The position numbers were made by a program, and so were the translations under genes. This document shows positions 1 to 21,012 of a stretch of 21,012 nucleotides of DNA, piece after piece. Location: positions 1-21,012 of the forward strand of contig CAJLBR010000017.1 in NCBI GenBank assembly GCA_905204915.1, written 5' to 3'. The stretch comes from an uncultured Clostridium sp. Its GTDB lineage: Bacteria; Bacillota; Clostridia; TANB77; CAG-465. Position 1 is the stretch's first letter. Each line of letters starts with the position of its first letter. A model generated the notes under the pieces. That model was not told the DNA's origin, did no database searches, and saw only the letters and a list, made by a program, of their open reading frames with translations.

Positions 1-1446
1 GAATATGATATAGATGGTGCTGTTGTAAACGTTGATAACTTAAACGTAAGAGATGCTGCTGCTGGTACATTAAGACAATTAAATTCTAAATTGGTAGAAA
101 GTAGAAATTTAAGTATATTTGTGTTTACTGTATTAAATAATTCGTCTGAATTTGAAAAAGATAGTGATAGACTTGATTATCTTGAATCTTTAGGATTTAA
201 GGTTATAGAAAAAAGGATAAAGGCTGAAAACAAAGAAGAAGTAATTTCAGCAATAAAAAAAATAGGTGAACTAAGAGATAGTTTGGAATATGATATAGAT
301 GGTGCTGTTGTAAACGTTGATAACTTAAACGTAAGAGATGAAATTGGAAAAACGGTAAAAGTTCCTAAATGGTCTGTAGCATATAAATATCCGCCTGAGA
401 GAAAAGAAACAAAAATATTAGATATTGTGACTCAAGTTGGACGTACAGGACAAGTGACTCCGATGGCTATATTAAATCCTGTAAGAGTTGCTGGTTCCAT
501 AATTTCTAAAACAACACTTCATAATTTTGACTATATAAAAGAAAAAGATATTAGAGTTGGTGATATTGCACTTATAGAAAAGGCCGGTGATGTAATTCCG
601 GAAGTTGTAGATGTAGTGAAGTCTAAAAGAGATGGTACTCAAAAAGAATATGAAATTCCAACAGTGTGTCCAGTATGTTTTGAGCCGTTAGATAAAGAAG
701 AAGGTCAAGTGGCACTAAGATGTACAAATAGTGAGTGCCCAGCATGTATATATAGAAGTATTATACATTTTGCTTCAAGAGATGCTATGGATATTTCTGG
801 TCTTGGTGAAAGTATAGTTGATGCTCTATTACAAGCAGGTCTTATAAAGGATATAGCAGATATTTATTATTTAAAATATGAAGATATATTTAAATTAGAA
901 AGATTCAAAGAAAAATCTGCTCAAAATTTGATAGATGCTATTACAGCAACAAAATCTAATACTTTAGATAAATTGATATTTGGTATGGGAATAAGACATA
1001 TCGGTAAAAAAGCTGCTAAAATTCTTGCAAATAAATATAATGATATATATGAAATAATGGGACTTGAAGTAGAAGAAGTTCAAAGTATTGATGATTTTGG
1101 TCTTACAATGGCTGAATCACTTGTTCACTTTTTCAAAAAAGATGAAACTAAAAAGTTAATAGAAAAATTTGAAAAAGCAGGAGTGAACTTACAAGGTAGT
1201 AAAAAAGAAGTCACATCTTCAGTATTAGAAGGAAAAAATATTGTAGTTACAGGTTCATTTGGTTCATATAAAAGGGATGATATAGTAAAATTAATAGAAG
1301 AGAATTCTGGCAAATTTGTAAATTCTGTTTCTAAGAAAACAGATTTTGTAATAGCTGGAGAAGATGCAGGTTCTAAACTAAAAAAAGCAAATGATTTAGG
1401 AGTAAAAGTGATTAGTTTAGAAGAATTTATTAGTATGATTAGCTAA
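1..1446 (+). CDS. ligA: NAD+-dependent DNA ligase LigA, 5'-truncated by the window edge. The window covers the end of the adenylation domain, the OB fold, a Cys4 Zn finger, HhH and BRCT.
   Basis: Frame 1 is open from nt 1, so the TTG at 91 in the ORF track is internal. Motifs seen: AAAGTLRQL, EYDIDGAVV, VPKWSVAYKYPPE, Zn finger CPVC...CTNSECPAC and a BRCT-like GKNIVVTGSF...FVIAGEDAGSKLKKA. Stop is TAA at 1444-1446. Confidence 0.93.
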   Translation, partial: EYDIDGAVVNVDNLNVRDAAAGTLRQLNSKLVESRNLSIFVFTVLNNSSEFEKDSDRLDYLESLGFKVIEKRIKAENKEEVISAIKKIGELRDSLEYDIDGAVVNVDNLNVRDEIGKTVKVPKWSVAYKYPPERKETKILDIVTQVGRTGQVTPMAILNPVRVAGSIISKTTLHNFDYIKEKDIRVGDIALIEKAGDVIPEVVDVVKSKRDGTQKEYEIPTVCPVCFEPLDKEEGQVALRCTNSECPACIYRSIIHFASRDAMDISGLGESIVDALLQAGLIKDIADIYYLKYEDIFKLERFKEKSAQNLIDAITATKSNTLDKLIFGMGIRHIGKKAAKILANKYNDIYEIMGLEVEEVQSIDDFGLTMAESLVHFFKKDETKKLIEKFEKAGVNLQGSKKEVTSSVLEGKNIVVTGSFGSYKRDDIVKLIEENSGKFVNSVSKKTDFVIAGEDAGSKLKKANDLGVKVISLEEFISMIS

Positions 1447-1474
1447 TAAATACTTTAAGGTAGGTAATAAAAAA

Positions 1475-4400
1475 ATGAATCCATTACTAAATTTAAAAAG
1501 TGTTATGTTTGATAACATTTTAAATGAACTAGGAAAAAATAATATAAAAATTTCAGAAATAAATGATAGTGCTAAAGCCCATATGATATATGGGCTTACA
1601 GTGCGTGGGAAAAATTCATCACTTATATGTTGTGCTAATGTATTTGAAGCTAAAAAAATGGTACAAAATTTAAAATTTTTCTCGGATATTTTGGTTGATT
1701 ATTTTCCAGCAAAAGAAATACTTTATTATGATATTGATGCAGAAAGTAAAGATATTGAAGCTGAAAGAATATCAGTAATCAATAATATATTTAAAAATAA
1801 CGATAAAAGAATAATTGTCACAACAATTGATGCTCTAATGACAAAAATACCAAGCTTAGATAATGTAAAAGAAAAATTTGAAATAGAACTTAATTTAAAT
1901 TCTGATATAACATTTGAAAAACTTGTGGCTGATTTAGCAGATATGGGATACGAAAGATGCGAAAATGTAGAGGGAATGGCACAATTTAGTGTAAAAGGTG
2001 GAATTATTGATGTATTTCCAGTTGCAGCACAGTTGCCTGTAAGAATTGAATTCTTTGGAGATGATATTGATAATATTAGAACTTTTGATGTAGAGTCACA
2101 AAGAAGTATTGATACACTAAAGAGTGTATGTATACCATATGCTAAGGAAAATGATATTAGTAAAACAAGAATAGATTTTACAATAGAAAATGTAAAAAAA
2201 TTACTTGAAGATCCAAATACAGATGAAAACCTTATAGATTATTTAAAACAAGATTTAGAAAAATTGGAATCTGGAGAAATAGAAGGAATAATGTATAAGT
2301 ATTATAATCTTTTATTTGATAGACAAGCTACAATATTTGATTATCTAAAAGATTATAATATATTTATAAATGAACCCGCAAAATGCTTAGAAAAAAGCAA
2401 TAATTTGTGTTATGAAAATTTAGAATCAATTAAAATATTAAAAGAAAAAGGATATATTTATGAACCATATATTGCAAAATATTTAACTTATGAAGAAGTA
2501 TTTGAAAGCGTAAACAATAAAGTAGTTCTTCAAAATTTAAATACTAGCATAAATAATGACAAAAGTTTTTATAAAGAATATATTTTGGATTTTAAAGAGC
2601 AAATTTTTACTAAAAGTAGTTTTGAAACTTTGATGTTTGATATTGGTAAACATAAGGATTATTTGAAAATTTTAGTTTTACCAACCAAGATTAGAACAGA
2701 ACAAGTAACAAATTATTTAACTGATAATGGTGTGAATGCTGTTATAGTAAATGATATATTTGAAGTTGATATCAGTGACAAAAACAGGGTATTTGTTTTA
2801 AACGGAATTTTATCTGAAGGATATTCATCTGATAATTTAAAGCTATATATATTGGCAGAGCCATTAATAAATACTAAAAGTAAAATAAAAAGGACAAGAA
2901 AGTCAGAGTTTATTGGTGAGAAAATTAACAGCTATTATGACTTAGAAGTTGGAGATTATATAGTACATGAAGCACATGGTATAGGTATATATAAAGGAAT
3001 TGAAACAATAAGTGTACAGGGAATAAGAAAAGATTATATAAAACTTGAATATGACAAGGGTGGTACACTATATATTCCAATTAACCAGTTAGATAGTGTT
3101 AAAAAATATGTATGTGATGATAATGAAAAAGTAAAACTTAATTCCTTAAATTCTAAAGAGTGGGAAAAGACCAAAAGAAAAGTTACAGAACATGTTGAAG
3201 AAGTGGCTAAAGAACTTGTAGCACTATATGCTAAACGTGAAAATTCTAAAGGATATGCTTTTGATAAGGATACACAGTGGCAAAAAGAATTTGAAGATTC
3301 TTTTGAATATGAACTTACTGCTGACCAAAAACAAGCTGTAAAAGATATTAAAGAGGACATGGAAAGCGATAAAATAATGGATAGACTTCTATGTGGGGAT
3401 GTTGGATACGGAAAAACCGAGGTGGCATTAAGAGCGGCTTTTAAAGCTGTGATGAGTGGCAAACAAGTTGCATATTTGGTTCCAACTACAGTGCTTTCTT
3501 TGCAACAATATCAGACATTTAAATCTAGAATGGAACCATTCGGAATAAAGGTTGAAATGCTTAGTAGATTTAGATCTAAAAAAGAGCAAACTAAAATATT
3601 AAAAGAACTTATTGATGGAAAAATAGATGTTATTGTTGGTACACATAGATTGCTTTCAAAAGATGTATTCTTTAAAGATTTAGGATTTTTGATAATTGAT
3701 GAGGAACATAGATTTGGGGTAAAGGCTAAAGAATCAATAAAAATATTAAAACAAAACATAGATGTTCTTTCAATGACTGCCACACCAATTCCAAGAACTC
3801 TTCATATGTCACTTGTTGGAATAAGAAAAATGAGTACTCTTACAGAGCCTCCATTAGAGAGACTACCAGTACATACATATGTTATGGAATATGATGATAT
3901 AGTAATAAAAGATGCCATAGAAAAGGAACTTTTGAGAGATGGACAAGTATTTTATATAAGTAATAGGGTAGATAATATAGAAGAAGTTACACAGAAAGTA
4001 AGAGAAATGGTACCAAGTGCAAAAGTTGCATTTGCACATGGACAAATGGATTCTGAAGAGATGGAAGAAATAATGTTAAAATTCATGAATCATGAAATTG
4101 ATATTATTGTTTGCACTACTATATTAGAGACTGGAATAGATATAAAAAATGCCAATACAATAATAATAGAAAATGCAGATAAATTAGGACTTGCTCAACT
4201 TTATCAAATAAGAGGAAGAGTAGGCAGATCTAGTAGACTTGCATATGCGTATATTACTTACGAAAAAAATAGACAAATTACCGAAGTATCTGAAAAAAGG
4301 TTAAAAGCTATAAAAGACTTTACTGAATTTGGAAGTGGATTTAAAATTGCACTAAGAGATTTAGAAATAAGAGGTGCTGGTAATTTACTTGGAAATAAAC

Positions 4401-4903
4401 AACATGGACATATGGTAAAAGTAGGATATGAAATGTACATGTCATTGTTAGAAAAGGCAGTTGAAAAAGAACAAGGTAAAGATAATACAAATAGTAATTC
4501 TGTAGCTGATATTTCAAATAAGGTTATGTCTGAAGTTAAAATTGATCTAAATGTTTCAGCTTATATAGATGATAGCTACATAAAAGATCCAATTCAAAAG
4601 ATATTAATGTATCAAAAAATATCTGATATTAAAACTAAAGAAGATAGTTTAGATGTAATTGACGAATTATTAGATCGTTATGGAGATATACCAAAGGAAA
4701 CTGAAAATTTAATTAAAATTGTTGAGATTAGAAATATCGCTCGTGACATTGGTGTTAAGAAAATATGTGCAAACGGTGAAATTTTAACTATAGAAACAAT
4801 TAATGAAAAGTTTAGATTGACAAACAAAAAGACAAGTGATATACTAATTTACGTACAATTGCAGTTAAATAATTTAAAGGCAAAATTAAATGAAAAGGAG
4901 TAG
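1475..4903 (+). CDS. mfd: Transcription-repair coupling factor Mfd (1142 aa)
   Basis: Superfamily-2 helicase motifs GDVGYGKTEVA, LIIDEEHRFG, SMTATPIPRT and QLYQIRGRVGRS. A CarD/RNAP-interaction-like segment (GDYIVHEAHGIGIY) and a C-terminal TRCF domain are present. The length is typical, and an RBS-like AAGGTAGGT lies upstream of the ATG. Confidence 0.96.
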   Translation: MNPLLNLKSVMFDNILNELGKNNIKISEINDSAKAHMIYGLTVRGKNSSLICCANVFEAKKMVQNLKFFSDILVDYFPAKEILYYDIDAESKDIEAERISVINNIFKNNDKRIIVTTIDALMTKIPSLDNVKEKFEIELNLNSDITFEKLVADLADMGYERCENVEGMAQFSVKGGIIDVFPVAAQLPVRIEFFGDDIDNIRTFDVESQRSIDTLKSVCIPYAKENDISKTRIDFTIENVKKLLEDPNTDENLIDYLKQDLEKLESGEIEGIMYKYYNLLFDRQATIFDYLKDYNIFINEPAKCLEKSNNLCYENLESIKILKEKGYIYEPYIAKYLTYEEVFESVNNKVVLQNLNTSINNDKSFYKEYILDFKEQIFTKSSFETLMFDIGKHKDYLKILVLPTKIRTEQVTNYLTDNGVNAVIVNDIFEVDISDKNRVFVLNGILSEGYSSDNLKLYILAEPLINTKSKIKRTRKSEFIGEKINSYYDLEVGDYIVHEAHGIGIYKGIETISVQGIRKDYIKLEYDKGGTLYIPINQLDSVKKYVCDDNEKVKLNSLNSKEWEKTKRKVTEHVEEVAKELVALYAKRENSKGYAFDKDTQWQKEFEDSFEYELTADQKQAVKDIKEDMESDKIMDRLLCGDVGYGKTEVALRAAFKAVMSGKQVAYLVPTTVLSLQQYQTFKSRMEPFGIKVEMLSRFRSKKEQTKILKELIDGKIDVIVGTHRLLSKDVFFKDLGFLIIDEEHRFGVKAKESIKILKQNIDVLSMTATPIPRTLHMSLVGIRKMSTLTEPPLERLPVHTYVMEYDDIVIKDAIEKELLRDGQVFYISNRVDNIEEVTQKVREMVPSAKVAFAHGQMDSEEMEEIMLKFMNHEIDIIVCTTILETGIDIKNANTIIIENADKLGLAQLYQIRGRVGRSSRLAYAYITYEKNRQITEVSEKRLKAIKDFTEFGSGFKIALRDLEIRGAGNLLGNKQHGHMVKVGYEMYMSLLEKAVEKEQGKDNTNSNSVADISNKVMSEVKIDLNVSAYIDDSYIKDPIQKILMYQKISDIKTKEDSLDVIDELLDRYGDIPKETENLIKIVEIRNIARDIGVKKICANGEILTIETINEKFRLTNKKTSDILIYVQLQLNNLKAKLNEKE

Positions 4904-4908
4904 AATAT

Positions 4909-6300
4909 ATGAAAGATGATAAAGAAAAAGTAGAAAATGTTGACAAGAAAAAAGATGATAAAAAAGTACAAAATACAACAAAAAAATCATCTAACAATGC
5001 AAAATCTAATAACAACCAAAAGAAAAAAAATAATAATCAATCAACTAAAAAAGAAAACAAAAAAGTTGAAGAAGTAAAAAAAGAAGAAGTTAAGGAAGTT
5101 AAAGCTAAAAAAGATGTAGTTAAAGAAAATAAAGAAAGCCAAGAAGTTAAAGAAATTAAAAAAGCAGAAGCAGAAGCTAAAAAACTTGCTAAAGAACAAG
5201 AGAAAAAAATGAATAAAGCTTTTGTTGGTACTGATAAAATAGCAATATTTTCAGTAATTGCTGTAGTTTTATTAATAGCATTCGGTTTATTCTTCTATCT
5301 TTATTATTCACAAAATATGGTTGCTGTAGTAACATTCGATGGTGGTAAAGTAACTCGTGCAGAATACGAAGTTTATTATAAAACATTTGAACCATTCTTA
5401 ACAACTTACTATGGATATCCAGAAGACCAAGTTGGTGAACAAATAGCTCAAAAAGCTGCACTTGATAAAATTATTGTAAAAGATGCAACAGCTGCTGGTG
5501 TAACACTTACAGATGAAAATAAAACTGCAATAGATGAAGTGTTTAACGATGAAGATAGAATAAAATCTTTCCAACAACAAGGAATCGATATCGATATAAT
5601 GAGACAATTATATGAAAGTGATTATATAATTACAAATTATATGGAAAAAATGGCAGAAGACTTAACTGATGATGAAGTAAAAGCATACATCACAGAAACT
5701 TATGGTGATTCTGCAGATTTATATGAATACAATACAAGTCATATATTATTCAAAACAATAGATGATTCTTCTTCTGAAATTAGTGATGAAGAAAAAGCTG
5801 CTAAAAAAGCTAAAGCAGAAGAAATTTTAAGTAGAGCATTAGCTGGTGAAGATTTTGCTACACTTGCTAAAGAAAACTCTGAAGATTCTACTGCAAGTGA
5901 TGGTGGAGTATTTGTAATGTACATGGATGGAAATACAGTTACAGAATATTCTGATGCAGTTGCAAAATTAAACGAAGGTGAAGTTTGTGCAACTCTAGTA
6001 GAGTCTGATTATGGTTACCATATTATAAAATTAAACAAAAAAGTAGAAAATGGAAGATTACAAAATAGCAATGAAAGAGAAGCTTGTGTATCTGAAAAAA
6101 TAAATAAATTATCAGAAGAAAGAAATATTAATGTAAATACTGATATAATGAACAAAATAATTGAAAAATTAAAGAGTGAATCAACAAGCACTACTACTGA
6201 TAATTCATCTGATTCAACAGAAGATACTACAACTACAACAACAGATGATACAACTACTACAGATGACACAACTGTAACTGAAGAAACAACAGCAGAATAA
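4909..6300 (+). CDS. Membrane-anchored parvulin-type peptidyl-prolyl isomerase (PrsA/SurA-like), with a Lys-rich N-terminal extension and a Thr/Asp-rich C-terminal tail
   Basis: PpiC-type signatures: SHILFKT...AEEIL..A..GEDFATLAKENSEDS...GG and YGYHIIKL. There is a single TM helix (IAIFSVIAVVLLIAFGLFFYLYY). The position immediately downstream of mfd is typical for Clostridia. RBS AAAGGAG lies 7 nt upstream of the ATG. Confidence 0.82.
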   Translation: MKDDKEKVENVDKKKDDKKVQNTTKKSSNNAKSNNNQKKKNNNQSTKKENKKVEEVKKEEVKEVKAKKDVVKENKESQEVKEIKKAEAEAKKLAKEQEKKMNKAFVGTDKIAIFSVIAVVLLIAFGLFFYLYYSQNMVAVVTFDGGKVTRAEYEVYYKTFEPFLTTYYGYPEDQVGEQIAQKAALDKIIVKDATAAGVTLTDENKTAIDEVFNDEDRIKSFQQQGIDIDIMRQLYESDYIITNYMEKMAEDLTDDEVKAYITETYGDSADLYEYNTSHILFKTIDDSSSEISDEEKAAKKAKAEEILSRALAGEDFATLAKENSEDSTASDGGVFVMYMDGNTVTEYSDAVAKLNEGEVCATLVESDYGYHIIKLNKKVENGRLQNSNEREACVSEKINKLSEERNINVNTDIMNKIIEKLKSESTSTTTDNSSDSTEDTTTTTTDDTTTTDDTTVTEETTAE

Positions 6301-6317
6301 AATTTAAGGGGAATACT

Positions 6318-7172
6318 ATGGAACAAACTTTAATAATAAATAGTAAATCTAATGAAAAAGTTAAATTTGTTAAATCTTTAAATGATAAAAAATTTAGAGT
6401 AAAAAATGAAGCTTTTTATTTAGAGGGAATAAAAGTTGTTTACGAGGTATTAAGTAAAGAAAAAGCGATAGACGTTATGTTTATCGCTTATTCTGATGAA
6501 ATACTAAATAAAACAAAACAGGGTATAGAAGCTTTAAAAAAATTAAATAATAAAAAGTATAATGATATAAAAAAATATAATTTTTCTGAGGCTGCTTTCG
6601 ATTTTATGTGTGATACAGTAACTCCACAAGGAATTTTAGTGGTTTTAAAAACAAAGAAAGTAACATTAGAAAATTTAATTGAAGATGCTACAAATAAAAA
6701 TCAAAATCTTTTAATTGTAGATAAAGTTCAAGATGCTGGGAATTTAGGGACAATAATAAGAACTGCAAATGCATTTGATATAAATAACATAATTTGTATA
6801 GACGGAACAGTAGATGTATATTCACAAAAAGTTTTAAGATCTACTATGGGAACAGTATTGACCACAAATATTGTATATGTATCAGATAATATGATTCAAG
6901 AATTAAAGAAAGAGTTAAATCAAAACAAATTTGTTATAACAGTTACATCACTTGAAGCTAAAAAATATCTAGAAGATTTAGAGTATGGCAATAATAAATA
7001 TGCTTTTGTTTTAGGAAATGAAGCAAATGGTGTAAGTGAAAAAATGATAAATGTAGCTGATGAACAAATTAAAATTAGAATGAATAATAATGTAGAGTCT
7101 TTGAATGTATCAATTGCCTCTGGAATTTTATTATATGATCAGTATAAAAATAAACCAAAAATAAAAATGTAA
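6318..7172 (+). CDS. TrmH/SpoU-family RNA 2'-O-methyltransferase
   Basis: SPOUT motifs: LLIVDKVQDAGNLGTIIRTANAF, AFVLGNEANGVS and ESLNVSIASGILLYD. An N-terminal substrate-binding-like domain is present. Confidence 0.85.
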   Translation: MEQTLIINSKSNEKVKFVKSLNDKKFRVKNEAFYLEGIKVVYEVLSKEKAIDVMFIAYSDEILNKTKQGIEALKKLNNKKYNDIKKYNFSEAAFDFMCDTVTPQGILVVLKTKKVTLENLIEDATNKNQNLLIVDKVQDAGNLGTIIRTANAFDINNIICIDGTVDVYSQKVLRSTMGTVLTTNIVYVSDNMIQELKKELNQNKFVITVTSLEAKKYLEDLEYGNNKYAFVLGNEANGVSEKMINVADEQIKIRMNNNVESLNVSIASGILLYDQYKNKPKIKM

Positions 7173-7262
7173 AAAATTAAAATAAAGTCTGCGCAAGTAT
7201 AAATGTAGATTAAATGCACATTATATAATTAGGCAAATTTTTTATTTGCTAGGAGGTTCTAC

Positions 7263-7481
7263 ATGAAGGCTTTAAATGTTTTATTTTTAATTTTAGTTAT
7301 TGTAGGAGCTATTAACTGGGGATGTATAGGATTATTTGGTACAGACGTTGTTGGCTCAATTTTGGGTGGAACAGATTCTGTAGTAAGTAGAATTGTGTAC
7401 ACTATAGTTGGTATTGCTGGACTTTGGGCTTTTTCATTCTTCGGTAAAGTTGATGAAAAAACAGAAGAAGCCGCTTCTTAA
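7263..7481 (+). CDS. DUF378-family small membrane protein (72 aa)
   Basis: Characteristic VGAINWGCIGLFGTDVV motif with two predicted TM helices. A perfect AGGAGG RBS lies 6 nt upstream. Confidence 0.82.
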   Translation: MKALNVLFLILVIVGAINWGCIGLFGTDVVGSILGGTDSVVSRIVYTIVGIAGLWAFSFFGKVDEKTEEAAS

Positions 7482-7494
7482 AATAACTAAAGAA

Positions 7495-7538
7495 CTAGTA
7501 TAGAAAGTAACTAAATTTTCTATACTAGTTTTCTTTTT
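7495..7538. terminator. Bidirectional rho-independent terminator between the convergent DUF378 gene and spoIIR
   Basis: A perfect 12-bp stem pairs CTAGTATAGAAA (7495-7506) with TTTCTATACTAG (7517-7528). It is followed by TTTTCTTTTT. Confidence 0.75.
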
Positions 7539-7548
7539 ATATAATTAA

Positions 7549-8151
7549 TTATAATTCATTTAATATTTCTAAAATTTTAAAAGAATACTCTTTATTTGGG
7601 ACATTTTCATTATCATAAATATTAGAAATGCCTGGTAAAATAGAATCTAAATTAGATATATTTTTAATAGACTCTTCGTTTGGAAATATTAGAGACCAAA
7701 TATTTTTGCCCTCTGCATTGCCAAGATTTATTCTAATGCTATTATAGCATCCCTGTGGCATAGTAAGTTCTATGCTATCTTTTTTATCATAGTATATTTT
7801 ACCAATATCTATTGAACTTGAATAATCCATATTATTTTCATTTAGTACTTTGTTTGTAATTTTTGCTATATCATTGGTATTTTTTTCTAATATATTTAAT
7901 GTTTCTTTAGAAGACGTATTATTATCTATATTTAATGATTTTATATAATCATTTACACTTTCATATATTTTTAATTTGACTAATTGATCTTGGATAGAAT
8001 TACTGTTTGCAACAACATGTATCCTTGTTAGCTGATCTTTAGTCTCTTCTGATTTTAATAATTTAACAGTAATATAAACATTTAACATTATAAAACAAAA
8101 GGTAAATATTGCAAGACATATATTTTTTTGATTAAATTTTACTTCTTTCAT
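7549..8151 (-). CDS. spoIIR: Stage II sporulation protein R (SpoIIR)
   Basis: N-terminal TM/signal segment followed by the RIHVVANSNSIQDQLVKLKI motif typical of SpoIIR; size is about 200 aa. I prefer the ATG at 8151 because the GTG at 8160 lies inside an AGGTGA RBS. The GTG at 8160 remains an alternative start. Confidence 0.82.
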   Translation of the reverse strand: MKEVKFNQKNICLAIFTFCFIMLNVYITVKLLKSEETKDQLTRIHVVANSNSIQDQLVKLKIYESVNDYIKSLNIDNNTSSKETLNILEKNTNDIAKITNKVLNENNMDYSSSIDIGKIYYDKKDSIELTMPQGCYNSIRINLGNAEGKNIWSLIFPNEESIKNISNLDSILPGISNIYDNENVPNKEYSFKILEILNEL

Positions 8152-8310
8152 TTTTATCACCTGAGATTAGTATTTGGTAAAAAATAATAAATATACCATA
8201 TTATGGAAAAATGTTTAAGAAAAAAAGAGTGAATATTGTAGAAAAAAATTATGTATATTTTAACATTGCTTTTTTCTACAAAAGTAGCTAATTTATGGTA
8301 AAAATCGAAA

Positions 8311-8339
8311 TTGACTTTTAGATTTCTAGGTGTTAAAAT
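8311..8339 (+). promoter_or_regulatory. Sigma-A-type promoter for the 144-aa gene
   Basis: TTGACT (8311-8316), a 17-nt spacer ending in TGT (extended -10), then TAAAAT (8334-8339). Confidence 0.5.
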
Positions 8340-8365
8340 TTAATTAATAAGGGGGAGAACAAAAG

Positions 8366-8800
8366 ATGAAAAAAATTAAATTATGCTGTTTTACAGTAAA
8401 TTATACACATGCATGTATCATTGCAAATAATTTTATAAATAATAGATTAAGTAATGTAAAAGTTATATATGTTAACGAAAAAAGCGAAAAAAAGAAAATG
8501 AAAAATATTATATCAAGATTCTATAAAAAGATGGATGATAAAATGTTTTGTACAGAGTGGTTAGATGAAAGACTAACACATGATTATTTAAATGAAACTT
8601 TTGTATTTGTTGTAAATGGAAAAGAAGAGTTTATAGAAAGAGTAAATAAGTATTTAAATGTAAATGATTTTAGAGGATATATAATAAATTGTTATGATAT
8701 TTTCGACATAAAAAGTACAACAGAAGATATTATAGATAGCCATGATTATTATATAAATACTACCGGTATAGTAAACAAAGAAAGCCTAAAATTGAAATGA
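8366..8800 (+). CDS. Hypothetical protein, 144 aa, with native AT-rich composition
   Basis: ORF with a GGGGGA RBS 9 nt upstream. I recognise no confident family. The N-terminus KLCCFTVNYTHACIIANNF is vaguely reminiscent of DUF3189-type proteins, but this is unverified. Confidence 0.6.
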   Translation: MKKIKLCCFTVNYTHACIIANNFINNRLSNVKVIYVNEKSEKKKMKNIISRFYKKMDDKMFCTEWLDERLTHDYLNETFVFVVNGKEEFIERVNKYLNVNDFRGYIINCYDIFDIKSTTEDIIDSHDYYINTTGIVNKESLKLK

Positions 8801-8803
8801 AAC

Positions 8804-8832
8804 TTGACATAATACATAAATTGTGTTAAAAT
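8804..8832 (+). promoter_or_regulatory. Sigma-A-type promoter of the higher-GC ORFan cassette
   Basis: TTGACA (8804-8809), a 17-nt spacer ending in TGT, then TAAAAT (8827-8832). It shares the 14-mer TGTTAAAATGTTAG with the dtxR-family promoter downstream. Confidence 0.55.
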
Positions 8833-8889
8833 GTTAGCGCACGTGATAGTGTAGAATCCATTATGACTATTAAAGGAGGACATTTTAAC

Positions 8890-9273
8890 ATGAAGAAAGA
8901 AAGCATTAAGTTGTCGATAAGAAAGGCTGCTAAGTCACTCGAACAGTTCGTCGATTTCTGTGACGAAAAGTGTACAGCGGTAAAAGAAAAGCTTTATGAG
9001 ACGAGGTTTTGCGTTGACTACCCAATCGGCACTGAGTTCACAAGTCCAAAGGGAAAAACCTGCAAGATCAAAGAGTACATCTTTAACAGCGATGGCTGCT
9101 TTGTTGTTGTTGAAAAAGGTGACGGCAAGAGATCTAAGCGAATGAGTATGACTGAATTTGAATCCAAGTATACTCTGAAAAACAACCCAGAAGACGATGA
9201 TCCGGCAGCGGCGGAAGCTGACACTATCAATGAAGAATCTGATGATTCTGATGATGACAGCGACGAAAGCTAA
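8890..9273 (+). CDS. ORFan protein, 127 aa, with a polyacidic C-terminal tail and foreign (higher-GC) composition
   Basis: GGAGG (8875-8879) lies 10 nt upstream of ATG 8890, so the track's start at 8863 is probably too early. Hand GC counts are 24/60 (8941-9000) and 29/60 (9001-9060), against 11/60 in the native neighbour (8401-8460). The tail reads PEDDDPAAAEADTINEESDDSDDDSDES. The gene has its own promoter and terminator. Confidence 0.7.
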   Translation: MKKESIKLSIRKAAKSLEQFVDFCDEKCTAVKEKLYETRFCVDYPIGTEFTSPKGKTCKIKEYIFNSDGCFVVVEKGDGKRSKRMSMTEFESKYTLKNNPEDDDPAAAEADTINEESDDSDDDSDES

Positions 9274-9283
9274 TTAAAAAATA

Positions 9284-9322
9284 AATAGGTTCTTAAGAAT
9301 TTTCTTAAGGACCTATTTTTTG
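9284..9322 (+). terminator. Rho-independent terminator of the ORFan cassette
   Basis: A 14-bp stem pairs AATAGGTTCTTAAG (9284-9297) with CTTAAGGACCTATT (9304-9317), with one G-T wobble. It is followed by TTTTT. Confidence 0.75.
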
Positions 9323-9326
9323 TAAT

Positions 9327-9355
9327 TTGACAATAATATGTATGTATGTTAAAAT
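9327..9355 (+). promoter_or_regulatory. Sigma-A-type promoter of the DtxR-family/Suf-like operon
   Basis: TTGACA (9327-9332), a 17-nt spacer ending in TGT, then TAAAAT (9350-9355). Confidence 0.55.
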
Positions 9356-9372
9356 GTTAGAGTAAACTAACA
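9355..9372 (+). promoter_or_regulatory. Candidate operator (inverted repeat TGTTAG-N6-CTAACA) overlapping the -10/TSS
   Basis: TGTTAG (9355-9360) and CTAACA (9367-9372) are perfect reverse complements. The GTTAG/CTAAC half-sites resemble the arms of the classical DtxR box TTAGGTTAGCCTAACCTAA, but the spacer here is longer. Confidence 0.4.
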
Positions 9373-9385
9373 AAAAGGAGAGAGT

Positions 9386-9853
9386 ATGGAACTTTCAAAT
9401 TCAAAACAAGAATATTTAAAGACTTTGTATTTATTAAGCAATTCTGGTAAAAAAATTAGAGTTACAGATATTGCTAATAGATTAAAAATTACAAAGCCTA
9501 GTGTGAACAATGCACTAAAGGAATTAGAAAAATTAAATTATGTAGAATATGCTGCATATAAAGAGATTAAGTTAACGAAAAGTGGAGAAATTGAAGCCAA
9601 AAAAATAATAAAAAAATATGATTTGCTAAAGCTATTTTTAGAAGAAGTTCTTAAAATAGATGAGGAAAATGCAAGTATTGAAGCTGATAATTTAAAACAT
9701 GCAATTTCTAAAAACACTTATGAAAAATTAGAAGAATATGTAGATGAGATTCTTAATTTAAAAGATATTGAACTTTGTTATAATGAAAACAATGAAAAAT
9801 GCAAGAGATGTAAAAAATATAATTATAAAATGAAAAAATTAAAGGAGGAATAA
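9386..9853 (+). CDS. DtxR/MntR-family metal-dependent transcriptional regulator
   Basis: N-terminal wHTH (QEYLKTLYLLSNSGKKIRVTDIANRLKITKPSVNNALKELEKLNYV) followed by a dimerisation/metal-binding helix region (KKYDLLKLFLEEVL...A..EADNLKHAIS). Confidence 0.88.
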   Translation: MELSNSKQEYLKTLYLLSNSGKKIRVTDIANRLKITKPSVNNALKELEKLNYVEYAAYKEIKLTKSGEIEAKKIIKKYDLLKLFLEEVLKIDEENASIEADNLKHAISKNTYEKLEEYVDEILNLKDIELCYNENNEKCKRCKKYNYKMKKLKEE

Positions 9854-9855
9854 AG

Positions 9856-10569
9856 GTGTTAGAACTAATTAATATATGTTTTGAAAGAGACGGTAAAAAA
9901 ATATTAGATAATGTAAATCTAAAGTTAGAAATGAATAAATTTATAGCAATCACTGGTCCAAATGGTTCAGGTAAGTCTACACTTGCTAAAATAATAATGG
10001 GAATTGAGAAACAAGATTCAGGGATTATATTATATGAAGGAAAAGACATTAGTAATCTTTCAATATGTGAACGTGCTAATTTAGGAATAGGATTTGCTTT
10101 TCAACAACCAGTAAGATTTAAGGGGATTACAGTTTATGACCTTTTAAAAATAGCTGCACATCGTGATATATCTAGATTAGAAGTATGTAAAATATTAGCT
10201 AGTGTTGGTTTATGTTCAAGAGAATATATAGATAGAGAAATAAATTCTTCTTTATCTGGTGGAGAGTTAAAAAGAATAGAAATAGCCTCAGTGGCAATTT
10301 CTAAATCAAAGCTTACAATATTTGACGAACCGGAAGCAGGAATTGATCTTTGGAGTTTTAATAATTTAATTGAAGTATTTGAAAATATGAGAAATATAAT
10401 AAAAGGAACAACTCTTATAATATCTCACCAAGAAAGAATTTTAAATATTGCAGATGAAGTTATATTGTTAGAAGCAGGAAAAATTAAGAAAAAAGGTTCT
10501 AGTAGTGAAATTTTAAATGATATAAAAAATCCTAAAAAGAACTTTAAGCTAAAAAAGGGAGGCGAGTAA
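9856..10569 (+). CDS. sufC: SufC-like Fe-S cluster assembly ABC ATPase
   Basis: Walker A GPNGSGKST, signature LSGGELKR, Walker B LTIFDEPEAGID and an H-loop ISHQ. The GTG start lies 7 nt after GGAGG and abuts the regulator's stop. Confidence 0.85.
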   Translation: MLELINICFERDGKKILDNVNLKLEMNKFIAITGPNGSGKSTLAKIIMGIEKQDSGIILYEGKDISNLSICERANLGIGFAFQQPVRFKGITVYDLLKIAAHRDISRLEVCKILASVGLCSREYIDREINSSLSGGELKRIEIASVAISKSKLTIFDEPEAGIDLWSFNNLIEVFENMRNIIKGTTLIISHQERILNIADEVILLEAGKIKKKGSSSEILNDIKNPKKNFKLKKGGE

Positions 10570-11487
10570 ATGGAAAAGGTTGATGAATCTTTACTAAATA
10601 AAATATCTAATTACGATGACATAAGAAAAGGTGCGTACAATATAAGAAGAAATGGTAAAGGAATAGAAAGAAAAAATAGTGAAAACGTAAGTATAGTTAC
10701 AAAAAAAGAAGTTTCAGGTATTGATATATATGTAAAGGAAAATACTAAATTTGAACTTATTCACATCCCAGTTATAATAACAGAAAGTGGTCTAACAGAT
10801 GTGGTATATAACGATTTTTATATTGGAAAAAATTCTGTTGTGACAATTGTAGCAGGATGTGGTATACACAATGATTATCATGAAGATTCTAGACATGATG
10901 GAATACACAGATTTTTCTTAGAAGAAGGTGCTACAGTAAAATATGTGGAAAAACATTATGGTGAAGGCAAAGGTGATGGAAAAAGGATTTTAAATCCAGT
11001 AACAGAAGTATACTTAAAAGATGGTAGCAGTCTTGAAATGGAAACTATACAAATAAAAGGTGTGGATCACACAATAAGAACTACTAAGGGAGAACTAGAT
11101 AATGATACAAATTTAGTTATAACAGAAAAAATATTAACTCATAATGACCAGTACGCAAAGACTATATTTGATGTATCTTTAAATGGTAAAAATTCTAGTA
11201 CTCATGTAGTTTCTAGATCTGTTGCTACTGATAACTCTAAGCAAGAATTTGTATCTAAAATATATGGTAATAATAAATGCTTTGCTCATAGTGAATGTGA
11301 TGCTATCATAAAAGATAGTGCTAGAGTTAGTGCCACTCCAGAAATTACAGCTGCTGATGTAGAGGCTAATTTAATACATGAAGCTGCTATAGGAAAAATT
11401 GCTGGTGAACAGCTTACAAAGCTTATGACTCTAGGACTTACAGAAAAAGAAGCAGAAGATGCAATTATTTCTGGATTTTTAAAATAA
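10570..11487 (+). CDS. SufB/SufD-family Fe-S assembly scaffold protein (short, 305 aa)
   Basis: Beta-helix-type SufBD core and the conserved C-terminal region (EANLIHEAAIGKI..EQL.KLMTLGLTEKEAEDAIISGF). The ATG directly follows the sufC stop (TAAATG). Confidence 0.82.
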   Translation: MEKVDESLLNKISNYDDIRKGAYNIRRNGKGIERKNSENVSIVTKKEVSGIDIYVKENTKFELIHIPVIITESGLTDVVYNDFYIGKNSVVTIVAGCGIHNDYHEDSRHDGIHRFFLEEGATVKYVEKHYGEGKGDGKRILNPVTEVYLKDGSSLEMETIQIKGVDHTIRTTKGELDNDTNLVITEKILTHNDQYAKTIFDVSLNGKNSSTHVVSRSVATDNSKQEFVSKIYGNNKCFAHSECDAIIKDSARVSATPEITAADVEANLIHEAAIGKIAGEQLTKLMTLGLTEKEAEDAIISGFLK

Positions 11488-11529
11488 AATGGTATATAAT
11501 AATTACAGGTAAGAAAAGAGGTTTTGATT

Positions 11530-12606
11530 ATGGATAGAAAAGTAAAAGTTTTTCAATATGGTACAGGCAAAATGAGCGTATATACAATGAGATATGTGTA
11601 TGAAAATGGCGCTGAAATTGTAGGAGCTGTTGATGTTAATCCAGCTGTAATAGGAAAAGATATAGGAGATATAATTGGCTCTGAAAAGAAAAATATCTTA
11701 GTTCAAGATGTTAAAAATGCAAGAGAAGCATTAAGCGAAGCAAAACCAGATATCGTTATTGTAACAACTATGAGCTTATTTTCAGATGTTTATGATGCAT
11801 TAATGCTTTGTGCTGAGCTAGGAATAAATGCTATTACAACTTGTGAAGAGGCATTTTTCCCTGAAAATTCTAATCCTAATGCTACAGCAAAAATTGATGA
11901 AATGGCTAAAAAGACAGGTTGTACTATTACAGGAAGTGGATATCAAGATATTTATTGGGGACAATTAGTATCTAGTATTGCTGCTTCTTCACATAGCATA
12001 AAGAAAATAAAAGGTTCTTCTAGTTATAATGTTGAAGATTACGGTATAGCTTTAGCCAAAGCTCATGGAGCTGGTTTAAATCTTAAAGACTTTGAAGAAC
12101 AAATAGCATCAGCAGATAAAATTTCTGATGAAGAAAGACAAAGCATAATTGAAAAAGGTGAATATATGCCTTCTTATATGTGGAATGTAAATGGATGGTT
12201 ATGTGAAAAACTAGGACTTACAGTTACATCTCAAACTCAAAAATGTGTTCCACAAATTGCAAGTAAAGATATTAACTCATCAACTTTAAATATGACTATT
12301 AAAGCTGGTGATGCAACAGGAATGAGTGCAGTTGTTACAACAACAACTAAAGAAGGAATTACATTAGAAACAGAATGTATAGGTAAAGTTTATTCAGAAG
12401 ATGAATTTGATAAAAACGAATGGAGTGTTGAGGGAGAACCAAATACTACTCTTGTAATAAATAGACCATCAACTGTAGAACTTACTTGTGCTTCTATAGT
12501 AAATAGAATTCCAGATGTTATTAATGCAAATCCAGGATATGTACCAACAGAGAAAATGGGAGAATTATTCTATAGAGTAAAACCGCTAAATGAATATGTT
12601 AAATAA
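11530..12606 (+). CDS. NAD(P)-binding DapB-N-domain oxidoreductase, 2,4-diaminopentanoate dehydrogenase / native amine dehydrogenase-like
   Basis: An N-terminal Rossmann-like segment (KVKVFQYGTGKMS...GAEIVGAVDVNP...GKDIGDI) is followed by PDIVIVTT and INAITTCEE, then GCTITGSGYQD, matching the architecture of that family. ATG 11530 lies 8 nt after AGAGG, so the TTG at 11524 is less likely. The functional call is tentative. Confidence 0.55.
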   Translation: MDRKVKVFQYGTGKMSVYTMRYVYENGAEIVGAVDVNPAVIGKDIGDIIGSEKKNILVQDVKNAREALSEAKPDIVIVTTMSLFSDVYDALMLCAELGINAITTCEEAFFPENSNPNATAKIDEMAKKTGCTITGSGYQDIYWGQLVSSIAASSHSIKKIKGSSSYNVEDYGIALAKAHGAGLNLKDFEEQIASADKISDEERQSIIEKGEYMPSYMWNVNGWLCEKLGLTVTSQTQKCVPQIASKDINSSTLNMTIKAGDATGMSAVVTTTTKEGITLETECIGKVYSEDEFDKNEWSVEGEPNTTLVINRPSTVELTCASIVNRIPDVINANPGYVPTEKMGELFYRVKPLNEYVK

Positions 12607-12617
12607 TTGAATCTATT

Positions 12618-12656
12618 ATAAGGAAGTAGTTGTATGACTATTTCCTTATTTTATAT
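12618..12656 (+). terminator. Probable rho-independent terminator after the oxidoreductase gene
   Basis: ATAAGGAA (12618-12625) pairs with TTCCTTAT (12642-12649), and inner TAGT/ACTA pairing extends the stem. It is followed by a T-rich tract. Confidence 0.55.
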
Positions 12657-12725
12657 TATTACTTGTTTTTTTATGTAAAATATGATATATTAAATAAGAT
12701 TTTGTTTAACATTAAAGGAGATATT

Positions 12726-13667
12726 ATGGAAGAAAATTATGTTGTTACGTCTTACATTAATCCAGATTTAGATGGAATTTCATGTATGTATGCATACAAA
12801 GAATTTATAGAAAAGTGTGGTAGAAAATCTAATTATTATATAAGTGGAGTACCCAAAAAAGAGGTAAGTATAGTATGTGATATGTTTGGAATATCACTAA
12901 ATCCAATAGAAAAGATTGGAAAACATGACAATATAATTTTAGTTGATACCAATTCTGATTTATATATAGAAGATTCAATAATTAAAGAAAATGTAACAGA
13001 AATTATTGATCATCATGTAAAATCTGAAAGTTCAAAAAAATTTGTAAATGCTAATCTTACAATTGAACTTATTGGAGCAGCAGCAACATTGGTGGGAGAG
13101 AGATTTATGGAATATTCTCTTGATATATCTAATAGTTCGGCAATACTTTTATATTATGGAATTGTTTCTAATACAATAAATTTTAAGAGTAAAAATACAA
13201 CTAAAAAAGATAAAGAAGTTGCAAAGTGGCTTAAATCAAAATGCTCAAAAATAGATGATTCAAAAATAGAAGAGATATTTAGAAAAAAATCAATTATTGA
13301 AAAAGGATCAATGAAAAATGAAATTGAAGCATCAAATCCAGTTCCAATAAATGGTAGCAAAAATGTAATTATTGGTCAGCTTGAGATAGTAGAAATTGAT
13401 AAGTTTTTAGATGAAAATGAAGATATAATTAAACAGATTCTTGAAGAGGAAAATAAGAGTAAAAATCCTGACTTTATTTTTTGTAATATTATAGATATAC
13501 TTAATGGAAAAAGTACCCTATATTCATCAGATGAAAGTACAAAGCAAGCATTAAATAATGAATTTAATTACTTATTTGAAGATAACATATGTAATTTGAA
13601 CAGTTTAATAACAAGAAAAGAACTATTTAAGAAACTAAAAAATCATTATAATATTAGGAGGGGATAA
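12726..13667 (+). CDS. DHH-family phosphoesterase (PpaC/NrnA-like fold)
   Basis: DHH motifs are present: NPDLDGISC (motif I), LVDTNS (motif II/III) and IIDHH (motif III/DHH). ATG 12726 follows AAAGGAGA. The 32-codon upstream extension in the track (12630) reads through the terminator/promoter region and is rejected. Confidence 0.8.
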   Translation: MEENYVVTSYINPDLDGISCMYAYKEFIEKCGRKSNYYISGVPKKEVSIVCDMFGISLNPIEKIGKHDNIILVDTNSDLYIEDSIIKENVTEIIDHHVKSESSKKFVNANLTIELIGAAATLVGERFMEYSLDISNSSAILLYYGIVSNTINFKSKNTTKKDKEVAKWLKSKCSKIDDSKIEEIFRKKSIIEKGSMKNEIEASNPVPINGSKNVIIGQLEIVEIDKFLDENEDIIKQILEEENKSKNPDFIFCNIIDILNGKSTLYSSDESTKQALNNEFNYLFEDNICNLNSLITRKELFKKLKNHYNIRRG

Positions 13668-13669
13668 GT

Positions 13670-14377
13670 ATGCCAGCTTGGGGAATGCATTTAAAAACTG
13701 CCAAAAAATTAAATGAATATTTAAAACTTAATGAATACAAGTTTTATTTTGGAAATGTTATGGTAGATGCAGAAAGACATGTAGTGCATGATTTATCTGT
13801 TGTAGTTTCGTATGATGATTCCCATTATGCTAAATTGCAAAATGTAAATGGAATCATGATAAAGCTACCAGATTATGAAAGATTCATAGAAGAAAATTAT
13901 CAGAACTTAAGTAATCCAGTTGTTCTAGGATATCTTACACATTTAATGACAGACTTTTATTATAATAGATTAACTTTCGGTCAAAAGTTTTTATCAGATG
14001 GTATGGGAAAATCTATAGGAATAAAGCTTAATAATGGAACCGATAAAATATGTGATAAGGAAACAATAAGAATATTAAAACAAACAGATTTTGATACTTA
14101 TTCAAGAGAATTGTATTCAAAAGAAGATGTTTTAATAGATGAAAATAAGAAAGATGATATTCTAAAAGCATGTAAAGATATAAAAAATATTAAATATAAT
14201 GGAGAAGATGTATTAAAGATAATTAATTTCGTAAATAATATAAAAAATAATTATGATAAAAGAAAAGATGAAAAAATATGTTATAAGGTATTTACCAAAG
14301 AAGAATTTGATTATAACTTTAACAAATGTGTTGAATTTATATTAGATAATTTAAAAAGTCATAAAATAATAGAATAA
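13670..14377 (+). CDS. Hypothetical protein, possibly a zinc-dependent phospholipase C-like metal hydrolase
   Basis: The N-terminal PAWGMHL...GNVMVDAERH...SHY...GYLTHLMTDFYYN pattern of His/Asp ligands resembles the Zn_dep_PLPC family. The start is tightly coupled to the DHH gene (AGGAGGGGATAAGTATG). The functional call is weak. Confidence 0.5.
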   Translation: MPAWGMHLKTAKKLNEYLKLNEYKFYFGNVMVDAERHVVHDLSVVVSYDDSHYAKLQNVNGIMIKLPDYERFIEENYQNLSNPVVLGYLTHLMTDFYYNRLTFGQKFLSDGMGKSIGIKLNNGTDKICDKETIRILKQTDFDTYSRELYSKEDVLIDENKKDDILKACKDIKNIKYNGEDVLKIINFVNNIKNNYDKRKDEKICYKVFTKEEFDYNFNKCVEFILDNLKSHKIIE

Positions 14378-14396
14378 TATAGTTTTTATTTATAAT

Positions 14397-14430
14397 ATAA
14401 AAAAAGCCTACATGAAAAAACATGTAGGCT
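14397..14430 (-). terminator. Rho-independent terminator of paralog A (minus-strand orientation)
   Basis: The stem pairs AGCCTACATG (14405-14414) with CATGTAGGCT (14421-14430) around an A6 loop. The A-run on the plus strand at 14399-14405 becomes the T-tail on the minus strand. The 24-nt core is identical to that at 14949-14972. Confidence 0.8.
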
Positions 14431-14442
14431 CTACTTTAAAGA

Positions 14443-14814
14443 TTAATACCTGTCATCATAAGGCCATTCCTGACCGTTTGCTTCAGCTTCTTCTTGGCTG
14501 CCATATTGATAATCTTCAGGTGGAATCAAACCATCGATCTCATCAAGTACATTATCCATACAAACTGGATTACATTTTGCAGCCCTTGTTATTTGAGTAG
14601 TGCTTAAATTTGCAGCATTGTTTCCCTTCGTAGATAAAAACTCAAAGTTTTTAATGACTGCCTCCTTGTCAAAATTCCGGCTGTGAGCAAGTTTGTTATA
14701 GGCTACTTCAAAATGAGTGCCAAGCGATTCTGGAATTTTTTCAGGTGCAGAATCACCAGATAACAAGCCAGAGAGCTTAGACTCACTCGGGTTTAAAGGA
14801 AATTCAGTATACAT
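14443..14814 (-). CDS. ORFan acidic protein, 123 aa (paralog A), with a C-terminal CxxxC...IPxE..QY..QE.AEANGQ module
   Basis: GGGAGG RBS lies 10 nt upstream of the ATG (14814). Hand GC count is 28/60 for 14461-14520. It is colinear with the 15011-15382 product: KLAHSRNFDKEAV aligns with DLAHQKDYDEEAI, and CNPVCMDNVLDEIDGLIPPEDYQYGSQEEAEANGQ aligns with CHDDCTDITYDTINGYIPDENCQYDNQEDAEANGQ. Confidence 0.75.
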   Translation of the reverse strand: MYTEFPLNPSESKLSGLLSGDSAPEKIPESLGTHFEVAYNKLAHSRNFDKEAVIKNFEFLSTKGNNAANLSTTQITRAAKCNPVCMDNVLDEIDGLIPPEDYQYGSQEEAEANGQEWPYDDRY

Positions 14815-14873
14815 GTAAAAATTACCTCCCTAAATAAATTATTATTTAAAATTTTCGAATTGCTTCTAGAAAA

Positions 14874-14902
14874 ATTGTAACACTTTTTCTGGAAAATGTC
14901 AA
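14874..14902 (-). promoter_or_regulatory. Sigma-A-type promoter of paralog A
   Basis: On the minus strand: TTGACA (14902-14897), a 17-nt spacer, then TACAAT (14879-14874). The flanking blocks TAACACTTTTT and AATGTCAACTATT (plus-strand reading) are shared with the paralog B promoter. Confidence 0.6.
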
Positions 14903-14940
14903 CTATTGTTCTAAATATACTACAAAATAGTGAAAAATAT

Positions 14941-14972
14941 AAAAAAGAGCCTACATGAAAAAACATGTAGGC
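14941..14972 (-). terminator. Rho-independent terminator of paralog B (minus-strand orientation)
   Basis: The stem pairs GCCTACATG (14949-14957) with CATGTAGGC (14964-14972) around an A6 loop. The plus-strand A6 at 14941-14946 gives the minus-strand T-tail. Confidence 0.8.
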
Positions 14973-15010
14973 GTTGTTTAAAAGTATTAATAACTTTGAT
15001 ATAAATGAAA

Positions 15011-15382
15011 TTAACAAAATTTTTGGCCGTTTGCTTCAGCATCCTCCTGATTATCGTATTGACAGTTCTCATCTGGAATATAACCATTAATTGTATCATA
15101 CGTAATGTCTGTGCAGTCATCATGGCACTGGAGCATTCTCTTGATCTCATCAGAATTTAAATCTGCAAGCATATCTATTTGCATGCTATCCAGCTTTCTG
15201 GCTATGGCCTCCTCATCATAATCTTTTTGGTGAGCAAGATCATCAATTGCCTCCTTAATAGCTTCACAAGTTTCTTCTGAAATGCTGTCAGATAAGCCTT
15301 CAAGTGAGATGGCAAGGGCAGAAGTGCTGTCTGTTACTGCAAGAAGTGTTCCGGCATTTTCTTTTTTAATAATTTCTAACAT
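15011..15382 (-). CDS. ORFan strongly acidic protein, 123 aa (paralog B), with the same C-terminal module
   Basis: GGAGGG RBS lies upstream of ATG 15382. Hand GC count is 27/60 for 15181-15240. It has the same length as paralog A and shares a 14-nt identity, CCGTTTGCTTCAGC (15027-15040 and 14473-14486), encoding AEANG. Confidence 0.75.
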   Translation of the reverse strand: MLEIIKKENAGTLLAVTDSTSALAISLEGLSDSISEETCEAIKEAIDDLAHQKDYDEEAIARKLDSMQIDMLADLNSDEIKRMLQCHDDCTDITYDTINGYIPDENCQYDNQEDAEANGQKFC

Positions 15383-15434
15383 AGTAAACCCTCCAAAAAA
15401 ATAATTATTTTTTTATAATTTCTTACACAGTGGT

Positions 15435-15463
15435 ATTTTAACACTTTTTAAGTTCAATGTCAA
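15435..15463 (-). promoter_or_regulatory. Sigma-A-type promoter of paralog B
   Basis: On the minus strand: TTGACA (15463-15458), a 17-nt spacer, then TAAAAT (15440-15435). Confidence 0.6.
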
Positions 15464-15481
15464 CTATTATTTTAGTAAATG

Positions 15482-15510
15482 TTGACATAAGATTTAAAAA
15501 ATGATATAAT
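15482..15510 (+). promoter_or_regulatory. Sigma-A-type promoter of the 343-aa ORFan, back to back with the paralog B promoter
   Basis: TTGACA (15482-15487), a 17-nt spacer, then TATAAT (15505-15510). The two opposed -35 boxes form a 7-bp inverted repeat, TGTCAAC (15458-15464) and GTTGACA (15481-15487). Confidence 0.6.
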
Positions 15511-15561
15511 TTGGTGAAATTATAAATACTTTTATTGTGAGTACAAGAAAGGATGAATTTT

Positions 15562-16593
15562 ATGAGTAACATTGTAAAACGTGAGGAAATACTGGATTCT
15601 TTGATAATTTCCGAGTATACAAAATTGGAAGATCTTCTCAAAAAATCTGTTGAAAATGGATTTATTGATGATGTGGGTGCAAAAAATATTGCACTAGGAT
15701 TTTTTTCAGTTTGTCTTGAAAATGTAAAAGAATATAAAGAAGAAGTTGCATATGTTGACGAAAAAGAAGCAGAGCAGCTGATACAAAATTATTTAAAAAT
15801 AATAAGTGTTTACTTATCTTGCTTTAAAAATTCTGAAGCATTTGAAATGCTAATTACCAAAAGTCCGGCAGAAATTTTTAAGAATGCTATTAAGTATTAT
15901 GAAAAAGCAAATCTTGAAGCATATAATAATCTAGATTATGCACTTTCCATTTTTTTACCAATAAAAAACAGAGAATCAATTTTGCTTATCAGACGGTTTA
16001 TGCTAATGTACAAGTTTTTTGCGGCTAAGCTTACAGAGAGCGATATTGATTCTGTATCAGTAAATTCAGATGTCGTTGTGTATGAAAACATTGATGTAAC
16101 AATAAATGATCTGGTATATTCTGATATTAAAGATATGGCAAGTGCATCAGGATTTGTAAACTATGTAAACGTGGCAAAAAATCTCTTCTATGAGGCAAAT
16201 ATCATTAAAGCTTTTGATACTGAAGATGTAATTAAGCTAATAAATAATACTCCAAGAAAAATTGAAATTGAAAGTGGAATTTTAGTAGATGAGCCAATCT
16301 CTAATATTACATGGACAGTTTTAAATCAGTTTATGGTATCTTCTTATTATCACAAGGTTCCAAGTGAACCACTGATATTAACTGAAGGCGAAGCCAAAGT
16401 TGCAGCTTGGGAGATATTTAAAGACTTGATTGAACCAGATGAGTTTTTTGAAAATTTGGAAAATACCTCAATTTATTTAAGTTACGATGATGAAACAAAA
16501 GAATTTATAAAAAGCTTATTCCATAAATTAAAATATGCAATGGAAAATCTAAGAGAAAGAAAAATAAATAATATGTTAATAATTAACGAATGA
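15562..16593 (+). CDS. ORFan protein, 343 aa, soluble and acidic, with no recognisable motif
   Basis: Long uninterrupted ORF. ATG 15562 lies 8 nt after AAAGGA, and the in-frame ATG at 15553 overlaps that RBS. GC is intermediate (25/60 at 16021-16080, 17/60 at 15901-15960). The gene has its own promoter and terminator. Confidence 0.7.
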   Translation: MSNIVKREEILDSLIISEYTKLEDLLKKSVENGFIDDVGAKNIALGFFSVCLENVKEYKEEVAYVDEKEAEQLIQNYLKIISVYLSCFKNSEAFEMLITKSPAEIFKNAIKYYEKANLEAYNNLDYALSIFLPIKNRESILLIRRFMLMYKFFAAKLTESDIDSVSVNSDVVVYENIDVTINDLVYSDIKDMASASGFVNYVNVAKNLFYEANIIKAFDTEDVIKLINNTPRKIEIESGILVDEPISNITWTVLNQFMVSSYYHKVPSEPLILTEGEAKVAAWEIFKDLIEPDEFFENLENTSIYLSYDDETKEFIKSLFHKLKYAMENLRERKINNMLIINE

Positions 16594-16598
16594 ATAAC

Positions 16599-16630
16599 AA
16601 GTGGCCAAAATTTTTTGGCCACTTTTATAT
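16599..16630 (+). terminator. Rho-independent terminator of the 343-aa ORFan
   Basis: GTGGCC (16601-16606) pairs with GGCCAC (16617-16622), extended by A/T pairs, and is followed by TTTTATATT. Confidence 0.7.
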
Positions 16631-16673
16631 TATTTTCTTTTTGTATATGCTATAATGAACTAGGTGATATATA

Positions 16674-17084
16674 GTGAAATACGAATTTGAAGTAATTGGA
16701 AAGATAAATGGAAAGGCAAGACCTAGATTAAATATGTATACCGGTAAGGTATATACTCCTACAAATACTAAAGATTATGAAAATTTAATAAGAGAATATT
16801 TTAAAATAAAATACCATAGAAATGAAATTTTAAAAGGTAGAATAAAAGTAACTATTGTGGCATATTTTGCAGTTCCGAAAAGCACTAGTAAAAAAGATAG
16901 GGAAAATATGCTATTAGGTAATATAAGCCCAACTAAAAAGCCAGATATAGATAATATAGTAAAAATAGTACTCGATGCATTAAATAAATATGTGTTTGAA
17001 GATGATAATCAAATAACAAAACTTGATGTTGAGAAAGTTTATGCAGAAGAAGAAAAAGTATACGTTGCTATTGAAGAGTATTAG
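16674..17084 (+). CDS. rusA: RusA-family crossover junction endodeoxyribonuclease (Holliday junction resolvase)
   Basis: GKARPR near the N-terminus, the catalytic-region motif KKPDIDNIVKIVLDALNKYVFEDDNQI, and a size of 136 aa. GTG start after AGGTGA. Composition is AT-rich like the host. A possible extended -10 (TGCTATAAT) lies upstream. Confidence 0.85.
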   Translation: MKYEFEVIGKINGKARPRLNMYTGKVYTPTNTKDYENLIREYFKIKYHRNEILKGRIKVTIVAYFAVPKSTSKKDRENMLLGNISPTKKPDIDNIVKIVLDALNKYVFEDDNQITKLDVEKVYAEEEKVYVAIEEY

Positions 17085-17095
17085 ATAATATGAGT

Positions 17096-17124
17096 TTGAC
17101 ATAATTAGCTTTGTATGATATAAT
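17096..17124 (+). promoter_or_regulatory. Sigma-A-type promoter of the 159-aa ORFan
   Basis: TTGACA (17096-17101), a 17-nt spacer, then TATAAT (17119-17124). Confidence 0.6.
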
Positions 17125-17172
17125 CTGTTGGAAAAAATAAGAACACCTAAAATAATTTGGAGGTTAGAAGCT

Positions 17173-17652
17173 ATGATTGAAATTAAAAGAGCAACATTTA
17201 CTGGACTTTCTTATCCGGAATATTCTAAAGAAAAGGGATATTACACAACAGATGTAAAAATTTTTGATAAAGAGTTTAATACTATCTATCATGATGAGGA
17301 CTACTTTATTGGAAATACTCTGAATGAGGCAATTTTGAAATTTGATAAATTGAAAAGAGATTTTTGGCGAGTTGTTGGCAAGCCGAATGAAAGAGTTAAA
17401 AATTATCTTTATATTAATAAATCGGCATGGGTAATGTTGATAGAAGAAAAGCCAGTGGCTTTGGTCCCGGGAGATAAATCTAAAGATTTGTGCTTGAGTC
17501 TTGACAATTTTGAAGTATTTTCAAGCAGAAGTAAATACTTAGAGGCCTTCAGAGATATGAAAAAGAAGGAGATACTTGAAGAACTTGAAAACATTAGGAA
17601 AGCAGAAAAAAAGCTTGTGCAAAGGCTTAACGATTTAAATGAATTAGTATGA
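17173..17652 (+). CDS. ORFan protein, 159 aa, with a C-terminal coiled-coil-like tail
   Basis: GGAGG (17159-17163) lies 9 nt upstream of ATG 17173. The track's TTG start at 17128 sits immediately downstream of the -10 box (17119-17124), in the predicted 5' UTR, and is rejected. Hand GC count is 24/60 at 17441-17500. The C-terminus KKKEILEELENIRKAEKKLVQRLNDLNELV is heptad-like. Confidence 0.7.
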   Translation: MIEIKRATFTGLSYPEYSKEKGYYTTDVKIFDKEFNTIYHDEDYFIGNTLNEAILKFDKLKRDFWRVVGKPNERVKNYLYINKSAWVMLIEEKPVALVPGDKSKDLCLSLDNFEVFSSRSKYLEAFRDMKKKEILEELENIRKAEKKLVQRLNDLNELV

Positions 17653-17662
17653 TTCAACTTAA

Positions 17663-17690
17663 AGCTGTCATAATTTTATGACGGCTTTTT
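17663..17690 (+). terminator. Rho-independent terminator of the 159-aa ORFan
   Basis: AGCTGTCAT (17663-17671) pairs with ATGACGGCT (17678-17686), with one G-T wobble, and is followed by TTTT. Confidence 0.7.
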
Positions 17691-17753
17691 CATGCCTTTT
17701 ACACAATATAATCATTGGTTTTCCAAAATAACAAGTTATAATATGACTGTGAG

Positions 17754-18473
17754 GTGAAGTTGTTGAAAAGTGAATTTTTTAGACGAATAGAAAAAAAGTA
17801 CAAATTGACAAAGGAAGAATACGAAAAAATGAAATTATTAATAGATAGAGAATTTAACGAAGATAAACATGGAATGAGCACAATTTGCAATTTGTATTTT
17901 GATAGTGATGATTTTATATTAGTAAGAAAATCTATAGAAAAGCCAATATACAAAGAAAAAGTTAGATTAAGAAGTTATCAAGTACCAAGTTATGATTCAA
18001 ATGTATATTTAGAAATAAAGAAAAAGTATAAAGGAATTGTAAATAAGAGAAGAATTGTCATTAGTACTGAAGATATGAAAAAATACCTTAATGATGAATG
18101 TGAGGTTAAAGGTCAGGTATTTAAAGAAATTGATTATATCTTTAAAAGATATGATTTAAAACCCAAAGTATTTATAGCGTATGATAGAATGGCATATTTT
18201 AGTAAAGAAAATCCAAATTTGAGAATAACATTTGATTTTAATATTAGATATAGAACAGAGGATGTTGGGCTAGAAAATGGGGATGCAGGCCATCTACTTT
18301 TAAATGACAGTGAATGTATAATGGAAATAAAAACTTTAGATAACCTTCCATATGAATTTGCAAGATATTTATCTACTTTAAATGTTTATCCAACAACATT
18401 CTCAAAATATGGAAATGTATATAAAAAGATTAATAAGATTAATGAAAAAAATAAGGAGGAGTTTTATGTTTGA
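17754..18473 (+). CDS. VTC-domain (polyphosphate polymerase-like, CYTH/triphosphate-tunnel fold) protein
   Basis: RIEKKYKL near the N-terminus and alternating basic/acidic beta-strand motifs (VRLRSY, YLEIKKKYKGIVNKRR, RITFD, IMEIK) are typical of bacterial VTC-domain proteins. The start is ambiguous between GTG 17754, TTG 17760 and TTG 17763, because GAGG lies at 17751-17754. Confidence 0.78.
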   Translation: MKLLKSEFFRRIEKKYKLTKEEYEKMKLLIDREFNEDKHGMSTICNLYFDSDDFILVRKSIEKPIYKEKVRLRSYQVPSYDSNVYLEIKKKYKGIVNKRRIVISTEDMKKYLNDECEVKGQVFKEIDYIFKRYDLKPKVFIAYDRMAYFSKENPNLRITFDFNIRYRTEDVGLENGDAGHLLLNDSECIMEIKTLDNLPYEFARYLSTLNVYPTTFSKYGNVYKKINKINEKNKEEFYV

Positions 18474-19137
18474 AAGTATATTTAGTAGTGTAAGTAGTGG
18501 AGTGAGTATAAAAACAGCACTTATTGCAATACTTGCATCAATTGTTCTTGGTATAAGTATTGCTATATTATATATGAAATCTGGTAAATATAATAAAAAT
18601 TTTGTAATAACACTTGCGGTATTACCGCTTCTTGTTCAAGTTATAATTATGATGGTAAATGGCAATTTAGGAACTTCCGTAGCAGTTCTTGGAGCTTTTA
18701 GCTTGGTTAGATTCAGATCAACACCAGGAAATTCTAGGGATATAATTAGTATATTTTTTGCAATGGCAGTAGGGCTTGCAACAGGAATGGGACACATTTT
18801 GTTTGCTGTTACAGTAACTGTTATAGTTGGTTTATTAATATTTATACTTAATAAATTAAAGATATTTAATCAAGATAAAAATGAGAGAAAATTAAAAATT
18901 TTAATACCAGAGGATCTTGATTATACGGAAATTTTTGATGATATTTTTGATAAATATTTGGAAAAAGTTGAAGTGGAAAAGGTAAAAACTACAAATATGG
19001 GAAGTATGTACGAAATAGTTTATAATGTTATTTTAAAGGATAATAAATTGCAAAAAGAATTTATGGATAATTTAAGAATGAGAAATGGAAATTTAAATGT
19101 ATCACTATTTAGAGAAGAAAAATTAGAAACTTTATAA
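18466..19137 (+). CDS. DUF4956-family integral membrane protein
   Basis: Multiple TM helices and the conserved FSLVRFRS...D..F.F motif. ATG 18466 follows AAGGAGG and overlaps the VTC stop (ATGTTTGA). The track's upstream extension to 18382 is rejected. Confidence 0.8.
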   Translation: MFESIFSSVSSGVSIKTALIAILASIVLGISIAILYMKSGKYNKNFVITLAVLPLLVQVIIMMVNGNLGTSVAVLGAFSLVRFRSTPGNSRDIISIFFAMAVGLATGMGHILFAVTVTVIVGLLIFILNKLKIFNQDKNERKLKILIPEDLDYTEIFDDIFDKYLEKVEVEKVKTTNMGSMYEIVYNVILKDNKLQKEFMDNLRMRNGNLNVSLFREEKLETL

Positions 19138-19149
19138 GGAGAGTAAGTT

Positions 19150-21012
19150 ATGAATAAGAAAAGTATATGTATAATTTTTATAGGAGTAGCTGTTTTACTT
19201 ACAGGTATAATTCTAACACTCGTAAACAAAGATAGTACTTCTAATGGTGAAAATAGTGAAACTTCAAAAACAGCTACTATAAGCGATAATGTAGTAAAGA
19301 GCGTAGACTATGATAGTGATGAAGAAGAATATGAGTATAATATAGATACTTATATAAATTTAGAATCTGATAATGTTAGTATTGAAGGGAGTGGTGCAAG
19401 TAATTCAGATGGAGTAATAACAATAAATAAAGCTGGAAATTATAGCATTTCTGGTACCTTAAATAATGGTAAAATAATAGTAGATACAGATAAAAATAGT
19501 GTCGTAAAAATACTTTTAAATGGTGTTAATATTACATTTAATGATAGTTCTCCAATATTTGTAAAAGGTGCTAAGAAGTGTATTTTAACTTTAAAAGAAG
19601 GAACTGAAAGTACACTTGAAGATGCTTCTAGCTATACATATGAAAATAGTGATGAAGATGAACCAAGCGCTACAATATTTAGTAAGCAAGATTTAATAAT
19701 TAATGGAAAAGGGACATTAAAATTAAAAGCAAACTATAATGATGCTATATCTTCAAATGATGCTTTAAGAATTTTTGACACTAATATAGAAATTAATTCT
19801 GTAGATGACGGTATAAGAGGTAAAGATTACGTATATATAAAAAACAGTAACATAAAAGTAGAAGCTAGTGGAGATGGAATAAAATCAACTAATACAAATA
19901 GTGAAGACGTGGGATATGTAATTATTACTGATTCAACAGTAAATATAACTTCAGGAACAGATGGAATTGATGCTAAGGGTTCTATATACATAAATGGTGG
20001 AAAATTTAATATAGTAACAGGAGGTTCAAGTAGCAATTCACAAGATAAAGATACTTGGGGAAAATGGGATAAAAATGAATTTGGAAAAGAAAACATGAAA
20101 CCTCAGGATCCTGAAAGTAGCAATGATTCAAACGATACTCCAAGTGCTAAGGGTATAAAATCTGCTACAAATATTTTAATAGATGATGGAGAGTTTAACA
20201 TTGATTCATCTGATGATAGCATACATTCTAATAATACTATAAAAATAGAGAATGGAACATATGAAATAAGTTCTGGCGATGACGGAATACATGCAGATTC
20301 CGTACTTACAATAAATGATGGAAGTATTAATATAAAAAAGAGTTATGAAGGCTGTGAAAGTGCAGTTATAAATATAAATTGTGGAGATATTAATATTGTA
20401 TCTTCTGATGATGGTATTAATGTTGCAGGTGGAAAAGATTCTTCATCTGAAATGGGAAGACCAGGACAGAATAATTTTTCACAAACTAACAATTATTCAT
20501 TAAATATAAATGGTGGAAATATAGAAGTAGATGCTAAAGGAGATGGTTTAGATAGTAATGGAAATATTTATATAAATGGAGGTGATATAAAAGTATTTGG
20601 GCCAACAGATGATGGAAATGGAGCTTTAGACTATGACGGAACATGTGAGATTACTGGCGGAAATTTAGTAGCAATTGGAAGTTCAGGTATGATGCAAGCG
20701 CCATCTAGTAGTTCATCTCAATATTCATTAGTTTATGTCTTATCTTCAAATTATTCCGAAAACTCTGTAATAACTATAAAAGATTCTAGTGGGGATGAAG
20801 TTTTAAATATTACAGCTAAAAAACTATATAAATCTGTAGTATTTTCTAGTAGTAAAATAAAAAAAGATGAGACATATACAATTTATATAGATGGTACTGA
20901 ATCAGGTTCGTTAACGGCTAGTAGTATTACTACAACAAATGGAAAAACAAATAATATGGGAATGCCTTCACCAAATGATGGTGGTAATGGACCAGGAGGG
21001 CCAAGAAAATAA
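19150..21012 (+). CDS. Membrane-anchored/secreted Cthe_2159-like carbohydrate-binding beta-helix protein (620 aa)
   Basis: N-terminal anchor ICIIFIGVAVLLTGIILTLV. About 20-25-aa periodic repeats contain DDGI/GDGI/DGID (DDGIRGKD, GDGIKST, TDGIDAKG, DDSIHSN, DDGIHAD, DDGINVAG, GDGLDSNG), typical of this family and of its position after VTC/DUF4956 genes. Stop TAA is at the last base of the window. Confidence 0.72.
   Translation: MNKKSICIIFIGVAVLLTGIILTLVNKDSTSNGENSETSKTATISDNVVKSVDYDSDEEEYEYNIDTYINLESDNVSIEGSGASNSDGVITINKAGNYSISGTLNNGKIIVDTDKNSVVKILLNGVNITFNDSSPIFVKGAKKCILTLKEGTESTLEDASSYTYENSDEDEPSATIFSKQDLIINGKGTLKLKANYNDAISSNDALRIFDTNIEINSVDDGIRGKDYVYIKNSNIKVEASGDGIKSTNTNSEDVGYVIITDSTVNITSGTDGIDAKGSIYINGGKFNIVTGGSSSNSQDKDTWGKWDKNEFGKENMKPQDPESSNDSNDTPSAKGIKSATNILIDDGEFNIDSSDDSIHSNNTIKIENGTYEISSGDDGIHADSVLTINDGSINIKKSYEGCESAVININCGDINIVSSDDGINVAGGKDSSSEMGRPGQNNFSQTNNYSLNINGGNIEVDAKGDGLDSNGNIYINGGDIKVFGPTDDGNGALDYDGTCEITGGNLVAIGSSGMMQAPSSSSSQYSLVYVLSSNYSENSVITIKDSSGDEVLNITAKKLYKSVVFSSSKIKKDETYTIYIDGTESGSLTASSITTTNGKTNNMGMPSPNDGGNGPGGPRK

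Follow-up and report, generated by a model that had tools for sequence, protein, structure and literature searches.

Phage morons are independent promoter-gene-terminator units of odd composition that reside inside prophages, and Ocr and ArdA are DNA-mimic and anti-restriction proteins. DUF6179 (PF19677) is an uncharacterised protein family with a typical length of ~300 to 365 aa, and no mention of it was found in the literature searched. The RusA family (PF05866) includes the DLP12 RusA of E. coli (PDB 1Q8R/2H8C), which is encoded by a quiescent defective-prophage gene and has D70, D72, K76, and D90/D91 as critical residues (PMC1636454). These are the closest known parallels to a 3.3-kb, five-gene block of the window, by which we mean the whole 21,012-nucleotide stretch of DNA from an uncultured Clostridium sp. 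that was analyzed. The preliminary description took the block for one foreign island, possibly built around a RusA-type nuclease. The account that we consider probable is a patchwork whose three parts each have a history of their own: a native rusA, an earlier-acquired divergent gene pair that would encode a co-expressed binding pair with a conflict-type role, and a later 159-aa cassette.

The five genes of the block, all confirmed by ORF calling, encode two 123-aa acidic proteins, A (14443–14814, minus strand) and B (15011–15382, minus strand), a 343-aa protein (15562–16593, plus strand), a 136-aa RusA (16674–17084, plus strand, GTG start), and a 159-aa ORFan (17173–17652, plus strand), and 11 of the 13 strain contigs examined carry the full set. 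As first described, every gene except rusA has its own promoter and hairpin terminator: the four sigma-A promoters all have a TG extended −10 and match TTGACA-N17-TATAAT at 11 to 12 of 12 positions, and the four intrinsic terminators have folding energies of −14.8 to −19.3 kcal/mol (z −5.6 to −8.3), while the DNA 3′ of rusA folds at −1.4 kcal/mol and contains no terminator. Strong promoters of this kind also serve native genes of the window, for example dtxR-sufCB. The block contains no tRNA, Rfam family, integrase or transposase domain, att or other flanking repeat, or phage structural gene, in keeping with what had been read from the sequence at the outset. The ORFans are genuine genes, all under purifying selection (dN/dS 0.05–0.36), and the four of them have no match in PHROGs, PADLOC, phage, plasmid, IMG/VR, or PDB searches, nor did domain searches find defence, anti-defence, toxin, or DNA-binding domains. 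They resemble morons in that each has a strong promoter, a terminator, and atypical composition and lies between conserved genes, but their neighbors are chromosomal housekeeping genes rather than prophage genes, and the collections searched hold no phage homologues of them. The moron comparison made earlier is fair for the four ORFan cassettes, which lack a mobility gene.

The view that the block is compositionally foreign also holds in part. Four of the five hand counts of GC that had been offered for it are exact, the fifth being 26/60 and not 24/60, but the lines were hand-picked: 22 of the 350 60-nt lines of the window contain at least 24 G or C, and 16 of these 22 lie outside the block, for which overall GC is 0.300 compared with 0.272 to 0.279 in its flanks. 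The signal at third codon positions is real but graded, with GC3 values of 0.30 for A, 0.32 for B, 0.28 for the 159-aa gene, 0.20 for the 343-aa gene (whole-gene GC 0.285), and 0.15 for rusA, against a native mean of 0.134 (sd 0.019). G/C-ending codons that are nearly unused in native genes (CTG, CGG, GCG, TCG, and CTC) are enriched in the ORFans, and rare codons make up 8 to 14% of A, B, and o127 compared with 2.2% of native genes. The most atypical gene of the window, with a GC3 of 0.45, lies outside the block at 8890–9273, and similar ORFan promoter-gene-terminator cassettes with raised GC3 occur at other points of this conserved backbone.

The RusA identification is secure (PF05866, 118 bits, E 5e-34), and residues D91, D93, K97, and D110-D111, which are invariant in 12 orthologues, align to D70, D72, K76, and D90-91 of the E. 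coli enzyme, so the catalytic residues are intact. In contrast to the prophage-borne E. coli gene, the window rusA is chromosomal and conserved and has the codon usage of the host, its GC3 being within 1 sd of native genes, in keeping with the host-like AT-richness noted in the preliminary description. It is 87.5% identical to the rusA of the sister species (L014; dN/dS 0.09), where flanking native genes are 62 to 87% identical, and it has orthologues at 60 to 88% identity in housekeeping contexts across ~20 related Clostridia species. The chromosomal orthologues in 20 GTDB species genomes, at 50 to 71% identity, frequently lie near sufCB as in the window. In the outgroup L015 the PLC-like gene (5285–6004) and rusA (6001–6411) share a 4-nt overlap, the same hydrolase, mgtE, and exoIII genes follow rusA as in the window species, and the flanking backbone is collinear. 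No acidic, 343-aa, or 159-aa gene lies at this site in L015, and the VTC genes are missing from it as well. Composition and synteny together indicate that rusA is a native, vertically inherited, and intact predicted Holliday-junction resolvase gene that lies outside the acquired cassettes. The ancestral rusA shared an operon with the PLC-like gene that precedes it and would formerly have been co-transcribed with that gene; rusA is now probably expressed from a weak extended −10 promoter, with a function that would be independent of the divergent pair.

Proteins A and B are paralogues, as proposed (35% identity, E 2e-20), and both are acidic (A, pI 4.44 and net charge −11; B, pI 4.05, net charge −21, and 24% Asp+Glu). 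A has a conserved C-terminal motif, IPPEDYQY..EEAEANGQEW, and a within-species dN/dS of 0.33 to 0.35, and B, the paralogue facing the 343-aa gene, is found in 13 of 13 strains. The two genes belong to a ~550-bp tandem unit in which the promoter (40 nt, 80%) and the terminator (43 nt, 86%) are repeated as well. The A promoter, TTGACA-N17-TACAAT at 14874–14902 (minus strand), is an 11/12 sigma-A match with a TG extended −10, and the A terminator at 14403–14432 (minus strand; −19.3 kcal/mol, z −8.1) recurs as the B terminator hairpin at 14949–14972 (minus strand; −15.2 kcal/mol, z −8.3). In strain L004 a crossover inside the repeated hairpin has removed A, and strain L010 carries a B copy with an A-type C-terminus, which indicate copy-number change and gene conversion, respectively, in the tandem. 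The A/B family numbers only five clusters among 5.8 billion proteins, and their members come exclusively from this species and its sister. In its small size and strong acidity B resembles Ocr and ArdA, but neither A nor B has sequence similarity to any solved structure or to defence-related families, and the acidity of the partners found in other lineages is only moderate (pI 4.5–4.8).

The 343-aa protein is likewise acidic (pI 4.66, net charge −21), and its gene, with a dN/dS of 0.30, is closed by a terminator at 16599–16624 (plus strand; −17.0 kcal/mol, z −5.6). Of the four proteins that the preliminary description could assign to no family, A, B, and the 159-aa protein are still without one, but profile comparison identifies the 343-aa protein as a remote relative of DUF6179, to whose members it is similar in length. 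An exhaustive profile search recovered only eight relatives among 1.84 billion representatives; one of these, P0011, scores above the Pfam DUF6179 threshold (30.8 bits vs 25) and aligns over its full length with the 343-aa profile (hhalign probability 98.9%, E 1.5e-17). The 343-aa protein itself has no Pfam hit even at an E value of 10 and hence falls outside the current DUF6179 model. Its AlphaFold2 model is all-alpha (pLDDT 75.9, pTM 0.76), and neither PDB nor BFVD gave a fold match for it.

The promoters of B (15463 to 15435, minus strand, 11/12 with TG) and of the 343-aa gene (15482–15510, plus strand, 12/12 with TG) lie back-to-back in a bidirectional region (15435–15510) with 18 bp between their −35 hexamers, and matches of at least 11/12 on both strands arose in just 1 of 5000 shuffles. 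The same promoter layout is found in L014, L035, L036, L037, and L039, so that in each of the six loci whose upstream DNA is readable both strands have 11 to 12/12 promoters with TG; L035 supports the promoter layout only. The sister species L014 has the same divergent arrangement, with a 346-aa gene and a single acidic gene of 128 aa, and L036, L037, and L039 each carry a short acidic gene divergently upstream (117, 141, and 165 aa, respectively; pI 4.5–4.8). The layout is divergent in 5/5 loci in which both genes are readable, with intergenic distances of 179 to 211 bp, and in all five the GC3 of the pair exceeds that of its neighbors. This pairing evidence comes from four independent lineages, one formed by the window and L014 together and the others by L036, by L037, and by L039. 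The versions in other low-GC gut Clostridia are deeply diverged, and the pair occupies a different, unrelated chromosomal site in each lineage. Both genes are present in L014 and absent in L015 and were thus gained or lost together. The distant small partners have no detectable similarity to A or B (hhalign probability ~1% or less), so their equivalence is judged from position, size, charge, and promoter layout, and the partial homologue in L038 has no small acidic divergent partner. rusA is absent from every locus that carries a distant 343-aa homologue, and conversely the DNA within ~6 kb of rusA in 20 related genomes (L015–L034) contains neither an acidic nor a DUF6179-like gene. The acidic paralogues and the 343-aa gene accordingly appear to be a self-contained divergent pair, separate from rusA.

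The last gene of the block, the 159-aa ORFan (pI 7.7), has a 12/12 sigma-A promoter with TG at 17096–17124 (plus strand) and a terminator at 17661–17688 (plus strand; −14.8 kcal/mol, z −5.6), and its dN/dS is 0.27 to 0.29. Its family consists of only two clusters, both close copies at 89 to 99% identity, and the gene is missing from the sister L014, from L015, and from strain L010. This distribution marks it as a later, species-specific cassette with a history of its own.

These observations bear directly on the idea that the five genes are one horizontally acquired system around RusA with the acidic proteins as DNA mimics or anti-defence factors. Contiguity of the genes, the atypical codon usage of the ORFans, and the extreme acidity of B are what it would explain, but the single-island reading fails because rusA is native, the sister lacks the 159-aa gene, and the pair occurs elsewhere without rusA; no PADLOC, PHROGs, or DNA-mimic structure match supports an anti-defence role. 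We regard it as largely refuted by synteny and highly improbable. A decayed recombination module of an old prophage, with rusA as the last recognisable gene and the ORFans as morons or remnants, would suit a family as typical of phages as RusA (PHROG 140, with 197 matching phage records) and the moron-like layout and odd composition of the cassettes, but it too is very unlikely: the rusA orthologues sit in housekeeping contexts, phage copies are at most 44 to 46% identical, the ORFans find nothing in PHROGs, phage genomes, IMG/VR, or BFVD, integrase, att repeats, and structural genes are missing, and the flanking backbone is collinear with L015.

Two further alternatives concern the pair and the ORFans themselves. 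Raised GC3 could stem from very high expression off the consensus promoters, with G+C selected for in highly expressed genes, and not foreign origin, in which case the cassettes would be old native clade-specific genes, and this has a modest chance of being correct: a promoter of at least 11/12 with TG accompanies GC3 of at least 0.20 in 7 of 8 genes compared with 2 of 18 others (Fisher p 4e-4), raised GC3 is kept in all pair-carrying lineages despite old divergence, and all of the ORFans are under purifying selection. Against it, the codons in excess are ones that native genes nearly avoid, unlike usual translational selection, the genes are missing at the corresponding L015 sites, and the locus of the pair differs in each lineage. 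It is somewhat less likely again that the small acidic gene lies beside the DUF6179-like gene by coincidence and that the two work independently, which would be in accord with the dissimilarity of the small partners, with L038, and with the fact that a pI of 4.4 to 4.8 is common among proteins of these genomes; the shared divergent layout, the strong promoters on both strands, the raised GC3 of both genes in every case, and their joint gain or loss between L014 and L015 argue otherwise.

In the patchwork that we favor, the chromosomal spot would be one that accumulates lineage-specific genes, and the pair would have been inserted between the PLC-like gene and rusA before the split of this species from its sister, a polarity that rests on one informative outgroup (L015), with loss in the L015 lineage as the alternative. 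The pair would combine a DUF6179-like all-alpha protein of ~340 aa with a small acidic one, of which the window has a tandem duplicate, both expressed from back-to-back near-perfect sigma-A promoters with a terminator for each gene. Both proteins are probably cytoplasmic and co-produced at a high level during growth, and the small protein may dock on the helical DUF6179 scaffold through its conserved acidic-aromatic C-terminal tail. Our best guess from sequence is that they are a co-expressed binding pair, and the rapid turnover of their sequences, the changes in copy number, the gene conversion, and a codon usage that stays atypical suggest an accessory or conflict-type role, for example against phages or other mobile DNA, rather than a housekeeping one. 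A divergent small acidic partner with bidirectional consensus promoters appears in no DUF6179 description that we found, and the back-to-back acidic and DUF6179-like gene pair, without rusA, occurs also in other gut Clostridia.

The window has a G+C content of 27.8%, carries spoIIR and sufCB, and is matched by identical contigs in many human-gut metagenomes; its source is a spore-forming gut Clostridium. The interval from the end of the PLC-like gene (14377) to the VTC gene contains five ORFs. Two on the minus strand encode the 123-aa acidic proteins A (14443-14814) and B (15011-15382), and three on the plus strand encode O343 (15562-16593, 343 aa), RusA (16674-17084, 136 aa) and O159 (17173-17652, 159 aa). 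With 35% identity (E 2e-20), A and B are paralogous, and they lie within a tandem unit of about 550 bp, in which the promoter and terminator are repeated too. The promoters at 14902 and 15463 on the minus strand and at 15482 and 17096 on the plus strand match TTGACA-N17-TATAAT at 11-12 of 12 positions, every one with a TG extended -10, and the terminators 3' of A, B, O343 and O159 have folding energies of -14.8 to -19.3 kcal/mol, with none of 200 shuffles folding as well. No fold was found downstream of rusA, and the block contains no tRNA, no Rfam family and no integrase or transposase domain in Pfam or PHROG. In what it says of these sequence features, the preliminary description was sound. 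Promoter-like sites overall are not enriched (30 found, 25.2 +/- 5.6 expected), and among them only the near-perfect ones are informative. Direct repeats at the block borders amount to weak AT-rich matches. A 21-nt, 81% inverted repeat (14361-14381 and 16626-16646) that flanks the acidic genes and O343 was rejected as a border signal, as it is rich in AT and belongs to a set of 41 comparable pairs attributable to chance.

The G+C counts of 60-nt lines that had been offered as a mark of foreign origin are right except for one, which is 26 instead of 24, but the lines were selected; 22 lines in the window hold at least 24 G+C, and 16 of these lie outside the block. The block as a whole has a GC of 0.300, compared with 0.272-0.279 in its flanks. 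Measured against native genes, in which GC3 averages 0.134 with a standard deviation of 0.019 (n=16), A (0.30), B (0.32) and O159 (0.28) stand 7.6-9.7 standard deviations high, O343 (0.20) stands 3.5 high and RusA (0.15) only 1.0. Rare codons (CTG, CGG, GCG and TCG among them) account for 8-10% of the codons in A and B, 4-6% in O343 and O159, and 2.2% in native genes. The most atypical gene of the window by GC3 (0.45) is the 127-aa ORFan o127 at 8890-9273, which is outside the block and has its own 11/12 promoter and a terminator of -19.2 kcal/mol. Among 26 backbone genes examined, drawing on strains L009 and L010, eight have a GC3 of at least 0.20, and seven of the eight (o127, A, B, O343, O159, o89 and o210) have a promoter of at least 11/12 with TG about 50 nt upstream, the eighth, o105, coming after o89; such promoters precede just 2 of the 18 remaining genes, dtxR and exoIII (Fisher p 4e-4). 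None of the ORFans downstream of rusA is found at the matching position in L015, an outgroup MAG from rabbit gut. Raised GC3 in these very AT-rich genomes thus tracks consensus-promoter cassettes rather than a single island, so that GC alone is unfit for drawing island borders, and what had been called an island is a crowded part of a larger collection of self-contained ORFan cassettes that are interspersed among housekeeping genes.

The o127 cassette (8804-9318) consists of an 11/12 promoter with TG at 8804-8832, the ORFan at 8890-9273 with a Ser/Asp-rich acidic tail, and the terminator; between strains its dS is 0.36-0.50 and its dN/dS 0.05-0.12, where adjoining genes have a dS of about 0.08. 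Some strains have an extra ORFan of 427-443 aa between o127 and dtxR (L010 1300-2583; L011 1263-2573; L012 1244-2575), which is absent from the window and has a hydrophobic, pilin-like N-terminus. Further ORFan cassettes lie downstream, o89 with o105 (L009 14450-15109) and o210 (L010 17848-18480), with a GC3 of 0.21-0.33 and promoters of 12/12 and 11/12, each with TG; they are absent at the matching L015 positions, and they suggest a genome-wide class of such cassettes.

RusA matches PF05866 at 118 bits (cut-off 22.8) over model positions 3-124 of 124, and PHROG 140 at E 8e-41. The residues critical in the E. coli enzyme are D70, D72, K76 and D90/D91 (PMC1636454); in a profile alignment to 1Q8R these align with D91, D93, K97 and D110/D111 of RusA, which are invariant in 12 of 12 orthologues. 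The dN/dS of RusA is 0.09, against 0.30 for O343. A scan of one genome per species recovered orthologues (50-71% identity) from 20 related uncultured Clostridia, Clostridium sp. CAG:780, CAG:1219 and UMGS1476 among them. Several of these orthologues adjoin sufCB, and the best phage RusA is just 44-46% identical. In L015, the nearest of the 20, the backbone order is spoIIR, o144, DHH, PLC-like, rusA, hydrolase, mgtE, exoIII, with the PLC-like gene and rusA overlapping by 4 nt (5285-6411), and the locus lacks A/B, O343, O159 and the VTC operon. Judged from its sequence, rusA is an intact, inherited resolvase gene that is native and not a member of an island, and inserted DNA has probably parted it from its former operon partner, insertion rather than loss being polarised by L015 as the one informative outgroup.

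In L015 the PLC-like gene and rusA come after a short DHH-family gene, and the DHH phosphoesterase, the PLC/P1-nuclease-like protein and RusA may represent an ancestral nucleic-acid-processing operon. The Pfam match of the PLC-like protein is just 17.7 bits, under the cut-off. The DHH-family protein of the window (12726-13667) has 313 aa and a DHHA2 domain, compared with 177-187 aa in the sister species L014 (578-1141) and in L015 (4730-5263).

The block was found in all 13 recovered strain contigs, with gene identities of 95-100%; the exception is the B copy of L010, a recombinant of 91.5% identity that bears an A-type C-terminus. Strain L004 lacks A, the crossover that removed it having occurred within the repeated terminator hairpin, and strains vary independently in A and in O159. 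The sister species L014 has the order PLC-like (70%), a 128-aa A/B-like gene on the minus strand, a 346-aa O343 homologue (45%), RusA (87.5%) and VTC (74%), and lacks O159; its small protein shares with A and B the invariant C-terminal motif D.I.G.IP.E..QY...EAEANGQ. In L010 (10497-11900), the place of O159 and of the entire VTC/DUF4956/Cthe_2159 operon is taken by four ORF fragments on the minus strand (58, 158, 104 and 132 aa), which have a weak HTH_32 match and resemble a decayed transposase; the VTC operon is thus accessory as well.

All three ORFan families are very restricted in distribution: a search of 5.8 billion proteins returned two clusters for O343, two for O159 and five for A/B, the last all from the window species and L014, and an exhaustive search of 1.84 billion representatives with an O343-family profile found eight proteins. 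One of these, P0011 (E 9.5e-11), passes the PF19677 (DUF6179) threshold at 30.8 bits (cut-off 25) and its alignment with the O343 profile is full-length (hhalign 98.9%, E 1.5e-17, 309 columns). P0013 (97%) and P0015 (96%, N-terminal 120 residues only) also align to this profile. In O343 and P0002, which is 45% identical to it, PF19677 has no match even at E 10, and O343 is accordingly a remote DUF6179 relative rather than a recognised member. A literature search for DUF6179 or PF19677 found no papers. The statement that four proteins of the block match no family must be amended for O343 but holds for A/B and O159, which have no match in a PDB profile search or among PADLOC and PHROG models. 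A 15-bit PDB profile match of the O343 family was judged to be chance. The AlphaFold2 model of O343 on a 3-sequence alignment was unusable (pLDDT 41.5), and that on a 7-sequence alignment reached a pLDDT of 75.9. Another relative, P0014 (locus L038 1540-6064), has just its N-terminal ~120 residues in common with the DUF6179-like family; an assignment to PDDEXK-like DUF3799 (22.7 bits, cut-off 26) was rejected, since the model shows only helices in the region that aligns. P0014 follows genes for a VirD4/TraG-like coupling protein, ClpP and a secreted protein of 441 aa, a mobile-element context which suggests that the N-terminal domain may circulate on conjugative elements.

In three contigs with distant O343 relatives, a small acidic gene lies directly upstream of the DUF6179-like gene on the opposite strand, encoding 117 aa in L036, 141 aa in L037 and 165 aa in L039 (pI 4.5-4.8), with an intergenic region of 191-211 bp. 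Each of the six loci whose upstream DNA is readable (the window, L014, L035, L036, L037 and L039) has back-to-back promoters of 11-12/12 with TG on both strands, their -35 hexamers 4-28 bp apart, and 11/12 on both strands arose in 1 of 5000 shuffles of the window intergenic region. The bidirectional promoter has remained near-perfect while the proteins have diverged to about 20% identity. The neighbours differ by lineage (M16 peptidases and a Spo0E-like gene in L036, smr and dapF in L037, trxB and udg in L039), rusA is absent from these three loci, and in every locus the GC3 of both pair genes exceeds that of the neighbours. The small partners show no similarity across lineages when the A/B profile is compared by hhalign with those of L036 and L037, so that they are equated by position, size, charge and promoter layout. 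With support from four independent lineages, the acidic genes and O343 are a separate, recurrent pair; that a small acidic gene and a DUF6179-like gene should have come together by coincidence is unlikely, since the same layout is seen in five loci.

The preliminary description had read the block as one foreign unit, perhaps a system built around a RusA-type nuclease, and pointed to the lack of recognisable families and the odd composition in its favour. Synteny contradicts this reading, which is now largely refuted: the block is not present or absent as one unit, L014 having one acidic gene, O343 and rusA, and L015 rusA only, and neither the independent variation among strains nor the distant pair loci that lack rusA fit a RusA-centred system. 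The integrase or transposase, tRNA or att site and direct repeats of a genomic island or prophage remnant were not found in the block. A likeness to phage morons does stand as far as layout goes, A, B, O343 and O159 each having their own promoter, terminator and a composition unlike their neighbours, but they are not inside a prophage, for the surrounding genes (spoIIR, sufCB, DHH, PLC-like, VTC, mgtE) are collinear with L015 and are not phage genes. That the block is a decayed prophage module, as a phage-type resolvase family might suggest, is very improbable, as rusA is vertically inherited and the ORFans have no phage homologues; tblastn against phage and plasmid collections gave no match for O343, B, O159, o127, P0011 or P0014, and scans of IMG/VR and JGI metagenomes gave no relatives.

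Nor does the pair resemble a type II toxin-antitoxin system of co-transcribed small genes, as its genes are divergent, have their own terminators and include one of 343 aa, and no HTH, RHH or toxin domain was found in it. PADLOC defence models gave no match better than E 0.009 (13 bits), PHROG models gave none for the ORFans, and an NCBIfam GapS6a match reached 16 bits against a cut-off of 90. An alternative that dispenses with acquisition is that these genes are native and that high expression accounts for their GC3, as their consensus promoters might allow; with the pair missing from the L015 locus and set among different neighbours in each lineage, we regard it as unlikely. The fast turnover, the copy-number change and the persistent compositional oddity suggest an accessory or conflict-type role.

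The best supported reading is that three parts make up the block as a patchwork: a native rusA, a pair of DUF6179-like and acidic-partner genes, and a later species-specific ORFan. The pair would have been acquired before the window species and its sister species split, and O159 would be the later, species-specific arrival. Both pair proteins are predicted to be cytoplasmic and would be made together, at a high level, from the bidirectional promoter; a stoichiometric binding pair seems the most probable arrangement, in which the small protein would make contact through its conserved acidic-aromatic tail. More tentatively, and with rather more doubt than confidence, the two proteins can be viewed as a system of low-GC gut Clostridia that has yet to be described, perhaps a conflict or mobile-DNA module that moves between chromosomes without a recognisable mobility gene; more broadly, the genome of the window may carry a whole class of promoter-ORFan-terminator cassettes between housekeeping genes.

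These results remove rusA as a lead, for it is an ordinary inherited resolvase gene whose neighbours arrived separately. What is useful here is the pair of divergent genes, which is conserved: DUF6179, a family of no assigned function for which no papers were found, is coupled to a small acidic protein that evolves fast. Together they form a defined, uncharacterised two-gene unit that is open to deletion, expression or pull-down.

Follow-up and report, generated by a model that had tools for sequence, protein, structure and literature searches.

Two open reading frames of equal length lie head to tail on the minus strand of the window (the whole 21,012-nt stretch of DNA analysed), and each is followed by nearly the same terminator. 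The questions raised by this locus are how such a pair arose, why some of its parts are so alike, and what the encoded proteins may do. The first-pass annotation described two minus-strand frames of 372 nt encoding acidic proteins of 123 aa, and both were confirmed. They were designated A and B and, together with their signals and the divergently transcribed neighbour, are located as follows.

14443..14814, minus strand: coding sequence of paralog A, 372 nt, 123 aa plus stop, pI 4.4 (ORF and translation)
15011..15382, minus strand: coding sequence of paralog B, 372 nt, 123 aa plus stop, pI 4.05 (ORF and translation)
14446..14574, minus strand: conserved C-terminal module of A, residues 81-123 (alignment A4, dN/dS and AF2 pLDDT)
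15014..15127, minus strand: conserved C-terminal module of B, residues 86-123, with the tail ending in KFC (alignment A4)
14874..14902, minus strand: predicted promoter of A, TTGACA, 17 nt, TACAAT, with TG extension (11/12 matches)
15435..15463, minus strand: predicted promoter of B, TTGACA, 17 nt, TAAAAT, with TG extension (11/12 matches)
14825..14830, minus strand: Shine-Dalgarno sequence of A, GGGAGG, with the ATG 10 nt further on (read from the sequence)
15389..15394, minus strand: Shine-Dalgarno sequence of B, GGAGGG, with the ATG 6 nt further on (read from the sequence)
14396..14432, minus strand: predicted intrinsic terminator of A, 12-bp stem, 6-nt loop and T-run (folding, -19.3 kcal/mol)
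14940..14972, minus strand: predicted intrinsic terminator of B, 9-bp stem, 6-nt loop and T-run (folding, -16.3 kcal/mol)
15482..16624, plus strand: divergent neighbour region, a candidate partner (promoter, orphan ORF and terminator signals)
15482-15510, plus strand: predicted promoter of the 343-aa gene, 12/12 matches (signal scan)
15553/15562-16593, plus strand: orphan ORF of 343/346 aa (ORF)
16599-16624, plus strand: predicted hairpin terminator of the 343-aa gene (signal scan)

Promoter, ribosome-binding site, ORF and terminator form a unit of approximately 520-530 bp that is present twice in tandem, so the proposal that a whole promoter-ORF-terminator unit had been duplicated was upheld. 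A search of the window for a degenerate third module gave none. The slot occupied by the cassettes is bordered on one side by an operon containing DHH and 235-aa protein genes and on the other by the 343-aa orphan and RusA, and the promoter of B stands back-to-back with that of the 343-aa gene. The RusA gene and a strain-variable region adjoin the locus. The window contains no portal or capsid genes, and the locus is not in a prophage. Scanning of positions 14200-15700 against Rfam gave no RNA family, the best E values (0.4-0.9) being far under the gathering scores. Antisense ORFs overlying the modules (14412-14600 and 15005-15160) were rejected as candidate genes; they are in different frames, are mutually unrelated, and are missing over the module in L003.

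The promoter blocks reported earlier at 14878-14888/15439-15449 and 14895-14907/15456-15468 were present and correspond to an extended -10 element (TGTTACAAT / TGTTAAAAT) and a -35 element (TTGACA). Both copies thus carry a sigma-A-type promoter predicted from the consensus (TTGACA-17-TGnTAnAAT, 11/12 matches, 17-nt spacers), as well as a predicted intrinsic terminator. Seven sites with at least 11/12 matches plus the TG extension occur in the window, and part of the match between the A and B promoters is the general consensus of the organism; beyond it, the two share aatag, tt and aaaaagtgt. The orthologues of A in L001, L005 and L006 are 93-98% identical, with whole-gene dN/dS of 0.33-0.51. 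With dN/dS below 1 in orthologues, and with ORF length and motif kept in a second species at differing synonymous sites, these coding and expression signals indicate that A and B are real, separately transcribed protein-coding genes.

BLASTP aligned A and B over 117 residues with 35% identity (E=2e-20), and their C-terminal modules alone scored z=17.5, a score reached in 0 of 2000 shuffles, so that the paralogy and the C-terminal similarity noticed at first are significant. The N-terminal halves, previously described as barely alignable, also showed significant similarity when compared alone (z=9.7, 0/2000 shuffles). Since these halves are homologous too, A and B are, as judged from the alignments, full-length paralogs with uneven divergence, and the idea of a conserved domain fused to variable N-terminal specificity regions does not hold, homology running along the whole length. 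In the family alignment A4, which consists of seven sequences, the invariant tail reads D-x-I-x-G-x-x-P-x-E-x-x-Q-Y-x3-E-x-A-E-A-N-G-Q, and the shared DNA block CCGTTTGCTTCAGC, read as its reverse complement, encodes A-E-A-N-G. When dN/dS was calculated per region among the orthologues of A, values of 0.07-0.10 were obtained in the C-terminal module versus 0.56-0.75 in the N-terminal part, in agreement with the earlier view of the module as the most conserved region. At the nucleotide level the modules of A and B are just 58% identical, which indicates that conservation acts at the protein level. The last 35 or so residues (D-x-I-x-G-x-x-P-x-E-x-x-QY-x3-E-x-AEANGQ-x-W/F) are under strong purifying selection. 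The halves diverge asymmetrically, the more ancestral N-terminus being retained by B and the more ancestral tail by A.

There are exactly two occurrences of the shared 24-nt terminator core, GCCTACATGAAAAAACATGTAGGC, one at 14406-14429 and one at 14949-14972, as was first noted; none was expected from 100 shuffles. The terminators of A and B, each with a stem of 9-12 bp followed by a T-run, are identical at 30 of 31 positions, whereas the flanking 3' UTR is 37% identical and the coding sequences are 56-58% identical with saturated synonymous sites. In related loci this hairpin was found solely after cassette copies, and it was absent from viral contigs; a dispersed repeat was thus rejected as its nature, with two copies in the window and the others lying just after cassettes.

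Sister strains showed a 3' tract of approximately 120 nt that is 83-97% identical between copies, the adjoining sequence being at most 60% identical (sliding window, L001). Strain locus L002 has a single copy carrying the downstream flank of A, the other copy having been lost exactly between the repeats. Comparison of B with the B' allele of L001/L002 gave dS of 0.85 in the C-terminal module and 0.06-0.15 in the N-terminal part, indicating that the allele is a mosaic; P0029 is a mosaic allele in the population. The 30/31 terminator identity, the 120-nt tract and the exact loss of a copy together point to gene conversion and unequal crossing-over. The claim that the regulatory elements had been kept since the duplication was therefore replaced: for the near-identical terminators gene conversion appears to fit better than selection on these elements, and the promoter match is partly general consensus. 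Under the proposed mechanism, the 3' end and terminator would be periodically homogenised by gene conversion, and the resulting direct repeats would permit unequal crossing-over, so that strains differ in having one copy or two and alleles become mosaic. Outside the homogenised ends the coding sequences are saturated at synonymous sites, which argues against a recent amplification and for old duplicates with distinct functions. The pair originated by an old tandem duplication of the complete promoter-RBS-ORF-terminator unit, and the copies then diverged along their whole length.

The small-protein family is narrowly distributed. Three clusters were returned when 1.84 billion representatives were searched exhaustively by HMM, and four by word-index searches, and members occupy one syntenic chromosomal slot in two human-gut, low-GC, spore-forming clostridial lineages. 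The exact protein A was present on 32 contigs in public data and the exact protein B on 104 contigs and in 203 index blocks. Synteny of the locus, including the 343-aa gene, was seen in L001, L002, L003, L005 and L009-L014. Metagenome contigs carrying the two unnamed families number in the hundreds, and several are labelled human gut. For A, B and all family members, searches of Pfam, NCBIfam, PHROGs and PADLOC yielded sub-threshold noise only; a sequence profile search of PDB gave nothing relevant, BFVD gave no match, and neither tblastn against INPHARED nor the GTDB genome collection gave a match for the family, the latter also lacking the 343-aa neighbour. These searches, together with hhalign, placed the module in no characterised family, the outcome that would have refuted the first-pass reading, and identify the A/B family, as far as sequence comparison goes, as a previously undescribed, lineage-restricted orphan. 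The family itself gives no functional clue, and its value at present is mainly descriptive: the locus is a clean, well-bounded case of lineage-specific gene evolution after tandem duplication, with 3' conversion followed by copy loss.

The maximum Kyte-Doolittle values in a 19-residue window were 0.36 for A and 1.12 for B, which indicates that neither protein has a signal peptide or membrane segment. An AF2 model of A, built on a 6-sequence alignment, showed a disordered N-terminus (residues 1-22) and five helices, with a mean pLDDT of 66 and 71-78 in the tail. A and B are accordingly modelled as small, acidic, non-secreted and mostly helical proteins; because of the pLDDT of 71-78, the tail may belong to the fold and pack against the helical body instead of being a free docking peptide. 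Foldseek against PDB gave only matches with E of 0.9 or more and TM-scores of 0.4 or less, and on visual inspection of the invariant positions the EF-hand loop, ACP DSL, WXG100 WxG and Spo0E SQELD motifs did not fit.

The divergent 343-aa gene has a similarly restricted distribution. Its protein has just two homologue clusters, confined to the two lineages in which the small proteins occur, the 343/346-aa sequence matched nothing in Pfam, NCBIfam or PADLOC, and its AF2 model (pLDDT 45) was too poor for fold search. Between lineages the 343-aa protein is 45% identical and the small protein 33-41%, versus 70-88% for RusA, VTC and the 235-aa protein. GC3 is raised to 0.30-0.32 in the 343-aa gene and the small genes, compared with 0.10-0.15 in housekeeping genes; together with rare G-ending codons (CGG, AGG, CCG and TCG), this seems to fit a foreign origin better than a high-expression bias. 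The 343-aa gene, B and A each have a near-consensus promoter, their own terminator and atypical codon usage.

Several other explanations were weighed for the conserved module. It had been read as a metal-binding domain, and a CxxxC metal or redox site at the C-terminus would agree with the C-x3-C that starts the module in both window copies and with the five cysteines of B. This pattern stands in the two window copies but breaks down in relatives, the first module cysteine being Ser in P0002 and P0004 and Phe in P0003, and the second being Ser in P0005. Population variants have the module cysteines changed to S or F and the terminal cysteine to R, and the NCQY and ITCD cysteines vary as well. 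With no cysteine column invariant in the seven-sequence alignment, a standard Zn site requiring more than two cysteines, and conserved His/Cys partners absent, a metal site is unsupported; the cysteines probably form none, although our confidence in this is low, and the metal or redox reading as such is very improbable. Hardly any likelihood attaches to A and B being processed, as precursors, to a ribosomal peptide product or pheromone whose core or recognition sequence would be the conserved C-terminal stretch. Tandem small genes, a conserved C-terminal peptide and a strong predicted promoter for each gene would suit precursors, but there is no signal peptide or hydrophobic N-terminus in A or B, and the flanking genes include no maturase, radical-SAM enzyme, protease, transporter or receptor family. 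Precursors of RiPPs usually have a conserved leader and a variable core, the reverse of the variable N-terminal and conserved C-terminal parts seen here; moreover, a protein of 123 aa with a helical body that is predicted to fold is unlike typical precursors. A quite improbable origin is a domesticated phage fragment carrying part of the Mu F / SPP1 gp7 domain (C-x2-C ... A-N-x-G-x-Y/W ... H-P-x-C-R-C). It was suggested by IMG/VR contig L004 (identical to L007), in which a 209-aa protein, a diverged MuF encoded directly after the portal gene, holds PGCLPDGHDDDAGPPAPDVYGIQEDAEANGQIWSLDE; this segment is 45% identical to residues 82-121 of A, and the match sits on the canonical A-N-x-G-x-Y segment. 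The atypical GC3 could also be taken in its favour. The match is, however, seeded by the exact word QE[ED]AEAN, and masking of its 7 residues raised the module HMM to E=38 (377 candidates); profile search aligned 17 residues only. Even with E values of up to 10 allowed, none of the seven members matched Pfam Phage_Mu_F (PF04233), and comparison by hhalign with 9 canonical MuF domains gave probabilities of 0.5-0.8% (E of 0.07-0.12 per single comparison). The HPxCRC half-motif is missing, the proteins ending before it, the upstream cysteines are not conserved, INPHARED tblastn found nothing, and a single such MuF variant exists, in a phage of 67% GC. The lead was thus rejected as statistically unsupported by anchor masking, Pfam and hhalign.

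A different possibility concerns the locus as a whole, namely a new two-gene conflict module (defence or anti-defence) in which the 343-aa protein would be effector or sensor and the small proteins regulators, decoys or immunity-like partners. Such a module would explain the fast evolution, the variation in copy number and the atypical codon usage: the rate of evolution in the 343-aa and small genes is far above that of the genes around them, identity within one species is 86% for B and 93% for A versus 98-100% for flanking genes, alleles are mosaic, copy number is one or two, and GC3 is 0.30-0.32 against 0.10-0.15 in housekeeping genes. The adjoining RusA gene and strain-variable region, and a weak NCBIfam match of B-type members to GapS6a (E=0.008), would also be in line with it. 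PADLOC nevertheless matches no gene of the locus, the GapS6a score is 16 bits versus a cut-off of 90 and is limited to near-identical B-type sequences, and the genes are monocistronic and divergent rather than forming an operon. In two species the locus has a fixed, conserved position in the chromosome rather than lying on a mobile island, neither family occurs in viral contigs save for one unsupported motif match, and, in contrast to GapS6b (bioRxiv 10.1101/2023.03.28.534373), the 343-aa protein matches neither TPR nor PIN. We consider the two-gene module unlikely. It is decidedly unlikely that the 343-aa gene, B and A, as three consecutive monocistronic orphans, form a lineage-private module in which the tail docks onto the 343-aa protein or onto conserved machinery of the host and the fast-evolving helical bodies supply alternative specificities, amounting to a new conflict (defence/anti-defence) or regulatory system of gut clostridia.

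The explanation preferred as a whole, to which we would give somewhat less than an even chance, is an old duplicated orphan pair with converted 3' ends, encoding an adaptor or regulator that acts through its tail, with the 343-aa protein as a possible partner. A and B would be abundant cytoplasmic adaptors or regulators, their abundance being predicted from the promoter consensus; the invariant acidic-aromatic tail would be the functional surface contacting a conserved partner, and the faster-evolving helical body would be under looser or diversifying constraint. Among possible partners of the tail, the divergently transcribed 343-aa orphan would be the likeliest, on account of its phyletic range, the shared back-to-back promoter region and the similar rate of evolution. 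The functional assignment as a helical cytoplasmic adaptor or regulator is made with low confidence, as is the partner idea, its grounds being solely co-occurrence in two lineages and adjacency. Should the tail turn out to serve as a docking peptide that a conserved partner recognises, a new regulatory or conflict module based on small proteins would be defined by the pair.

Comparison with known systems places the locus as follows. The best Foldseek PDB matches of the A/B helical body, which were insignificant, were to three-helix bundles (protein A Z-domain and UBA/CUE-like domains), and faint Pfam matches to CUE, UBA_N4BP1_C and SAM_SMF fall on the same body; all of these domains are without the conserved tail, and the resemblance is generically helical only. 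With MuF (PF04233), the A/B family has in common the 17 residues Y-x-x-Q-E-(E/D)-A-E-A-N-G-Q-x-W-x-x-D of the L004 protein, but the A/B locus has no portal, capsid or terminase context, its neighbours being the DHH/235-aa operon, the 343-aa orphan and RusA. As in the case of GapS6a (NCBIfam NF047935), a small protein of about 100 aa lies beside a larger helical protein, and B-type members match the profile weakly; no match was obtained with A-type members or the L003 orthologue, and the genes here are divergent rather than in an operon. GapS6b, the partner of GapS6a in the GAPS6 anti-phage system, contains TPR and PINc domains (bioRxiv 10.1101/2023.03.28.534373). Identity with GapS6a was rejected on the score (16.2 bits, E=0.008-0.01, versus the cut-off of 90) and on the neighbour being without TPR/PINc. 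Tandem paralogs under concerted evolution share with A and B the head-to-tail units, a bounded homogenised 3' tract, a strain with one unit lost and mosaic alleles, and all of these were found here, as a sharp high-identity tract (L001), a deleted haplotype (L002) and a mosaic allele (P0029). The difference is that the ends alone are homogenised in the present pair, that is, the terminator and, in some strains, also the last 20 or so codons.

Two minus-strand ORFs of equal length, A and B, lie within 14397-15470, as the first-pass annotation had described:

14443-14814, minus strand, paralog A ORF, exactly 372 nt
15011-15382, minus strand, paralog B ORF, exactly 372 nt

The identical 24-nt terminator core proposed for both cassettes, GCCTACATGAAAAAACATGTAGGC, was present exactly twice (chance expectation, none), at 14406-14429 and 14949-14972 as described, and each copy, directly past a stop codon, formed a stable hairpin with a T-run after it. 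The shared promoter blocks were identified as the -35 (TTGACA) and extended -10 (TGTTACAAT and TGTTAAAAT) elements of sigma-A-type promoters, with 17-nt spacers and 11 of 12 consensus matches; strong Shine-Dalgarno sites precede both genes. Seven sites in the window had at least 11 of 12 matches plus the TG extension, and part of the likeness between the two promoters is the organism's general consensus; about 13 common positions lie beyond it. A further block, CCGTTTGCTTCAGC, is the antisense of the AEANG codons.

BLASTP aligned A and B with 35% identity across 117 residues (E=2e-20). Compared on their own, the C-terminal modules gave z=17.5 (2000 shuffles) and the N-terminal halves z=9.7, a score reached by 0 of 2000 shuffles, which contradicts the earlier description of the N-termini as barely alignable. 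As significant similarity extends to the N-terminal halves, A and B are full-length paralogs that diverged unevenly, rather than proteins in which a common domain is joined to unrelated N-termini. The reading frame was kept in orthologues of other assemblies, with an overall dN/dS of 0.26-0.51. In A orthologues, the value was 0.07-0.10 in the C-terminal module versus 0.56-0.75 in the N-terminal part, in agreement with the module having been singled out as the conserved part. Nucleotide identity between A and B was 58% in the C-terminal coding part, about equal to the 56% of the N-terminal part, and P0005, from the second species (locus L003), has the same tail motif in different codons; the tail is thus conserved by selection at the protein level. 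The antisense ORFs that overlap the two modules were mutually unrelated, with none over the module in L003, and an Rfam search of the cassette region gave no match. The invariant residues in an alignment of seven sequences were D-x-I-x-G-x-x-P-x-E-x-x-Q-Y-x3-E-x-A-E-A-N-G-Q, with W or F after this stretch in all but one position.

Identity between the cassettes was 82% in the promoter, 59% in the 5'UTR, 56-58% in the CDS, 37% in the 3'UTR and 30/31 in the terminator. Strains L001 and L002 carry a 128-aa allele of B (B'), the last ~120 nt of which (QY codons to hairpin) were 83-97% identical to A, versus at most 60% upstream. Between B' and the window B, dS was 0.06-0.15 in the N-terminal part and 0.85 in the C-terminal part. 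The 3' segment of B' is a gene-conversion or recombination tract. L002 had a single gene, with the B' body fused to the downstream flank of A, the product expected if unequal crossing-over occurred between homogenised 3' repeats; another mosaic allele is P0029. With synonymous sites saturated between the two genes, gene conversion accounts better for the identity of the terminators than does selection acting since the duplication, by which the regulatory elements had been thought to be kept. The single-copy orthologue in L003 scored 74 to B and 41 to A in its N-terminal part, and 142 to A and 91 to B in its tail; each duplicate has thus stayed nearer to the ancestor in a different half (B in the N-terminal part, A in the tail).

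The small gene or genes occupied the same slot in every locus, between a convergent operon on one flank and, on the other, a divergent 343/346-aa gene followed by RusA:

12630-13667, DHH-family gene, ending 2 nt before the 235-aa gene
13670-14377, 235-aa gene, weak Zn-dependent phospholipase C-like match (E=0.0035)
15482-16624, 343-aa gene region, divergent from B, with a 12/12 promoter and its own hairpin terminator

The DHH-family and 235-aa genes probably form one operon, which converges on A; the A terminator hairpin lies 26 nt past the 235-aa stop codon. The perfect 343-aa gene promoter (extended -10) is back-to-back with that of B, and their -35 boxes form an inverted repeat, ATGTCAAC...GTTGACAT (15456-15488). 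Gene callers report 343 aa, and the start is probably the ATG at 15562; the terminator hairpin (16599-16624) is bidirectional. The 343-aa protein is itself an orphan: it has just two homologue clusters and shares the two-lineage range of the small proteins. Identity between lineages was 45% for this protein and 33-41% for the small protein, compared with 88% for RusA, 74% for VTC and 70% for the 235-aa protein. GC3 was 0.30-0.32 in A and B, 0.20 in the 343-aa gene and 0.10-0.15 in housekeeping genes, and the raised pattern recurred in L003. Within one species, A was 93% and B 86% identical, versus 98-100% for flanking proteins.

The surroundings of the paralogs are a hotspot of strain variation. 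Right of RusA, strains of the same species diverge (L001 6314-8213 versus window 17128-21012); in place of the 174-aa, VTC, DUF4956 and Cthe_2159 genes, L001 carries four unannotated small ORFs, and the Cthe_2159 region is rearranged in L005. Two other ORFs in the window had no family match:

8863-9273 (within 8804-9273), 136-aa ORF, pI 4.8, five Cys, Asp/Ser-rich acidic tail
17096-17652, 159/174-aa ORF after RusA, GC3 0.27, 12/12 promoter

The 136-aa ORF has a GC3 of 0.45 (0.10-0.15 in housekeeping genes) and its own promoter (TTGACA-17-TGnTAAAAT, 8804-8832); sister strain L001 has 127-aa and 427-aa genes at this position. The promoter of the 159/174-aa ORF (17096-17124) is TTGACA-17-TATAAT with a TG extension. 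Around RusA, the 343-aa gene, B, A and the 159/174-aa ORF make up four unknown genes, each monocistronic, with raised GC3 and a promoter close to consensus; among them, A/B and the 343-aa protein are established as orphans.

The window, with 27.8% GC and genes for LigA, Mfd, PrsA, SpoIIR and SufBC-like proteins, is therefore from the chromosome of a low-GC spore-former. A-type variants were found on ~130 contigs in public data and B on 104 contigs and in 203 index blocks, on chromosomal contigs of up to 851 kb; for some, the record name indicates that they come from the human gut (L006, 'human gut metagenome'; L013, a Hadza-Nepal sample). Word-index searches of 5.8 billion proteins returned only four clusters. 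When 1.84 billion representatives were searched exhaustively with a profile, three were recovered (A-type, B-type and P0005). No significant match to the family was obtained in Pfam, NCBIfam, PHROGs, PADLOC, PDB sequences, Foldseek/PDB or Foldseek/BFVD, and none for either the small-protein family or the 343-aa neighbour in the GTDB collection. By these searches the family is undescribed and without detectable relatives.

The proteins are acidic: A has a pI of 4.4, and B, with 30 D/E versus 9 K/R, one of 4.05. Neither contains a hydrophobic segment. An AF2 model from a 6-sequence alignment (mean pLDDT 66) predicted disorder at residues 1-22, helices at 29-43, 50-63, 72-80, 83-93 and 107-112, and a tail at pLDDT 71-78. 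A and B may be cytoplasmic helical adaptors or regulators, the invariant tail would be their functional contact surface, and the co-distributed 343-aa orphan would be the best candidate partner; we put this mechanism forward tentatively, with low confidence.

Other explanations are less probable still. A metal site, as suggested earlier for the Cys-containing module, is very improbable: no Cys column was invariant in the seven-sequence alignment, the first Cys is replaced by S or F in P0002, P0004 and P0003 and the second by S in P0005, and other cysteines are polymorphic within the population, leaving the CxxxC site unsupported. A peptide precursor is the least probable of all. Derivation from a MuF fragment is improbable, if somewhat less so. 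When viral contigs were scanned with QE[ED]AEAN as the seed, a single protein was found, on L004 (identical to L007), carrying YGIQEDAEANGQIWSLDE. This 209-aa protein, encoded after the portal gene of a 67% GC phage (L004 7566-8195; IMGVR_UViG_3300041955_001933, identical to Ga0181527_1000155), is a diverged, MuF-like protein of head morphogenesis in which an acidic, proline-rich insertion of ~27 residues, with QEDAEANGQIW at its end, takes the place of the canonical C-x2-C ... A-N-x-G segment. Outside the family the tail motif occurred only here, a similarity without statistical support. With the seed masked, the module HMM gave E=38 over 377 candidate stretches; no family member matched Pfam Phage_Mu_F, and hhalign against nine canonical MuF domains gave a probability <1%. 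The lead having failed all three controls, we regard the MuF relationship as unsupported.

A and B are real genes, each monocistronic, that arose by an old tandem duplication; protein-level constraint is concentrated on the acidic-aromatic tail, and the 3' repeats have undergone concerted evolution and copy-number change. We hold this anatomy and evolution with high confidence; joined to the mechanism, the whole statement falls a little short of an even chance. That it is a new conflict module is unlikely, though the likeliest of the alternatives. B-type members scored 16 bits against NCBIfam GapS6a (cut-off, 90 bits), and GapS6b is described with TPR and PIN domains, whereas the 343-aa neighbour has neither; the match does not amount to GapS6a membership. 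The demonstrable part, a tandem-duplicated orphan gene partly homogenised by gene conversion, is a familiar kind of event.
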